Assembly (NCBI GenBank): GCA_034439575.1 | Contig: JAWXAQ010000008.1 | Coordinates: forward strand, 192,001 to 256,000 | Source of the DNA: Leptospira sp. | Lineage (GTDB): Bacteria > Spirochaetota > Leptospiria > Leptospirales > Leptospiraceae | Direction of reading: 5' to 3' | DNA: 64,000 nucleotides | Part shown: positions 1 to 64,000 of the stretch, in pieces | Layout of the letters: every line of letters starts with the position of its first letter | Numbering within the stretch: position 1 is the first letter of the stretch | Position numbers and translations under genes: made by a program | Notes under the pieces: generated by a model | The model's input: only the letters and a program-made list of their open reading frames with translations | The model's database searches: none | Told to the model about the DNA's origin: nothing

Positions 1-203
1 TCATAAGAGCCTGGAACCATTCTGCCACGAATTGTATCTGTTTTTACCGAACCGACTGCGGCTTCGATCCCTTGTTTTGCCTTTTCTACATCGCGTGCGA
101 GCATATGGACTTTAGCTCCACCGAAAGCGGCGATAACGCCTGCACTTCCGGCTCCCATCGCGCCATTGGCACCTAAAATCGTGACTGTTTTGATTTCTCT
201 CAT
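1..203 (-). CDS. 3-hydroxyacyl-CoA dehydrogenase family protein, N-terminal part (runs off window)
   Basis: Manual translation from CAT at 201-203: [42 protein letters not shown], a Rossmann-fold start typical of HCDH; not in the ORF track. Confidence 0.8.
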
Positions 204-316
204 GTGAGTTGGTTTCCGAATCTATTTTTACTTACCGTTTTAGAAAAGGAAGGGGCTAGGAAAATGATTTTTTTTGTCATTTTTGTTACAATGTGAGGAG
301 CCAAAAGAAGATCGCG

Positions 317-344
317 ATCTAGGTATCCCCGCCCTGCCTGTGTG
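317..344. repeat. GC-rich palindromic intergenic element (left arm and loop; hairpin continues to about 354)
   Basis: TCTAGGTATCCCCGC pairs imperfectly with GTGGGGAACTAGA; GC-rich patch in AT-rich DNA. Confidence 0.5.
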
Positions 345-559
345 GGGAACTAGACCCGCCGCCCAATGCTTTCTCCATATCACGGCAGGATATTTTTCTC
401 GAGCAGGATTTTCAAAATTCAAAATTTTCTTCTTCTAAGTTCGGGATTTTTCCTAATCAGAATTTTGGTTCTTATGGGCCAGCTCTCTTCGGGAAACTAT
501 AGAAATTTTATAACATTCCTCGAAAGTGAGAAAATTCTAAATTTCGAGGATTTCCACTT

Positions 560-955
560 TCATTTCAGTCGGACCAAAACTCCTTTGCGTTTCACAATAT
601 TCTTATAGTCCCATTGTATCTCTCTGGCTTTCGTTAACCAACGTTTTAGATCTTTGGTTTTGATTTGTTCAGCGTTCGTATATGTAATGGATGCATCTTT
701 GAACTTCGCTTCTTTACTAGGAACTAGAAATTCTTCCTCAAAACTCGCGCCACTCCAAAACATTAATCTTAGACCTGCCTTCAATTTGCTATAACCCACG
801 ATAGGATTTCCATCCAAGAACCAAACAGGATGTCCATGCCAAATTTTATTCTCTGCTTCTTTTAAATTTTTGCAGATCGCATCATATAACAGATCGCATA
901 TGAGTATATCGTCAATAGATTGTTTGTCGTGATATTTTTTAATGTCTTTATTCAT
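560..955 (-). CDS. DUF1801 (YdhG-like) domain protein
   Basis: KIWHGHPVWFLDGNPIVGY and LMFWSG motifs. Confidence 0.8.
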   Translation of the reverse strand: MNKDIKKYHDKQSIDDILICDLLYDAICKNLKEAENKIWHGHPVWFLDGNPIVGYSKLKAGLRLMFWSGASFEEEFLVPSKEAKFKDASITYTNAEQIKTKDLKRWLTKAREIQWDYKNIVKRKGVLVRLK

Positions 956-1020
956 AGGATAAATGAAACCAAAATATAAAGCATAGAAATCGTTTTCCCA
1001 AAAGCAATCTTAAAAATTTG

Positions 1021-1102
1021 GGCGTCCGGGCCGGCTCACTCCGGGGTGCGCTGTCGCTCCCGTCTGCCCTTGGCAGACCTAAGCCCTACGGATCCGTGAC
1101 GC
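1021..1102. repeat. GC-rich REP/MITE-like palindromic element
   Basis: Ends GCGTC...GACGC are inverted; internal perfect hairpin GTCTGCC-CTT-GGCAGAC; much higher GC than flanks. Confidence 0.6.
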
Positions 1103-1123
1103 AAAAAAATCATTTTATTTTCC

Positions 1124-1152
1124 TTGACAATAGTTTCTTAGGAAACTATATT
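1124..1152 (+). promoter_or_regulatory. Sigma70 promoter with overlapping palindromic (MarR) operator
   Basis: TTGACA(1124-1129)-17 bp-TATATT(1147-1152); spacer holds ATAGTTTC-TTAG-GAAACTAT (1130-1149). Confidence 0.85.
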
Positions 1153-1169
1153 GGGTTTCGGTTTGATTT

Positions 1170-1643
1170 ATGAAAAAAAATTCGGCACTAAATAAAGTGA
1201 GCCATCTAAAATCTCATATTGGTTATCACCTAAGGGTCGTTTCAAATGCTGTCTCTCATTCATTTGCGAGAAAATTAGCTACGACAGATGTTACGGTAGC
1301 AGAATGGGTTATTCTTAGAGAGATGTTTTCCAATGATGAAAAAACTTCACCGAGTTTCATTGCTGAGATTACTGGCCTTAGTCGTGGGGCTGTTTCAAAA
1401 TTGATAGATAGATTGCTTCACAAAGATCTTGTTACACGGATTGAGTCCGATGGGGATCGCCGGTACCAAGAGATCAACTTAACTCCGAATGCTCGCAAAT
1501 TGATTCCAAAGTTAGCAATGATAGCTGATGAAAATGATGAAAATTATTTTTCAGTTCTTACGGAATCAGAGCGAAAAAATATAATAAAATTACTCATTAA
1601 ACTTACAGAAGTTCATAAACTTAAAACAAACCCTATAGAATAA
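1170..1643 (+). CDS. MarR family transcriptional regulator
   Basis: wHTH SRGAVSKLIDRL and DRR wing motif. Confidence 0.92.
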   Translation: MKKNSALNKVSHLKSHIGYHLRVVSNAVSHSFARKLATTDVTVAEWVILREMFSNDEKTSPSFIAEITGLSRGAVSKLIDRLLHKDLVTRIESDGDRRYQEINLTPNARKLIPKLAMIADENDENYFSVLTESERKNIIKLLIKLTEVHKLKTNPIE

Positions 1644-1655
1644 GAGGAAATTCAA

Positions 1656-2072
1656 ATGAATCAGATCACGGAACAATTATTAAATGCACAAAAATTCGCC
1701 ATGTCCATACGCCCAAAAATTGGTGGGTTCCCTGTGCTCGCTGAAGTCCTTCGCCAAGCAGGCGTTCTAAGAAATGTGTGGTCATTGCCCTCTTGTCAGT
1801 CAGTATACGTTATGAAGGAAGGAAGCGTGGTACAACAAGGAAATCCACTTGTCACAGGAACCCATGAAATACCAAAATTCAGGCAAGAAGCTTTAATTAC
1901 TGCACTCAGAACTGACCAGGAAGGTGGAAGTACATTTCCAGAATTTTTACAATCCGCATGGAATGCTGGCGTCATTGGATACAATGCAGACTTTGTGAAT
2001 CGAATTGTGAATTACTACGGCGCCAATGGAGAAAGTTACTTAGAAGAATACCCGCTGGTAAAAGTGAATTGA
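1656..2072 (+). CDS. DUF1398 family protein
   Basis: Duplicated FP..L..AGV motif and TFPEFL..AWNAGV; RBS GAGGA upstream. Confidence 0.8.
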   Translation: MNQITEQLLNAQKFAMSIRPKIGGFPVLAEVLRQAGVLRNVWSLPSCQSVYVMKEGSVVQQGNPLVTGTHEIPKFRQEALITALRTDQEGGSTFPEFLQSAWNAGVIGYNADFVNRIVNYYGANGESYLEEYPLVKVN

Positions 2073-2122
2073 AACATTCATTCTTTATAAAATTTGAAAA
2101 CTTTAAAAAAAATTATTTTGAT

Positions 2123-3172
2123 TTAAGGATCTTGCTTATCAAAAGCTTTTTGGAAAAAAAACGAAAATGATGACACTAATTTCGGAACTTCTAATAAAGT
2201 TTTTAAATTAAATCCAGTATCACCATGAGATATTAAAGTTGTTATACAAAGTTTACAATCAACACCATGTTCATTTAGTTTGTCATATAACTTAGATGAT
2301 TCGTTAGCTGGGACAACATCATCCTTTGTTCCATGAATTAGCAATATCGGGGTATTCAATTTATGGATATGATTCATTACCGATAAAGCTGACAGTAAAA
2401 TACGATTTTTTCCACCTTTACGTAAAATTGTATTCCAGTGTTTCATTCTAAATTCAGTATCATATTTTAATTTATTGAAAAAGTCCTTATCAGCTTTTTT
2501 CATTTTCGAATAATGGGGTTCAAGTAGATTGTCTTTGTATTTGAAATAATTATCCAAAATAGCTAGTTTTAATGCTTTGAATAAATTTTCATTTTTGCCT
2601 ATAGAAATAGGTAAAAAGTTGAGAAGTAATATCATTCTTCCGTACTCATCCATTTTTTGGTTAGAAAATAAATTTCCAATGATGTCTTCCACATTTCCAT
2701 AAGCGCCGATTGTACATATGGAATTGATTTTATTTGAAATATTATCATCACTGGCAGCAATAAGACTTAAAGATCCTGAAAACGATGGAGCGAAAATAGA
2801 AACTTTGCCAGATCGACTAAATTCTTTTTTGTTAGCGATGTACAGTATAGAGTTTTTAATATCGTCTACATTGCGAAGGGAAATTTTATAATCACAAATT
2901 TCATCATAATAAGGACTTATTACCGTATAACCAAGATTACAAAGACTTTTGTTAACAATTATAAATCTAGGATCACGATTACCTAATGGTGCAAGACCAT
3001 TGATCGTTACTATGGTACCTAGAGAATTTGTTTTTGGTGAATAATAATCTGCCCGAAGTGAGCGATTTTTGATCGGAATTTGAATTTCGCGAATTCCAAA
3101 TATTGAATCGTTCTTACTTTGAAGCCCGATTAAGAATTTTATGGATTTAATCCATGAGGTTACTGTATTCAT
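2123..3172 (-). CDS. alpha/beta hydrolase
   Basis: Nucleophile elbow APSFSG, PILLIHGTKDDVVP, C-terminal SHG. Confidence 0.75.
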   Translation of the reverse strand: MNTVTSWIKSIKFLIGLQSKNDSIFGIREIQIPIKNRSLRADYYSPKTNSLGTIVTINGLAPLGNRDPRFIIVNKSLCNLGYTVISPYYDEICDYKISLRNVDDIKNSILYIANKKEFSRSGKVSIFAPSFSGSLSLIAASDDNISNKINSICTIGAYGNVEDIIGNLFSNQKMDEYGRMILLLNFLPISIGKNENLFKALKLAILDNYFKYKDNLLEPHYSKMKKADKDFFNKLKYDTEFRMKHWNTILRKGGKNRILLSALSVMNHIHKLNTPILLIHGTKDDVVPANESSKLYDKLNEHGVDCKLCITTLISHGDTGFNLKTLLEVPKLVSSFSFFFQKAFDKQDP

Positions 3173-3706
3173 TTATATAATCAGTTTATTTGGAAAAAAA
3201 TTATCCTAAGCAGTTGATGTAGCATTCAAAGAATTAAATATGTTATGTGAGATCTGAGCTATCGGCCTACTTTTAAAATAATTTGTAAACTATCTTTTTA
3301 TCTCAAATATATGATAAAATTTTTAGTAATATTACAATTTGATTCGAATTGCCTTGAGTGGTTTATGAATGATAATGTAACTAAGTTTCAGAAAATCAAA
3401 ATTATATGTTATGAGAACAATAGGTGTTCATTTTAACAGACTAAAAAAAAATTAAAAATTTGCTTCTTATCAATTTGGCACTAATAGTAAGATTCAAGTA
3501 TTTAATAGATTAAAGTAAAAAAGTATAGCAAGGGATTCGGAGCTAGTGAACATAAAAATAAAGAGGTTATACAAAATTAAAGCTCAAAAATACTTAAGTC
3601 TTAAAAAACTACGTTGAAGCAATCTGAACGATATTAAAATTAAATTAAAATTTCTAAATTATTTTATATTGAATTTTATTATTTGGTTTCGTTGTGTTTT
3701 GTCCAT

Positions 3707-3840
3707 GCGCCAGCGATCGAAGCGAAAATCCTTTGCCTACCTAAAACATGCAAACGATTTATAAAACATGGCAAAGATTGTAGCGGAGAGCGCGGTAGTT
3801 TTGATAATTAAATGTCCAAAATGTATCCAATGCTAGGCGC
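3707..3840 (+). repeat. Family-B palindromic element, copy 1
   Basis: GCGCCAGCGATCGAAGCGAAAATCCTTTGC...GCAAAGATTGTAGCGGAGAGCG...ATCCAATGCTAGGCGC; homologous to 40168-40303 and 42367-42470. Confidence 0.8.
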
Positions 3841-4197
3841 CAATCATAGTATCAGCTTTAGAAATCTAACCAGTTCAATTAAGATAAACTCAGATAAAAT
3901 TATACAAATCTAGGCAAAAATGTCCCCATTTTTGGATCTTCTGGATCTATAACAGAGGGATTGGGACTGGCATTTGATACAAACAATACTCTAAATGTAA
4001 ATTAAAGTTTAATGGGCATATAGGTGGTATGAAAAATCCTGTGAAACCAAATTTTGCTCATTCAATCGTTCGATTTGTAAAGTGAAGATTCGTAAAATTA
4101 TAATACCGTGAATTTATAAAACATGGTTCAATTTATTTCATGATTTAAATAAAAATTAATAGACTAAAATTGAAATCTTTAATAGATTAAGCGTCCT

Positions 4198-5728
4198 TTG
4201 TATAAGAACAAACCTGTTTATCTTCAGTTAGAATTCCAAACATTGGTTTATTTCTTGCGTAGATTCACTAGAAAATCTTCGGTTTTATTAGCTATTATCT
4301 TTTGTTTCCAATTTTGCCAGCAGAGTTTTGGCCGAGAGGAATTGGATCCAAACATACCAATTGGTATGACCTTGCATTTGTTGCCTTTTTTATTACCAGT
4401 TCCGACCGAAAGCAATACTAAAGAATTTCATTATTTTTATGTTCCTAATAGTGTTTCGTATGGTGTCATCGCGGGTCTCAATGTAAATGTCACAACTCCT
4501 TTTGGAACTAATCGTAGTGCGCTCATGCCACATTTTTTACATTCTGGGAAAGATATTTCCAAAAATGGAGTCACACAGATTTCTGGAGAAACGAAAAATG
4601 ATTTTACATCAACTAACGCATATTTAATAACAGCAGAAAATCAATCGACAAAAACCTACCAAGTAACAATCACAAACGGTCTTTCTACATCGAAAGCTTT
4701 GACAAATTTCCAATTTGACACTCTAGTTACTCGTGGAGTATTCATTGGAACAACTTTCGTTATGAACGTTCCCTATGGATCAGATCTATCAAACCTATCT
4801 CAATAAAGACGTTTCTTCTCTTTCACCGATTGTGTCCCATCTCGGTCGATCGGTTCGGATCAACAATCAAAATCATGTGAATGATGTGTCAATGTATGAT
4901 TTTAGAAACCAATTGGAATTGGTGATCGAATCCTATGATGGAAATACTAGAACGTATTCCGTACGTGCAGGCACTTGGTGTGTTGATACGATAATAGGTG
5001 GAGCATATTCTGGCAAACCTTACCGGACTTATTTTCCTATGGGAAATGGATCGGGACAATATAATTTTTACCATTGGACATCTTCACGGTTTGTAGTGGG
5101 CGCTACATTGGCTTACGCCATATGGGGAACCACCCCAAAACCATCTGAAAAACTATCGGATATAGAAGTCGAAAGTGTAAAAAATATACTATTGGAATTG
5201 GAACAAGAAGAAAAAGATTCACAAAACAAATCAGAAATGTTACATGACCTGACTTTTCCTGGATGGGGACATTTATAAAGAATGGAACCAGCGTTTGGTT
5301 ATATTTATGGAGGATTATTTCTGGGTTCTATTGCCGGCATAACACAGTGAACGCTACATTAAAATAGTATGAATTCCGAATATAAAGACACAGTCACTCT
5401 AATGACTCAATCAGCTTTCCTATTAAATCCTACATTAGATAGAAATATAAGTTTAAATCATTTGGTGTTATCTACATATTTAGTAGATCAAAAGTTTGAT
5501 GAAAAAAGAAATGCCGAGCGGCAACAAATAAACGCGATCTCGTTTGTTACGGCGATTTATTTGATTCAAATCCTTCACCTTTATTTTTTTCCTGGTAAAG
5601 AAGAAGCCTTAGAAAAAATTACTAGTGAAGGGTATAACAGACTTAATTTCTCCTTCCAAAGTGAGACTTTACGTACAACTCGGGAATTGAATTCACAGGC
5701 CGATATGAAATACGTCTTGGTTTTTTAA
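4198..5728 (+). pseudogene. Decayed mosaic of surface (lipo)protein fragments: Ig/cadherin-like repeats, an Lcl/DUF1566-like piece and a PGWG membrane-protein piece
   Basis: Frame switch near 4795; repeats YLITAENQSTKTYQVTI and LVIESYDGNTRTYSVR; one frame from 4775 to 5728 broken by stops at 5276, 5348 and 5360. Confidence 0.7.
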
Positions 5729-5773
5729 TAAAATATTAAAACTCATTTTCTTTAAATTCTTTGGATGTTAAAT

Positions 5774-7054
5774 CTATTTGGATGTTTTACTTTCAAGAAA
5801 ATATGTCATCATAGGACCTTTGCCTTTAATTTCGATGCGTCCCCTTTCTGTAAAAATATAATTACCTTTTAACAAATTATATGTGATCTCTGAAACTTGA
5901 ATTTTCCCGGGTAGGCTATGTGATTCCATTCTGCTTGCTATGTTGACAGTGTTGCCCCATACATCATAACTAAATTTCGATATTCCGATAACGCCTGCTA
6001 TAGCAGGACCAGAATGAATTCCAATTCTCAGATCAAGTTTGTGAATATTATTTTCATTAAATTTGTGAATAGTTTGGATCATTTCAAGTGCAAAATTTGC
6101 AATCTTAATTGCATGGTCCTTAGTTGCAATTGGTAATCCTCCAGCTATCATATAAGCATCACCAATGGTTTTTATTTTTTCTAATTCGTACTTTTGAATG
6201 AGTAAATCAAATTCAGAGAAAATTTGATTTAAAAAAGTCACTAGTTCAACGGGATTCATTTTTTCTGAAAGTGGTGTGAAGCCAACTATATCAGCAAACA
6301 AAATAGTAATTTCAGAAAATCCATCAGCAATAGCATTTCTACTCAATTTAAGTCTATCAGCTATAGGCACTGGTAAAATATTGTGAAGTAGATTTTCGCT
6401 TTTCTTTTTCTCATCGTCTAACTTCTTCTTTTCGTCCTCAAGTGCCAGTTCGGCCTTTCTATAATTGGATGCGATATAATAAAAAAATCCTAAAATAAAA
6501 ATCATTAATCCAATGTTATTATTTAACCTGGATAGAAAATTAAACTCATCAGGAAACTTAACGAAGCCTGGGTGAACGGAAAACCAAAATTCGAAAAATA
6601 TGAAAGTAAGAGAAACTAAAATTTGGATGATATATTGATAGATTTTTTCATGAATATCAAAATAAAAATAACTAACGGCGATGATTGCTAATAAAAACAA
6701 ATGGAAATTTTGTTCTGTACCGAGAATTAATGAAGTTATCGAAATATTAAACCAAGCGGCTAGAAGCCCATACATTTTAGCAGTTAAGTATGATCTCTTA
6801 TAATTAAAATAAAATAATGGAAAATATAAAGTAAGACCCAGACTTAAGGTTACAAGTAATGGAAATGTTTGTGGTAAGTATAATATTATAATTGGATAAA
6901 AATTTAAACCGGTAAGGATAGTGATTAAATTTATTCCATTAGTTAGGCGAATTGTTTTGATTTGAAGAGTTTCGAGTTTTGCGTGAACTCCGATGTTTAT
7001 AATTTTATTCCAAAAATGGATCATTTTCGTAATCTCTAGATTTGAATTAACCAA
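5774..7054 (-). CDS. Membrane-bound class III adenylate/guanylate cyclase
   Basis: About 6 TM segments; intact motifs FADIVGFT, KIKTIGDAYM, YDVWGNTVNIASRMES. Confidence 0.93.
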   Translation of the reverse strand: MVNSNLEITKMIHFWNKIINIGVHAKLETLQIKTIRLTNGINLITILTGLNFYPIIILYLPQTFPLLVTLSLGLTLYFPLFYFNYKRSYLTAKMYGLLAAWFNISITSLILGTEQNFHLFLLAIIAVSYFYFDIHEKIYQYIIQILVSLTFIFFEFWFSVHPGFVKFPDEFNFLSRLNNNIGLMIFILGFFYYIASNYRKAELALEDEKKKLDDEKKKSENLLHNILPVPIADRLKLSRNAIADGFSEITILFADIVGFTPLSEKMNPVELVTFLNQIFSEFDLLIQKYELEKIKTIGDAYMIAGGLPIATKDHAIKIANFALEMIQTIHKFNENNIHKLDLRIGIHSGPAIAGVIGISKFSYDVWGNTVNIASRMESHSLPGKIQVSEITYNLLKGNYIFTERGRIEIKGKGPMMTYFLESKTSK

Positions 7055-7093
7055 GCAATAATTATTCTATTCAATTCCTTCCAATTTGAAATA

Positions 7094-7594
7094 TTGAAAC
7101 AAGTGAATGTCCAAGAATTAAAGAAAAATCTATATGATCGATTAGATCTCCATATTACCAAATATATCGAAGATTCAGAAAGCATGGATTATAAAGCCGT
7201 TTCTTTCCATTTGAATGAATTATCCATCATTTCGCGTAACTCTAAAATCACGCCGAAAAAAATCGGACAATTTGTGACTTTATGGAAGCGAAACTCGGAT
7301 GGTATTATCATTCCATTCGGCTATAACGATAAATTTGATATAGTTTTAATAAATACTAAGAAGGGAAATTCAATCGGGCAATTTGTATTTCCAAAAAGCA
7401 TTTTAATTAAACAAGGTATACTCTCTGATCAAAACCAAAAAGGAAAGCTTGGATTTAGAATTTATTTACCTTCAGATAAACCAACTAATAAACAAGCATT
7501 GAAAACGAGAAATTGGATGAGCGAATATTTCATCGAGATTGATCTTGAAGGGTTTACACACCTTGCGAGTATTCGGCGGTTATATGGTCTATGA
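7094..7594 (+). CDS. MepB family protein
   Basis: KITPKKIGQFVTLWKR, GQFVFPK, GKLGFRIY motifs. Confidence 0.85.
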   Translation: MKQVNVQELKKNLYDRLDLHITKYIEDSESMDYKAVSFHLNELSIISRNSKITPKKIGQFVTLWKRNSDGIIIPFGYNDKFDIVLINTKKGNSIGQFVFPKSILIKQGILSDQNQKGKLGFRIYLPSDKPTNKQALKTRNWMSEYFIEIDLEGFTHLASIRRLYGL

Positions 7595-7614
7595 ATTGGT
7601 TGAAACAAATTATC

Positions 7615-8301
7615 TTACGCAGAACATCTGTCTGGTGAATCGGAAAAATGATGCATAAATCCCTCGATTTCAAGGATTCTTTCAGTATGTTTACCTTTTA
7701 AAAATTGATTCGTTTTAATATCGATTGGACTTTGATTTTTAAATTTGATTTGGAAAGTATCAGTTGTTATCCATTTATAGGTTCCTTCATATTTTAAATG
7801 GATCAATTTTCCATCGTTATCATCGAATGATTTTTTTGTATAAACAAAGGTCCCTTTAGGATCAAAATTGAATTGGTCTATATGTCCGTATGCTCCAGGG
7901 CTTGGTCCATACCAAGTAATCCGAGTGAATATTGTTTTTTGATCGAAACCAGCGAGAATTCCAAATTGAAATGTATCTTTGATGATTTTAAGATCTTTGT
8001 CTTTTAGCATAGTTTCGCGGTAAGATGGTTTATTTTGAACCGCTGTTTGAAGCAATTTGTAGATGTTCGAATCTTCTTCCATATCTTCGCAAAGACTCAT
8101 TTGAACTGCATAAACACAGGCTAGATTATAATTTGCATATGGATCATTTGGATTTTGGTTTATAGATTTTTTAAAATACTCTATAGCTTTCGCATAATCT
8201 TTATTATAGAATGCATCTATTCCTTTTTTGTTAAATTCTGCATTTGTCTGAGCAAATATTGGAAAATATATTAGAAAGATGATCCAGAATCGAATTTTCA
8301 T
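7615..8301 (-). CDS. Secreted TPR protein
   Basis: Signal peptide; TPR FNKKGIDAFYNKDYAKAIEYF...YNLACVYA. Confidence 0.8.
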   Translation of the reverse strand: MKIRFWIIFLIYFPIFAQTNAEFNKKGIDAFYNKDYAKAIEYFKKSINQNPNDPYANYNLACVYAVQMSLCEDMEEDSNIYKLLQTAVQNKPSYRETMLKDKDLKIIKDTFQFGILAGFDQKTIFTRITWYGPSPGAYGHIDQFNFDPKGTFVYTKKSFDDNDGKLIHLKYEGTYKWITTDTFQIKFKNQSPIDIKTNQFLKGKHTERILEIEGFMHHFSDSPDRCSA

Positions 8302-8343
8302 TTTGTAGTCCTTTTCAGTAAAAATTTAACCTTTAAAGTGAGA

Positions 8344-9228
8344 TTATTTAATATTTTTAGAAACAAAAGATTTAGATATTTGATCCGCTTCACTTTGTGT
8401 TAACCATTCTTTTTCTTTAAAAATTTCTAGACATACATCTATTGTATCGCTCGGAATGTTTGTTGCAAAATGATAAAGTTCCACATAACTAAGTTTCCCA
8501 CCCTTTTTTGTCATAGATTTTTCAATTTCACTCACAAAGGAAGATGCGATTCGCAGTTTAACAAATACCATTGTATAACTTTCTAAAAAATTTAAAAATT
8601 CTGTATCGGATTTATCAACTGCTAGACTGAAAGCATAATCGTATAAGTTTACATCTTCAGAAAATACTTTTGTTAAATCATTGCCCAAAGATTTGAAGAG
8701 ATTTAAAATTTCATCTTGGTTTACTGCTCCACTTAGTGTTAGCATTTTAATATGTACTAAATCAATTCGAGATAACAAACCTTTTGCTGGCTCAAGGTTC
8801 CAAGTTCTCGAAATAGCATTTTTTAATAATACTGCATACTGTGGTTTCGATAAATATTTCCAATAGGAACTAAATAGTTCTGGAATCGGGCGATTTAATA
8901 ATTTTGCCTTGTGGATGGATGTGATTTGGCAGTAAAATAATTCAGAAAGTGCCTTTGAAGAAAATAAAGGATTTTGGAGGATTTTCTTTATTAAGGATTC
9001 ATCCATAAATCTTAAGTAATAATCCATCAAATAGGCAAATCCTACATCCTTTTCTATTTCATTAGATAATACGGCGGGATGAATATCAGAAAGTACATTT
9101 TCAATCAATTTCAATTTTGGGACATTGTCATATACAAGTGAAAATAGTTCTTTAAGTTTTTGGTTATGATCTTCTGAATTCATGTTTTCGTAGTAACTAT
9201 ATTTAGATAGGGGAATGTAGTTTGGCAA
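8344..9228 (-). CDS. Hypothetical alpha-helical protein
   Basis: 294-aa ORF with TTG start; no recognised motif. Confidence 0.7.
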   Translation of the reverse strand: MPNYIPLSKYSYYENMNSEDHNQKLKELFSLVYDNVPKLKLIENVLSDIHPAVLSNEIEKDVGFAYLMDYYLRFMDESLIKKILQNPLFSSKALSELFYCQITSIHKAKLLNRPIPELFSSYWKYLSKPQYAVLLKNAISRTWNLEPAKGLLSRIDLVHIKMLTLSGAVNQDEILNLFKSLGNDLTKVFSEDVNLYDYAFSLAVDKSDTEFLNFLESYTMVFVKLRIASSFVSEIEKSMTKKGGKLSYVELYHFATNIPSDTIDVCLEIFKEKEWLTQSEADQISKSFVSKNIK

Positions 9229-9289
9229 GTAATTGTAGCTTGCTTATGGTCATAAACACTAAAAAAATATCTTTTAAGAAGAAATTTGT

Positions 9290-10072
9290 ATGATAAAAAA
9301 AATTTCCTATTTTCTAATATTTTTGATAATAACACAACAATTATTCGGCATGGATATTAAACCTAAATTTAAATGGTATGAGAAAATATTACTTTATCCC
9401 TTGTTAGTTCCGTATTTTGCGAGTAAAGAATTATTTAAATATGTAACTGAAACCAGAACTATAACACCTTTACATAAAGCTGTTACGGGTAAGAATCATC
9501 AGGATGAAGTGATTAGATTAATCAAAAGTGGTGAAAATATAAATGCAAAAGATCACTCAGGTAGAACACCTTTGCATTATGCGGCTTTGAATCATAGAGA
9601 GGAAATGATTCTATTACTATTAGCAAATGGAGCTGATATAAATATCCAAGATGATGAAAAGTCTACGGTCATGAGTTATATTTCTTTTATAAACGATCTT
9701 TCCGTTTTGAAAGCGATTATAAAATTTGGTGGCAATATTCATGAGACCACCGATTTAACAGAGGATACGGTTCTTCATAATTTTTGTGCCTCAGGGAAAC
9801 CTAACATTGTAAAATTTCTTTTGGATATAGGTGCCAAAAAGGATTTACAGAAATTAAATTTTAGAAAAGAATCGGTTTTGCATAAAGCTGTTTTATCTAA
9901 GTCAAAAGAAAAATTAGATGTACTTAAAATTCTAATTGAAAATGGTGCAGATAAGAATGTTAAAAATGAAAAAGGAGAATCTCCATTAGAACTTGCTGAA
10001 AAACTAATGAATGATCCATTTGTAGATCAAAGGTTAACAAAATTACAAATAAAATATCTAAGACAAAAATGA
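9290..10072 (+). CDS. Secreted ankyrin-repeat protein
   Basis: Signal peptide; TPLHKAV, GRTPLHYAA, GESPLELA. Confidence 0.9.
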   Translation: MIKKISYFLIFLIITQQLFGMDIKPKFKWYEKILLYPLLVPYFASKELFKYVTETRTITPLHKAVTGKNHQDEVIRLIKSGENINAKDHSGRTPLHYAALNHREEMILLLLANGADINIQDDEKSTVMSYISFINDLSVLKAIIKFGGNIHETTDLTEDTVLHNFCASGKPNIVKFLLDIGAKKDLQKLNFRKESVLHKAVLSKSKEKLDVLKILIENGADKNVKNEKGESPLELAEKLMNDPFVDQRLTKLQIKYLRQK

Positions 10073-10614
10073 ATTCAAATTATATAAATTGGATATTAAG
10101 TTTAATCTTAGCTTTTCTATGCGTATATATTGTTGGTTATGTGAATTGGGAAAATCAAAAAAAGGGGATTGAAATAATACCATTAAATGATTTTGAAGAA
10201 ATAAAAAATAAAATTTTACCGATTGCTGAATATTCAATGCAAATAGGTGACTTTCGGACTTTGGATTTAGAATTTAATCCTTATAAAAATAGATTATACC
10301 TCATCATTGTCGCAGTAAATTCATCTAAATCTTATGAAAGTCATGCGAACAATAGAATCATAATTCCTAGAAAAGAACTTTTTTCTAAGTCCTATTCTTA
10401 TAATTTCAAATTGTATGATTTGTATTTTAATTCAATAGAATTCCGATCTTGGAACGGAGAGTATAAAAGTTGGGTAAAATATCTATTTGATACACTGACT
10501 AGAAAAAACCATTATCGTTTTTACCTGACAAAATGGCTTTTAATTTCCTTTGGGATATGGCTTGGGTTATTTTATTCTATTAGTCATTATGGAAAAACAA
10601 GAAATCGTCATTAA
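10069..10614 (+). CDS. Hypothetical membrane protein (N- and C-terminal TM)
   Basis: ATGA overlap with the ankyrin gene; two hydrophobic segments. Confidence 0.7.
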   Translation: MNSNYINWILSLILAFLCVYIVGYVNWENQKKGIEIIPLNDFEEIKNKILPIAEYSMQIGDFRTLDLEFNPYKNRLYLIIVAVNSSKSYESHANNRIIIPRKELFSKSYSYNFKLYDLYFNSIEFRSWNGEYKSWVKYLFDTLTRKNHYRFYLTKWLLISFGIWLGLFYSISHYGKTRNRH

Positions 10615-10754
10615 ATCTACGTTAACTTAATTCGAGAATTCTTTATCATTTTAAAAATCTATCCATAAACCCATAAGAAAACTTATGCCATCAATACTAA
10701 ATAAATTAATTATGTTTCCATAGATGCTTTAATTATATTAAAAACTAACATAGT

Positions 10755-11711
10755 TTATTTGATTTCGATTCCTATATTTCCTTTTTTATGACCAGTATCT
10801 GCATACCTATGAGCCTCTACCATGTTATCCAATGGATAAACTTTATCTATAACTGGCTTGAAACTTCCATCCGTTAAAAGTTTGGTTAAAGATTTTAATA
10901 ATTCGATTGATTCAGAGGATAAACCAAATTTCATTTTATATTTACTGAATATAGATTTCCAAAACGCCCATAAAAATTGATAGAAATTAGCATCACATAA
11001 AATAAGAGTTCCCCCTATTTTTAAAGATTTTAGTAAACTTGGAAGATTTGATTTTCCAACGACTTCAAAAATAATATCATATTTTTTTAATTCTAATTTA
11101 TATCCTGGTTCATCGTAACCTAAGACTTCATCAGCACCGAGAGATTTGAGTAAATTTTTATTTGACTGGCTAGAAACTGCAGTTATGTGGAGATTCATTT
11201 TTTTTGCCAATTGCACAGCCGCTGTTCCAACTGATCCAGAGGCCCCATAGATTAAAATTTTTTCTTGGGGTTTGACATTTGATACATTCAGAAAGTGTAA
11301 AGCAGTTAGTCCTCCAAAGGGAACACAGGCCGCTTGTAAATCTGTGATACCATCAGGTATAAAATCAAGTGAAGACTCTTCCGAAAGGCATTTGTATTCC
11401 GCATATGTGCCAAAATTCATACCAGTCATCCCATAAATTCGATCACCTACCTTAAATTTGGTGATATTTTTTCCAATTTCAACAACTTCGCCGGCTAAAG
11501 CGATACCTATTACTGGATTCCTTGGTTTAGATAGACCTAAGAATAATCTCACTAATTGTGGGTCTGGTCTTCTGATTCTACATTCTCCTGAATTAACAGA
11601 AGTAGCTTTAATACGTATGAGAATTTCATTTGGTTTCGGCTTAGGTGTAGGAATATCTCCAATTTGAAACATTTCCGGTGGGCCATAATTTGTAAGAAGG
11701 GCTGCTTTCAT
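10755..11711 (-). CDS. NAD(P)-dependent alcohol dehydrogenase / quinone reductase (zinc-independent MDR)
   Basis: MKAA...YGPPE start, IYGASGSVGTAAVQLAK, GHKKGN. Confidence 0.9.
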   Translation of the reverse strand: MKAALLTNYGPPEMFQIGDIPTPKPKPNEILIRIKATSVNSGECRIRRPDPQLVRLFLGLSKPRNPVIGIALAGEVVEIGKNITKFKVGDRIYGMTGMNFGTYAEYKCLSEESSLDFIPDGITDLQAACVPFGGLTALHFLNVSNVKPQEKILIYGASGSVGTAAVQLAKKMNLHITAVSSQSNKNLLKSLGADEVLGYDEPGYKLELKKYDIIFEVVGKSNLPSLLKSLKIGGTLILCDANFYQFLWAFWKSIFSKYKMKFGLSSESIELLKSLTKLLTDGSFKPVIDKVYPLDNMVEAHRYADTGHKKGNIGIEIK

Positions 11712-11738
11712 ATTTTACTCGACTTTTTTCATTAAAAA

Positions 11739-11753
11739 ACTTACACTGTAAGT
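11739..11753. promoter_or_regulatory. Palindromic TetR operator
   Basis: Perfect inverted repeat ACTTACA-C-TGTAAGT between divergent MDR and TetR genes. Confidence 0.75.
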
Positions 11754-11796
11754 GAGTCTATCAAAATATTCATTTCAGAAAAATAATTTTTACACC

Positions 11797-12465
11797 ATGC
11801 CTACTTTAAAAAAATCAAAACGTGGAACTTTAACAAAAATAAGGATCATACATGCAGCAATTGAATTAGCAGATGAAAATGGTATAGAAAATCTTTCTAT
11901 GCGAAATCTAGCCCAAATACTGGGAGTTGAGGCAATGTCTTTGTATAATCACATAACAAATAAAGATGATTTACTTTCTGAAATGGTAGACACATTGATT
12001 TCAAAAATTAATTCACCTTTGATTAATAAAGATTGGAGAAGAGAAATGATAAATAGAGCAAAATCAATGAGAAAACAATTGTTAATTCATCCTTGGCTTA
12101 CTCAACTTATTATCTCGAGGCCAAATGTGGGACCGGAAATGTTATCATTTTTTAATGCTACGCTAGGCTGTTTGGTGAAAGCAGGATTTTCCTTAGAAAG
12201 GGCTGATCATGCTGTAAATGTGATGGATAGTCATATTTATGGTTACACATCGCAAGAGTTAAATTTTCCATTTAAACCGAAAGAATATCCAATCATGGCT
12301 AGAAAATTTTTGCCTATGTTGTCTAAGGAAAAATATCCTTATATGTATGATTTGACGATGTTAGTCATTGAAAAGAAGTATAGTGGACTACATTCATTTG
12401 ATTTTGGGATGGAGTTATTGCTTGATGGCTTGGAGAAAGAATTAGAAATTTATTTGCAATCATAA
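11797..12465 (+). CDS. TetR family regulator with TetR_C domain
   Basis: LSMRNLAQILGVEAMSLYNHITNK HTH; FDFGMELLLDGL; ATG at 11797 preferred over GTG at 11752, which overlaps the operator. Confidence 0.92.
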   Translation: MPTLKKSKRGTLTKIRIIHAAIELADENGIENLSMRNLAQILGVEAMSLYNHITNKDDLLSEMVDTLISKINSPLINKDWRREMINRAKSMRKQLLIHPWLTQLIISRPNVGPEMLSFFNATLGCLVKAGFSLERADHAVNVMDSHIYGYTSQELNFPFKPKEYPIMARKFLPMLSKEKYPYMYDLTMLVIEKKYSGLHSFDFGMELLLDGLEKELEIYLQS

Positions 12466-13775
12466 CTTTGATCAGTAATAGTAAATTCAAAATAAAACCT
12501 AACATTATACCCATCCGTGCCGTCTGGATAGATAGGTATACTTACTTTTTTGGGACATCCTGTTTCGATAGCTTGCTCTGCGATTTTAGAAGCTTGAAAC
12601 CAATTTTCTTTTCCATAAGCGGGGATCAGAAAGCGATATCGATTTAAAAACATAGTTAGGATAAAGAAAATAATAAAAAAATATGTTTTCCATGATTCTT
12701 TAACAATTTGCGATATTGTTAAGCTTAAAAATAATATCCCCCATGGCGCTAGAATAAAGCCATATCGTAACTTCCAAACTATATTTAAATTTAAGAATGT
12801 AGTAAATGAATATGGACGAACTATAAAAGTTAATAATGGAATAAAACAAATCATCAAGATTAAAAGAAATAAAATTACTGAGGAAATGTTTTTTTTACAG
12901 ATTCGGTAAAAATATAAACCACATAACAATAAAGAGATACCAATACCACCATAATAATATATATGCCAATGTTCGCGGTATAGTTTAAGAAGGTATTTAT
13001 CTCCTACTAAGGGTTGCCATATCAATGAATTTTGTACAACATAATGCCAACCAACTAACAAATCTTTGATAGATAAACTTGGGCCTGATGGAAGTTTATC
13101 TTTTTGAAGAATATTTAGTATCACAGAAAATAAAATAGCGATAAAAAGTAAAAGAGTCCTTTTCGAAACTTGGCTTTCGAATTTATAAAAATAAACTAAT
13201 TGAATGAATAAAACGGGAAGTAGAATTACCGGCTCCCCTGTACTAAAAATTGCTAAGAGTATGAAAAAACATTCATACAGGCTGAGATTGGTCTTGTTAT
13301 TTTTTAATACGAGTAAGGATAAGTATAAAAAAAGAATCCAATGCAGATTGGCTAAATTTCCAAGAACTTCATGTAGGCCTGGAACAAAACAGAAAGTTAA
13401 ACAGAGAATAAAACGATGTATTTTATTTTTTAATAGGGAAGAAAAATCTTCAGTTACAAAAACTGAAATTATAATAGCATAGATAAGCAAACAAATGCTA
13501 AATATTATTTGAGGAAATAAGAATACAGGAAAAAAATGTATTAAATAGGAAATTACTCTAGGAAGAGTATGGTAATAGCCTGCATAAGGTAAAAATAAAC
13601 TTTTCCAACCGTATTGGATCGCTTCACTTAAAAAAAGTGAGCCATCTTCTGCCCATAGATGAGGAAATATAAACCTTTCATGGGATCGTAGAATAAGTAA
13701 TAATAGACAAATAGCTAGTGTTATGCGGAAAGTATATTTTTCAAAAAATCCTGAAATTTGTTTCAAATAACTCAC
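12450..13775 (-). CDS. Polytopic membrane protein, GT-C-like putative surface-glycan modification enzyme
   Basis: About 11 TM; first periplasmic loop LWAEDG...PYAGYYHTLPR; very AT-rich. Confidence 0.6.
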   Translation of the reverse strand: MSYLKQISGFFEKYTFRITLAICLLLLILRSHERFIFPHLWAEDGSLFLSEAIQYGWKSLFLPYAGYYHTLPRVISYLIHFFPVFLFPQIIFSICLLIYAIIISVFVTEDFSSLLKNKIHRFILCLTFCFVPGLHEVLGNLANLHWILFLYLSLLVLKNNKTNLSLYECFFILLAIFSTGEPVILLPVLFIQLVYFYKFESQVSKRTLLLFIAILFSVILNILQKDKLPSGPSLSIKDLLVGWHYVVQNSLIWQPLVGDKYLLKLYREHWHIYYYGGIGISLLLCGLYFYRICKKNISSVILFLLILMICFIPLLTFIVRPYSFTTFLNLNIVWKLRYGFILAPWGILFLSLTISQIVKESWKTYFFIIFFILTMFLNRYRFLIPAYGKENWFQASKIAEQAIETGCPKKVSIPIYPDGTDGYNVRFYFEFTITDQSYDCK

Positions 13776-13877
13776 AGAAGTATCAGAAAACTGACGATCA
13801 AAAGGTCAAGTTTTTTAGTTCATATGCTATAAATCCTTATTGCCTTACGATAATATTATTTTAATGATCATATTTGT

Positions 13878-14984
13878 ATGACCGCCCTTAAGGATATTTA
13901 TTCTCCAAAATTTATTGGGGATCTTGCAAATTCGTTAAAAAAAGTTTATCCATCTCTGGATCGCGATATTTTTGTTAAAGATATTTTCAAAAAATCATGG
14001 ATACAATTTGAATTGAAAGAGCGTATGAGTCACATCTCAGATGTAATGATCGTACATACTCCGATTTCTTTTTCTAAAAGAGTGATAGTTCTTAAAAAAT
14101 TAATTAACAACTTACGCGGAATTGGTGAAGAAAATTTTAATTTTCCTTATATGTTTTTACCAGAAATCATACAGAAAACAGGAAATGATAACTTTGAAGA
14201 GAGTATGAATGCTATAGAATTTATCACTGTTTTTACGAGTGCTGAATTTGTGATTCGTCATTTTTATCTTTCTGATTTTACAAATACTTTGAATCAAATG
14301 AAAGTTTGGTCAAAACACAAAGATCCGATGGTAAGAAGGCTCGCCAGTGAAGGGAGCCGACCTTTGTTACCTTGGGGAATTGGGGTACCCAAAATAAAAA
14401 GTAATCCAGAATATCATTTACCAATATTGGAAAATTTATGGAATGATCGCAATGAAACGGTTAGACGAAGTGTTGCCAATCACTTAAATGATATTTCTAA
14501 AATAAATCCAGAATTGAGTTGGAATTTCGCAAAGGACAAATTTGGCCATTCAAATGAGACGGATAAATCTCTAAGACATTCATTAAGAACGCTTTTAAAA
14601 CGTGGTCATACGGAAATATTAAATTCCTTTGATTATGATACAAAATGGAAACCAAAAATATTTCACTTAAAATTAGAAAAAGATAAAATCAAAATGGGAG
14701 ATAAAATCAAATTTTCCATCAGAATCGTAAACCAAAGTAACAAACCAGTTAAGTTAAGATTGGAATATATCATATCATTTTATCTTGCAAATAAAAAATA
14801 TGGAAAGAAAGTATTTCAGTTAGGTGAAAAGCTTTTGAATCCAAAAGAAGATTTTATAAAGCTAAAATCACATTCCTTCGCACCAATTACCACTCGAACT
14901 TATTATCCTGGGATTCATCATATAGCGCTTGTTATTAATGGAAATGAAATAGTGATCCAGAGTTTCGAATTAAAAGAAAAATAA
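13878..14984 (+). CDS. DNA alkylation repair protein (AlkC-like HEAT-repeat glycosylase)
   Basis: VRRLASEGSRPLLPW, VRRSVANHLNDISK, PITTRTYYPG. Confidence 0.88.
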   Translation: MTALKDIYSPKFIGDLANSLKKVYPSLDRDIFVKDIFKKSWIQFELKERMSHISDVMIVHTPISFSKRVIVLKKLINNLRGIGEENFNFPYMFLPEIIQKTGNDNFEESMNAIEFITVFTSAEFVIRHFYLSDFTNTLNQMKVWSKHKDPMVRRLASEGSRPLLPWGIGVPKIKSNPEYHLPILENLWNDRNETVRRSVANHLNDISKINPELSWNFAKDKFGHSNETDKSLRHSLRTLLKRGHTEILNSFDYDTKWKPKIFHLKLEKDKIKMGDKIKFSIRIVNQSNKPVKLRLEYIISFYLANKKYGKKVFQLGEKLLNPKEDFIKLKSHSFAPITTRTYYPGIHHIALVINGNEIVIQSFELKEK

Positions 14985-14988
14985 ATTT

Positions 14989-15588
14989 ATGCGAATTATA
15001 TTGATTTTCATTTTGTTCTTTAATTCTTGTTCCAGATACTATTTGGGAGAAAATTACAATTTTCATAACATAGAAATAGAAAAAAAAATAGATCTCTCAT
15101 ATGAACTGATCGGTTGGGATCTAAACGATTATAGGGAAGATAGTTCCGAAATTCTAAAAACTTTACATTTATCAAATAAATTTACAGGCCTTACTTCTCA
15201 TATCAAATCAAATAAAAAGTATCGTTTACAAATTATACATACCTCTCTCCCTAAAATTCTTCCTTTGATGGGAGAACATACCCAACCTGTTTCTTGGATG
15301 CCAGAAAAAAAACCAATACTGCTTATTATAACGCTCATTAATAGGATGTTGTCCTTTAGAACCCTATTTTTAATTCCTCTTGTCCAACAAAACGAAGAAA
15401 ATATTTGTTTTCGTTTGTGGTATGAAAATAATTTGGAAAGTGAATATAATTATCCGATAAAGACCATTTCAGTTTTTGGTTGGGTTGCATTGGGATTGCG
15501 GTCTTTTGACGATCATTTTTTGATTAAAGAAATATATCGAACTATAACCAAACAATGGATATATGATATGGGATTACTTAAAAAATGA
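14989..15588 (+). CDS. Putative lipoprotein
   Basis: Spirochaetal lipobox FFNSC. Confidence 0.7.
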   Translation: MRIILIFILFFNSCSRYYLGENYNFHNIEIEKKIDLSYELIGWDLNDYREDSSEILKTLHLSNKFTGLTSHIKSNKKYRLQIIHTSLPKILPLMGEHTQPVSWMPEKKPILLIITLINRMLSFRTLFLIPLVQQNEENICFRLWYENNLESEYNYPIKTISVFGWVALGLRSFDDHFLIKEIYRTITKQWIYDMGLLKK

Positions 15589-16103
15589 AAATTTGTATTT
15601 TATTGATAAGTATATTGAGTTTCCATTGTATCGCATTTAAAGGAAATACCAAAGAAGATATAGAAATAAAAAAACTAAATTTAAAAAAAATAAATTTAGT
15701 TTTTACTGGTTTTCATTATTATCTCGAACAACAAACACTTATAGAATCTAAATTATTGTCAAATGGATATGTTTTGGATAAAGAAAGTAACTTGTTAATA
15801 GAAATTATTTTAGAAGATATATCGCCAATTTATAGTTATCCGAAATTACATTTTTTGAACTTAATTGGATCTATCTTAACTGCAACTATGTTACCTTATC
15901 ACAATATTTCTAATCATAAGTTAAAAGTGCGCATTAGGGACTTGGGTGAAATAGTATATGAAAATAATAGGATTATTTCATTACACCAATATAGAGGTAT
16001 TTTATTAATTCCATTGACTCCCTTTTATTGGCCGAGTTTCGTATTCAATGATTCACTTTTAATGGAGTTTGATAAACTGCTAAGGTCACTTAATGAAGTT
16101 TAA
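15585..16103 (+). CDS. Putative lipoprotein
   Basis: Lipobox LSFHC; TATMLPY resembles TLFLIPL of the upstream gene. Confidence 0.7.
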   Translation: MKICILLISILSFHCIAFKGNTKEDIEIKKLNLKKINLVFTGFHYYLEQQTLIESKLLSNGYVLDKESNLLIEIILEDISPIYSYPKLHFLNLIGSILTATMLPYHNISNHKLKVRIRDLGEIVYENNRIISLHQYRGILLIPLTPFYWPSFVFNDSLLMEFDKLLRSLNEV

Positions 16104-17022
16104 ATTATATATCTTTTTCCTGATAATTTCAATCGCAATTGGTACATGTAAGTCTCTTGGACTTAATAAAGCTATGATCCAAAAAGATGTTGCGAGCAGG
16201 GAAATAACAATTGGAGGAACCAAGAGATCGTATTTGCTCTACAATCCAAAAGCAAAAGGGGATTCCCCACAAAAAAAAGCACTACTCTTTCTGTTACATG
16301 GTCGTTTCGGTACGGGACAACAAATTATGGAACAATCAAATATGAATTCTATCGCTGATAGAGAGGGATTTGTAGTCGTATATCCAAATGGTTATGATAG
16401 AAGTTGGGCTGACGGAAGAGGGAAGACACCTGCCGATAAACAAGACATTGATGATGTATTGTTTATAAAGTCAATATTTGAAGACGTAACAAAAGATAGT
16501 TTGATTGATAAAAATAGAATTTTTGTGGCAGGTCATTCAAATGGTGGATTTATGACTCAGAAACTACTTTTATCTTTATCTACTATTTTTAAGGCTGGAG
16601 TAAGTATCGCCGCTCAATTGAGTGCGAATGTGGTAAAACAATATTCCTTTGCGAATCCGGTATCGGTGTCTTTTATTTCTGGAACAGATGACCCACTTGT
16701 GCCATATTACGGAGGCTATGTGAAAGATGGAGGTGAAATTTTAAGTGTCGAAGATTCTGTGGAGAGGTGGCGAATTTGGAATCAATGTTCAAATTTTTAT
16801 ACACGAGAATCACAAGATAACAAGCCGGATAAAACTTCAATAGAGCGTATCACATATTTAGATTGCAAACAACAGACAAAAGTTATGTTGGTTAATGTTA
16901 TCGGCGGTGGTCATTCATACCCTGGCAAAGATCAAAAAATCCCTCTTGTAAAAATGGGAAATCCAACGGAAGAAATAGATGCATCAGAAGAAATTTGGAA
17001 TTTTTTTAAAGATATTAAATAA
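16093..17022 (+). CDS. PHB depolymerase/LpqC-like esterase lipoprotein
   Basis: LLHG, VVVYPNG, DIDDV, GHSNGG nucleophile, GTDDPLVP, GGGH. Confidence 0.88.
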   Translation: MKFKLYIFFLIISIAIGTCKSLGLNKAMIQKDVASREITIGGTKRSYLLYNPKAKGDSPQKKALLFLLHGRFGTGQQIMEQSNMNSIADREGFVVVYPNGYDRSWADGRGKTPADKQDIDDVLFIKSIFEDVTKDSLIDKNRIFVAGHSNGGFMTQKLLLSLSTIFKAGVSIAAQLSANVVKQYSFANPVSVSFISGTDDPLVPYYGGYVKDGGEILSVEDSVERWRIWNQCSNFYTRESQDNKPDKTSIERITYLDCKQQTKVMLVNVIGGGHSYPGKDQKIPLVKMGNPTEEIDASEEIWNFFKDIK

Positions 17023-17765
17023 TGGAATTGGGAATGGATAAAAATGCCAAAATAGCAATTGTGACAGGTGCTTCTAGAGGTATCGGCTTAGCTATTTCTA
17101 AAATACTAATACAGCATCATTATATAGTTTATGGTTGTTCTAAGAATCCAGAGAATTGTAATTTTACTCATGCAAATTTTAAATTAGACAAGGTCGATCT
17201 ATGCAATCCTGTTCAAATTCAAAATTGGATTGCCGATTTAAAAAAATTAGATCAAATTCATATATTAATTCATAATGCAGGAATAGGTTTTTTTAAACCT
17301 ATGGAGGAACTGTTTCCATCAGAAATTATTTCTATGGTTAACCTTCATTTAACGGCTCCGATGTTACTCGTGAATTCTCTTTTAAGAAATTTAAAACAAC
17401 AAGAAGGACGAATTATATTTATAGGATCCATTGCTGGGACAAAAGTTTCGCCATGGGGTTCAGTTTATGGAGCGACGAAAGCAGGCCTCATCCATTTTGG
17501 GAGAGAGTTATTTGGAGAGCTTCGCAAATCGGGTGTTAAGGTGACGAATATCATACCTGATTTAACAAATACAGATTTTTATAAAGATCTTAATTTCAGA
17601 ACGGATGATGACCCGAGAAGTTTTATTTTAGCTGAATGCATTGCAAATTCTGTAATCAATGTTATAAATCAACGGGAAGGTACTGTAATTTCTGAAGTTA
17701 TTATTCAACCTGAACGATTCAAAATCAAAAAGAAAAATAATAATTTGAATCAGAAATTGGAATGA
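17022..17765 (+). CDS. Short-chain dehydrogenase/reductase
   Basis: TGASRGIG, NAG, YGATK. Confidence 0.93.
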   Translation: MELGMDKNAKIAIVTGASRGIGLAISKILIQHHYIVYGCSKNPENCNFTHANFKLDKVDLCNPVQIQNWIADLKKLDQIHILIHNAGIGFFKPMEELFPSEIISMVNLHLTAPMLLVNSLLRNLKQQEGRIIFIGSIAGTKVSPWGSVYGATKAGLIHFGRELFGELRKSGVKVTNIIPDLTNTDFYKDLNFRTDDDPRSFILAECIANSVINVINQREGTVISEVIIQPERFKIKKKNNNLNQKLE

Positions 17766-17781
17766 AAGATAGTCTGAAACG

Positions 17782-18282
17782 TCAAACGTCGGGTATTATA
17801 TCTCCAATAGGTATCATTGGGATAGAATCAGGATCGACAGCTGGTGTCTCTTTTTCTGGTTTTTCGGATTTTACTCCATTTGCTTCGTCGTCTAAAGATC
17901 GTTTGATGGAACGAATTTTTGAGTCTGTTTCATAAAGACGCTCAATCACTCGTTTTAATAGTAAAAATAAAAATTCAGGACTTTCTTGGCTCATCTTGAC
18001 AAATGAATTTCTATTAATAATCCCTAGTTTTGCTGTATCCGAAACGGTAACAATGGATGCTGCCCTTGGACTATTATTTATAATTGCCATTTCGCCAAAA
18101 AATTCGCCCGGTAAAATGCTTCTAAGTTTGGAATGTTTGCCTTCGATATGTTTATAAATATCCAATTGTCCTTCAAAAAGAAAAAACATCGCTCCATTTG
18201 ACGGAACCCCTTCTTTAAAAAGAACTTCCCCCCTTTTGAGAGTCACCATTGAAAGTTTTGATAATGATTCTTTAAGTCCCAT
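17782..18282 (-). CDS. Stand-alone cyclic nucleotide-binding protein
   Basis: PBC motif GEFFGEMAIINNSPRAAS; no HTH. Confidence 0.88.
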   Translation of the reverse strand: MGLKESLSKLSMVTLKRGEVLFKEGVPSNGAMFFLFEGQLDIYKHIEGKHSKLRSILPGEFFGEMAIINNSPRAASIVTVSDTAKLGIINRNSFVKMSQESPEFLFLLLKRVIERLYETDSKIRSIKRSLDDEANGVKSEKPEKETPAVDPDSIPMIPIGDIIPDV

Positions 18283-18694
18283 CTACTAATTCTTTTAATT
18301 TTTGTTCTGCTTCGAGTAATCTTTCAACATAAGTTTGTAATAAAGCATAAACAAACATTGGATTGGTGGTGGCTATTTTGATTAAATTTTGTTTGTCTAA
18401 TATTCCGAGCTGAGCTCTATCAGATTCTATATAAACAGTCATTGATCTGGGATGTGCAGAAATAAGTGCAATTTCTCCAAAAAATTCGCCCGTTGTGAGT
18501 TTGCGGACTTCATGAAAATTGTTTTGATCAGGTGATCCCATTCCTACAGACAAGGTGCCATTTAAAATGAAATACATCTTTTCATTTGATGCCTCTCCCT
18601 CGCGCACTATGACTTCACCACGTTTATAAAGTTTTGTCGGTACAGTATTAACAAAATCGAATATATTGATCGTATTTTCTTTTTTTATCGACAT
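18272..18694 (-). CDS. Stand-alone cyclic nucleotide-binding protein
   Basis: GEFFGEIALISAHPRSMT; paralog of the neighbouring gene. Confidence 0.88.
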   Translation of the reverse strand: MSIKKENTINIFDFVNTVPTKLYKRGEVIVREGEASNEKMYFILNGTLSVGMGSPDQNNFHEVRKLTTGEFFGEIALISAHPRSMTVYIESDRAQLGILDKQNLIKIATTNPMFVYALLQTYVERLLEAEQKLKELVDGT

Positions 18695-20646
18695 TAGTTT
18701 CCGCGATATATATCAGATAGTTCGTTTATGTTTTTATCTTCTGCATATTTCAATGGTGACTTTCCATTGTTATCTTCTAACTTTGGATCTCCACCATTCA
18801 ACACAAAGATTCTTGCCACTTCTAACACCAAATCTTTTTTACCAGGATCAAATTGAATTGCTAGTTCGGAAAGAATAGTTTTACCAGATTTATCTTTGAG
18901 ATTCAGATTGGCTCTACGTTCCATTAGGAATAGTACTAGTTTCTTATATTGTTCAGCGATTGCAATTTCCTTTGATTGTAAAAATTTAATAACTGCCTTT
19001 CGCAGAACAGTCATTCCATTGTTATCAATCGAATCGACCTCTGCTCCTAAGTTTACAAGCACTTGAATCAGTTCATTATTGTTTCTATTGAAGGCTAAAT
19101 GAAGGGCAGATAATCCTCGTTTGTTTTTTGTATTTAGATTTAATCCTTTTGATAACAAAAGTTTGATGATTTCTTGAGTGAATTTTTGGTCTTTTTTGTC
19201 CAATTCTTGTTTGCAGACTATCATCACGAGAGTTTCATCTTCCGAATTTTTTTCATTGGCATCGGCACCAAATGACAATAAAAGTTTAACTGATTCTAAG
19301 TCTTTTCTTTCGATTGATTCTGCTAATAAAGATTTACCATTTTTTGAAATATGATTTGGGTTGGCTTTTCTGCTTAACAGATGTTTGGCGGCCAAAATTT
19401 GTTTTGATTCCAGAGCGAGAGCCAATGGAGTTTCAGAATTTTGAATCGTCAGTGTATCAATAGGAACATTTTTTTTAAGTAATTCTTCGATCGTTTGAGC
19501 ACTTCCCTTTTTCGCAGCCAAATGGATCATTTGATATCCACCTTCGGTGAGAATTTGAAGGGAAGCATCATTTTGAATCAGCACATTGGCAATAGCAAAT
19601 TTGTTTTTATCGATTGATTCTTCGAGAGGATACTTTTTTGTCGTTAAACGGTTGTTTAGATTTGATTTAAATTCTATAAGTAATTTGGTAAGTGCTATAT
19701 CATTCTTTTCGATAGCTATTTCCAATAAAGTTTTGTTTTGTTTGCCAACTAAATCTGGGCTTAATCCTTTTTGAAATAGAAGTTTTAGAATAGCTAAATT
19801 TTTCTTATTATAAGCAGAAAAACTCAAAGGCAAGTCATCCCCATCCAGAATATCCCATTTGGCTCCCCTGTTTAACAGAAGTTCGGTTCCGGCTTGAAAT
19901 GATTTATCAATAGTTAGTAATAGAGGAGAGACTGCTTTCGCATCTTTGGCATTTGGGTCCGCTCCTGCATCTAAAAGTGTCGTCATTAACTTTAAATTCT
20001 TAGTATCTATGCATACAAATAAGGGTGTACGTCCAGTTAATTCAGGAAGGTTGGGATTGGCACCGTTTTGCAATAGATAGGTGATTGAGTCCGTTTTTCC
20101 TTTTTCTACAGCAAGAAATAAAGGTGATTTTCTTGGATTATTTCGTAAATTTACATCTACTTTACTTTCTACAATAAGTTTTTGGACGCTTAAACTTGAT
20201 TTAAGTATCGCTAGGTGAAGAGGGGTATTTCCTTCTGCATCATAGGCATTTGGGTCCGCTCCTTTTTCTACAAGAACCTTAAATTGATTTGTTAGTTTAG
20301 ATGTTACTACATAATGTAATAACGTTTTTCCTTTTAAGTCACGTCGATTTAAATCGATACCAGCACTCAGCAGACTTTCAAATTGTTTTGTTTTGTTTTT
20401 TTCTGTTGCGATCATGATGAGTGATTTACCGTCAGCGTCAGTAACGGAAATATCACCACCGTCTTTAATCCCTTTGTCAAAATCCTTAGGTGAACCTTTC
20501 AAGAGAAGTTGCAACAAATCAGGAACCACTACTTCTGGTGTAACAGGAGTTTCAGTGATTGGTTGTTCGTTTTCTTGCGAGTAACTGTTGTTTGATAAGA
20601 ACAGCAAAGAAATTAAAAGTATTTGTATTAGAATTTGTTTTTTCAT
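18694..20646 (-). CDS. Large secreted ankyrin-repeat protein
   Basis: Signal peptide followed by many GxTPLH-type repeats. Confidence 0.92.
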   Translation of the reverse strand: MKKQILIQILLISLLFLSNNSYSQENEQPITETPVTPEVVVPDLLQLLLKGSPKDFDKGIKDGGDISVTDADGKSLIMIATEKNKTKQFESLLSAGIDLNRRDLKGKTLLHYVVTSKLTNQFKVLVEKGADPNAYDAEGNTPLHLAILKSSLSVQKLIVESKVDVNLRNNPRKSPLFLAVEKGKTDSITYLLQNGANPNLPELTGRTPLFVCIDTKNLKLMTTLLDAGADPNAKDAKAVSPLLLTIDKSFQAGTELLLNRGAKWDILDGDDLPLSFSAYNKKNLAILKLLFQKGLSPDLVGKQNKTLLEIAIEKNDIALTKLLIEFKSNLNNRLTTKKYPLEESIDKNKFAIANVLIQNDASLQILTEGGYQMIHLAAKKGSAQTIEELLKKNVPIDTLTIQNSETPLALALESKQILAAKHLLSRKANPNHISKNGKSLLAESIERKDLESVKLLLSFGADANEKNSEDETLVMIVCKQELDKKDQKFTQEIIKLLLSKGLNLNTKNKRGLSALHLAFNRNNNELIQVLVNLGAEVDSIDNNGMTVLRKAVIKFLQSKEIAIAEQYKKLVLFLMERRANLNLKDKSGKTILSELAIQFDPGKKDLVLEVARIFVLNGGDPKLEDNNGKSPLKYAEDKNINELSDIYRGN

Positions 20647-20655
20647 ATAATTATT

Positions 20656-22284
20656 TTATTTGGGAAGATAGGCTCCTGGATCTAAGGCTTGTTGTGAAGG
20701 GCCCTTTCTAACTTCAAAATGTAGGTGTGGTCCAGTTGACTTTCCTGTATTGCCAACTTCGCCTATGATATCGCCCGATTTTACGACTTCACCTTCAGCG
20801 ACTTTTCTCTCATTCTGATGGGCATAATAAGTATAAATATTGTTTTTATGACTAAGAATTGTCAATACACCATAACCACCGCTAGTTGTTATGGTTCTCC
20901 AAACTTTACCATCACTAACTGCTCGAATGGGGGTCCCGACACTCGCAGGTAAATCAACTCCAGAATGAAAGGCTCCCACTTTTCCAGTCACAGGATCTAC
21001 ACGAGTGCCGTAAGCAGAAGAAACATAACGATCATTATCTACTGGCAATTGAAAATACTTTGAGATATCATCATTGTCTACTAATTGGCCTTTATCTTTT
21101 GAAACAAAACCACCAAATACCCAACCTTCCCAAGTATCATCCCAGCTAACATAAATCCATCTTGACCTTACTCCACCGATAGTTTCTAATTCCGGTTTCG
21201 CATCTATGATTTTTACTTTTTCATCTCCAGGAATGGAAGTCACGACTGTTCCATAATCATTTGGTTCATCCCGAAGCCTTAGACTAATTGACCTAACATA
21301 TCTTTTTTCGCCTGATTTTAATTCTTCAGGGTTTTCTTGTGGGAATGCCGGGCCATTGTTATGATCTCCGTAGTCAGCGGCAATTTCACTTTGACTTAAG
21401 TATCCACCGAAAACCCAACCTTTTTGGTAACCACTTTGAATCTGGTGCCATACATCCGAAATTCCATCAATAGTTTCTTCATTGTTAGTTGATAATATGA
21501 CTTTTACTTTTTCGCCTTTGGCAATACGATCAATAATATATGAATTGATATCAGGATTTTCGCGAATATTTAAGCTACTGGCACTTACCCAAAAGTCCTT
21601 ATCTTTGAATTTATCATCAGTTTTTTGATTTCCTTCTTCATCTTTTAAAATATCAGATTCTAAGTTCCTAGATTTTTTATTGGAATTTACTTCTGTTGGA
21701 AAAGCAAATGCACGAGTAGTTGGAGGTTTTACAGAAGCTAGGCGACGTTCTTGCGTATCATTTTTATTGATAATTGAAGGAGAAAGATATTCCGATGGGA
21801 TATAACCCTCTTGTTTGGAAGATAATCGAATCAAACACCAGTTTGGTTTTTCTTTTTTGACTTCTTCATCGTTTTTTAAAACAAGAACAACCTCCACTTT
21901 TTCGCCTCTCTTCGTTTTGAAGGGAAGGTTGAATTTTGGTAATAAATTCGGTTCTGATTTTAATATGAAACTTTCGGAAGCATAACCAAATATTTGTTTG
22001 GTTTTTTTTGCATCTGCTCCGGGAGCATCATTGTGATCTATAACATCTTTTGCTAAGCTTGGATCCACTGGTAATTCCTCAAAATTTAAACCTGGATATC
22101 TATCCTTCAATTTTGAATAAAACTGGGCATATTTAGCTAAAATCTTTTCTTGGCTCGCTTTGTTTTTTTCCAAAAGAGCATCTTGTTTTTGTTTTGCTCT
22201 TTCATCTAATTTAGTTTGCGAAGATAAGGGAGAGAATAACAGAAGTGTGATGGTTGATATAAAAATAATACTATAAATTTTCAT
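20656..22284 (-). CDS. M23 peptidoglycan endopeptidase with SH3b domains
   Basis: SH3b SLNIRENP...GWVFGGY twice plus a diverged third; HSGVD and GPHLHFEVR zinc motifs. Confidence 0.92.
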   Translation of the reverse strand: MKIYSIIFISTITLLLFSPLSSQTKLDERAKQKQDALLEKNKASQEKILAKYAQFYSKLKDRYPGLNFEELPVDPSLAKDVIDHNDAPGADAKKTKQIFGYASESFILKSEPNLLPKFNLPFKTKRGEKVEVVLVLKNDEEVKKEKPNWCLIRLSSKQEGYIPSEYLSPSIINKNDTQERRLASVKPPTTRAFAFPTEVNSNKKSRNLESDILKDEEGNQKTDDKFKDKDFWVSASSLNIRENPDINSYIIDRIAKGEKVKVILSTNNEETIDGISDVWHQIQSGYQKGWVFGGYLSQSEIAADYGDHNNGPAFPQENPEELKSGEKRYVRSISLRLRDEPNDYGTVVTSIPGDEKVKIIDAKPELETIGGVRSRWIYVSWDDTWEGWVFGGFVSKDKGQLVDNDDISKYFQLPVDNDRYVSSAYGTRVDPVTGKVGAFHSGVDLPASVGTPIRAVSDGKVWRTITTSGGYGVLTILSHKNNIYTYYAHQNERKVAEGEVVKSGDIIGEVGNTGKSTGPHLHFEVRKGPSQQALDPGAYLPK

Positions 22285-22347
22285 TAATTCCTATGTTCCA
22301 GTGAATGAGTATAGGAGAGTTTTTAAACATGGTCAAGGTTTTTTGAT

Positions 22348-22875
22348 TCACTCTCCTTCTTCCTCATCAGGCAAAAGTGGCGTAAGGAAAAAGGATATAA
22401 ATTCAAGTTTTCCTCTCATAGAAGACTTTTCATAGATAGAGGCTGTTTGATTTTCGATCGTTCTGAGACTCTTTTTACGCACACCCGCGATTTGTTGGTG
22501 AGAAAATCCCCTTAAAATCAGAATTGCGATTTCTTTTTCTGCATCGGTCAGCTTCCAAGAATTCATCTGGGATTTCACTTCTATCCAAAAGCTAGATTCT
22601 GGGTTATTTAGAATGCGATTCGTTCTTTTTAAATCTTTAATTACCGCTTGTGCCAGGAAGTTTTCCTCCGCCTCCGTTTTCATTTCACGATAAAGGATCG
22701 AAATGGCAAGAAAGGAAGAGAGGGCAATAAAGGATTCAAATGTTGCGATCAATAATCGAAAACGATCAAAGATCTCTGGGGGATTAGTGAGAGTGTAAAT
22801 TTCTTCAATGATCCAAAGAACCAGGGAAATTACATAAAACCAAAGAAAAATAATACGGTATTTGCGTTTGTCCAT
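22348..22875 (-). CDS. Membrane-anchored LuxR-type HTH regulator
   Basis: 2 TM then LTDAEKEIAILILRGFSHQQIA...TIENQTASIYEK; RBS AGGAGG supports ATG at 22875. Confidence 0.85.
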   Translation of the reverse strand: MDKRKYRIIFLWFYVISLVLWIIEEIYTLTNPPEIFDRFRLLIATFESFIALSSFLAISILYREMKTEAEENFLAQAVIKDLKRTNRILNNPESSFWIEVKSQMNSWKLTDAEKEIAILILRGFSHQQIAGVRKKSLRTIENQTASIYEKSSMRGKLEFISFFLTPLLPDEEEGE

Positions 22876-22992
22876 CCTGATACCTCCTAAGTTTTTGGTT
22901 TCCCTCCTAAATTTCAAGGAGAATATAGTAGGTTTCCGCAATTGTGGTCATCCTCCATAGCCAACACTCTGGTTTTATGCGAAACTTTGTGT

Positions 22993-23457
22993 ATGAAACT
23001 TCGAATCTTAGCTTTGGTGATCCTTTCTTTCTTTCTGACACAATGCGCTGGCAATAATGTAAGAATTCATGATCGTTCAGAGAATTTGTTTTTCCAAGTG
23101 GCAATCGGTGATTTGGAAAAGGTGAGAAAACTACTTCGAGCAGGTTATAATGTGAACCAGCCTGAAGACACCTTTGATAGGCTCACACCTCTGATGATCG
23201 CGGCCAAAGAAGGTCATGCAGAAATGGTAGAATTACTTTTGTCATTTCGAGCTAATACAAATGCAGTGTCACATAACGGACATACTGCGCTAATGTTGGC
23301 ATCATACCATCGTTATCCCAAGGTTGTAAAAATATTATTGGATGCCGGTGCCGATCCAAATATAAAATCAAATGCAGGTCATACAGCTCTTTCTGAAATT
23401 ACGCAATCTGATAAAGAAGAAATCATACGTTTGTTAACGGAAAAAGGGGCAAAATAA
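22993..23457 (+). CDS. Ankyrin-repeat lipoprotein
   Basis: MKLRILALVILSFFLTQC lipobox from ATG 22993; TPLMIAA and TALMLAS repeats. Confidence 0.88.
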   Translation: MKLRILALVILSFFLTQCAGNNVRIHDRSENLFFQVAIGDLEKVRKLLRAGYNVNQPEDTFDRLTPLMIAAKEGHAEMVELLLSFRANTNAVSHNGHTALMLASYHRYPKVVKILLDAGADPNIKSNAGHTALSEITQSDKEEIIRLLTEKGAK

Positions 23458-23840
23458 TGTTAATTCATTTTAATATCAAAAAGATTATATTCTGTATTAT
23501 ACTATTGTTTTTTATTGGATGTTCCAATAGTAGTACCAAGTCAAGTGGTATGCAATGCAGAAACCAATGTCTCGTAGAGCAAACATTATGCATTGCCGTT
23601 ACGAGTAACCAATCTCAATCAAATGGAGCGATCACTTATTCACCAATTTGCCAAATTATAATGTTCACTTGTTTGAATTCATGTGACACCACTTCATCTT
23701 CGAGTACGCGTACAAGAACTTCAAGTGGGGGAAGCCGAAGCAGTGGCGGTTCTGGTGGTGGTAGTAGTAGCGGAGGCGGAAGTTCCGGCGGAGGGAGTAG
23801 CAGTGGTGGGGGCGGTGGCCATAGTGGTGGAGGACATTGA
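23457..23840 (+). CDS. Small Cys-rich lipoprotein with Gly/Ser tail
   Basis: Lipobox FFIGC; six further Cys; poly-GS C-terminus. Confidence 0.75.
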   Translation: MLIHFNIKKIIFCIILLFFIGCSNSSTKSSGMQCRNQCLVEQTLCIAVTSNQSQSNGAITYSPICQIIMFTCLNSCDTTSSSSTRTRTSSGGSRSSGGSGGGSSSGGGSSGGGSSSGGGGGHSGGGH

Positions 23841-24023
23841 TGGCGTTGGTATTTCCGAAACAGATAGGAAAACACTAAGAAGTTTAAATCAGGAATGAAT
23901 ACATTCTCTTATCCTGGTGCGGAAAGATTTGTAGAGTGGCTTTATCGATTTGAAAATTTTATCTTTGGTTATACCAAGCTTAATGCTAGGCGGCCATGTT
24001 ATCTTTGTGAAATTCATCTAAAA

Positions 24024-26108
24024 TTAGGCGGAATGTTTATATATAATTTTAGCTCCAATTTGTAAATTTTTATACAATCTTAAAAAAGTATCATTGGGAC
24101 TTATGCCTTCTTTATCGGATGAAAACTCTGGTTTTAATCTTCGTAAAAAATACATACCCATTTCACCTTTATTTTTTGCCGCCAATTTCCCTCGGTATTC
24201 ACATTCAAAAAAAGATTTCACTTTATCATAAGTTGTTTCTGAAAGATTGACCTCCCCTGCAAGTGATGAACTTTCCATACGACTTGCCACATTGACCGTA
24301 TCTCCCCAGACATCATAAGCAAACTTTGTTTTGCCGACCACACCTGCGACTATTGGACCTGTGTGTATGCCAATTCGTATCTCCCAGAATTTTTTTCCTA
24401 ACATTTGTTTACTTAATTTTATAAAATTCATAAATGCCCTGATTTCAAGTGCAAATAAACAAGCATCTACTGGGTGAGTAAAATTACCTTGCGGTATGCC
24501 ACCAGCTGCCATGTAGGAATCACCAATGGTTTTTAGTTTTTCGAATGTATGACGTAAGGCGATATCATCAAACTGAGAGAATACGGTATCTAATTGGGAA
24601 ATTAAATCTTCGGGTGACATTTGTTCTGCTGAGTGAGTGAAATCTTTAAAATCAGTAAACAAAATTGTAGCGGATTCATATTCCATAGGAACAACTTCGC
24701 CAGTTTCCATCAATTCTTGTGCCAATTCATCGGGTAAAATATTTTTTAACATCTTAATAGATTTTTCACGTTCTAGTTCCAAATCTTTCATTAGATTGGC
24801 ATTGTGTATAGCACCTGCTACTTGTTCTGCGAAAGAGCACATCTCAATGAATTCACTTTTTGACCAATCCAAATTTCGTGAAAGTCTAGTTAGACACAGA
24901 ATTCCGATACAATTGTTTTGAACTACGAGAGGTATTTGTGCAATAGATTCTAATTTGAATTCCTCAGTAATTTTTTGATCATAACCTGATAGTCGGCTCC
25001 TTATGGCAGAAGTTTTAATATATAAGGGTTTTCTCTTGTAAAATGTTCTATGTAAAGATCCTTCTTTTGCATTGAGAGAAACTTTAAAATTTCTAAAAAA
25101 ATTACTTATTAATAAACCTTTATTAAAGACTTCTTGGTTGGTTAAAAAAGGTTTGAGTACATTTTGTTTTTCATCATAAAGAAGAAGGAATGCGAGTTCG
25201 ACACGATGGAATGATTTTAAATATATTAATACTTCGTTAACGATATCATCTATCTTATTGTATGAGTTTAATTTTCTCATTAATCGATTCGCAAATTCTA
25301 GTTTTTCTCGATGAAGCTCTATTTGATTTTTTTCTAATTGGATTTTTTCATTTTTAAATTGCAATTCATCCATCAAAAATCCTGTCTCGATTGAACCTGC
25401 GATATAATCCCCGACGATTTTTATCTGATTGATTTCTTGTTCGGTAAGTTTTAGATTACCAGAATAATCAAACAAATCTAAGGTGCCAATAAATTTTTGT
25501 CTTTGAAATAATGGAACGATTAGAAGTGATTTTAAATTAACGGATATTTGGTTTTCATATTCGACACCGATAGTTTTATATTTTGTTAAATCAGGAATAA
25601 AAAAACTGCGTTTACGTTTCCAGGAATATGCATGAGCATACTTTGTTGTTGTTTCGGAATTGATAGGAATTTTTCGAGAAATGATTTCATTTTTGGAAAC
25701 TTCAGACAATTCTTTTGGGAAATTACTAGCATAAAACTCTAATTCCGATTCCATTTTTTTGAATGTATATAAAACATAATGCGGTATATTGTATCTTTCT
25801 TTTACATATTTTGCCAATATCTCTAATATTTCTTTAAGGTCTTTCGAGGAATTAATTTCTCTTAGCAATGAATCAAGGTCTGTTAGTTGAGAATAAGAAT
25901 TGTATAATTTATCAGAAAAATCATTGGCCTTTTCGATTGATTGTTTTAATTCGCTTTCTTTTTCTGCAATAACTTGTTTTGTAATTATAAGTTCATTATT
26001 CTTAGCGATTAATTCCATCTTATGAAAATTATTTTCTCTAAAAAATTTAATCATAAAATAAAATAATATGAGACAAAGAAAAATTAGAATCAAAACAAGG
26101 ACTAACAT
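24024..26108 (-). CDS. TM-GAF-GAF class III adenylate cyclase (catalytically intact)
   Basis: FTDFKDFT, KLKTIGDSYM, YDVWGDTVNVASRMES; two GAF-like segments. Confidence 0.92.
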   Translation of the reverse strand: MLVLVLILIFLCLILFYFMIKFFRENNFHKMELIAKNNELIITKQVIAEKESELKQSIEKANDFSDKLYNSYSQLTDLDSLLREINSSKDLKEILEILAKYVKERYNIPHYVLYTFKKMESELEFYASNFPKELSEVSKNEIISRKIPINSETTTKYAHAYSWKRKRSFFIPDLTKYKTIGVEYENQISVNLKSLLIVPLFQRQKFIGTLDLFDYSGNLKLTEQEINQIKIVGDYIAGSIETGFLMDELQFKNEKIQLEKNQIELHREKLEFANRLMRKLNSYNKIDDIVNEVLIYLKSFHRVELAFLLLYDEKQNVLKPFLTNQEVFNKGLLISNFFRNFKVSLNAKEGSLHRTFYKRKPLYIKTSAIRSRLSGYDQKITEEFKLESIAQIPLVVQNNCIGILCLTRLSRNLDWSKSEFIEMCSFAEQVAGAIHNANLMKDLELEREKSIKMLKNILPDELAQELMETGEVVPMEYESATILFTDFKDFTHSAEQMSPEDLISQLDTVFSQFDDIALRHTFEKLKTIGDSYMAAGGIPQGNFTHPVDACLFALEIRAFMNFIKLSKQMLGKKFWEIRIGIHTGPIVAGVVGKTKFAYDVWGDTVNVASRMESSSLAGEVNLSETTYDKVKSFFECEYRGKLAAKNKGEMGMYFLRRLKPEFSSDKEGISPNDTFLRLYKNLQIGAKIIYKHSA

Positions 26109-29100
26109 TTATTTAATGAGAATCCTAGCGCCACGCTTTTGTTGTGTATATAATCTATCAAATTTTTCATTTGGATGCAGTCCAGATATGTCACCTAAAT
26201 CATGTTTTAAGGCCATTAACTCTTGCACTAGAAGTGATTCACCCTCATACGTTACGATATCTTTTTGCTTTTCAAAATCGAAAAATGATTTTGCTTTTTC
26301 TATAGTTTCTTGTGAAACGTGAATGATGCCTTCTTGGGTCGCTCGTCTGATCGCTTGTGTTTGTGTAACTGTTTTGCCCCAAATATCATAACTGAATTTC
26401 GATTTTCCTATGACGCCAGCGACTACAGGTCCCGAATGCACAGCGATCGTAATACCGCTTGGCTTAAATGCGAGGTTTGAAAATTGTTCATTGAGTAAAC
26501 TTACTTCCTGTTTTATCGATAACGCCGCTAAACACGCGTCAATCGGATGAGTGAAATTTCCTATCGGGAGTCCTCCTGCTGCAATAAACATATCTCCCGT
26601 CATTTTTAATTTTTCCAAATTCCATTTTTTAATGATTTCATCAAATCTTGAAAAATATAAATCTAATCCTTCAATTAATTCTTCAGGTGTGAGTTTCGCT
26701 GTCATTTGCGAAAAACCAGAGAAACCAGTAATCAATATTGTCACATTTTCGAATTCAACTGGATTCACTCTTCCTTTCAATTGAAGCTCTTCAGCCACAT
26801 TCTTAGGTAATATATTTAAAAGTAAGGCGTCCGATTTTTTCTTTTCTTCTTCAATTTTATGTAAAAGGAAATTGTTGTTAATCGCGCTTGCTATGTGTTC
26901 AGAAACACCTATAATCGATGATCTTTCTTCTTTATTTAAACTTTTGTTTTCATCCGTAATTCCAAAAACGGCCATTGCCACCACTTCATCATTGTTAATC
27001 ATTGGTGACACAAGTAAGGATTTAGATTTTGATCGCTGGATTATTTCCCTATCAATCTCATACGGAATATGTTTTGGAATTCGTTTCATATAAAAATATT
27101 TTTTTCTCATATAACATTGATATACGAAACCTCCTTTTTCATTTAGAGGAAATTTTAAGTTCTTAAAATAATTAACTGTCTCATCATCGATTAGATTGAA
27201 ACCAGAATGGTTTAAATATCTAAATTCTTTATATTCTTTATCTAAATAAAACAAAACGCAATTTTCTATTTCATAATTGCTTTTGATAAAGGCAAAAATT
27301 TCTGCGAGTATACCTTCTAAATTCGTTAAAGAGTTAATTCTTTTTGCAAATTCATTTAATTTTTGAATCTCTGCTCTCGCGAGTTCAGAGCGTTTTTTTT
27401 CTTCTTCTGCCAGTTGAAGCAAAAGTGAATTTTGAACGGCGCCAGCAATTTGATCACAGAATCCACTGATCCTTCGTAAGTTTTCATGTTTTAACTTCAA
27501 TGAGTTGTTATATGAAGTAAAATACGCCATACCTATTACTTGGTTTTGAACAATGAGTGGAACAACGACAAAGGAAGAAAGTTTGAAATTTGTGATTATT
27601 TCTTTATCAATTTTGTTTAATGATTTTGGAATATTTGATACATAAAAGGATTTTTTGCGGAGATAAGTTTGGTATACAAAACCACCCGATTCGTTTAAGG
27701 GTATTCTTAAATTTTTTGCATAATCAATTTGAGATTTCGAAACATTTTCTGGAGTTGTGGTATTGTAAGTATAAAATTCGTTTTTGTTATAGTCTAGTAG
27801 TTGTAATATGATCGCTTCAATCTTAAATGTTTTTTGAATGTAATCAAACATTTCATCTATAATTTTAGAAAGTAAAGATTCCGAATTAATGCGTTTGGTG
27901 AACTCATTTAATTTTACTACTTCATTTTTAGCATCCTCCATTTGAATTTTGGTAATTTCTGCGATATTTCTCTCAGTATTTAAATTATCGATCAGTATTG
28001 AATTTGTTACAGAAGTGGCGATGGCTTCGCCGGTTCTTCCTGCCAATTGTAAATCTTGTTTTGTAAAAGGAACTTCATTGTTATCTTTAAATAATGTTAG
28101 TAGACCGACAACTTTTCCTTGAGAGGCAAGGGGAATGATCATTCCTGGTCTATTTCCAATTAGTCTAACAAAGGTATTATTTGATTTTGTAAGGTTTCTT
28201 TCTCTGACTTTTGAAAATGAAAATGATCTATTTCTTTTATATACTAAATAGAAGATTCCAGCATTTGGATTCAATTCAAAATTCATCTCCCTGAATTTTG
28301 CTTCTACTTCTTGGTCATAATGATCAGCAAAAACCCCTTTATGAAATACAACCATTTCCTTTTTTTCATCAATTAAAAATAAAATTAGAGAATCACAATT
28401 AAGGTCCTTCTTTAAGTATTGATATGCTTTTTCTAATATGATTTCCAATCTGATAGTGGAATTGATTGCGCGAGCAAATTCGTTTAACTGCTGTATGTTG
28501 ATTTTACTTTCTTCTAATTCTTTGGTTCTTGCAACGATCAAATCTTCTAGGCCTTCTTTCAGATTGCTTAATTGACCGTTTGATATTTCTAAGTTTTCTT
28601 TTAGTTTTGCAATATCAGAATAAGCACGCGTAAATCCATAGGAAAGGATATAACCTTGAAATAAAATAAAACCTAAAAATCCAAAAGGAATCAGGTTAGT
28701 AGTATTTATGATATTGTTTTGATAAAGTGTATCATTTAACACGGTCAAAAAAATAAAAATAAATCCGACAAGTGATAAAACGGATTTTGTTTTGCCATAT
28801 TTAAAAGCTTTAAGTATAGCGAATATTATGCGAATACAAATGAAAATTAATAATACCTGATAATAAATGGCCAATTGAGAGAATTCGGCGACAGAAAAAA
28901 ATAAAGAGATAATAAATGGTGAGAGGGCAAGAAATACAAATGTGATGGAATGTTTTCCCAAAGTTTCTGGAAAAACGAGTCTATAAAAGTAAGCAAAAAC
29001 ACCAGCGGCAATGTATGCTGTAGAGAATTCAAGACGGATAAGGTTATCCATAGAAATTTCAGGAAATATAACGCCTATTAATCGCTCACCTGTGGTTAAA

Positions 29101-29855
29101 ATCCGAAGGACAAGAAAGAAGCTAAATAGGGAAATAAACAAACTCGCTTTATCTTCCCTTCTCATAAAATACAGACCAAGATGGTATAGAGCCCATAAAA
29201 ATATGCTACCAGCAATAAACGATGTCACCTGGTAACGGTGGTTAAGTTTATTTAATATTTGGTCTCTTTCGCCAATTTCTGAACTTTCCCAAAAGCCACC
29301 TTTTCCATAATGATAGTTTGAAATTTCATAAACAAATTCAGTTTCTTCTGACAACTCTGGTAAATCTTTTGTAAGAGGTCGGTATGATGGTTCTGCATTC
29401 CTCGGATCTGAAGAAAATCTACCTTGTTCATGGAAAAGCTCTCCGTTGATGGAAAACCGATAGGACGAAGAAAGATCAAAATTGTGAATTGTTAACGTAG
29501 GAATGTGTTTTGGTAAAAGTATTTTTAATTTATATGTCGCATAACCAAAGCCTGGTAGTGGTTTCCCTTTCCATATTTCCCCTTTCCAGGAAGAGGGAAC
29601 AGAAATTGGGATGAATTCGGAGGCAAGACCATTTTTTTCATTAAATTTAATGCCGGTTAGTGATTCCCCCCAATAAAATTTCCATTCTCCATCCAAGGGT
29701 ATAGTTCCATCTTTTTTGAAATCCCAATTACGAAGATCGATGACTCCATTTATGGCTGTGGGAGCTGGTTTTTTTTTGTCAAAGATGCCACATTGAAGGT
29801 AAAATATTATAGAAAATAGAATCAGAATTCGCATTACGTTCTGCATGGGTCGCAC
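26109..29855 (-). CDS. 7TM-DISM + three GAF + degenerate class III cyclase domain
   Basis: IDLRNWDF...LDGEWKFYW extracellular domain, 7 TM, three GAF repeats, cyclase with ITGFSGFS and WGKTVTQTQAI. Confidence 0.9.
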   Translation of the reverse strand: MRPMQNVMRILILFSIIFYLQCGIFDKKKPAPTAINGVIDLRNWDFKKDGTIPLDGEWKFYWGESLTGIKFNEKNGLASEFIPISVPSSWKGEIWKGKPLPGFGYATYKLKILLPKHIPTLTIHNFDLSSSYRFSINGELFHEQGRFSSDPRNAEPSYRPLTKDLPELSEETEFVYEISNYHYGKGGFWESSEIGERDQILNKLNHRYQVTSFIAGSIFLWALYHLGLYFMRREDKASLFISLFSFFLVLRILTTGERLIGVIFPEISMDNLIRLEFSTAYIAAGVFAYFYRLVFPETLGKHSITFVFLALSPFIISLFFSVAEFSQLAIYYQVLLIFICIRIIFAILKAFKYGKTKSVLSLVGFIFIFLTVLNDTLYQNNIINTTNLIPFGFLGFILFQGYILSYGFTRAYSDIAKLKENLEISNGQLSNLKEGLEDLIVARTKELEESKINIQQLNEFARAINSTIRLEIILEKAYQYLKKDLNCDSLILFLIDEKKEMVVFHKGVFADHYDQEVEAKFREMNFELNPNAGIFYLVYKRNRSFSFSKVRERNLTKSNNTFVRLIGNRPGMIIPLASQGKVVGLLTLFKDNNEVPFTKQDLQLAGRTGEAIATSVTNSILIDNLNTERNIAEITKIQMEDAKNEVVKLNEFTKRINSESLLSKIIDEMFDYIQKTFKIEAIILQLLDYNKNEFYTYNTTTPENVSKSQIDYAKNLRIPLNESGGFVYQTYLRKKSFYVSNIPKSLNKIDKEIITNFKLSSFVVVPLIVQNQVIGMAYFTSYNNSLKLKHENLRRISGFCDQIAGAVQNSLLLQLAEEEKKRSELARAEIQKLNEFAKRINSLTNLEGILAEIFAFIKSNYEIENCVLFYLDKEYKEFRYLNHSGFNLIDDETVNYFKNLKFPLNEKGGFVYQCYMRKKYFYMKRIPKHIPYEIDREIIQRSKSKSLLVSPMINNDEVVAMAVFGITDENKSLNKEERSSIIGVSEHIASAINNNFLLHKIEEEKKKSDALLLNILPKNVAEELQLKGRVNPVEFENVTILITGFSGFSQMTAKLTPEELIEGLDLYFSRFDEIIKKWNLEKLKMTGDMFIAAGGLPIGNFTHPIDACLAALSIKQEVSLLNEQFSNLAFKPSGITIAVHSGPVVAGVIGKSKFSYDIWGKTVTQTQAIRRATQEGIIHVSQETIEKAKSFFDFEKQKDIVTYEGESLLVQELMALKHDLGDISGLHPNEKFDRLYTQQKRGARILIK

Positions 29856-29950
29856 TATTTTCGTTAGGTAGGTAAAAATTCAAAGCGGAAAATTTTTAAA
29901 TTAGAGAAACAATTTTATGCAAAGAGCAATTTATTTACACTGATAATCTT

Positions 29951-30946
29951 CTAAAAACTAACTTTGATTTTATCTATTTCCACAAGCGGTTTTAATAATA
30001 AAGTTAAGTAATCCAACATTTCATCGTTTTCTGATTTGGAATAATTTACGATTCCATTTTTTCTTTCGAAAGGATAATATAGTAGTGCCGTATCATTTCT
30101 AATTTCTTGAATTTTTCCGAAAAAGTCAGAATTCATTCTGAACGTACCTATACTGATATCATAAACTTTATTTATGGATATTTGACTTTCTAATCTTGAA
30201 ATTAATGTTCTATATTCTTCTTTCCAATTCGGCTCACGTAACATTGGATCTATGCAGATTCGAACTTTCCAACCAAGATCCAAAGCGGACTGAATGGATT
30301 GTAACCGTGAACTTAATGAAGGAGTTTTTTTTTCGATTTTGGTTATGATATTTTCAGGAGAAAGGGTCCATGCCAGTATCACATTTGGGATTGGTGTTAG
30401 ATGGGAAATACTTGGAAAATTATTTGACTTGGTTCTGATTTCTAATAATAAATTAGGTCTCGTTTCTGCGAATTCAATCCAAGCTTTTGTGGCTGGAAAA
30501 AATGACTCTGTGGCAAGTAGGTCTGTATCATAGGAAAGAGCTAAATATAAGGATTGATATAGGTTTAAAAATGCATCAGTCGCATTAAAATAATCTTCCC
30601 AATTGACAAATAACACTAAATTGGCGGAAGAAAACATTCCTTGCAAATAACAATAGGCACAATCATAAATACAATTTAAAGCAAGAGTGTTGTAATAGAA
30701 GTGAGGCGAATCAAAGTTTGGTGAAAAATGACTCCCTTCGTATAAAAATTGTTCATTTCTTTTTGCTAAAATTAATTTTGGCGATTTTTTCTGTAAAATG
30801 AAATCTTGACCGCGCCGATTGAAGACATCCTTATAATGTTTAATAGGAACTATGACACTGCTTTTAAATTTTTGCAATATGAGTTTTGTTCTAGGATGTT
30901 CGATAATCGCATCTTCTATATATATATGAGAGAATGACTTAAACAT
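29951..30946 (-). CDS. Spore photoproduct lyase-like radical SAM protein
   Basis: NCIYDCAYCYLQ CX3CX2C motif, EIRTKS, LAWTLSP. Confidence 0.85.
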   Translation of the reverse strand: MFKSFSHIYIEDAIIEHPRTKLILQKFKSSVIVPIKHYKDVFNRRGQDFILQKKSPKLILAKRNEQFLYEGSHFSPNFDSPHFYYNTLALNCIYDCAYCYLQGMFSSANLVLFVNWEDYFNATDAFLNLYQSLYLALSYDTDLLATESFFPATKAWIEFAETRPNLLLEIRTKSNNFPSISHLTPIPNVILAWTLSPENIITKIEKKTPSLSSRLQSIQSALDLGWKVRICIDPMLREPNWKEEYRTLISRLESQISINKVYDISIGTFRMNSDFFGKIQEIRNDTALLYYPFERKNGIVNYSKSENDEMLDYLTLLLKPLVEIDKIKVSF

Positions 30947-31814
30947 GCAGAAGTTGTCTCCATTGCAAAAAATATTCTTTCACATCACGTTTTTCGAAAT
31001 TTCGTGTGAGTTTGGGTATCTGTGGCTTTGGGATATCTTCGTTCGGATATTTTAAAATAAAATAAATAATCGACTTTTTTAATTCAACTAACATCGATTC
31101 TGTAAAATTTAACGAAAGCGCATGTTCTTTATAGTGTATCCAAACTTCATCTGCTAATGGGGATTTGTCGGCATCTTCTTTTTCAGAAATAAAATCGGGC
31201 AATAAGGTAGGAATATGTTTTTTTAAAAGTTGGGAAACAGTATTTGCAGAACACAAATTTCCTTCCAGATGATCTGAAATCACTTTCCCAATATGAATTT
31301 GACTTAAATCAAAATAAATCGAAGCGGCTTCAAAAAAAGCAGAGGATTCCATATCAACGAGGCTAATGTTAGATGACTCAATAGGATTTAATTTTTTGAA
31401 AATTTGATTTTTTGGATCAGGATTTTTTGTCACCGGCTTATCAAATGTTGTGATAAAAGTCTCAGGAAAATCTGCGATTTTTTCCAGTCGATCCGGAAAG
31501 TATTCTCGTCCCGTGGAATCATCAATGATCTTATGAATCCAAAAAAAATCACCAATCAAGTATTCATTGTTAGCTGAACCACAAATCCCTAAATTCCAAA
31601 TTTGAAAATTTCTTTGATTGCATAAATTTTTAAATTTTTGGGCAAATTCCGTGACTGCCATTGCCATTGCGATTTTTCCAACTCCTGAAATGATGATGGA
31701 GTGGTTTTCTGAATGATAATAGCGAAAATGACCTTGTTTTTTTTCTGGTTTTGCCTCTAAAGCCTCAATCCAAGGTTTTGCTTCTGCGGGAAGCGCAAAA
31801 AATAGGGCAGACAT
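30939..31814 (-). CDS. Nucleoside phosphorylase / MTA-SAH nucleosidase-like protein
   Basis: SGVGK, NLGICG, VDMESSAF, KVISD. Confidence 0.8.
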   Translation of the reverse strand: MSALFFALPAEAKPWIEALEAKPEKKQGHFRYYHSENHSIIISGVGKIAMAMAVTEFAQKFKNLCNQRNFQIWNLGICGSANNEYLIGDFFWIHKIIDDSTGREYFPDRLEKIADFPETFITTFDKPVTKNPDPKNQIFKKLNPIESSNISLVDMESSAFFEAASIYFDLSQIHIGKVISDHLEGNLCSANTVSQLLKKHIPTLLPDFISEKEDADKSPLADEVWIHYKEHALSLNFTESMLVELKKSIIYFILKYPNEDIPKPQIPKLTRNFEKRDVKEYFLQWRQLLHV

Positions 31815-31841
31815 AGTCTAATGATTTGGATGGTACCTTTG

Positions 31842-32384
31842 ATGCAAAGAAAACTTTTGCTGGCATTTACTTTCTTATTTGTTATACCTATACTCTCAGG
31901 AGAAAAAAAAATGTCATTTCACAATTTGAATTCGCATACAATCCAAGGCAAAGAACAATCCCTTTCTGTTTATAAGGGAAAGGTGGCTCTGGTAGTCAAT
32001 GTAGCGTCTAAATGTGGTTATACTCCACAATATGAAGGTCTACAAAATTTATATAACTCCTATAAGGATAGAGGTTTTGTAATCATAGGATTTCCTTCTA
32101 ATGATTTTGGAGGCCAGGAACCTGGATCTGAAACGGAAATTGCCGATTTTTGTAAATTAAATTATGGTGTCACTTTTGATCTCAAAAAAAAAGTAAAAGT
32201 GTTAGGTGAAGACAAAGATCCCGTTTACAAATTCCTCACAGAAAATGCTTCAGATAAAGGTGAGGTGAAATGGAATTTTGAAAAATTTTTAATAGATAAG
32301 GATGGAAAGATCAGAGGAAGATTTGGTTCGGCGGTAAAACCAGAAAGTGAAGAATTAAAAAAGGCAATTGAAAGCCTACTATAA
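31842..32384 (+). CDS. Glutathione peroxidase
   Basis: VNVASKCGYTPQY, GFPSNDFGGQEPG, WNFEKFLI; start uncertain (31821, 31842 or 31911). Confidence 0.93.
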   Translation: MQRKLLLAFTFLFVIPILSGEKKMSFHNLNSHTIQGKEQSLSVYKGKVALVVNVASKCGYTPQYEGLQNLYNSYKDRGFVIIGFPSNDFGGQEPGSETEIADFCKLNYGVTFDLKKKVKVLGEDKDPVYKFLTENASDKGEVKWNFEKFLIDKDGKIRGRFGSAVKPESEELKKAIESLL

Positions 32385-33264
32385 GAATAAAATGATTCGT
32401 TATTTTTTCACCATTATTGTTTTCAGTTTAACCACCTTACTTAATGCAGATGAGAATTCCACTGATTTAAAAATTAAAATAATAAATACCAAAACAAATT
32501 CCATTGTGACATGGCAGGACCTCTTGAAAGAGATGGAAAATTTTGATGTTATGCTTTGGGGTGAAGAACATGATGATGGTATTGGTCACATTGCACAAAT
32601 TGAATTTTTTAAAAAATTTTCAGACAAGTTTCCTTCCGCTTTAAGTTTAGAAATGTTGGAAAAAGACCAACAAATGCTTGTTAATGAATATTCTTCGGGA
32701 TATATACCTGAAAAACAATTTTTAGAAGGGATAAGACTTTGGAAAAACTTCCAAACAGACTATTTGCCTTTGGTAAAAATTGCTAAAGAAAGTTATAGTC
32801 CTATCATTTGTGCCAATCCTCCAAGACGTTATGTGAACGCCATTGCCCGAAAAGGTATCATCGCTTATATGGATTTTGGGAATGAAGCACATTATTTTTT
32901 ACCCGAAGCATATACACTTGGACTTTACCAATCTGAGACTTATCTCGCCAAACTTCGTTCCATGTTTCAATCGAGTCATACCTCGGGGGCCAAAGGGATC
33001 CCAAGTCCTGAATCCATGATCCTTGCACAATATATGTGGGATCAGGGAATGGCGGAATCAGTTTCGAGAGAAAGTTTTCGATCTGGTCGGAAGATCCTTC
33101 ATATCAATGGTCGATTTCACAGTGATGAGGAAGGAGGGCTCACTTTTCGCTTAAGGAAGATGGGGCATAAAGTTTTAGTGGTTTCCGTATTTCCTGAGGG
33201 TAAGGAGGAGAATGCCAATTTTAGTAAAATAGCTGATTTTGTAATTTTAACAAACGGCCGATAA
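32368..33264 (+). CDS. ChaN family (haem-uptake/Tiki-like) protein
   Basis: WGEEHDD, LSLEMLE, AQYMWDQGMA, HINGRFHS; true start may be ATG 32392. Confidence 0.8.
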   Translation: MKAYYKNKMIRYFFTIIVFSLTTLLNADENSTDLKIKIINTKTNSIVTWQDLLKEMENFDVMLWGEEHDDGIGHIAQIEFFKKFSDKFPSALSLEMLEKDQQMLVNEYSSGYIPEKQFLEGIRLWKNFQTDYLPLVKIAKESYSPIICANPPRRYVNAIARKGIIAYMDFGNEAHYFLPEAYTLGLYQSETYLAKLRSMFQSSHTSGAKGIPSPESMILAQYMWDQGMAESVSRESFRSGRKILHINGRFHSDEEGGLTFRLRKMGHKVLVVSVFPEGKEENANFSKIADFVILTNGR

Positions 33265-33283
33265 TTATAATATCGGAATCTCT

Positions 33284-35890
33284 ATGACGGCAGAAACAAG
33301 TATACCTTCTCCAAAATACATATGCCCTCATTGCAAAAGGGCATCCCGTCTTCCGCAACCTTTACCTGAAACGGGTTTATTCCAACTAACGTGTGCACAT
33401 TGCAAAGAAAAGGTCGTCTTAAAATTTCAAAATTATAGATTTAATGTCGAACGAGTGATTCAATCTAATCTCCCGAAAGAATCAAATATATTTATATCGA
33501 CTAACGACATAATGGCGAAAAGTTCGAATTTCAAAAAGCCTTTCTTTGAGAAAAAAGTTGTCAGTGAACCAAATAAATTAAAAAGAACACTCACCGAATC
33601 TGAAAAATTAGCTAATAAGCCTAATTGGTTTTCCACAAGTAGTTCAAGTAAACAGAAACCAATTGCGAAAAGAAAATTCTCCCCAAATACATCTATATTA
33701 AAAATCGCCTTCACCACTACAGCCTTTGCTCTGTTTTTATTTATTATCGTATTTGCTTACTTCATTGCTGGGGTATATGAAATGAAAAAAGAAGTTCCAG
33801 GACTTCTAACTCAGCTAACAAAAAATATACCAACAAAAATATTAGATAGAAATGGAAGTGTAGTAAGCGAAATATTTCAAAAACGTACTTCCACATTACG
33901 TTTGCAAGATTATTCCGAAGATATGGTTTCGATTTTATTAAATATTGAGGACCAAAAGTTTTTTTATCACTCAGGCGTGGACTATATGGCGATCCTAAGA
34001 GCTTTTGGAAAAAATATTGTTAATTTTAGTTATAAACAAGGTGCATCGACAATCACACAGCAGTTAGCAAGAATTATTATTGATGATAGACGCAAGAGTA
34101 TAACGAGAAAAATACGAGAGGCGCAACTTGCTTTTGCCTTGGAAGCAACTCTTTCTAAAGAAGAAATTTTAGAAACTTATATGAATCATGTTTACTTGGG
34201 CCATGGTGCTTTTGGATTTGGTGAAGGTATTAAATTCTATTTTCATAAAAATCCTCAAGAACTCTCTCGAGAAGAAATATTGTTACTAGCTTCTCTTCCT
34301 TCTGCACCTAACAAATATTCTCCATTAAAAAATCCAGAAGATTCTTATAAGAGAGTCCGTGCGATATTAGCAATGTTTAGGAATAGGGGAATTTACCCTG
34401 GTTTACAAAAAGAAAAATTCATTTCCCTGTATCATCAATTTTCCACTAGATCACCTAACGAAACTGTGTTTGGTGTTCGTCAGGATATAGCACCTTATGT
34501 AACAGAACATATACGCGCGATACTCTCTAGCTTAGAAGTAGATAAAAATATTTATGAGAGTGGAGGATACGTCGTAGAAACTACTTTAGATCGGAATATG
34601 CAAGAAATGGTAGGACCTATGGTTCGCTCGCATCTTTCCAAAGCGGTTAAATCGGGAAAAATTCAAAGAAAACTCATTCGGAAGTTACCAGATTCACCAG
34701 AAGCCAAAGCTATCAAACAATTGTTCAGTGATACGATGATCGCAAATGAGATGTTATGGGAAGCCGACTTTGATGAGAATGAAAAAGAGAATGGTATTCA
34801 AGCGGCTGTTGTTTGCATAGAACCGAATACTGGTGAAATTTTATTTTTACATGGTGGCGAAGAATTTAATAGTAAAAATCAGTTCAATCGTGCGATTCAA
34901 ATGCGAAGACAAACGGGTAGTTCCATTAAGGCCGTGTTATATGCATCTGCTATAGATGCTGGTGCGATTCAGGCTGGAACCAAAATTTTAGATGCTCCCC
35001 TTTATTATCGTGGTGGTGGTGGCAAAGAATGGTCTCCTGATAATTTGGGTGGAACTTACGATGGAGAAATTTCATTACGAACGGCACTTATAAAATCAAA
35101 AAATACAGCCGCTGTGCAGGTTGCCGAAAAACTTGGATTTGGTGGTATTGAATCATATTTTACAAAATTCTTTTTTCCGGATAGCAGTGAAAAGAAAGCT
35201 CGTTTCCGAGGTGATTTATCCTTAGCCCTCGGAACACTTGAAATATCACCTATTGAAATGGCTTCGGCTTTTACTGCCTTTATGAACCAAGGAACTATCA
35301 AACGTCCATATCTCATCAAAAAAATTACAAATTCTAGGGGAGTCGTCATATATAAGTTAAATGAAATAGATGAATTTAGGTTAAAACTTCCAAGTGAAAG
35401 GCAAGTCATAAGGCCTGACACTGCAGAGGTGATGACGTCCTTACTAAGAGATAGTGGTCGAGCGAGTGGAGTACGTAACGGCGGATATACGGGCGAGGTC
35501 GTTGGGAAAACTGGAACAACAAATGATTATAAAGATGCTTGGTTTGTTGGCGTTCGCCCTGAATTGTCACTAGCTGTTTGGATCGGTTATGACAATCCAA
35601 AATTTGGGATGGGAAGTGGTGGACTTGGCGGGGCACTAGCGGCCCCACTATGGGGTGAGATCGTAGAAAATATAGATAAAAATCAATTGGTTGTTAAACG
35701 AAAATTTCCCACACCTACACATAGCAAGATGTTTAAAATTTGCCCAATTTCCGGAAAAGAGGCGGGACTACATTGCCCGCATCCAATCAGTGAACTTTAT
35801 TTATCCGACTATCCACCGCAAGGAATTTGTGCAGAAGATCATAAACTTCCAAATTTAGATAACAGAGAATTGATGAAGAATCTATTTTAA
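33284..35890 (+). CDS. Class A penicillin-binding protein (PBP1A family) with N-terminal zinc ribbon
   Basis: TG motifs EDQKFFYH and GASTITQQLAR; TP motifs SSIK, SKN, KTG. Confidence 0.93.
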   Translation: MTAETSIPSPKYICPHCKRASRLPQPLPETGLFQLTCAHCKEKVVLKFQNYRFNVERVIQSNLPKESNIFISTNDIMAKSSNFKKPFFEKKVVSEPNKLKRTLTESEKLANKPNWFSTSSSSKQKPIAKRKFSPNTSILKIAFTTTAFALFLFIIVFAYFIAGVYEMKKEVPGLLTQLTKNIPTKILDRNGSVVSEIFQKRTSTLRLQDYSEDMVSILLNIEDQKFFYHSGVDYMAILRAFGKNIVNFSYKQGASTITQQLARIIIDDRRKSITRKIREAQLAFALEATLSKEEILETYMNHVYLGHGAFGFGEGIKFYFHKNPQELSREEILLLASLPSAPNKYSPLKNPEDSYKRVRAILAMFRNRGIYPGLQKEKFISLYHQFSTRSPNETVFGVRQDIAPYVTEHIRAILSSLEVDKNIYESGGYVVETTLDRNMQEMVGPMVRSHLSKAVKSGKIQRKLIRKLPDSPEAKAIKQLFSDTMIANEMLWEADFDENEKENGIQAAVVCIEPNTGEILFLHGGEEFNSKNQFNRAIQMRRQTGSSIKAVLYASAIDAGAIQAGTKILDAPLYYRGGGGKEWSPDNLGGTYDGEISLRTALIKSKNTAAVQVAEKLGFGGIESYFTKFFFPDSSEKKARFRGDLSLALGTLEISPIEMASAFTAFMNQGTIKRPYLIKKITNSRGVVIYKLNEIDEFRLKLPSERQVIRPDTAEVMTSLLRDSGRASGVRNGGYTGEVVGKTGTTNDYKDAWFVGVRPELSLAVWIGYDNPKFGMGSGGLGGALAAPLWGEIVENIDKNQLVVKRKFPTPTHSKMFKICPISGKEAGLHCPHPISELYLSDYPPQGICAEDHKLPNLDNRELMKNLF

Positions 35891-36855
35891 TGAAAACTTA
35901 TACATATATATTAATATTTCTATCTTTATCATTTCTGAATTTTTCTTTGGGGGCAGATACAAATAAATACAAACAAGCATATGAAATGGAATCTAAGAGC
36001 ACACTTTTTGCAATTCCTCTCTATGAACAATCAATACAATCATCAAACTCAAAATCCTTACAAAAGGCGGCTGTGACAAGATTATTTTATCTTTATAAAA
36101 AACATAACAAGGTCATTGAAGCCTTGTTACTTGGAACGCGTTATTCATCCATTGTTTCTTCGAAAGATAAATCCGGAATATGGAAATCTGTTTCAGAAAT
36201 TTATAAACCTTTAACTTATACACAACTTACGAATGCATACACTGTAGCCATTCGAACAAATTCAGAAAATTACCTTGAGTTAATCAATATCATAAGAGAG
36301 TCCAAGGAACCAAAATTATTTGAATTTGTTTTTATTATTCTATATAAACGAAAACAATTTGAGCTCCTGAACCAAATTTTTAACGAAGACCATTCTATTT
36401 CTAGTTCACCATTATACCAAGGAATCATCTCAATCAAGTTAAATGCTGAAAAAGGAAAAGAATATTTAAATTCCATTGGACATGAAATGGAAAAAGATGA
36501 CGCTACCTCTTCGGATTTGTTATATCTTATGGGTCAATACTATCGTGCCTTAGGTGACTTTGCCATGTCTGCTCGTTACTTTAGAATGAGTTCATCATAT
36601 CATTGGCAAGAAAGGGGTAAAATCGAATCGGCAAAATCTTTAGTTTTAGATGGAAATTTTGGGGAAGTTTGCCAAACATTTAATTTTTCATCCTCACCTA
36701 ATGAAGAAGTTTCACAAATATTTTATTTAATTTGTAACAAAAAAGATAAAACATTTTTACGTGAAATTAAACCCAGCATTAAAGCATTAGGTGCGAAAGA
36801 TGGTGGAGAATTTTTCCAGAAAGTAAGCATTGCCCTTGAAAAGTGGGAAGGGTGA
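35890..36855 (+). CDS. Secreted helical/TPR-like hypothetical protein
   Basis: Signal peptide; TPR-like LLYLMGQYYRALGDFAMSARYF. Confidence 0.7.
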   Translation: MKTYTYILIFLSLSFLNFSLGADTNKYKQAYEMESKSTLFAIPLYEQSIQSSNSKSLQKAAVTRLFYLYKKHNKVIEALLLGTRYSSIVSSKDKSGIWKSVSEIYKPLTYTQLTNAYTVAIRTNSENYLELINIIRESKEPKLFEFVFIILYKRKQFELLNQIFNEDHSISSSPLYQGIISIKLNAEKGKEYLNSIGHEMEKDDATSSDLLYLMGQYYRALGDFAMSARYFRMSSSYHWQERGKIESAKSLVLDGNFGEVCQTFNFSSSPNEEVSQIFYLICNKKDKTFLREIKPSIKALGAKDGGEFFQKVSIALEKWEG

Positions 36856-36861
36856 CAAAAT

Positions 36862-37314
36862 ATGAAATTATTTAAAATCTCATTAATCTATTTATTGTTT
36901 ATCGGATCCACTTTTTCCGAAACAAAACTATTATCTTTAGTCGAAGCGGATAGAGTTCTGACTTTTTCTGAGAATGTAACAGATGATTTGTTCCTATGTC
37001 AAATGGAACCAAAAAAGAAATTTGGAAAAAATCCAGCTATCAATACGGAATGTTTTTCCTTGAAGGAAGAATCTTTAAAGAATGTTTTGGCTACGATCCT
37101 ACAGGTAGAAAAATCCGAAGAATTTATGTTAGGTTTTTATTCTCCCGATGGAAAACAATTGTTTCCTTCTTGGGAAGAAAATACCCATTTATATAGTTTG
37201 GTTTCCTTTGTCGTACGTCCAAATTCCAATTTATTTGTACAAGCACTTAAAAAAGAAAATAAGGCCTACTATTTTTGGCGAACAAAAAGTGCAGATTGGA
37301 ATTTATTTAAATAA
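36862..37314 (+). CDS. Secreted hypothetical protein
   Basis: Signal peptide; operon spacing. Confidence 0.65.
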   Translation: MKLFKISLIYLLFIGSTFSETKLLSLVEADRVLTFSENVTDDLFLCQMEPKKKFGKNPAINTECFSLKEESLKNVLATILQVEKSEEFMLGFYSPDGKQLFPSWEENTHLYSLVSFVVRPNSNLFVQALKKENKAYYFWRTKSADWNLFK

Positions 37315-37355
37315 AAATATCGACGGAACCTTTGTTATTTTTATAGAATTGCCAA

Positions 37356-37784
37356 ATGCCCACTCTAACATTTAAAAAACCGAAAACGAATCCTATACAA
37401 ACGGATATTGATGTTACTAATTTTTTATCTTCCCACAAACATCCTTTGAAGGCAGTAATCGAAGAAATTCGCGATTTGATATTAAAAACTGATAAATCAA
37501 TTACTGAACATATTAAATGGAATGCGCCAAGCTTTTGTTATTTGGGTGACGATAGGATCACATTTCGATTGGATAAATCTGAGAATATTCAGCTTATTTT
37601 CCATACGGGTGCAAAAGGTAAGGATACCAAAACAAATCAGTATTTATTTGAAGATGAAACTAGATTGTTGGTTTGGTTGGCCGATAAAAGAGCCGTTGTT
37701 ACTTTTGTAAGTTTTGAAGATTATATGAAGAAAAAAACTAAATTCAAAAAAATAGTAAAGCGTTGGTTAGCTGAGACAATGTAG
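37356..37784 (+). CDS. DUF1801 domain protein
   Basis: ITEHIKWNAPSF, LIFHTGAK. Confidence 0.85.
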   Translation: MPTLTFKKPKTNPIQTDIDVTNFLSSHKHPLKAVIEEIRDLILKTDKSITEHIKWNAPSFCYLGDDRITFRLDKSENIQLIFHTGAKGKDTKTNQYLFEDETRLLVWLADKRAVVTFVSFEDYMKKKTKFKKIVKRWLAETM

Positions 37785-37787
37785 GAA

Positions 37788-38249
37788 TTGAGAATGAAAA
37801 AATTAAATTTAAATATCCATATAAATGCTGGCTTAGAAAAAGTTTGGAATACGATCATCGGAGATAAAACTTATAGAGAATGGTCTGCTTCATTTTCTGC
37901 TGGATCATATTTTAAAGGGGATTGGACTAAAGGTTCTAAAATTCTTTTTTTGGGTCCAGATCCTAACACAGGTGAAGAGGGAGGTATGTTGAGTGAGATA
38001 GCAGATAATATTTTGTATAAATATATTTCCATCAAACATAATGGAGTGATCCATAATAACATTGAAGATACAACAAGTGAAGAAGTTAAAAAATGGGCTC
38101 CGAGTTATGAGAATTATTCTTTTGCAGAAAAAGACGGCGGAACTTTATTCACCCTAGATATGGATGCTATGGATGAATATTATGATTATTTTTTAGAAGC
38201 TTGGCCAAAAGCATTAGAGAAAATAAAAGAAATCGCAGAAAGAGGATAA
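37788..38249 (+). CDS. SRPBCC/AHA1-like protein
   Basis: INAGLEKVWNTI, GDWTKGSKILF, WPKALEKIKEIAE. Confidence 0.85.
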   Translation: MRMKKLNLNIHINAGLEKVWNTIIGDKTYREWSASFSAGSYFKGDWTKGSKILFLGPDPNTGEEGGMLSEIADNILYKYISIKHNGVIHNNIEDTTSEEVKKWAPSYENYSFAEKDGGTLFTLDMDAMDEYYDYFLEAWPKALEKIKEIAERG

Positions 38250-38298
38250 AAGTTATCTGGATTTGAAATGTAAATTTATCTTAATGTAATGGATCATT

Positions 38299-39321
38299 TC
38301 ATTTGATCACTTCGATGTCTCTAACTTCTGGCTTGAGGAAGAAGAACTTGAGCGAAAACTTTTCTCCAAGTTTGAATTCATTTATGCCACAGGAAATAGA
38401 TTTAACATTTGTTTCAGTTCGACAAAGGGATACCTCATCTTTCAGTTCTATCCAATCAGAAGATTCGGTTCGCGATTCGGGTTTAAAGTAGATATTACTC
38501 TCCGTTAGTTGTTCTCGACTAGAATTTTGTGTCCGAAAGTAGGTAGGCAATGATGCCATATCATATCGTACATTGGGCTGATTCACTTCAAAGTGTAAAT
38601 GCGGGCCTTGTGAATAACCAGTATTTCCTGAATAACCAAGAAGTTGGCTTACCGAAATCTTATCTCCTAACTTCACCACTACGCCATTGAAATCTAGATG
38701 AACATAATTGCCAATTGTGCCATCATCATGAAGTATTGATACAAGATTTGCCTTCGATGCTAGATCTTGTCTTGTTCCACCTTCAGTATAACGATCTTCA
38801 ATGGCAACCACATAACCTTCTCTTGCTGCAAGTACCGGAGTTCTCATGGGAAGAGAAAAATCTAATGCATACGCCGACGAACCATGATGAGTAAAGTTAC
38901 CATTATATCCTTGTCCAATACGAAAACTTTTTCCGACTTCAAAGGGCAATTCATATATTACAGAATCATTATGCACAGCATTGACATCACCCAGTCTAGC
39001 TTTGTATGAATAAGAAAAATAACGATACGCGGACTTGTCTAATATCTTAAAAGAAACAAACGCTTGTTCCTCGGCTCCTCGAACAATCATAGAGTGAGGT
39101 AATTTTTCCGAAGATTCGTAATTTTTAATCTCTGCCAAAAATTGGATAGAGTTCTTTGACCAAGGTCTTCCGTCGAGATTACGAACTCTAAATTCCTTAC
39201 CATCATCCGTCGCAATTGAAATAAGACAAATCGCCTTTGACCTACAATCCTCTTTTCGCGTTTCTGCAAATAAAGCTGTAGTCAGACAAATTAAGAATAA
39301 TATAAGAAAATTCTGTTTCAT
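38299..39321 (-). CDS. Secreted M23 family metallopeptidase
   Basis: HHGSSAYALD, GYSGNTGYSQGPHLHFEV; signal peptide; RBS GGAG. Confidence 0.9.
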   Translation of the reverse strand: MKQNFLILFLICLTTALFAETRKEDCRSKAICLISIATDDGKEFRVRNLDGRPWSKNSIQFLAEIKNYESSEKLPHSMIVRGAEEQAFVSFKILDKSAYRYFSYSYKARLGDVNAVHNDSVIYELPFEVGKSFRIGQGYNGNFTHHGSSAYALDFSLPMRTPVLAAREGYVVAIEDRYTEGGTRQDLASKANLVSILHDDGTIGNYVHLDFNGVVVKLGDKISVSQLLGYSGNTGYSQGPHLHFEVNQPNVRYDMASLPTYFRTQNSSREQLTESNIYFKPESRTESSDWIELKDEVSLCRTETNVKSISCGINEFKLGEKFSLKFFFLKPEVRDIEVIK

Positions 39322-39405
39322 GGCTTTTGTCTCCTTGGTCTAAATAAGTTATCTTATTCTATTCAATCGACAAAAAGTGAAATTTATTGAATGATTAGTG
39401 CAGAG

Positions 39406-39525
39406 GCAAACCTTGTTCCCATCTCGGGGCTGTCTCACCTCCGTGTTCGAATGCCCCCGCTTCGCCGTCCTGGCTTCGCTACCGATGGAAACAAGGTTTG
39501 CTAGTCCGGGGAAAGATCGAATAAC
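39406..39525 (+). repeat. Family-A 96-bp palindromic element, copy A1 (39406-39501) with GAAAGATCGAATA tail
   Basis: Terminal IR GCAAACCTTGTTCCCATC...GATGGAAACAAGGTTTGC. Confidence 0.9.
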
Positions 39526-39576
39526 AACATCTATATGTCGGTAAAAAAGTTTAGACATTTTGAATTGGGTAAGTAA

Positions 39577-39987
<411 letters not shown>

Positions 39988-39990
39988 TGT

Positions 39991-40145
39991 GCAAACCTTG
40001 TTCCCATCTCGGGGCTGTCGATTGCAAACCTCGTTCCCATCTCCCTTCCCTCTCACCTCCGTGCTCGAAGGAAGGACTACGACATCCATGTCTCCGTTAC
40101 CGATGGAAACAAGGTTTGCTTGGCCGGGGAGAAAGATCGAATAAC
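39991..40145 (+). repeat. Family-A elements: truncated copy (39991-40019) plus full copy A2 (40024-40119) and tail
   Basis: First 29 nt identical to A1, then restarts with GCAAACCTCGTTCCCATC...GATGGAAACAAGGTTTGC. Confidence 0.9.
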
Positions 40146-40167
40146 TATATCTTTACTATTAGCTAGG

Positions 40168-40303
40168 GCACCTCGGATGTGTTATATGGATCTACATTTA
40201 GTTCGATGACCCGATCCCGCTCTCCGCTTCAATCTTTCGCATAACTTTATAAAAGTTGGATTTGTTCACAAAGCGAAAGGATTTACGCTGTGATCGGTGG
40301 TGC
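40168..40303 (-). repeat. Family-B palindromic element, copy 2
   Basis: Reverse complement GCACCACCGATCACAGCGTAAATCCTTTCGC...GCGAAAGATTGAAGCGGAGAGCG...ATCCGAGGTGC. Confidence 0.8.
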
Positions 40304-40307
40304 AGTG

Positions 40308-40403
40308 GCAAACTTTGTTCCCATCTCCCTTCCCTCTCACCTCCGTGTTCGAAGGAAGGACTACGACATCCATGTCTCCGTTACCGATGGAAACAAGGTT
40401 TGC
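40308..40403 (+). repeat. Family-A element, copy A3
   Basis: Nearly identical to A2 (40024-40119). Confidence 0.9.
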
Positions 40404-41176
40404 AGAATATAATAAATGATTTAGCAACAGAATTAAAAGGACTAAATGTGTAGATTCTGAAAAGTTCTGCAAAAATTAGTTTATTAGAAAGGCAGATTAA
40501 GGATAGCAGTGCTCGTGATATTGGAATCATCATCCTAGGAACGGAACGTCTAAATCAGCATTCCGATTATGGTGAAAAAGTGATTGTTGTTTCTGATAAA
40601 AAAGTAAATCTACCGGCTGGGCATTTGGATTCCAATTTAGGGAAGTATGTCTATGTCCAAGACGGAGGCAATACTTGTCAGTCCTATACGCTCTTGGGTC
40701 AGATGGTACTAGAGGGAGTTAAATTTCGAGACAATATAGATGCAGGAAGAAAACTTATACACGAATTGACGAGACTGCAATACCAAATGGGAGAAACGGG
40801 AAATATGTCAACGAATACTATCAATGCATACAATAAAAGCCTTTCTGATTTTGGACCGAAGGCGACTAACATCATGGATAAGGAAAGTATCAAAACGACA
40901 GAAGATAAGCGTAATGCGATCAAAGAACAACTGCAAAAAGGCAAGATTGTGAATTCGGGAATGTTTTTGGATGCATCGCCTGCAGAACCAAAATATGATA
41001 AAGATGGTAAGAAATTAGAGCCTAACAAAGGTCATAGAGTAAATATTGTAGGGTTTGATGATGTGAAAGGAGAATGGATCGTAAACGATTCGAATAAAGA
41101 AGGAGAACTCACACGCTATCCGTATGGCGATTATGAGCTTATGAATCGGTGGTCTACTGTCTTGGAGAAAAAGTAA
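40404..41176 (+). pseudogene. 5'-truncated gene ending in a papain-fold (C39-like) cysteine protease domain; orphan toxin-like C-terminus
   Basis: QDGGNTC...GHRVNIVGFD...WIVNDS Cys-His-Asp pattern; frame continues upstream of GTG 40580 with one stop (40451) up to element A3. Confidence 0.65.
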
Positions 41177-41971
41177 ATGATAAAAATAATTCTTTTGCTG
41201 TTAATGTCATTATCAATTTTTGCTGATGAAAAAAAAGAACTATCAGATTTAGTAAATAAGATAGAGAAATACAATGAAGCATTCATAAGTGGCCCAATGA
41301 TAATAAGCGAGAGCGATGAAGTCGTGCGATCGGTAAACTATTACATAAAGGAAGGAGATTTTAAGGATTTAATAAAGCTTAAGGAGAGGTCTGAAATAAT
41401 CGAAAAATGGGGTGATCGGCGGCGATGGTTCGTGAGCAAATGGCAGGGCAAAGAACCAGCGATCTACGTGTCTGCTGATTATGTTCCTGCATTTTATAAT
41501 AATGCCATTCAAAAAAATCAAAAACCAACTACCGACTTAAAGGATCATTTTGATTTTTACTTCAAAAATTATTGCGAATTTGACGGCAGTATTGACACAC
41601 GTTATGCGCGAATTAAAAAGATGAGACTGACCTATTACGATGCGCCATATACAGCAGTTAACAATATGATGAATTTCAAAGTCGTAAGTAAATTTAAAAA
41701 AATTGCAAGCTATGATATCGACCTCAAAAATGATGATAAGGTCATCAATGCGATGCAATCTTTTTATCCAATCAAACCGACTACTTTATTTGGTAATATT
41801 TTTGCCATTCAATTGAAAGTGTTAGAAGTCTATCCTGGAGAAAAGAATATGCCCCTGTGCACTTCCGATTATTATATGGGACGCAAAGGTTTAGGTAGTT
41901 ACGAACAAATCTTAGGTGAGATTGATGAACTTCCTGAGTTGAAAGGGAAGAGGAATCCATATTGGAAATAG
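41177..41971 (+). CDS. Secreted protein, putative immunity/partner; C-terminal motif like NADase-type glycan-binding domain proteins
   Basis: Starts directly after TAA (TAAATG); signal peptide; LKVLEVYPGEK...LCTSD. Confidence 0.65.
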   Translation: MIKIILLLLMSLSIFADEKKELSDLVNKIEKYNEAFISGPMIISESDEVVRSVNYYIKEGDFKDLIKLKERSEIIEKWGDRRRWFVSKWQGKEPAIYVSADYVPAFYNNAIQKNQKPTTDLKDHFDFYFKNYCEFDGSIDTRYARIKKMRLTYYDAPYTAVNNMMNFKVVSKFKKIASYDIDLKNDDKVINAMQSFYPIKPTTLFGNIFAIQLKVLEVYPGEKNMPLCTSDYYMGRKGLGSYEQILGEIDELPELKGKRNPYWK

Positions 41972-42350
41972 CTGAGCCTCGCAAAAACTACAATCGTGAA
42001 CACTTTGTTCGTTCAGATAGAATTTTTCGCGAGATATGAAATCCTTCTCCAGAAGCAGATACTCATCTGCAAAACTTAGATTAATATTTAATTAAGCAGC
42101 TCACAAGTGTAAGTGAGATAAAGTTCACAGATAACAGGGCGAGAGACAAATTTATAATCTATTTGCAAGTGTTTAACGCAATAAGATAAAACGCCGCCAG
42201 TGATAAATCCGCAACGACATTACGAGCGAGGATAAAAGCAAATTAATGGTTTGACAAGGTGAGTGAGCAATACGAATCAAATATTAGTAAAACATAAAGT
42301 TATAAATAATTTAATCTACTAGCGATTCGTGTAGAAGAAAAGAACGAGTA

Positions 42351-42470
42351 GGGAACAAGGTTGCTCGCACCAGCGATAGCAGCGGAAATCCTTTGCGAAG
42401 CAAAGATTGGAGCGTATAGCGCAGTCGTTTTTCACGATTAAGTCTCTACCAACTAACATATCCAATGTGC
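42351..42470 (+). repeat. Family-A terminal remnant (42351-42364) plus family-B copy 3 (42367-42470)
   Basis: GGGAACAAGGTTGC then GCACCAGCGATAGCAGCGGAAATCCTTTGC-GAA-GCAAAGATTGGAGCGTATAGCG...ATCCAATGTGC. Confidence 0.8.
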
Positions 42471-42494
42471 CCACCTCGCTCTAACCAATCCGCC

Positions 42495-42613
42495 TATTCG
42501 ATCTTTCTTCGGTTGACCAAACTTTGTTTCCATCGGAAGCGTAGCCAAGGATGGCGGAGCGGGGGCATTCGAACACGGATGTGAGAGAGCCCCGAGATGG
42601 GAACGAAGTTTGG
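42495..42613 (-). repeat. Family-A element, copy A4 (42517-42613) with tail
   Basis: Reverse complement closely matches A1, including the GAAAGATCGAATA tail. Confidence 0.9.
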
Positions 42614-42752
42614 TGGGCAAGGGAAGGATATTCGCCTCCCCTTCACTCTGCCATCCTGGCTTCGTTCGCGTAGGCTCGTCGTCGCCTTTTTTGACATCCT
42701 GTCAAAACTTCTCCCTATAGGTCGAAGTCAGGCTCCTCAATTCGAATCCTTC
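42611..42752 (-). repeat. tRNA-Tyr 3'-end-like structured element
   Basis: Minus strand GAAGGATTCGAAT...CGAATATCCTTCCCTTGCCCACCA copies the T-stem and acceptor end of the upstream tRNA-Tyr. Confidence 0.65.
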
Positions 42753-42799
42753 TAGTCTTTGTTAGTTGGAAAGTTTTTTGTGGTTAAGAAGAAATGGTG

Positions 42800-42882
<83 letters not shown>

Positions 42883-42893
42883 GGGAGAAAAAA

Positions 42894-42968
42894 TGGAGCC
42901 GCCTGAGGGATTTGAACCTCCGACCGGCTGTTTACAAAACAGCTGCTCTACCACTGAGCTAAGGCGGC
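42894..42968 (-). tRNA. tRNA-Thr(TGT)
   Basis: GCCGCCT/AGGCGGC acceptor, GCTGT-TTTGTAA-ACAGC anticodon arm, TTCAAAT T-loop, encoded CCA. Confidence 0.96.
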
Positions 42969-43053
42969 GTGCTTTTCCACTTTTGTTTGTAATGGTCTGA
43001 GGTCAAATAAAAATTCACTTTGAGTAGAGAGAGGCCCCTTCCACTGTGACCTT

Positions 43054-43443
43054 GTGGCGTTATTTTTAGTAAATGGGTTAATGACTCTCTCTATTCTTTG
43101 TTTTTATTCAGGTTATTATTTCCGTGTTAAAAATAATTCTCTGCACCGAAGGGTAAATACTCTTGGAATCATTTTTAATCTATCTGCGGCTATCTTTCTG
43201 ATTACCGTAAAATATGCGTTTGGTGGAGTTGAGGCTTTTTCTATATTCCCTTCTTTTGATCGAATCTACATTGATATCCATAGGTTATTTGCACTCATCT
43301 CGCTCGTATTAATGCTAGGAATGGCCTATACGGGTTATACAAAGAAAAAGAGGATTCATTTGAAATTGCATTTTGTTTTTTTGCCACTTTATACAATTGT
43401 GTATATCTCCGGTCTATTTTTATTTCAAACATACCCAAACTAA
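43054..43443 (+). CDS. Small 4-TM membrane protein (DUF420-like)
   Basis: Four hydrophobic segments with His residues (LHRR, IHR, IHLKLH). Confidence 0.65.
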   Translation: MALFLVNGLMTLSILCFYSGYYFRVKNNSLHRRVNTLGIIFNLSAAIFLITVKYAFGGVEAFSIFPSFDRIYIDIHRLFALISLVLMLGMAYTGYTKKKRIHLKLHFVFLPLYTIVYISGLFLFQTYPN

Positions 43444-43452
43444 GGAATCGTT

Positions 43453-44265
43453 ATGAGCGTTATTGAAGAAGCAAAAAAGTTCGCAAAAAATATTCGCATA
43501 CAAGTTATCAAAATGGTAACAGCGGCTAACTCTGGACATCCGGGTGGACCACTTGGACTTGCCGATATTTATGCGGCTCTCTATACAAAAATATTAAAAC
43601 ATGATCCAAAGAACCCAGATTGGGAAGGTCGCGATCGCTTGATTTTATCAAATGGACACGTCTGTGCGGTGCGCTATGCTGCGATGGGACTATCTGGTTA
43701 TTTTCCTGTAGAAGATCTTTTGACATTTCGTAACATAAATTCCTATTTGCAAGGTCATCCTTCAACGCGCTATATGAAAGGCATAGAATCTAGTTCTGGA
43801 TCACTTGGCCAAGGTCTATCTGTTTCCGTAGGACTTGCGTTAGGTGCAAGATTAAAAAACCAAACGCACAAAATTTATACATGTATATCAGATGGTGAAT
43901 GTGGCGAAGGTATGACTTGGGAAGCGGCACAATCTGCAGTTCATTTTAAAGTAGATAATTTAATAGCATTTATGGATAGAAACTTCATTCAAATAGATGG
44001 AAACACAGAAGAAGTGATGAAACTTGAACCTCTTGATCAAAAGTTTAAAATTTTTGGCTGGAATGTGATCAACGCTGACGGACATAATATGGAAGAAATT
44101 TTTTCAGCATTTGAAAAAGCTTCACAACATACAGGAAGCCCTACTTTGATTGTGTTTAAGACAGTTCTTGGTAAAGGTGTGTCATATATGGAAAATAATC
44201 CAAAATGGCATGGAACACCACCAAACAAAGAACAGGAAGCCTTAGCACTCGCAGAATTATCTTAA
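43453..44265 (+). CDS. tktA: Transketolase, N-terminal (ThDP-binding) subunit
   Basis: [35 protein letters not shown]. Confidence 0.93.
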
Positions 44266-44314
44266 ATTAGAATTCTTCGATTGACATTCAAAATAGTTTT
44301 TAAAATATTCTTGC

Positions 44315-45208
44315 ATGGCATTTGGATCGTATCCCAACTTTTCATCGGAAGACATAACTAGATTATTATATGATTGGGAAATTGCACCACCAGAGAAGAA
44401 GCGATTCTTATTAAAACTTATCGCTTCACGTATCCCTTGGCAATTATCGATTGAACAAGCTACCGAAGAAGTAAAAGATCCTTTGTTACGTGTGATGGCA
44501 AGGAACGTTTCACCTGAAATTTTTCGCCATCGCATTCGCCATAGTTTTTTTAAACTTACCTTGCGCGGAAATTCAGGACATTACAAAGATTTAGAAGAGT
44601 CTGTTGTTCAATTATCAAGCATTGGTTTTCCTGATCAAAAATATTCTGAGATTAAAAAAGAGTTAGATCGTTTAGCACTGCGTGTCTCTGAATTGTTTGA
44701 TGAACATGAAGGCCATCTTTCCGAAGAAATGAAGGTTCAAATATTATGCCAAGTCCTTTACCAAGAAGAAGGTTTTGTCGGCAACTTACAAAACTATAAC
44801 GATCCTTCAAATTCGTATCTATACCATGTATTAAAAAGTAGGCTAGGCATTCCGATTTCACTTTCCGTAGTGTATTTGTTAGTTGCTCAAAGATTGGGCT
44901 TACCATTGTACGGAACAAATTTGCCATTACACTTTTTATTGCAATACGAATCAGACACATACTTCACTTATATAGATCCCTTTCATGGCGGAGTGTTGTT
45001 GGATAGGTTCACTTGTGAAAAATTTTTGGAAGCGAATGGGTATCCCATTTCTCCTAAATATTTTACAAAGGCATCCACACTTTCTATGATCAAAAGAATG
45101 TGCCGTAATTTAATCCATATTTACCGAGAGAAGTCTTCCAAAGAATTGGAAGCCCAAATCAGTGAACAACTATCTATCTTAGAGAGTCGATCCACGCACG
45201 CCGAGTAA
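44315..45208 (+). CDS. SirB1/transglutaminase-like domain protein
   Basis: YNDPSNSYLYHVL..RLGIPISLS, NLPLHFLL, YIDPFHGG. Confidence 0.85.
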   Translation: MAFGSYPNFSSEDITRLLYDWEIAPPEKKRFLLKLIASRIPWQLSIEQATEEVKDPLLRVMARNVSPEIFRHRIRHSFFKLTLRGNSGHYKDLEESVVQLSSIGFPDQKYSEIKKELDRLALRVSELFDEHEGHLSEEMKVQILCQVLYQEEGFVGNLQNYNDPSNSYLYHVLKSRLGIPISLSVVYLLVAQRLGLPLYGTNLPLHFLLQYESDTYFTYIDPFHGGVLLDRFTCEKFLEANGYPISPKYFTKASTLSMIKRMCRNLIHIYREKSSKELEAQISEQLSILESRSTHAE

Positions 45209-45210
45209 AC

Positions 45211-46164
45211 ATGCCCTCAAATCTTTCCCTTTCCAAAATACAGCGAAATTTTGATTCAAAATTAGACAAAATTATTGGAGAGGATCTCAAAATTCTCAAG
45301 ATCATCAAAAGATTTGTGATTGAGTCTGGAGGCAAACGCATTCGCCCGATGACTCATTATTTATTTTGTCAGATGTTAGGTTATAAGGGAAATTTATGGC
45401 AAGAGGTGGGAGCCGTATCTGAACTGATTCATTCGGCTTCTTTGTTACACGATGATGTGGTCGACAATGCGAGTCTCAGACGTGGTAAACCAACTGTTGG
45501 CTACCAATTCGGAAATAAAACGGCAATCCTTTCTGGTGATTTTCTTTTGGCATGTGGCATTGAAAGGTTGAATTCCTTAAATCAACCAAATATCATGCAT
45601 ATTTTTTCCAGGGTTCTTCGCGATTTAAGTGTGAGTGAACTTTTACAAATGGAATGGGAAAAGAACCCAAAAATCACATTAAAAATTTATGATTCTATCA
45701 TATACGGAAAAACAGCTTCTCTTTTCGGAGCTTGCACAGAAAGTGCAGGATTACTTTCAGGTTTGGATCCAAAACAATGTAAGGCACTATCTGAATTTGG
45801 TGTTAGGTTAGGAAAACTTTTTCAGAAGAAAGATGATTGTTTAGATTATTTTTATACAAGCAATGAAAGTGGAAAAGAATTTCTGAAAGATTTTAAAAAT
45901 GGTCTTTATACCTATCCGATTCTGATACTTAAAGAAAAGGTCGGATCAAAGGTTAAAAAAGAAATCGACATATTGGTTTCAAAAGATACAAAATCCGAAA
46001 AAGACTGTGAAGCTATCATTTCACTTCTTAATGCATTTGGAATCGAAGAAATTTTAACTGAAGAATTTAAAAAGGAAAATGTATACTTCCAAAAAGTATT
46101 AAGTCAATTTGAAGATTCCGAATATAAAAATCTATTTAAATCTCAATTAGAAAAGTTAATATAA
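45211..46164 (+). CDS. Polyprenyl diphosphate synthase (IspB/HepT-like)
   Basis: GGKRIRP, LLHDDVVD...RRG, KTASLF, FQKKDDCLD. Confidence 0.92.
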   Translation: MPSNLSLSKIQRNFDSKLDKIIGEDLKILKIIKRFVIESGGKRIRPMTHYLFCQMLGYKGNLWQEVGAVSELIHSASLLHDDVVDNASLRRGKPTVGYQFGNKTAILSGDFLLACGIERLNSLNQPNIMHIFSRVLRDLSVSELLQMEWEKNPKITLKIYDSIIYGKTASLFGACTESAGLLSGLDPKQCKALSEFGVRLGKLFQKKDDCLDYFYTSNESGKEFLKDFKNGLYTYPILILKEKVGSKVKKEIDILVSKDTKSEKDCEAIISLLNAFGIEEILTEEFKKENVYFQKVLSQFEDSEYKNLFKSQLEKLI

Positions 46165-46215
46165 TTCAATTAATGTGTATTTGATTTTTGTTTTTATCTA
46201 AATCATCTGACTAAA

Positions 46216-47460
46216 CTAAGTTAGGTGGTCTAAAAATTTCAATACTGGCAAACAAATGATAAATTCTGTTTTTCCAGCTTCAGATTCTACTTTTATTTCT
46301 CCTTTATGTTTTTGAATGATAGATTTCGTTAGATCCAAACCCATTCCCGATCCTTCACCTAAACTTTTTGTCGTAAATTCTGGATCAAAGATTCTTTTTT
46401 GAATTTCATTGGGAATGCCTGGTCCATTATCTATCAATCGAATCTCGATTGAGTGCGCCTCTTTTCTTTGGATATTAATTATGATATTCCCTTTGAAATT
46501 CATAGCTTGCAATGCATTTAACAATATGTTTGTCCAAACTTGGTAAAGTTCTTCAGGCGAACCGAATAACAAGGCATCACTGAGATACGTTTTTTTTAAA
46601 GATACTTTGCCTTTCATTTGGTATTGATAAATCATAAGTACAGTTTCAATGTTCTCGATAAGTTTGAATTGGATTTCTTCTCTATCTTTGTCAGTGCTCC
46701 GAGAAAATTTTTTCAAAGCATGTAACATACTTGCGGCTCTATCAACAGCAATGCGTATGATGGAGAGGTGTTGTCCTAAGTTTCGTAGTGAAAGTATATA
46801 ATCTTTTATATGTGGGTTTTTGTGGGAGAGTATAGAGAGATCGTTTTTATCTAAATTTTGTAATCCCACATCCATTAATTTTTCTAATTCTTCATCATCA
46901 CATTCATAAGAATTTTCATTTAAAAAGGTTTTTAATCTTTTTTTGTTTTCTTTTCTTTCCGTATAACTAGAAACAGTTGAGAATTCATTGGATTTTGAAA
47001 TAGTATGAATCAATTGTTTCATTTCTGATTGATTTAGAGATTGAAATATGGATTTTGATTTTTCCATTTCGCTTATTTCTTTTTCAGAAATTTCGCTGAT
47101 TGTATCACTCGATGCTTTGATCGCACTGATCGGATTATTCAATTCATGAGCAATGCCAGCAAATAATTTTCCTATGCCGGCCATCTTTTTTGAATAAATT
47201 AGCGCGGATTTAATTTCACGAATCTGTAACAACGAATTGTCGAGTTCTTCGTTGGTTTTTTTAAGTTCGTTACTCTGTTGTAGATTGTTTTCTTCTAATT
47301 CTTTGATTTGTTTCAGAAGGAACTTTTCCTTCTCATTATTTTTTTTTAAAAAGTAAATTCTTAAAAAAATAAAAATGAATGTCGAAACTAAACTAACTGA
47401 AAGAATAAATAAAAGTAAAAATTTTAAATTAAGTTCACTGAGGCACAATATTTGGGGCAT
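46216..47460 (-). CDS. Sensor histidine kinase (single TM, no obvious sensor domain)
   Basis: AHELNNP H-box, NILLNA, DNGPG, FTTK..GEGSGMGL; start uncertain. Confidence 0.9.
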   Translation of the reverse strand: MPQILCLSELNLKFLLLFILSVSLVSTFIFIFLRIYFLKKNNEKEKFLLKQIKELEENNLQQSNELKKTNEELDNSLLQIREIKSALIYSKKMAGIGKLFAGIAHELNNPISAIKASSDTISEISEKEISEMEKSKSIFQSLNQSEMKQLIHTISKSNEFSTVSSYTERKENKKRLKTFLNENSYECDDEELEKLMDVGLQNLDKNDLSILSHKNPHIKDYILSLRNLGQHLSIIRIAVDRAASMLHALKKFSRSTDKDREEIQFKLIENIETVLMIYQYQMKGKVSLKKTYLSDALLFGSPEELYQVWTNILLNALQAMNFKGNIIINIQRKEAHSIEIRLIDNGPGIPNEIQKRIFDPEFTTKSLGEGSGMGLDLTKSIIQKHKGEIKVESEAGKTEFIICLPVLKFLDHLT

Positions 47461-48151
47461 TACAATTCAAAGTTCCCTTGATATTTACAGCCGCCGAACC
47501 AGTGGACGTTGAAGACTGGATCAAACAAGTTTTGTTATCCGAAGTAAAACATTGAGTAGCTGAAGCTCCAGATGTACAGTTCACACCATCCAATGTGTTA
47601 CATGAATTTAAATTAGTAGATGAGGCACCCGAAGTATAAGTACCTAACAAGTTTACTTCGATATTAAAAAATGACAATGTTTGTTGGCCTGTGACACCTT
47701 GGTCTACGTTGACTCCCTGGTTAAACCATTTGACAGTTCCTTGTGAACCACTCACTGTATTTGCGAATGAGCCCCCAGAAAGTATAAATCCTTGTTGAGG
47801 ATCTATACGTCCTTGGGTTTGCGTCACATCATAAATAAAACGAATGTTTAATGTTTCTTTGGTCTTCATCACCATTTGAGAAAAGATCGAGAAACGAGTG
47901 TTTGTGCCGGAAGTTGTGCCAGTTGCCGGCGCTGGTGTAGTTTGGCCTGGTGTCGTAGTTGTTGATGCAGTGGCAGGGCTTGCCGTTCCGCAACTTGTTG
48001 TTACTGTGGAGTCAATCTCACCCAAAAAGAAAAGAGCAGGTTCATTATTTAAGGTACCAAGAATGGTTAAGTCTGCTTTATTTTGATTTTTCTTAGAGCA
48101 AACAGGTAAAAAAAGTATTATAACAAAAAATAGAAGGTATCGTAGAACCAT
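47435..48151 (-). CDS. Thr/Ser/Cys-rich lipoprotein (possibly LIC10920-like)
   Basis: Lipobox LPVC; Thr-Pro linker; Cys cluster in the C-terminal part; family name from memory only. Confidence 0.65.
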   Translation of the reverse strand: MVLRYLLFFVIILFLPVCSKKNQNKADLTILGTLNNEPALFFLGEIDSTVTTSCGTASPATASTTTTPGQTTPAPATGTTSGTNTRFSIFSQMVMKTKETLNIRFIYDVTQTQGRIDPQQGFILSGGSFANTVSGSQGTVKWFNQGVNVDQGVTGQQTLSFFNIEVNLLGTYTSGASSTNLNSCNTLDGVNCTSGASATQCFTSDNKTCLIQSSTSTGSAAVNIKGTLNCNAPNIVPQ

Positions 48152-48168
48152 ACTCTACTTAAGATACT

Positions 48169-50082
48169 ATGATATTTCGATCGGTCAAGACCATTCCAAG
48201 GCATAGAAATGATTTTTCCTTGGTAAAAATTGGGAACCTTTTGAGACTGGGATTGGTGTTTTATTTTTCCAAGTTCAGATCCTATCTCAGTGTCCAAGGA
48301 CCCAGATCCATTTATGTCTACTCCCTCCTAATAGGCCTTTTATCAGGCTTTGGTGCCTATGGATTTAATTTTTTACTTTCTTTTGCGGAAAGCATCACCT
48401 TCTCTACGTTAGTTGGCTATGATCCAGGTGTGCCAGCCGGAGATGAATTTTTTACATTTAATTTTTCTACTAGAACGATCAGTTATTTTTGGATTTTTTT
48501 TCTGCCCGTTCTAGGTGGTCTTTTTTCCGGGATTGTCGTTTATAAATTTTGCCCTGAGGCAGCTGGTGGTGGAACCGATGCTTTGATCAAAGCCTTTCAC
48601 TTTAACGAAGGTAAGATCCCAAAAGAACTCCCTTTTTATAAAGCCATCGCTACAATTATAACACTCGGAAGTGGGGGTTCTGGGGGAAAAGAAGGGCCAA
48701 CCGCACATATCGGTGCTGGATTTGGTTCCATGTTAGGTTCTATGTTAGGTGTTGGGGCAAGGGCAAGACGAACTTTGATGCTTGCAGGGACTGCTGGGGG
48801 ACTAGGAGCCATTTTTCGAGCCCCCCTTGGTGGCGCTTTGACGGCTGTTGAAATGGTGTACAAAGAGGACATTGAAAGTGATTCTCTTGTGCCTTGTATT
48901 TTATCTTCTGTTTCTGCTTACTTGACTTTTTCAAGTTTAGCAGGAAGTGGATCAGTTTTTGATGTCGCCGAATATAGTTTAAATGATTACAGGCATATTC
49001 CATTCTATATCATACTTGGATTGTTGTGTTTTGTAGTGGGATATTTATTTGTAAGCACGTATCATTTTATTAAAGAATTATTTTCTAATTTAAAAATTCC
49101 AAACTATCTCAAACCGGCGATAGGTGGAGTAGTTGTGGGAATCGTAGCATTGTTTTTTCCAGAAGTTTTTGGTTCGGGATTTGGACTTTTGCAAAAAATA
49201 GTAAATGGTGAAAAAATTCAATCATACCACTTTAATTTAAATGGCCCCTTGTTTTTTCTATCTATCGCTTTATTTAAAATAGTTTCCACTTCTTTTACGG
49301 TAGGCTCTGGCAGTTCGGCAGGTTTACTCGGGCCTTCTTTTTTTATCGGTGGAATGTTAGGCGGCTTTGTTGGCTCTTTGGCTCAAATTTTGTTCCCCGA
49401 ACTAAATGTAATGATTTTCCCATTTATGTTAGTTGGTATGGGATCATTTTTTGCGGGCGTGGCTAGAGCGCCTATCGCTGGTATGATTATGGTTTGTGAT
49501 ATGATCGGTAGTTATGAATTATTACCACCACTTATGATTGTCGCTGTCATTGCTGCAATTTTATCAAATCGAATTTCAATATATAAACATCAAGTTTTGA
49601 ATCGTTTCCAATCACCATCACATCATTGGGATATGAACCAAGATATTATGGATCGGATTACTATATCGAAACATTTTAAAGAATTCCGAAAATTTGCCAT
49701 TGTAAATGAAGGAACTTTACTTACTGAACTGCAGTCAAAGGCTCCTGGCATCCAAGCAAGTGATTTTGTTATGATTCAGTCTGACAATCGTTACAAGGGA
49801 ATTGTTTCATTGCGAAAAAATCGCATTTTGCCAGAATACGAAGAACATTTAGCTAAACTTATTACTTGTGATGAAATTTGTGAAGAAGTACCTGCAGTGA
49901 TGCCAGAAGATACTCTCGGAAAAGGGCTTCGTTTGATGTTACAGTATGATGTAGACAAATTGGCCGTCATAGGCCCTGACAAAGATTGTTTAGGGTATCT
50001 TCGTTACATCGATTTTTTCAATGCTTACCAATCTGAAATAAAATTATATTCTAGAAAAAGTAACGAAGGTGAGAACGACTAA
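48169..50082 (+). CDS. ClC chloride channel/H+ antiporter with CBS domains
   Basis: GGGT, GKEGP, FRAPLGG and RAPIA motifs; C-terminal CBS; start may be downstream. Confidence 0.92.
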   Translation: MIFRSVKTIPRHRNDFSLVKIGNLLRLGLVFYFSKFRSYLSVQGPRSIYVYSLLIGLLSGFGAYGFNFLLSFAESITFSTLVGYDPGVPAGDEFFTFNFSTRTISYFWIFFLPVLGGLFSGIVVYKFCPEAAGGGTDALIKAFHFNEGKIPKELPFYKAIATIITLGSGGSGGKEGPTAHIGAGFGSMLGSMLGVGARARRTLMLAGTAGGLGAIFRAPLGGALTAVEMVYKEDIESDSLVPCILSSVSAYLTFSSLAGSGSVFDVAEYSLNDYRHIPFYIILGLLCFVVGYLFVSTYHFIKELFSNLKIPNYLKPAIGGVVVGIVALFFPEVFGSGFGLLQKIVNGEKIQSYHFNLNGPLFFLSIALFKIVSTSFTVGSGSSAGLLGPSFFIGGMLGGFVGSLAQILFPELNVMIFPFMLVGMGSFFAGVARAPIAGMIMVCDMIGSYELLPPLMIVAVIAAILSNRISIYKHQVLNRFQSPSHHWDMNQDIMDRITISKHFKEFRKFAIVNEGTLLTELQSKAPGIQASDFVMIQSDNRYKGIVSLRKNRILPEYEEHLAKLITCDEICEEVPAVMPEDTLGKGLRLMLQYDVDKLAVIGPDKDCLGYLRYIDFFNAYQSEIKLYSRKSNEGEND

Positions 50083-50116
50083 AAAAAGCCCAAGGGAATT
50101 CTCCCATGAGCTTTTT
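50083..50116. terminator. Probable bidirectional intrinsic terminator
   Basis: A-run, GCCCAAGGGA/TCCCATGAGC imperfect stem, T-run; between convergent genes. Confidence 0.6.
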
Positions 50117-50137
50117 AAAAATCCAAAGATAGAAAAA

Positions 50138-50662
50138 CTATTTTACGAGAACTGGTTTTTCAGAGGCAAAAACGGTTCGATCCAGATAGATCATGGAACC
50201 AAAGAGAACACCTGTGTAAAGTAGATCAGAAGCTAGAGAATTTTGGAAAAACGGGATCGCTTGTGTAAAACAAAAAACTAAACCTTGAAAGTCCAGGCTA
50301 TACATACCTGAGGTCAACCAAACAGCAAAGTTTGTAATGATAAAAAAGAAAACTGAACTAGCGAGTGTTAAAGTAAAAGTGCGTCCAATTTTTGGTGAAC
50401 TAGAAAGTTTCGCACCGAGAAATACGAAGAGAGCCATGCTCAAATAAATCACAGGCATTAGCGCATGAAAACCGATTACCAAATCGGAAAGTAACATCGC
50501 AACCAAAGGGACGGCGTATGCGAATTTTTTATCCAAGAGATAAGCTCCCGAAAAGAGAGACACAGCAAGGATAGGATTGAAATTTGGTGGATGAGGAAGA
50601 ATTCGGCTCGCGACAGCGACTAAAACCATCAGAATTGCGGTAAGGATACGAGATTGGGACAT
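50138..50662 (-). CDS. DUF6580 family putative transporter (ECF S-component-like)
   Basis: SRILPHPPNFNP, FFIITNFAVW, AIPFF. Confidence 0.8.
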   Translation of the reverse strand: MSQSRILTAILMVLVAVASRILPHPPNFNPILAVSLFSGAYLLDKKFAYAVPLVAMLLSDLVIGFHALMPVIYLSMALFVFLGAKLSSSPKIGRTFTLTLASSVFFFIITNFAVWLTSGMYSLDFQGLVFCFTQAIPFFQNSLASDLLYTGVLFGSMIYLDRTVFASEKPVLVK

Positions 50663-50748
50663 AGGATTAGAATTTTAGCCAGTGAGTTTTACGACAAGAT
50701 AAAAATTCGGTTTGCGAGGCTGGACCTAGACTAAATCTTCACAAGTAC

Positions 50749-51615
50749 ATGTTGCCACCCCATTTTTCTAGCCCCATACAAAATCTACTCCAATTGACAA
50801 AAGACCTTCGTAGTCCAGAGGGTTGCCCTTGGGATAAAGAACAAAATCACAAATCGGTCATTCCTCACCTTTTGGAAGAAGTCTATGAAGTCGTTGATAC
50901 TATAGAAAAGGAAGACGATCCACATTTTCGTGAGGAACTTGGTGACCTCCTGTTCCAAATCGTATTTCATTGTCAGTTGGCGAGCGAACGAGGAGCCTTT
51001 GATTGGGAAGATGTCACAGAGGAAGTTTTTCAGAAACTAGTAAGGCGTCATCCACATGTGTATACCGATCAAACTTCACTAAAAAACTCTGGCGAGGTTC
51101 TAAATCAGTGGGATGAAATCAAAAAAAAAGAAAAGGAAAATAAATTTGGCAAAGATAGTTCGCCTAATTCGTTCCAATCGATCTTAGCGGATATCCCACT
51201 GGCACTGCCCGCAATCCAAAGATCAGAAAAAATTCAATCTAAGGTCTCCAAACAAGGGTTTGATTGGGATCATCCATTAGATTTATTTACTAAATTGAAA
51301 GAAGAAATAAAGGAATTAGAAGAAGCAATCGGCCCATCACCAAATATAATTGGAAAAAAAATAGAATACAATGAGCATATTGAAGAGGAGTTAGGTGATA
51401 TATTTTTCCTTCTTGTCAATCTTTCTCGGAAACTTTCTTTAGATCCCGAAACAACTCTACGTAAGGCAAACCAAAAATTTGAAAGTAGATTTAAAATCGT
51501 GGAAGAAATTCTTTTCCTAAAAGGGGAAGATATGAAGACTAAAACATTGAGTGAACTTGATGTACATTGGGCGGAAGCAAAAATTAAATTAAAAAAGTCT
51601 AAGGAAGTTTCTTAA
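50749..51615 (+). CDS. mazG: Nucleoside triphosphate pyrophosphohydrolase MazG
   Basis: LRSPEGCPWD, EELGDLLFQ, KLVRRHPHV, second EELGD. Confidence 0.95.
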   Translation: MLPPHFSSPIQNLLQLTKDLRSPEGCPWDKEQNHKSVIPHLLEEVYEVVDTIEKEDDPHFREELGDLLFQIVFHCQLASERGAFDWEDVTEEVFQKLVRRHPHVYTDQTSLKNSGEVLNQWDEIKKKEKENKFGKDSSPNSFQSILADIPLALPAIQRSEKIQSKVSKQGFDWDHPLDLFTKLKEEIKELEEAIGPSPNIIGKKIEYNEHIEEELGDIFFLLVNLSRKLSLDPETTLRKANQKFESRFKIVEEILFLKGEDMKTKTLSELDVHWAEAKIKLKKSKEVS

Positions 51616-53101
51616 GTCTTATTTCTAAGGGTTCAAACGATGATGTAGCTTTGGTTTTTTGTTGCATAGGTAAATATCCATCAGAACTGAATGTGATGTT
51701 TCCCAGCATTTCACTTGTGTAATACGAATAATAAATGCCAGTCGTGGGATGATTTTGCCTAGTTTCCCCTTGGAAAAATTTATGGTTTTCTAATTGGACA
51801 TTTGCCTTTATCGGATTACCTTCTTCATCTAAAATCCGATACAAAAGTTTTTTACCGAAACTTATTTCGTCAAGAAGGCGCAACCATACGATTCTATAAT
51901 TTTCTATAATTTTTCCTACATGTTTATATTCGGGATTAAAATGTGATGTTTCAAAAATATAAGCCAAGGTTCCATATTTAAAATAATAAAAATCTTGGTC
52001 TACGCCATCCACAGGATAAATATTTTTTCTAAATTTAAATGGTTTATTTGAATTTGTGCTTCGAATAAATCTTGTTAGTTTGCGTCCAAATTCTTTTGCC
52101 AGATCGGGCTCTGGATTTTGAAATCCTTCAATAGAGTAGGGATAAAGAAGACTATTAGCAAATGCATGAAAGCTAATGGATGCTACAAAATTTTCTCTTT
52201 CAAAAAGATGAATCAAGGCTTGTGTTTCAAGTTCTGATCCTTCATGAAGTCCCCTAAAATATGGGCTATCCTTTTTATCTGAGCTGTATTCGCTTCCCGA
52301 TTTGCCCCAGTGAATGGGAAAATTTCTATTTAGATCGACTCCTAGATTTGGTAAGGTGGAATCATTTTTTCTACCTAATAAATGAGATTGATTCCAAAAT
52401 GCATCCGAACCTTCAGGATTCACAATGGGTATGATCCAAATATTTAATTTATTCAAATAGCGTTCGGTATATTTTTGATTTTCGAGTAAAGTATGAATGA
52501 TATCATAACAATGGTCAGTTGATATAACTTCATTTGCGTGCATGGCGCAAGAAAAAAGAATGGAAACTTTTTGGTTCTCATTAAAATTTTTCTTTGTTAT
52601 TTTTAATGCTAAGATGGGATGTTTATTTTTGGTTTTTCCAATTTCTTCTAAGCTTGCTAACATTGGAAAGGATGCTACGATTTGATTTAAATATTTGGTA
52701 TTCAGGAGGTTATCTTTATACCCGGATTTTAAATTTGTAAGATCAAAGTTTAAATTACTTAATTGTTCTGGATGACTGCCATCAAAAAATTTGAAACCCA
52801 CATTACTTATATTGATTTTAATATAATCAAAAGTTTCATTTATGGATTCCCATTCAGATTTACTTAAAGGAATAAATACATTCCCATTTTGAATATACGG
52901 TTTAGAATATTTTTTGTTCGTCCGAATTTGAAAATCTTCCCATTTTGACAAAGGGATTGAAATTAATACCCAGTGGTTTTTGTCACCGAGAGGTGCAATT
53001 GGTATATTGAATTGAAAATCAAAGGTAAGGCAATGGGAAATAAAAAAGCTAATGCAAGTTAATGTCAGTAATTTATATAAACCTTTGGCCAATGATTTCA
53101 T
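51599..53101 (-). CDS. M14 zinc carboxypeptidase lipoprotein
   Basis: HANE, NPEG, RKN, GVDLNRNF, SFH, terminal E; ATG 53101 gives a lipoprotein signal ending FISHC. Confidence 0.88.
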   Translation of the reverse strand: MKSLAKGLYKLLTLTCISFFISHCLTFDFQFNIPIAPLGDKNHWVLISIPLSKWEDFQIRTNKKYSKPYIQNGNVFIPLSKSEWESINETFDYIKINISNVGFKFFDGSHPEQLSNLNFDLTNLKSGYKDNLLNTKYLNQIVASFPMLASLEEIGKTKNKHPILALKITKKNFNENQKVSILFSCAMHANEVISTDHCYDIIHTLLENQKYTERYLNKLNIWIIPIVNPEGSDAFWNQSHLLGRKNDSTLPNLGVDLNRNFPIHWGKSGSEYSSDKKDSPYFRGLHEGSELETQALIHLFERENFVASISFHAFANSLLYPYSIEGFQNPEPDLAKEFGRKLTRFIRSTNSNKPFKFRKNIYPVDGVDQDFYYFKYGTLAYIFETSHFNPEYKHVGKIIENYRIVWLRLLDEISFGKKLLYRILDEEGNPIKANVQLENHKFFQGETRQNHPTTGIYYSYYTSEMLGNITFSSDGYLPMQQKTKATSSFEPLEIRLKKLP

Positions 53102-53978
53102 GAAAACTAGATCAGTTATGTTTTTAATCCATAGCATGGCAAGTTTTCTTTTCATTGGATGTGAAATCAAATCTATCGATCTTTTAAATAAGGTTTGTAA
53201 TGGTAAAACCGAACTTGGCATGACTTGTATTCCTAAAGGCGAATTCATTCGCGGTTCAAATAATGCTGAAATCAATGAGAAACCAGAAGCTACGATTTAT
53301 CTAGATGATTATTTTTTAGATCAGTATGAAGTCACTAATGAGGATTTTGAAAAATGTATAAGCCAAGGGCATTGTCAAAATTGTTTAAAAAACAAAACAT
53401 GCGATTACATAGGCGCGAGGTATGGAAAAATTTACCAAAAACCAAAACAACCTATAGTCGGCGTTAGTTGGTTTACTGCTTTGGAGTATTGCCAATGGGC
53501 GCAGAAAAGATTGCCAACAGAGTCTGAATGGGAGAAGGGAGCGCGAGGTGAGACTGGCGATTTATATCCTTGGGGAAATGAGGAGGCCACTTGTAAACTT
53601 GCAATCATCGAAGAGGATGGAAGAAAGGGATGTTTTCCGAAACGATTGGATAAACCTCATTGGATGACTACAGGAGATGTCGGCCAAAAACCGAAAGGAC
53701 ATTATGAACTTTATGACATGGCTGGCAATTCCTGGGAATGGGTATCAGACTGGTATAGCCCATCTTATGAGATTTGTGGCAAGGATTGTTTTGGAAAAAA
53801 TCCAATGGGTCCATGTAACGGTGATAAGGAATGTCCTGGACATACAAAAAAAATTGTAAAGGGTGGTTCTTGGTGGTGGCCTGCCAAAATGGCGAGGGGA
53901 TCCTTTCGAAGGGCTCATGTTCCAGAAAATTTTCCCGAATACCATCATTTCGGATTTCGCTGTGCCAAAGATATATAA
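53100..53978 (+). CDS. FGE/SUMF1-domain lipoprotein
   Basis: RLPTESEWEKGARG, YDMAGNSWEWVSD, GFRCAKD; lipobox LFIGC. Confidence 0.9.
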   Translation: MKTRSVMFLIHSMASFLFIGCEIKSIDLLNKVCNGKTELGMTCIPKGEFIRGSNNAEINEKPEATIYLDDYFLDQYEVTNEDFEKCISQGHCQNCLKNKTCDYIGARYGKIYQKPKQPIVGVSWFTALEYCQWAQKRLPTESEWEKGARGETGDLYPWGNEEATCKLAIIEEDGRKGCFPKRLDKPHWMTTGDVGQKPKGHYELYDMAGNSWEWVSDWYSPSYEICGKDCFGKNPMGPCNGDKECPGHTKKIVKGGSWWWPAKMARGSFRRAHVPENFPEYHHFGFRCAKDI

Positions 53979-53979
53979 T

Positions 53980-54981
53980 ATGATGCATCTATTTAAAGTT
54001 AGTTTATTGTTTATTAGTTTCCATTTCTTAATTTTATCCTGCAAAAGTTTTCAGCAGAAAGAAAAGATTCATTTTGATTATTCAACTTTGTTTTCTATCG
54101 AACAGGAAACTCTAGTTCCCACTCGATGGGATGTAGGCAACACAACGGTTTCCAATGAAGACCGGCTAGATGTATTGATTCCGCATGTTTCAAATATTGG
54201 GAATGTTTATATTGGCGTTGGGGCAGAACAAAACCTAACAATCGCTGCATGGGCTAAATCCGAATTTATTTATCTAATGGATTTTACACAAGTTGTTGTT
54301 TCTGCCAATGAAATGATGATTATGTTTTTAAAAGAATCTCCGACTAAAGAACTTTTTATCAGTCGTTATGCTAAGGGCAATGAAGCCGAATCTTTCTCTT
54401 TGATTGAGAAAAATTTAAGCCAACCTGAAAAATACAAACAGATATATAAAAATATCATCAAATATGTTCGTAAACGACATAGAACAAATAAGATTACCTC
54501 GGCAGAGTATAAATATGATATGTTCCAAACAAATGATGAGCAATACGCATACATTCGAAACCTTGCTATACAGAACCGAATTTATCCAGTAAAAGGAAAT
54601 TTGTTAGGAAAGACCACCTTGCGTAGTATAGGCGACACACTTCGCAAGAATGGAAAATTCGTCGGTATCATTTATTTTAGCAATGCGGAAGAATATTTTT
54701 ATTACCCGGAAGAATTTAAAAAATCCATTTTGAATTTACCTACAAAAGATAATTCAGTAGTGGTGCGGACTTTATCAGTCAAAAAACATATCTTTCCGTG
54801 GTCGCCAGGATCAGATATTTCTACAGATTATGGATTTCATTATTGCACCCAAAACATACAAAATTTTCAAACTTGGTTGTCCTCTGGATTAAAATTACGT
54901 TCGGATCTGATTATGGAAGCTGGTGGAGTTGTGGATAAAAAGAAAGGCTTTACATTTGTTAGTGGGCTTCCCAAAAATTAA
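53980..54981 (+). CDS. Lipoprotein with Rossmann/methyltransferase-like core (possibly LIC_10091-like)
   Basis: Lipobox ILSC after ATG 53980; SNE, YIGVGAEQNL, YFSNAEEY. Confidence 0.7.
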   Translation: MMHLFKVSLLFISFHFLILSCKSFQQKEKIHFDYSTLFSIEQETLVPTRWDVGNTTVSNEDRLDVLIPHVSNIGNVYIGVGAEQNLTIAAWAKSEFIYLMDFTQVVVSANEMMIMFLKESPTKELFISRYAKGNEAESFSLIEKNLSQPEKYKQIYKNIIKYVRKRHRTNKITSAEYKYDMFQTNDEQYAYIRNLAIQNRIYPVKGNLLGKTTLRSIGDTLRKNGKFVGIIYFSNAEEYFYYPEEFKKSILNLPTKDNSVVVRTLSVKKHIFPWSPGSDISTDYGFHYCTQNIQNFQTWLSSGLKLRSDLIMEAGGVVDKKKGFTFVSGLPKN

Positions 54982-55379
54982 TGGAAAAAAAACAAATCCA
55001 AATTTCAGATTTTGATGAAATCAAACAAATTTCTTTAAAAATTTATGAATTTCTGATTTCCTTATTTCCCGAAACAAAATCGGATTTAGATAATGGATCG
55101 GGAGATACTTTATTTCCAAAAAGATGGAGGTATTCATATTCTAATTACAATTTTGAATGGGTGGTCTCAGAGATGGGATCAATTACACTTAGGTTAGGTG
55201 AGCATCCTCGATTTCGTAGAAATCCGCCACCGATTTTTTATCTGAGCCTCGGTAAATATGATGATGGATTTTATTGGGAAGATTTAGATGGTGCCGTAGT
55301 CCTTTTGGAAGATGGCACCATACAACAATTAGTCTCTGAAAAAATAAAACTTTTTATCGAGTCCGAAACAGGATCATAA
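54981..55379 (+). CDS. Hypothetical protein
   Basis: TAATG coupling with the upstream gene. Confidence 0.7.
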   Translation: MEKKQIQISDFDEIKQISLKIYEFLISLFPETKSDLDNGSGDTLFPKRWRYSYSNYNFEWVVSEMGSITLRLGEHPRFRRNPPPIFYLSLGKYDDGFYWEDLDGAVVLLEDGTIQQLVSEKIKLFIESETGS

Positions 55380-55436
55380 AAAATTTTAATTTAATTTTTT
55401 TAAAATCAAATTAGAAATTAATTTTTAAATTAATCT

Positions 55437-56501
55437 TTAATCTTTCGTATCTTCCCCTTCAATTCCTACTTTCTTTTCGATATCTTTGATTCGTTTGATC
55501 CATTTGTTTAAATTGACTATATTTTTAATATTGACCCGGTACTTTTGAAACTCTGGAAATGTGAGACCTAAATCCCATCCAATATAAACGTCTTTTGTTT
55601 TTGGAGAAGTGCGAAGTGAACTTCCGCCGGCAATGATTGTTCCATCAACAAGCGTTAAATGGTCGCTTATCGCACAGGCTCCTCCAATAATCACATTGTT
55701 CCCTAATGTGACACTACCTGCAAGGCCAGATTGGCCAGCGATAATTACATTGTCTCCCACTTTACAATTGTGAGCAATATGGACCATGTTATCAAATTTA
55801 CAACCGTTTCCAATGACAGTATCGGTCAATGCCCCTCTATCTATGGTACAATTTGCTCCGACTTCAACATCATTTCCGATAATCACCCGACCGACTTGCG
55901 GAAGTTTGTTGTGTTTACCGTTTACAAATGTAAATCCAAATCCGTCTCCACCAAATGTAGAATTTCCATACACATTAAAATCATTGCCGATTTGTGTACC
56001 ATGATAAAAAACACAGTTCATTCCGATTTTGGCATTGTCTCCGATTTTAACGTCCTTTTGAATTTTGACTCCATCACCAATGATACAATTTTTACCAATG
56101 ACGACATTCTCACCAATGGTTACAAAGTGTCCAATTTTTGTATTTTCACCAATTTTTGCCGAAGGAGAAATGATCGCATGACTCGACGTAGATCCATCAG
56201 ATACTTCAGGCGGGAAAAAATAATTCAATATTTTGATTAAAGCCAATTCAACATTGGGAACGATAAGTAAAGTTTTATCTTGTAGTCCTTCGGCTAATTC
56301 TTGATTGGCGACAAGGACGGAGGCTTTCGATGTTTTACCGTCTTTAAGGAATGCTTTTGATGATACAAATGATAAAAAATTTGATCCGTCTGATGTTAGT
56401 GGGAGCACATATTCAATTTCCACTTTATTTGGATCTGAACAATTAGCGATTTTGGCACCTTCTAAGAGACTAGCCAATTGTGTTAAGTTTGCTTTTTTCA
56501 T
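55437..56501 (-). CDS. lpxD: UDP-3-O-(3-hydroxymyristoyl)glucosamine N-acyltransferase
   Basis: Hexapeptide repeats, [25 protein letters not shown]. Confidence 0.95.
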
Positions 56502-56608
56502 ATGAATTCACCATTTGAGAAATTGTAATATTCTACATTTTTGATGAAGTGATGATTTTTGCCTAATCTAATTAGGGTATTATAAATAGATTTTGAATGC
56601 TTTGGTCT

Positions 56609-57409
56609 TTAACCGAAACGAAAGGAGGTCATGTTAAGAGAACCCATCACTACTTTGTCATTAAAAATTTGAATTTGATCATCATCCTGTTTCGCGCCGA
56701 GCACATATAAAAATGGTAAATAATGTTCGGCAGTTGGAATTGAATTCTGAATTTGAATCCCGTGCTTTTTGTATTCAATTAAATTGGATATGTTATTGGT
56801 AAGAACCCATTCTTTGAACATTTGATTTGCTTCGATAGCCCAGTCGTAACCAAATTCTGGTTGGTTCACTTTTGACCAATCCACCAAACCAAGGTTATGG
56901 ATAAGATTGCCACTACCGATGATTAAAATTCCTTGTTTGCGAAATTGAATTAATTTTTTACCTAATTGATAATGATAATTTCCATCGAGTGTGCCTTTTA
57001 TGCTCAATTGCAAAACAGGGATATCCGCGTTTGGAAAGATATGGCGGACAATGCTCCAAGTCCCATGATCAAGACCCCAGGATGCATCCGTGATACAATT
57101 AAATTCCTTTAATTCAGTGGCAATTTCCGCTGCAAGTTTAACATTTCCAGGAGCAGGGTATAGCACTTCAAATAATTCTTTGGGGAAACCACCAAAGTCG
57201 TGTATGGTGGGAGGTTTTTCATTTGAGGTAATGGATGTTTCTTTAGTTACCCAATGAGCAGATATGCAAAGGATAGCTTTTGGTTTTGGAAAACTTCCAG
57301 AAAGACTCTGCCATACTTTTGAAAATTGATTATCTTCAATGGCATTCATCGGGCTTCCATGTCCGATAAAAAATACTGGCATAACTGTGTTAGATGCACC
57401 ATCATTCAT
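56609..57409 (-). CDS. ygiD: 4,5-DOPA dioxygenase extradiol (LigB family)
   Basis: FIGHGSPMNA, ISAHW, HDFGGFP, GLDHG, PTAEHYLP. Confidence 0.9.
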   Translation of the reverse strand: MNDGASNTVMPVFFIGHGSPMNAIEDNQFSKVWQSLSGSFPKPKAILCISAHWVTKETSITSNEKPPTIHDFGGFPKELFEVLYPAPGNVKLAAEIATELKEFNCITDASWGLDHGTWSIVRHIFPNADIPVLQLSIKGTLDGNYHYQLGKKLIQFRKQGILIIGSGNLIHNLGLVDWSKVNQPEFGYDWAIEANQMFKEWVLTNNISNLIEYKKHGIQIQNSIPTAEHYLPFLYVLGAKQDDDQIQIFNDKVVMGSLNMTSFRFG

Positions 57410-57422
57410 ATTTGGCTTTGGT

Positions 57423-58064
57423 TTACCTTCTGTCGTAGGTTAAAAATACCTCATTCCCTTTGCTGACTGTATCTGTTAATAGCCAATTTCTTTCATCAAA
57501 TCCTGCTATTGCAGAACTACCGTCAGCAATGCCGGCTAATCCGTTTTTGCCGATGACATAAGGAACGAGTGTGATATAGATTCGGTCTACTAGATCACCA
57601 TCTAAGAAAGAGTAGTTTAATTTCGGTCCACCTTCCAAAAGTACGTTTTTGTAACCTTTTCGTTTTAAAATGCCGGTTACTTTTTTCGGATCAATATCTG
57701 TTGAATCGAGTGCGAAAATTTCTGCTCTGTTTTCTAAATCAGTTTTGATTTCTTTCAAATTGTTTTTTGTACAGATAACCAATGGTATGTGGTCTGATTC
57801 GTCAAATACGTGTTTGTCTGTGGGGAGAGTGCCATTGCGAATTAAGATGACTGGCCTGGGATTTAAAGCATTCGGGAAAGCTCGAATTTTAACGACTGGA
57901 TTGTCATTGATAACAGAATTTTTTCCGAGTATGATGGCATCGGATTTTGAGCGATAAACATCCATTTGAAGTTTGTCGTCTTTGGAGGTAAGACCATACC
58001 ATCTACCATCCGGTCGAACCACTTTTCCATCTAAGGTCATGGCCATGTTAATCGATAACTTCAT
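57423..58064 (-). CDS. RibD C-terminal (DHFR-fold reductase) domain protein
   Basis: AMTLDGK, DAIILG, LLEGG, LVDRI. Confidence 0.88.
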   Translation of the reverse strand: MKLSINMAMTLDGKVVRPDGRWYGLTSKDDKLQMDVYRSKSDAIILGKNSVINDNPVVKIRAFPNALNPRPVILIRNGTLPTDKHVFDESDHIPLVICTKNNLKEIKTDLENRAEIFALDSTDIDPKKVTGILKRKGYKNVLLEGGPKLNYSFLDGDLVDRIYITLVPYVIGKNGLAGIADGSSAIAGFDERNWLLTDTVSKGNEVFLTYDRR

Positions 58065-58318
58065 TAATTCTTCCTAACGGAGAGATTTTTCAATTCCCTT
58101 TGGAGGATGTGGTGAACTTGCATGGTGCAGGTTCCGCAACCTGTTGTGGCCCTTGTTTTTTCTCTGATTTCCTCGAGAGTATGGGCACCCTCTCGAATGG
58201 CGTCTACTAATTCTTTTTCGGTGACCATCCGACATAGGCAGACCCGCTTTGGTCTCATTAGTGAATTTAAATCAATTCCATCGTCCACGATTACACTATT
58301 CATTTGACAGAATTTCAA
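58064..58318 (-). CDS. BFD-like [2Fe-2S] protein
   Basis: VCLC...ATTGCGTC. Confidence 0.88.
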   Translation of the reverse strand: MKFCQMNSVIVDDGIDLNSLMRPKRVCLCRMVTEKELVDAIREGAHTLEEIREKTRATTGCGTCTMQVHHILQRELKNLSVRKN

Positions 58319-58371
58319 AAAGGGTGGAAACTCTTTAATTACTTCAGATAAGGAAAAATCCAGGAAAGTTT

Positions 58372-59721
58372 ATGGTACATGACCTAAGCCCAGAAAGAAA
58401 GAAAAACCGAAACAAAGAAATCTTCGGTTGGTGTATGTTTGACTTCGCAAATTCATCATATACAACCGTTATCATTAGCGTTGTTTATTGTGAGATTTTT
58501 ACACAACTCGTTGTCCCCTCAGACCCAAATTCGAACAATCCTTTCCAACATGGGAATTCCCTGTGGGCTTGGGCACTAGCGGTATCGTATCTATTTGTCG
58601 TTCTTACAGGACCAATATTTGGAGCGATTACAGACTATTCTTCCACTAAAAAGGCATTTCTGTTTTTTAGTTATATCGGGTGTATCGTCGCAACATTTAT
58701 GTTATACTATGTGAATCCAGGTATGATATGGCTTGGATTTGTGTTAGTTGCCATTTCCAATTTTTTCTTTGCCTCTGGAGAAAATTTTGCATCTAGCTTT
58801 TTGCCCTTTCTCGGTGCGAAAGAAGATTTAGGTAAAATTTCAGGCTATGCTTGGGGAATTGGTTACTTCGGTGGTATCGGTTCTGTGGTTCTTGCTACAA
58901 CTCTCGGTGATTACACATTGTCCAATTTCGCAAATTTAAAGTTAGTTGGACCGTATACTGCTGTTTTCTTTCTATTTGCTGCGATTCCGACCTTTATGTT
59001 TTTGAAAGAACCACACTTACCCTTAGGTCGACCGACAAAAGTTAATTATTTAAAAATTGGTATCGATCGTGTTGTCACAACATTAAAAGATGCGAGTCGA
59101 TTTAAAGATCTGATGATTTATCTTGTTTCTCTATTCTTTACTATGGCGGCACTTGCCATTGTGATTTCTTTTGCATTCATTTACGGATCACAAGAAATTC
59201 ATATTGAGGCCCAACATAAACAAGTTATGTTTATATTCATCCAAATTTCTGCCGCGATTGGTGCACTTGCTTTTGGAGTGATACAAGATAGCATAGGGGC
59301 TAAAAAAACATTTAATATGACTTTGGTTCTTTGGTTAATTGTTTGTGGTCTGATTTATGTGGTTCGTGACCTAACGGATTTGATGAATGCAGGGCTCGGT
59401 ACTACTTGGACAGTGCAATGGGTGTTTGTATTTATTTCTTCCTTGGCTGGTATGGGACTTGGGTCAACACAATCGGCATCTAGAGCACTCGTGGGTATTT
59501 TTTCCCCAGAGTCAAAATCGGGTGAGTTTTTTGGTATGTGGGGCCTTTCTGGAAAAATTGCCGCGGCAATGGGATTATTTCTATTTGGCTACATTCAAAC
59601 GATCGTTAGTTTGCGAAATGCGTTTCTTGTCGTAGCCTTATTTTATTTGATCTCACTTGTGATCAATTTATTCGTAAATGAGAAGAGAGGAGTTGAAACC
59701 GCTAATCAGTTTCAAGAATAG
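58372..59721 (+). CDS. MFS transporter (UMF1/ATG22-like)
   Basis: WCMFDFANS, GAITD, SGYAWGIGY, GEFFG; 12 TM. Confidence 0.9.
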   Translation: MVHDLSPERKKNRNKEIFGWCMFDFANSSYTTVIISVVYCEIFTQLVVPSDPNSNNPFQHGNSLWAWALAVSYLFVVLTGPIFGAITDYSSTKKAFLFFSYIGCIVATFMLYYVNPGMIWLGFVLVAISNFFFASGENFASSFLPFLGAKEDLGKISGYAWGIGYFGGIGSVVLATTLGDYTLSNFANLKLVGPYTAVFFLFAAIPTFMFLKEPHLPLGRPTKVNYLKIGIDRVVTTLKDASRFKDLMIYLVSLFFTMAALAIVISFAFIYGSQEIHIEAQHKQVMFIFIQISAAIGALAFGVIQDSIGAKKTFNMTLVLWLIVCGLIYVVRDLTDLMNAGLGTTWTVQWVFVFISSLAGMGLGSTQSASRALVGIFSPESKSGEFFGMWGLSGKIAAAMGLFLFGYIQTIVSLRNAFLVVALFYLISLVINLFVNEKRGVETANQFQE

Positions 59722-59723
59722 TT

Positions 59724-59942
59724 ATGATAGTTGATACGGAAGACGATTTCGAATTGCACCAAAGCCAGAGAAAATTGGCTTTGGCAACAATTGATGAGCT
59801 GATGCAAATCAAAATGGATTTGTTAGATGCTGAGAAACGTGTTCCACTTTTTATCAATAATGCTATTTCTTATTTAAAAAGGAAGTATGTGACTGAGGAG
59901 CAGACCATTTCGGAGCTCCTCAGGAAACGCCAACAAATTTAA
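59724..59942 (+). CDS. Small hypothetical protein
   Basis: 72-aa ORF directly after the MFS stop. Confidence 0.65.
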   Translation: MIVDTEDDFELHQSQRKLALATIDELMQIKMDLLDAEKRVPLFINNAISYLKRKYVTEEQTISELLRKRQQI

Positions 59943-59965
59943 AAAATTGCTTAAAATCTATATTC

Positions 59966-60781
59966 TTAATTAAAATCTATAATCTTAGTGATCAATTGTT
60001 TTTGATCCAATTCCATGTTTCTTAATTTTCTACCTGTCTGTTTATTAATCTTTCTTAACATTTTTTTGTAAGTCAACATGATATGTTTTTGTTTGTCGTA
60101 AGGAAGTGGGTCTTTCGCATCATTTAACACCATAGTGATATTAGCTGGTGATTTTTGGACCGGAACATTTGGCCAAACCGTATCAGAAGATAATGCTTGG
60201 AAATATTCTAGTGAAATATCAGAATTTGGATCTATTTTAAATTCACCTTTATCATCTTTTTCAACACTTTGTGATTTAGGTGTAGGGTTGATCAGTCTTC
60301 GCATCTCTTTAACATAGATAGTTCCATCTGCATTGACTCGCTTGAACATGAGTATGATTTTGGCAACTTCCGTATAGCCTTCGTTAGGGTATACAAATGC
60401 AGTTCCATCATAAAGATAAACTTTTGGCCAATCGATATAGGATTGTCCTTGTGGTAGTTTTAATTCTAAATATGGTTTACCCTCGGAATCCTTCAAAAAC
60501 AATTCTTTCACTTTACTTGGTGTATGGCCCAAGTATTGCGACGCTGTTTTATCTACGCCAAGGTCTTGCAACTTTTTCATTTTGCCTAAATGTTCAGCGA
60601 TGGATGCATGCAAAGTATCGATTTCATTGTCTGAAAATCCTGAGGCTCTCTGGGCGTCGATTTGCTTTTGTGTTTCACGGTCTTTTAAAGTAAGTGAAGT
60701 CGGTTTTTCGGCAAATAACGAAGAAAATAAGGCACCCGATATGAATGCAATGGTAATAGAAATAGAAATGCGGTGGATCAT
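59966..60781 (-). CDS. fcpB: Secreted protein, probable flagellar-coiling protein FcpB
   Basis: Signal peptide, RBS GAGG; size and sequence resemble Leptospira FcpB from memory, not verified. Confidence 0.5.
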   Translation of the reverse strand: MIHRISISITIAFISGALFSSLFAEKPTSLTLKDRETQKQIDAQRASGFSDNEIDTLHASIAEHLGKMKKLQDLGVDKTASQYLGHTPSKVKELFLKDSEGKPYLELKLPQGQSYIDWPKVYLYDGTAFVYPNEGYTEVAKIILMFKRVNADGTIYVKEMRRLINPTPKSQSVEKDDKGEFKIDPNSDISLEYFQALSSDTVWPNVPVQKSPANITMVLNDAKDPLPYDKQKHIMLTYKKMLRKINKQTGRKLRNMELDQKQLITKIIDFN

Positions 60782-60847
60782 GACATACCTCGAACTTTCA
60801 TTCCTTTATAGTATCGTGATTTTTGCTATCGATACTTAAATGGATCT

Positions 60848-61894
60848 TTAGAATTTTCTTGTCTCAAAAAAAGAAACGATCGCGGAATGGAAGTCATTTT
60901 CGGCTAATTTGGCGGCTGGAATGAGGCCAGTCATTTGCAAGTATCCATGAAGCAGTCCAGAAAAATGCCTATGTTGGACTTTGACTCCCGCTGAGGCGAG
61001 AGAAGCGGCATAAGCTTCGCCTTCATCACGAAGTGGATCAAAACCAGCTGTGGCAATGTATGTAGGTGGCATTCCTTTTAAATCTTTAGTGTCAGTGAGT
61101 AGGGGAGAATTGAATATATTAAGCCTATCATTTCCATTGGGTGCAAAATTTTGAATGAACCAACGCATGGTATTTTTAGTTAAGATAAATTTTTCGCCGA
61201 ATTCTTCGTAAGAGCCGGACTCTTTGGAAACATCCGTCATTGGATAGAGTAGGGCCTGGAAAACGGGAAGAGTTACTTTTTCTTTTTTGGCACGTAGACA
61301 AATAGCTGTCGCAAGTAGGCCACCGGCACTATCACCAGCAACTGCGATCGCGTTCGGAGATCCACCCATCAAATATGCGCTGTTTCGAATGTACTGATAT
61401 GCTCGAAAACAATCATCTATCGCGGCAGGGTAGGGATTTTCTGGAGCAAGGCGATAATCGACCGATGCTACAATTACTTTTGCATAGTAGGCAATTCGTC
61501 TACAAAGTGCATCATGGGTTTCTATAGATCCGATCGTAAATCCACCGCCATGAAAATAAACCACGATCGGCAAATTTCCTTTTTGCGGATGGGCATTATA
61601 AACACGAACGGGTATGAAATAAGAAGCAGTTGTAGGAATTAATTTATCTTCAATATGGCTGACAGATATAGGTTCTTCATCAAATACTCGAATGTTATCT
61701 GCAAATAATTTCCTAGCCTTTATCGGATTCAGAGTCTCAAGTTTTGGTAATATACGGGCAAAATTGCAAGCGAGCTGAGATTGGGGATTGAGTGCTTCTC
61801 CATTATGGACAGTAACACCACCGAAGAGAGTATGAATCCAATTTTCAGGGAGAGCAAAAACGAACTGTGCAATGGATCGTTTAATGCCTAACAT
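60848..61894 (-). CDS. HSL-family esterase/lipase
   Basis: HGGG, DYRLAPE, GDSAGG, DPLRDE, HG. Confidence 0.93.
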   Translation of the reverse strand: MLGIKRSIAQFVFALPENWIHTLFGGVTVHNGEALNPQSQLACNFARILPKLETLNPIKARKLFADNIRVFDEEPISVSHIEDKLIPTTASYFIPVRVYNAHPQKGNLPIVVYFHGGGFTIGSIETHDALCRRIAYYAKVIVASVDYRLAPENPYPAAIDDCFRAYQYIRNSAYLMGGSPNAIAVAGDSAGGLLATAICLRAKKEKVTLPVFQALLYPMTDVSKESGSYEEFGEKFILTKNTMRWFIQNFAPNGNDRLNIFNSPLLTDTKDLKGMPPTYIATAGFDPLRDEGEAYAASLASAGVKVQHRHFSGLLHGYLQMTGLIPAAKLAENDFHSAIVSFFETRKF

Positions 61895-61897
61895 AAA

Positions 61898-63382
61898 TTA
61901 TTTGAGCTTTTCATATAACATCTTATATAATAAAAACAATCCAAAGGTATCCATTTTGCAATAAGTTTCTAAATCTTCCAGAACACGAATTTTTTCTTCT
62001 AGTGTCACCTGCTTTTTTAATAATCGCAAGTATTGGTAATTTGCATCCTGACCTTCTTTGATAGAAAGTCCGATATGACTTATGTCAGAAAACGCAGGTA
62101 GAATCTCCTTCAATGAAGCTTTCCCTTTTTGTTTTGGCGAATAGATCCAAAATTTTTTGAATGGAAGGGCTAAATCCTTGAAAAGTGGCTTCATGTAGGT
62201 CCAAAGTTCGCTATGCTCAGCGTACAGATTGACCAAATCATCAATAATTTGTTTCTCAAAAAAGTCGTTGAACGAGAATATGGTGGTCTCTTTGGGAATA
62301 TCTTTCATTAACTGATTGATTACATTGTATCTTGGGTCTCCATCTTCAGGCTTATGGATATAGGAATGATGGATTAAGGTATCTGATGTTGAATCCCATA
62401 TATGTAATGAGTATAAAAAGGGTATATGTTGGAATGGTTTGGAATTTGGGAACATCGGGAGAATCGGATTGATTGATTCAAAATCTAAAAATGCTACTTT
62501 ATCACTGACTCCTTCAAAGAATGTTTTTAATTGCACCGTATCAAAATAATCTTCTGAATTCACATGTGCTCTTTTTTGGATGAGTTGGATTTGACTTAAC
62601 TCATCTTCTGGCATTTCCGAAAAAGTTTTGATTCCGTTAAGATAGAATTTTTTTGTTAGTTCTTGGCCTTCCCGTAAATCAAATATTTCATAATCTGAAA
62701 TTTCTTTAAAACAGACATCTTTAGAATAGCATGACTTTGGTGACCTACAAGTATGATGTGTATCTTCATGAATGGGAAATATGGGATTCTCTAAATAGTT
62801 TAAAAATAAATCCCATTCATTTTCAAATCTCAAACTTTCTTTTGTTAGTCTATCCGTCACGGATTCGACGATAAGATATTCATCTCTATCAATTGGTGAT
62901 TTGTCAAAAATATATGATGCATTGATACGAATTAGTTTAGTATCAATAATCGAAATATCTAATGATTCCAAAAGTTTTTTTTGGAAGTAAAGGGATCTAA
63001 TAATATCGAGTTTGTTTGAACTTACTGGACGAAAATCATAAAGTTCCCATGAGTTTGATTCTGGAGATGGCACTAAACATTCTATATACGATGAAAAATT
63101 GGAAGATTGAAAGTAACCTCCAAATATACATTGCCTTTTTTCAATTGCTAATTTTGTTTCTTTTGTTTGATCTTCTTTGGAAAGTGATCTTGAAATTGTG
63201 ATTTGGTTATCAAAATAAGTAGAACAAAGTCCTTCGAAATCGTGCCATTCTAAATTTCCACTATGAGCTACATTTGACTTTTGAAACATTTCCTGATTTA
63301 AGAGATAAAAACCATTGGAACAACGTGTGAAATTGAGATATTGAGATTTGGTGATCGGGTAATTAATGTTGTTAGGTGACAA
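61898..63382 (-). CDS. DUF2779 domain protein (Cas4-like N-terminus plus RNase H-like/YprB C-terminus)
   Basis: ITKSQY...RC start, CRSPKSC...C, FLDFES, IPFLYSLH, SLKEILP, YCKMD. Confidence 0.85.
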   Translation of the reverse strand: MSPNNINYPITKSQYLNFTRCSNGFYLLNQEMFQKSNVAHSGNLEWHDFEGLCSTYFDNQITISRSLSKEDQTKETKLAIEKRQCIFGGYFQSSNFSSYIECLVPSPESNSWELYDFRPVSSNKLDIIRSLYFQKKLLESLDISIIDTKLIRINASYIFDKSPIDRDEYLIVESVTDRLTKESLRFENEWDLFLNYLENPIFPIHEDTHHTCRSPKSCYSKDVCFKEISDYEIFDLREGQELTKKFYLNGIKTFSEMPEDELSQIQLIQKRAHVNSEDYFDTVQLKTFFEGVSDKVAFLDFESINPILPMFPNSKPFQHIPFLYSLHIWDSTSDTLIHHSYIHKPEDGDPRYNVINQLMKDIPKETTIFSFNDFFEKQIIDDLVNLYAEHSELWTYMKPLFKDLALPFKKFWIYSPKQKGKASLKEILPAFSDISHIGLSIKEGQDANYQYLRLLKKQVTLEEKIRVLEDLETYCKMDTFGLFLLYKMLYEKLK

Positions 63383-64000
63383 TTGAATAATTCCGTATCA
63401 AAGAGTTTAAATACTCTTTGAAGGCAGTGGTGAAGGATAAGGAAGATCCATTCTGCAATGCTTCAGGATATTTCATAAAAAAATTAAACAATGCTTCTTT
63501 GTTTGTTGTACTAAGTATGAATTTTTGTCCTTCTTCTTTATAAGGATAATCATCCAATAGTAATTGAAATGAGTCTTTATAATTTGGATCAATCATGATT
63601 AAAATTACTTCGCTTTCATGTTTTGAAAATGAGAGCGGGTGAAAGCTCAAATCTATATCAGAATTTTTTTTGTTTGAATGAAAGTCTTCTCGTAAGTCTT
63701 TTCTGATTTCGATTCTAGGTAAAATAAATCTTCGAATTCCTTTTTTCATTCTATCATATGCGATCAAATAAAAATCTTCAGAATTTTTTCTAACCAAACG
63801 ATATGGCTCAATGATTCTTTCTTTGTTGTCCCGACCATATGAAATGACTAAGGCACGTTTGTCTTTTAAGGCCTGGATAATCTTTGTTAATGGTGATTCG
63901 TCTTCATTGGGCTCTTCTGATTTCTTATGTTTATGAATTTTAATTCCTTTGGGATATAATTCTAAATTCTTGGAAAAAAGTTTTTGCGAAAGTGAAAGCA
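63372..64000 (-). CDS. WYL-domain transcriptional regulator (5' end outside window)
   Basis: Frame is open to the window edge: IIQALKDKRALVISY...ERIIEPYRL...FYLIAYDRMKKGIRRFILPRI. Confidence 0.85.
   Translation of the reverse strand, partial: LSLSQKLFSKNLELYPKGIKIHKHKKSEEPNEDESPLTKIIQALKDKRALVISYGRDNKERIIEPYRLVRKNSEDFYLIAYDRMKKGIRRFILPRIEIRKDLREDFHSNKKNSDIDLSFHPLSFSKHESEVILIMIDPNYKDSFQLLLDDYPYKEEGQKFILSTTNKEALFNFFMKYPEALQNGSSLSFTTAFKEYLNSLIRNYSIVT

Follow-up and report, generated by a model that had tools for sequence, protein, structure and literature searches.

Bacterial genomes harbor several described classes of short structured repeats, with which the elements reported here can be compared. 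REP/REPIN-RAYT systems are made of ~20–40 nt palindromes arranged as inverted doublets, and the RAYT gene is usually flanked by repeats. BIMEs and REP clusters of enterobacteria and BOX elements of pneumococci are multi-copy and intergenic, consist of short structured modules in fixed orders and alternating orientations, often lie just past stop codons, and include subfamilies and chimeric copies; the present repeats resemble them in all these respects. Integron attC sites and CALIN arrays, including those of Treponema, are alike in being imperfect palindromes of ~60–140 nt with AAC...GTT ends (full outer-box consensus RYYYAAC/GTTRRRY) and with structure conserved above sequence, and in forming co-oriented arrays with small accessory or toxin genes, into one of which a tyrosine recombinase gene reads. 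MITEs (Correia, ERIC) share size, terminal inverted repeats, lineage-specific amplification and patchy distribution, and the accessible text of a census describes Leptospirales as especially rich in MITEs (PMC11602168). The Flavo-1 motif (Rfam RF01705) was described in Weinberg et al. (2010; PMC2864571), and has been assigned no function since then in the accessible parts of three sources (PMC2864571; PMC9723704; 10.1101/2023.03.29.534852).

The window considered here, i.e., the whole stretch of 64,000 nucleotides, comes from a Leptospira sp. genome (G000, 4.1 Mb). Next to tRNA-Tyr it carries two repeat families, A and B. Element A measures 96 nt; its small hairpins meet in a junction that an 18-bp terminal stem closes, and a constant 35-nt tail follows it. 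B is made of the tail and a Flavo-1 motif. The balance of the evidence tips modestly towards a BIME/MITE-like mosaic of two non-autonomous structured repeat families within a hypervariable accessory-gene islet beside tRNA-Tyr. The features are the following, in window positions:

37315–42613, no strand: lineage-specific insert of ~5.3 kb, relative to the ancestral order in relatives
39406–39535, plus: A1 (39406–39501, 96 nt, subfamily 1; model score 136.6 bits) and its 35-nt tail
39607–39987, plus: clan AA aspartic protease gene, 126 aa (TIGR03698, 72.3 bits)
39991–40019, plus: 29-nt 5′ fragment of a subfamily-1 A, not a full copy
40024–40155, plus: A2 (40024–40119, subfamily 2; 149.7 bits) and tail (40120–40155)
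40166–40305, minus: left Flavo-1 element, core of the B of the preliminary description (Rfam match 40209–40305, 50.4 bits)
40308–40403, plus: A3, 97% identical to A2
40496–41176, plus: cargo gene 1, 5′-truncated remnant with a weak Peptidase_C39_2-like match (mechanical ORF 40580–41176)
41177–41971, plus: cargo gene 2, 264 aa, hydrophobic N-terminus, no family match
42151–42299, no strand: non-coding module, recurring inverted beside an A copy on contig C11 (72% to C11:43004–43154)
42345–42362, minus: 18-nt fragment of an A 5′ arm (89% complementary), fused to the 5′ end of the right Flavo-1
42365–42472, plus: right Flavo-1 element (Rfam match 42365–42430, 44.3 bits; outer-helix partner 42460–42472)
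42485–42613, minus: A4 (42517–42613, subfamily 1; 123 bits) and its tail, reversed, at 42485–42516
42613–42798, minus: unit downstream of tRNA-Tyr, kept across the genus and present as a tandem duplicate in some relatives
42799–42968, minus: tRNA-Tyr (42799–42881) and tRNA-Thr (42894–42968)

The preliminary description had placed A2, tail, B and A3 in this order at 40024–40403, exactly as found, with B reaching 40307 and the 3′ partner of the left Flavo-1 outer helix at 40166–40179. For the right cluster it gave A4, tail, B and the start of an A; the order holds, and the terminal piece is the 18-nt fragment at 42345–42362 instead of 14 nt from 42351. The opposite orientation of the two clusters around ~1.95 kb of cargo is borne out by an enclosed segment of 1941 nt (40404–42344). 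A3 joins the left Flavo-1 in the same manner as the 18-nt fragment joins the right one. The outer left copy, A1, lies left of the range described and had been missed; it is 85 nt upstream of an M23 peptidase gene on the opposite strand. A1 is the closest relative of A4 (65-nt arms 91% complementary, 89% identity), while over 45 nt the arms of A3 and A2 reach 84 and 82% complementarity with A4. As A1 is also furthest to the left, the outermost inverted pair is A1/A4. Contig C7 again has the 29-nt fragment and a full A2 together as one unit (39995–40145 vs. C7:101992–102139, 89.5%). ORFs of at least 40 aa overlapping A or B copies all lie on another strand or frame and look spurious. The one real gene in the ORF list of the repeat region is that of the aspartic protease, which sits between the A1 tail and the A fragment, overlaps no A copy, and is patchy in relatives (DNA of 81% identity occurs twice in G015 and also in G005). 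The repeats are non-coding and present in many copies, and the window holds no gene for a mobilizing enzyme, in agreement with the earlier remark that no recombinase was in view. The repeat observation is confirmed, and its interpretation is partly supported.

Genome-wide, 26 full A copies are found on nine contigs. They are clustered and mostly co-oriented, with runs of five on C11 and five on C35, comprise subfamilies and chimeric copies, and are accompanied by truncated fragments and tandem arrays; arrays reach contig ends on C11 and C28, and also on C17. A tail is present in 25 of the 26 copies, and the sole tail-less one is A3, which adjoins the truncated cargo gene. Within the genus, 15 of 41 genomes have matches to A (E ≤ 0.001), and at E ≤ 1e-5 they are present in 12 of 114 genomes of the family, all within one of 14 genera; A is genus-specific and patchy within the genus, with G034, G004, G039 and G016 among the relatives rich in it. 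An Rfam search of 37000–45000 at E ≤ 1 left A unmatched and returned only tRNAs, Flavo-1 and one chance match. The elements are larger than REP (96 nt, 18-bp stem, multi-hairpin core), their clusters are mostly co-oriented instead of forming REPIN doublets, and, unlike BIMEs, they gather in accessory-gene islets and by tRNA genes and are not spread through operons.

The A helices are kept by compensatory changes. In an alignment of 38 distinct copies, including those of eight relatives, 87.7% of cells are paired vs. 74.9 ± 0.7 in shuffles (reached in 0 of 500), and 22 of 27 pairs have changes on both sides vs. 10.2 ± 1.7; slid controls of the pairing gave 30–48%. Helix 2 occurs as several different complementary sequences, and in one G043 copy the architecture is retained with an entirely different outer stem. 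The 18-nt arms are 94% complementary, begin with GCAAAC at the 5′ end and finish with GTTTGC at the 3′ end in the alignment, and form a stem unbroken except for C.A mismatches, and without an unpaired spacer in the center or a protruding base. Short GCAAAC...GTTTGC hairpins show no enrichment (5 found vs. ~8 expected). Conserved structure with compensatory change would fit a functional RNA too.

Both B elements exceed the RF01705 gathering score of 42 bits (50.4 and 44.3 bits). A covariance-model search of the genome gave 32 Flavo-1 matches, 23 of them above that score. Compared with the Rfam family, Flavo-1 is here a 32-copy repeat, is coupled to a second repeat family, and has an extra outer helix 3′ of the Rfam model; this helix covaries (GCACC/GGTGC, GCGCC/GGCGC, GCGAC/GTCGC, GCAAC/GTTGC, GCGTC/GACGC, GCGCA/TGCGC). 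A sigma-54 promoter had been considered for the GGCAC...GTTA motif and was discarded, as this is the 3′ outer-helix strand of Flavo-1 read on the other strand. A Flavo-1 is found no more than 300 nt away from 12 of the 26 A copies, with a recurrent spacing of 87–91 nt, vs. ~0.16 expected (our own arithmetic, random placement in 4.1 Mb), so that the A–B adjacency is non-random genome-wide, and the co-location pattern is far beyond chance. The recurrent unit on one strand is Flavo-1, tail, A, with fixed order and strand, and the pairing of Flavo-1 with A is also seen in relatives (L049, L051, L052).

The fixed order and strand and the strong covariation in A and extended Flavo-1 raise the question of a modular structured RNA, either a small RNA or a 5′/3′ untranslated element controlling or stabilizing nearby transcripts, for which DNA shuffling would be incidental. 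Wobble pairs are asymmetric (58 C.A/A.C cells vs. 22 G.T/T.G cells), although mostly from two inherited columns, and on the wobble-favored strand A stands in several cases 45–130 nt upstream of co-oriented genes, such as the M23 peptidase gene of the window and an Rpn-like gene in both this genome and G049. Flavo-1 is listed among unannotated transcribed regions of Leptospira in the accessible portion of a preprint (10.1101/2023.03.29.534852). In Flavobacterium, however, the part available of a transcriptome study places Flavo-1 matches sense or antisense to transcripts and many outside them (PMC9723704); moreover, the orientation of A relative to neighboring genes is inconsistent over the 26 copies, and the A fragments and tandem arrays look like DNA events. 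The sequencing runs listed as containing this DNA include no RNA run, and one labeled RNA-Seq (X14) is probably DNA. An RNA role as the primary explanation is regarded as unlikely, though it is the strongest of the alternatives.

The mosaic reading draws on the surroundings of tRNA-Tyr. Homologs of ORF260 and/or ORF150 of the window stand directly beside the tRNA-Tyr unit in 5 of 11 relatives' loci, and the order ORF260, ORF150, tRNA-Tyr unit is read as ancestral. Relative to it, the ~5.3-kb insert holds a DUF1801 gene, an AHSA1/SRPBCC-like gene, the M23 peptidase gene and the whole repeat/cargo cluster. Conserved synteny resumes at 42614, at the outer base of A4; for 4 of the 18 relatives the synteny breakpoint coincides exactly with the A4 outer end, and for all 18 it is no more than 190 nt away. 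A degenerate copy of the tRNA-Tyr 3′ end, kept across the genus, closes the conserved unit at 42613–42645, on the tRNA-proximal side, and similar degenerate copies of tRNA 3′ ends are found near A clusters downstream of tRNA-Leu (C22) and tRNA-His (G043). As in tRNA-linked islands, whose borders are direct repeats of a tRNA 3′ end, variable DNA starts right after the degenerate copy; in contrast to them, the islet contains no integrase and the tRNA-like repeat is genus-conserved whatever the content. At a DNA identity to the relatives of only ~74%, filled and empty sites are not alignable base by base, and such a comparison gave nothing, as the intergenic DNA of the relatives does not align.

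The tRNA-Tyr interval is not syntenic across relatives, and the cargo is found in 3 of 18 genomes of the genus, at other loci. Cargo gene 1 lacks ~108 codons compared with its 332-aa homolog in G005, and an in-frame stop (40451–40453) lies between A3 and its region of homology. It had been described as cut exactly at A3; the truncation is real, and the exactness is only approximate, with detectable homology starting at 40496. Cargo homology to G005 stops short of the repeats, by 93 nt on the side of A3 and by 373 nt on that of the right-hand A fragment. No other place in the genome has the missing 5′ part, and the A3 junction is thus a deletion or a partial copy; an inversion as the cause of the truncation was rejected on the same ground. 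None of six proteins had a PADLOC match, namely those of cargo gene 1 (as the full-length homolog of G005) and cargo gene 2, the aspartic protease, one PIN protein, the C11 recombinase and the Rpn-like protein. The A3–cargo (run X10) and cargo–A4–tRNA (run X11) junctions are the same in contigs of two other habitats; these contain no alternative junctions and no sign of ongoing rearrangement, uncovered parts of runs X5, X11 and X14 being left out of account.

A clusters share modules with one another. A PIN module is common to those on C11 and C7 (85% over 690 nt), the cargo recurs between those on C8 and C33 (73% over 500 nt), and non-coding modules also recur. Genes inside A clusters are of accessory types: three PIN genes and genes for an Xer-like recombinase, an Rpn/YhgA-like nuclease and an OmdA-family protein.

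The best reading of the locus is a hotspot of recombination and accretion, and not a demonstrated self-contained transposon for this cargo. Copies would gather where small accessory-gene modules meet, in many cases shortly after a tRNA gene. An enzyme that recognizes structure or site and is provided in trans may cut or recombine at A termini, or host recombination may act between copies, and neighboring modules would be duplicated, truncated, inverted and swapped. The mirror image around the 1.9-kb cargo would represent one Flavo-1-tail-A unit per side in opposite orientation, and the left junction, with tail-less A3 next to a gene without its 5′ part, a breakpoint exactly at an A terminus. 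Of the two proposals in the preliminary description, a repeat-associated hotspot that swaps cargo fits better than a capture unit, with the reservation that the habitat contigs gave no hint of current rearrangement. Its expectation that breakpoints fall at repeats is upheld by the synteny break at the outer end of A4 and fails for the ends of cargo and PIN module homology; the homology of the C11 and C7 PIN modules does not end at A. Module homology boundaries that are not at A ends count against the mosaic and hotspot interpretation, and so do the unchanged junctions of the habitat contigs and the failure to find a target-site duplication or an element with the same 18-nt ends around a gene.

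The same boundaries speak against an integron-like cassette system, in which A would be an attC-like folded single-strand site acted on by the C11 recombinase and the window cluster would be CALIN-like. Five PF00589 matches are present in the genome, all outside the window. On C11, the gene of a 305-aa Xer/XerA-like tyrosine recombinase ends 2 nt before an A copy and heads five co-oriented A copies, 0.5–1.7 kb apart, that carry PIN genes. It reads towards this array as in Treponema integrons, and A, at 96 nt, is within the 63–132 bp range given for Treponema attC sites in the accessible part of the same report (PMC3607928). The imperfect palindrome with AAC and GTT at its ends and the structure kept while sequence changes between species agree with an attC-like site, as do A starts 0–3 nt past the stops of co-oriented genes (C11 recombinase, 645-aa ORF on C33, 379-aa ORF on C30); the aspartic protease likewise stops 3 nt before the A fragment. 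Pairing is slightly better on the strand that is complementary to these genes (91.5 vs. 87.7% of cells), where A2 has a folding z of −6.2 vs. −2.8 on the other. On the other side, A has the AAC/GTT triplets but does not match the full outer-box consensus, and its stem has no spacer and no extrahelical base. A is tailed (25 of 26), and A4 is inverted in the window. The recombinase scores 162.2 bits with TIGR02249 (cut-off 265), has archaeal XerA proteins as best matches, and lacks the IntI insertion (17 residues vs. 57 in IntI4, 2a3v, with ~40 skipped). Its homologs (51–59% identity) are carried by 4 of the 14 other genomes with A and by 13 of the 26 that lack A, i.e., recombinase and A are not associated, and no repeat arrays lie beside the homologs of G005, G007 and G035, where the A model gave only weak matches. 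An integron-like system is rated rather improbable. A variant, in which an Xer/XerA-type recombinase independent of IntI would use A arrays and clusters lacking an integrase, the one by tRNA-Tyr included, to store and shuffle small accessory and toxin modules with Flavo-1 as companion module, is a little more doubtful still.

The preferred mosaic of non-autonomous repeats differs also from a classical MITE or transposon end. A has 18-bp terminal inverted repeats, is below 300 bp, non-coding and multi-copy, and the truncated gene that meets A3 exactly at its terminus recalls the adjacent deletions made by IS. A could then be mobilized by the product of the only PF04754 gene (Rpn/YhgA-like, “Transposase_31”) of the genome, with the cargo as a composite-transposon passenger. 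This gene lies on C35 between two direct A copies, begins ~45 nt after the first, and is followed by two genes, Flavo-1, tail and A. Among 41 genomes PF04754 recurs only in G049, which has strong A copies as well; its gene has a degenerate A just upstream (17.6 bits, E 0.007), and the two proteins are 73% identical, but this may reflect no more than a close relationship of the two genomes. Of the 14 other genomes bearing A, 12 lack PF04754, and neither the Xer-like recombinase nor the Rpn/YhgA-like gene tracks A across species. Rpn proteins are recombination-promoting nucleases and defense toxins and, to our knowledge, not proven transposases.

MITE copies are each flanked by a target-site duplication; no direct repeat of this kind is common to the 26 pairs of A flanks, the 3′ end taken (A or A plus tail) being uncertain, and no parent IS was found. 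The 5′ flanks are heterogeneous and the other flank, the tail, is constant, and the helices are kept by compensatory change across species. A genome-wide search for the 18-nt arms with up to three mismatches gave eight extra matches, none paired around a gene. Among transposase profiles the search covered Y1_Tnp, Transposase_31 and DDE_Tnp_1, and the last of these has no match in the genome. Small contigs have no obvious transposase, judging by the N-terminal sequence of their longest ORFs only. A retro-element origin of the 3′-terminal A fragments was dismissed, since the genome has no reverse transcriptase match. No two transposase-coding IS surround the cargo, and the composite-transposon capture unit proposed earlier is not borne out: no IS with the same ends was found and, within the limits just given, no target-site duplication. 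Mobilization by a RAYT/HUH enzyme, also proposed, is not supported, with zero matches to PF01797 (Y1_Tnp, RAYT/IS200) in this 99.98% complete genome; in a control search the profile was present in 6 of 14 reference genomes. A transposon end is the least probable of the explanations considered.

Full-text literature searches turned up no account of an A-like element in Leptospira, and the supplementary tables on MITEs (PMC11602168) and integrons (PMC4889954) may list it. A constitutes a new genus-restricted family of structure-conserving repeats that fits no standard class cleanly, with no RAYT, no duplication found and no IntI. Flavo-1 gains a concrete genomic behavior, being multi-copy, extended by a helix, coupled to a second repeat and located at the borders of variable modules, which makes its function testable as RNA or as DNA site. 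If the cassette reading were true, Flavo-1 would be a companion module of a recombination machinery and not a free-standing small RNA. For annotation, tRNA-proximal islets in these spirochaetes are flagged as sites of accessory-gene turnover.

Two families of structured, non-autonomous repeats beside tRNA-Tyr (42799-42881) are best read as forming a mosaic at a hotspot of accessory genes close to the tRNA, in which the termini of element A would act as breakpoints. Re-examination of the window sequence bore out the repeat positions of the preliminary description and their mirror-image order, A2-tail-B-A3 on the left and fragment-B-tail-A4 on the right, around a segment of 1941 nt holding two cargo genes. 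The A features are as follows.

39406-39501, + strand: A1, full copy, beyond the range of the preliminary description
39991-40019: 29-nt A 5' fragment
40024-40119, + strand: A2, full copy
40308-40403, + strand: A3, full copy
42345-42362, - strand: 18-nt fragment of the A 5' arm
42517-42613, - strand: A4, full copy

The closest inverted pair in the window is A1/A4, of one subfamily, with 65-nt arms that are 91% complementary.

Element A is a 96-nt unit whose terminal 18 nt at either end are 94% complementary. BLAST, together with a covariance model derived from the A copies themselves, found 26 full-length copies on nine contigs of the 4.1-Mb genome. These are clustered, mostly in one orientation within a cluster, with five each on C11 and C35 and more on C30, C22, C7, and C33. 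Every copy except A3 (25 of the 26) is followed by a 35-nt tail. In the inner helices, compensatory blocks distinguish two subfamilies, and chimeric copies are present. Among 38 distinct copies (eight relatives' copies among them), 87.7% of helix cells are paired vs. 74.9 +/- 0.7 in shuffles (reached by 0/500), and 22 of 27 helix pairs have changes on both sides vs. 10.2 +/- 1.7, figures biased upward by an alignment fitted to the model and by changes shared among kin. Slid controls gave 30-48% pairing. Helix 2 occurs with several unrelated sequences, complementarity being kept, and one copy in the relative G043 keeps the architecture even though its outer stem is completely different. Pairing is slightly better on the complementary strand (91.5% vs. 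87.7% of cells), where the folding z-score of A2 is -6.2 vs. -2.8; as two inherited columns supply most of the difference, this is only a hint. Matches to A were found in 15 of 41 genomes of the genus (E<=0.001) and in none of 73 family genomes belonging to 13 other genera (E<=1e-5). A is confined to this genus, and only this genome, among those searched, has a large, high-scoring set.

Both B segments score above the Rfam gathering score for Flavo-1 (RF01705), described in the cited passages as a computationally inferred motif without assigned role (PMC2864571; PMC9723704; 10.1101/2023.03.29.534852). The passage on a Flavobacterium transcriptome places Flavo-1 hits sense or antisense to transcripts, or outside them (PMC9723704). 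Genome-wide, 23 of the 32 matches pass the cut-off. Reading all 32 in sense disclosed an extra outer helix, in which the 5' start of the motif pairs 20-35 nt past the 3' end of the Rfam model, 5' GCNNC with GNNGC, in at least six covarying combinations (e.g., 42365-42472, 40166-40305). The block called 'mid' in the preliminary description is therefore the 3' end of the extended Flavo-1 on the opposite strand. A short variant without the central hairpin occurs at C35:36680-36730 and in contigs of sequencing run X10, and a further match in the window (3697-3801, +, 50.4 bits) has no A nearby.

The adjacency of A and B proved non-random: 12 of the 26 A copies have Flavo-1 at a distance of up to 300 nt, and 9 of the 32 Flavo-1 copies have an A in that range, where random placement would by our own arithmetic yield about 0.16 such neighbours. 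The recurrent spacing is 87-91 nt, occupied by the tail, in the order Flavo-1, tail, A on the Flavo-1 sense strand. In relatives the pairing is present at 3 of 6 strong A copies inspected. Two copies have A flipped relative to the tail, and therefore both orientations occur at one position. On C22 (L018, 2997-3560) the 3' part of Flavo-1, tail, and A form a tandem array with a period of 213 nt, about 300 nt downstream of tRNA-Cys and tRNA-Leu, with a degenerate tRNA-Leu 3'-end copy between.

The tRNA-Tyr interval is non-syntenic, the cargo pair occurring in 3 of 18 same-genus relatives and at other loci. To the right of A4, DNA is conserved in all 18 (~74% identity), the match beginning exactly at 42614 in four and within 190 nt in the others. 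The tRNA-Tyr 3' end recurs in degenerate form at 42613-42645, closing a genus-conserved ~185-nt unit (to 42798) downstream of tRNA-Tyr, tandemly duplicated in some relatives (compared loci L003, L004, L010, L011). A clusters downstream of tRNA-Leu (C22) and tRNA-His (G043) likewise have degenerate tRNA 3'-end copies nearby. Homologues of ORF260 and/or ORF150 (36073-37314) stand directly left of the unit in 5 of 11 relatives' loci, and another gene takes their place in three; this gene order makes 37315-42613 a 5.3-kb lineage-specific insert at a variable spot. The A3-cargo junction is present in a groundwater-run contig and the cargo-A4-tRNA junction in a wastewater-run contig, and contigs of these runs showed no alternative junction at the locus.

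Part of the ~185-nt unit (CCGCCATCCTGGCT...) is similar to hairpin 3 of A copies in subfamily 1. In the relative G005, three tandem ~200-nt units (L057, G005:C1:1499000-1511000, 4334-4925) are situated between tRNA-Leu(tag) and the full-length cargo genes; each holds a GCAAACAC...GTGTTTGC hairpin and opens with GACCCATAGGGAGC, as do the units downstream of tRNA-Tyr in the window and tRNA-Leu on C22. Homologues of the M23 peptidase gene at 38299-39321 (-) lie 62-69 kb from the relatives' tRNA-Tyr locus, on the opposite strand among the matches listed; they may be either paralogues or orthologues of a gene that has moved to the window locus.

Cargo gene 1 matched a C39-like peptidase family only weakly, and a family search gave no match for gene 2. 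In G005 the pair is downstream of tRNA-Leu, with a full-length gene 1 (332 aa) and Flavo-1 immediately after gene 2. The window gene 1 is about 108 codons shorter, so the truncation noticed earlier stands; it had been placed exactly at A3, but homology to G005 begins 93 nt past that copy, and the proposed discrete capture transposon is not borne out. The missing 5' part was not found elsewhere in the genome. A diverged, likewise truncated gene 1 paralogue adjoins another A on C33. Also patchy in relatives is the Asp protease gene located between A1 and the 29-nt fragment; in G005, ~0.9 kb separates it from a C11 recombinase homologue.

Mobilisation by a RAYT enzyme, also suggested earlier, is unsupported, since the genome search gave no Y1/RAYT match; DDE_Tnp_1 and RVT_1 likewise had none. 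Among five tyrosine recombinases, one Xer/XerA-like protein (305 aa) is encoded by a gene (L013, G000:C11:38000-47218, 2692-3609) whose end is separated by 2 nt from the first A copy in the C11 array. The boldest reading, an integron-like system run by a Xer-type recombinase, draws on this adjacency and is improbable: the C11 enzyme is without the integron-integrase insertion, and its homologues, found in 4 of 14 other A-bearing genomes vs. 13 of 26 genomes without A, do not track A across the genus. Past the recombinase, L013 has five co-oriented A copies, PIN-domain genes, and two 296-nt non-coding units in tandem; the contig terminates in 88 nt that recur unchanged at the ends of C10 and C24.

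On C35, the start of the sole Rpn/YhgA-like gene of the genome (PF04754, Transposase_31) closely follows an A copy, and two direct A copies flank the gene (L014, G000:C35:29000-40000, 4676-5629) together with two further genes and Flavo-1. PF04754 occurs in only one other of the 41 genomes, G049, which also has strong A copies; its gene (L060, G049:C89, 1133-2041) is 73% identical, with a degenerate A just upstream. Twelve other A-bearing genomes are without it. The C11 recombinase and the C35 Rpn-like gene may simply be cargo of A hotspots.

Homologues of the C11 recombinase adjoin a 16S rRNA gene in G005 (L038, 14900-17340) and a 23S rRNA gene in the relative G035 (L040, ~17900-18700), and in G049 an A copy lies ~1 kb from a 23S rRNA 3' end (L050, 1-1374), which points to a possible connection of these elements with stable-RNA genes.
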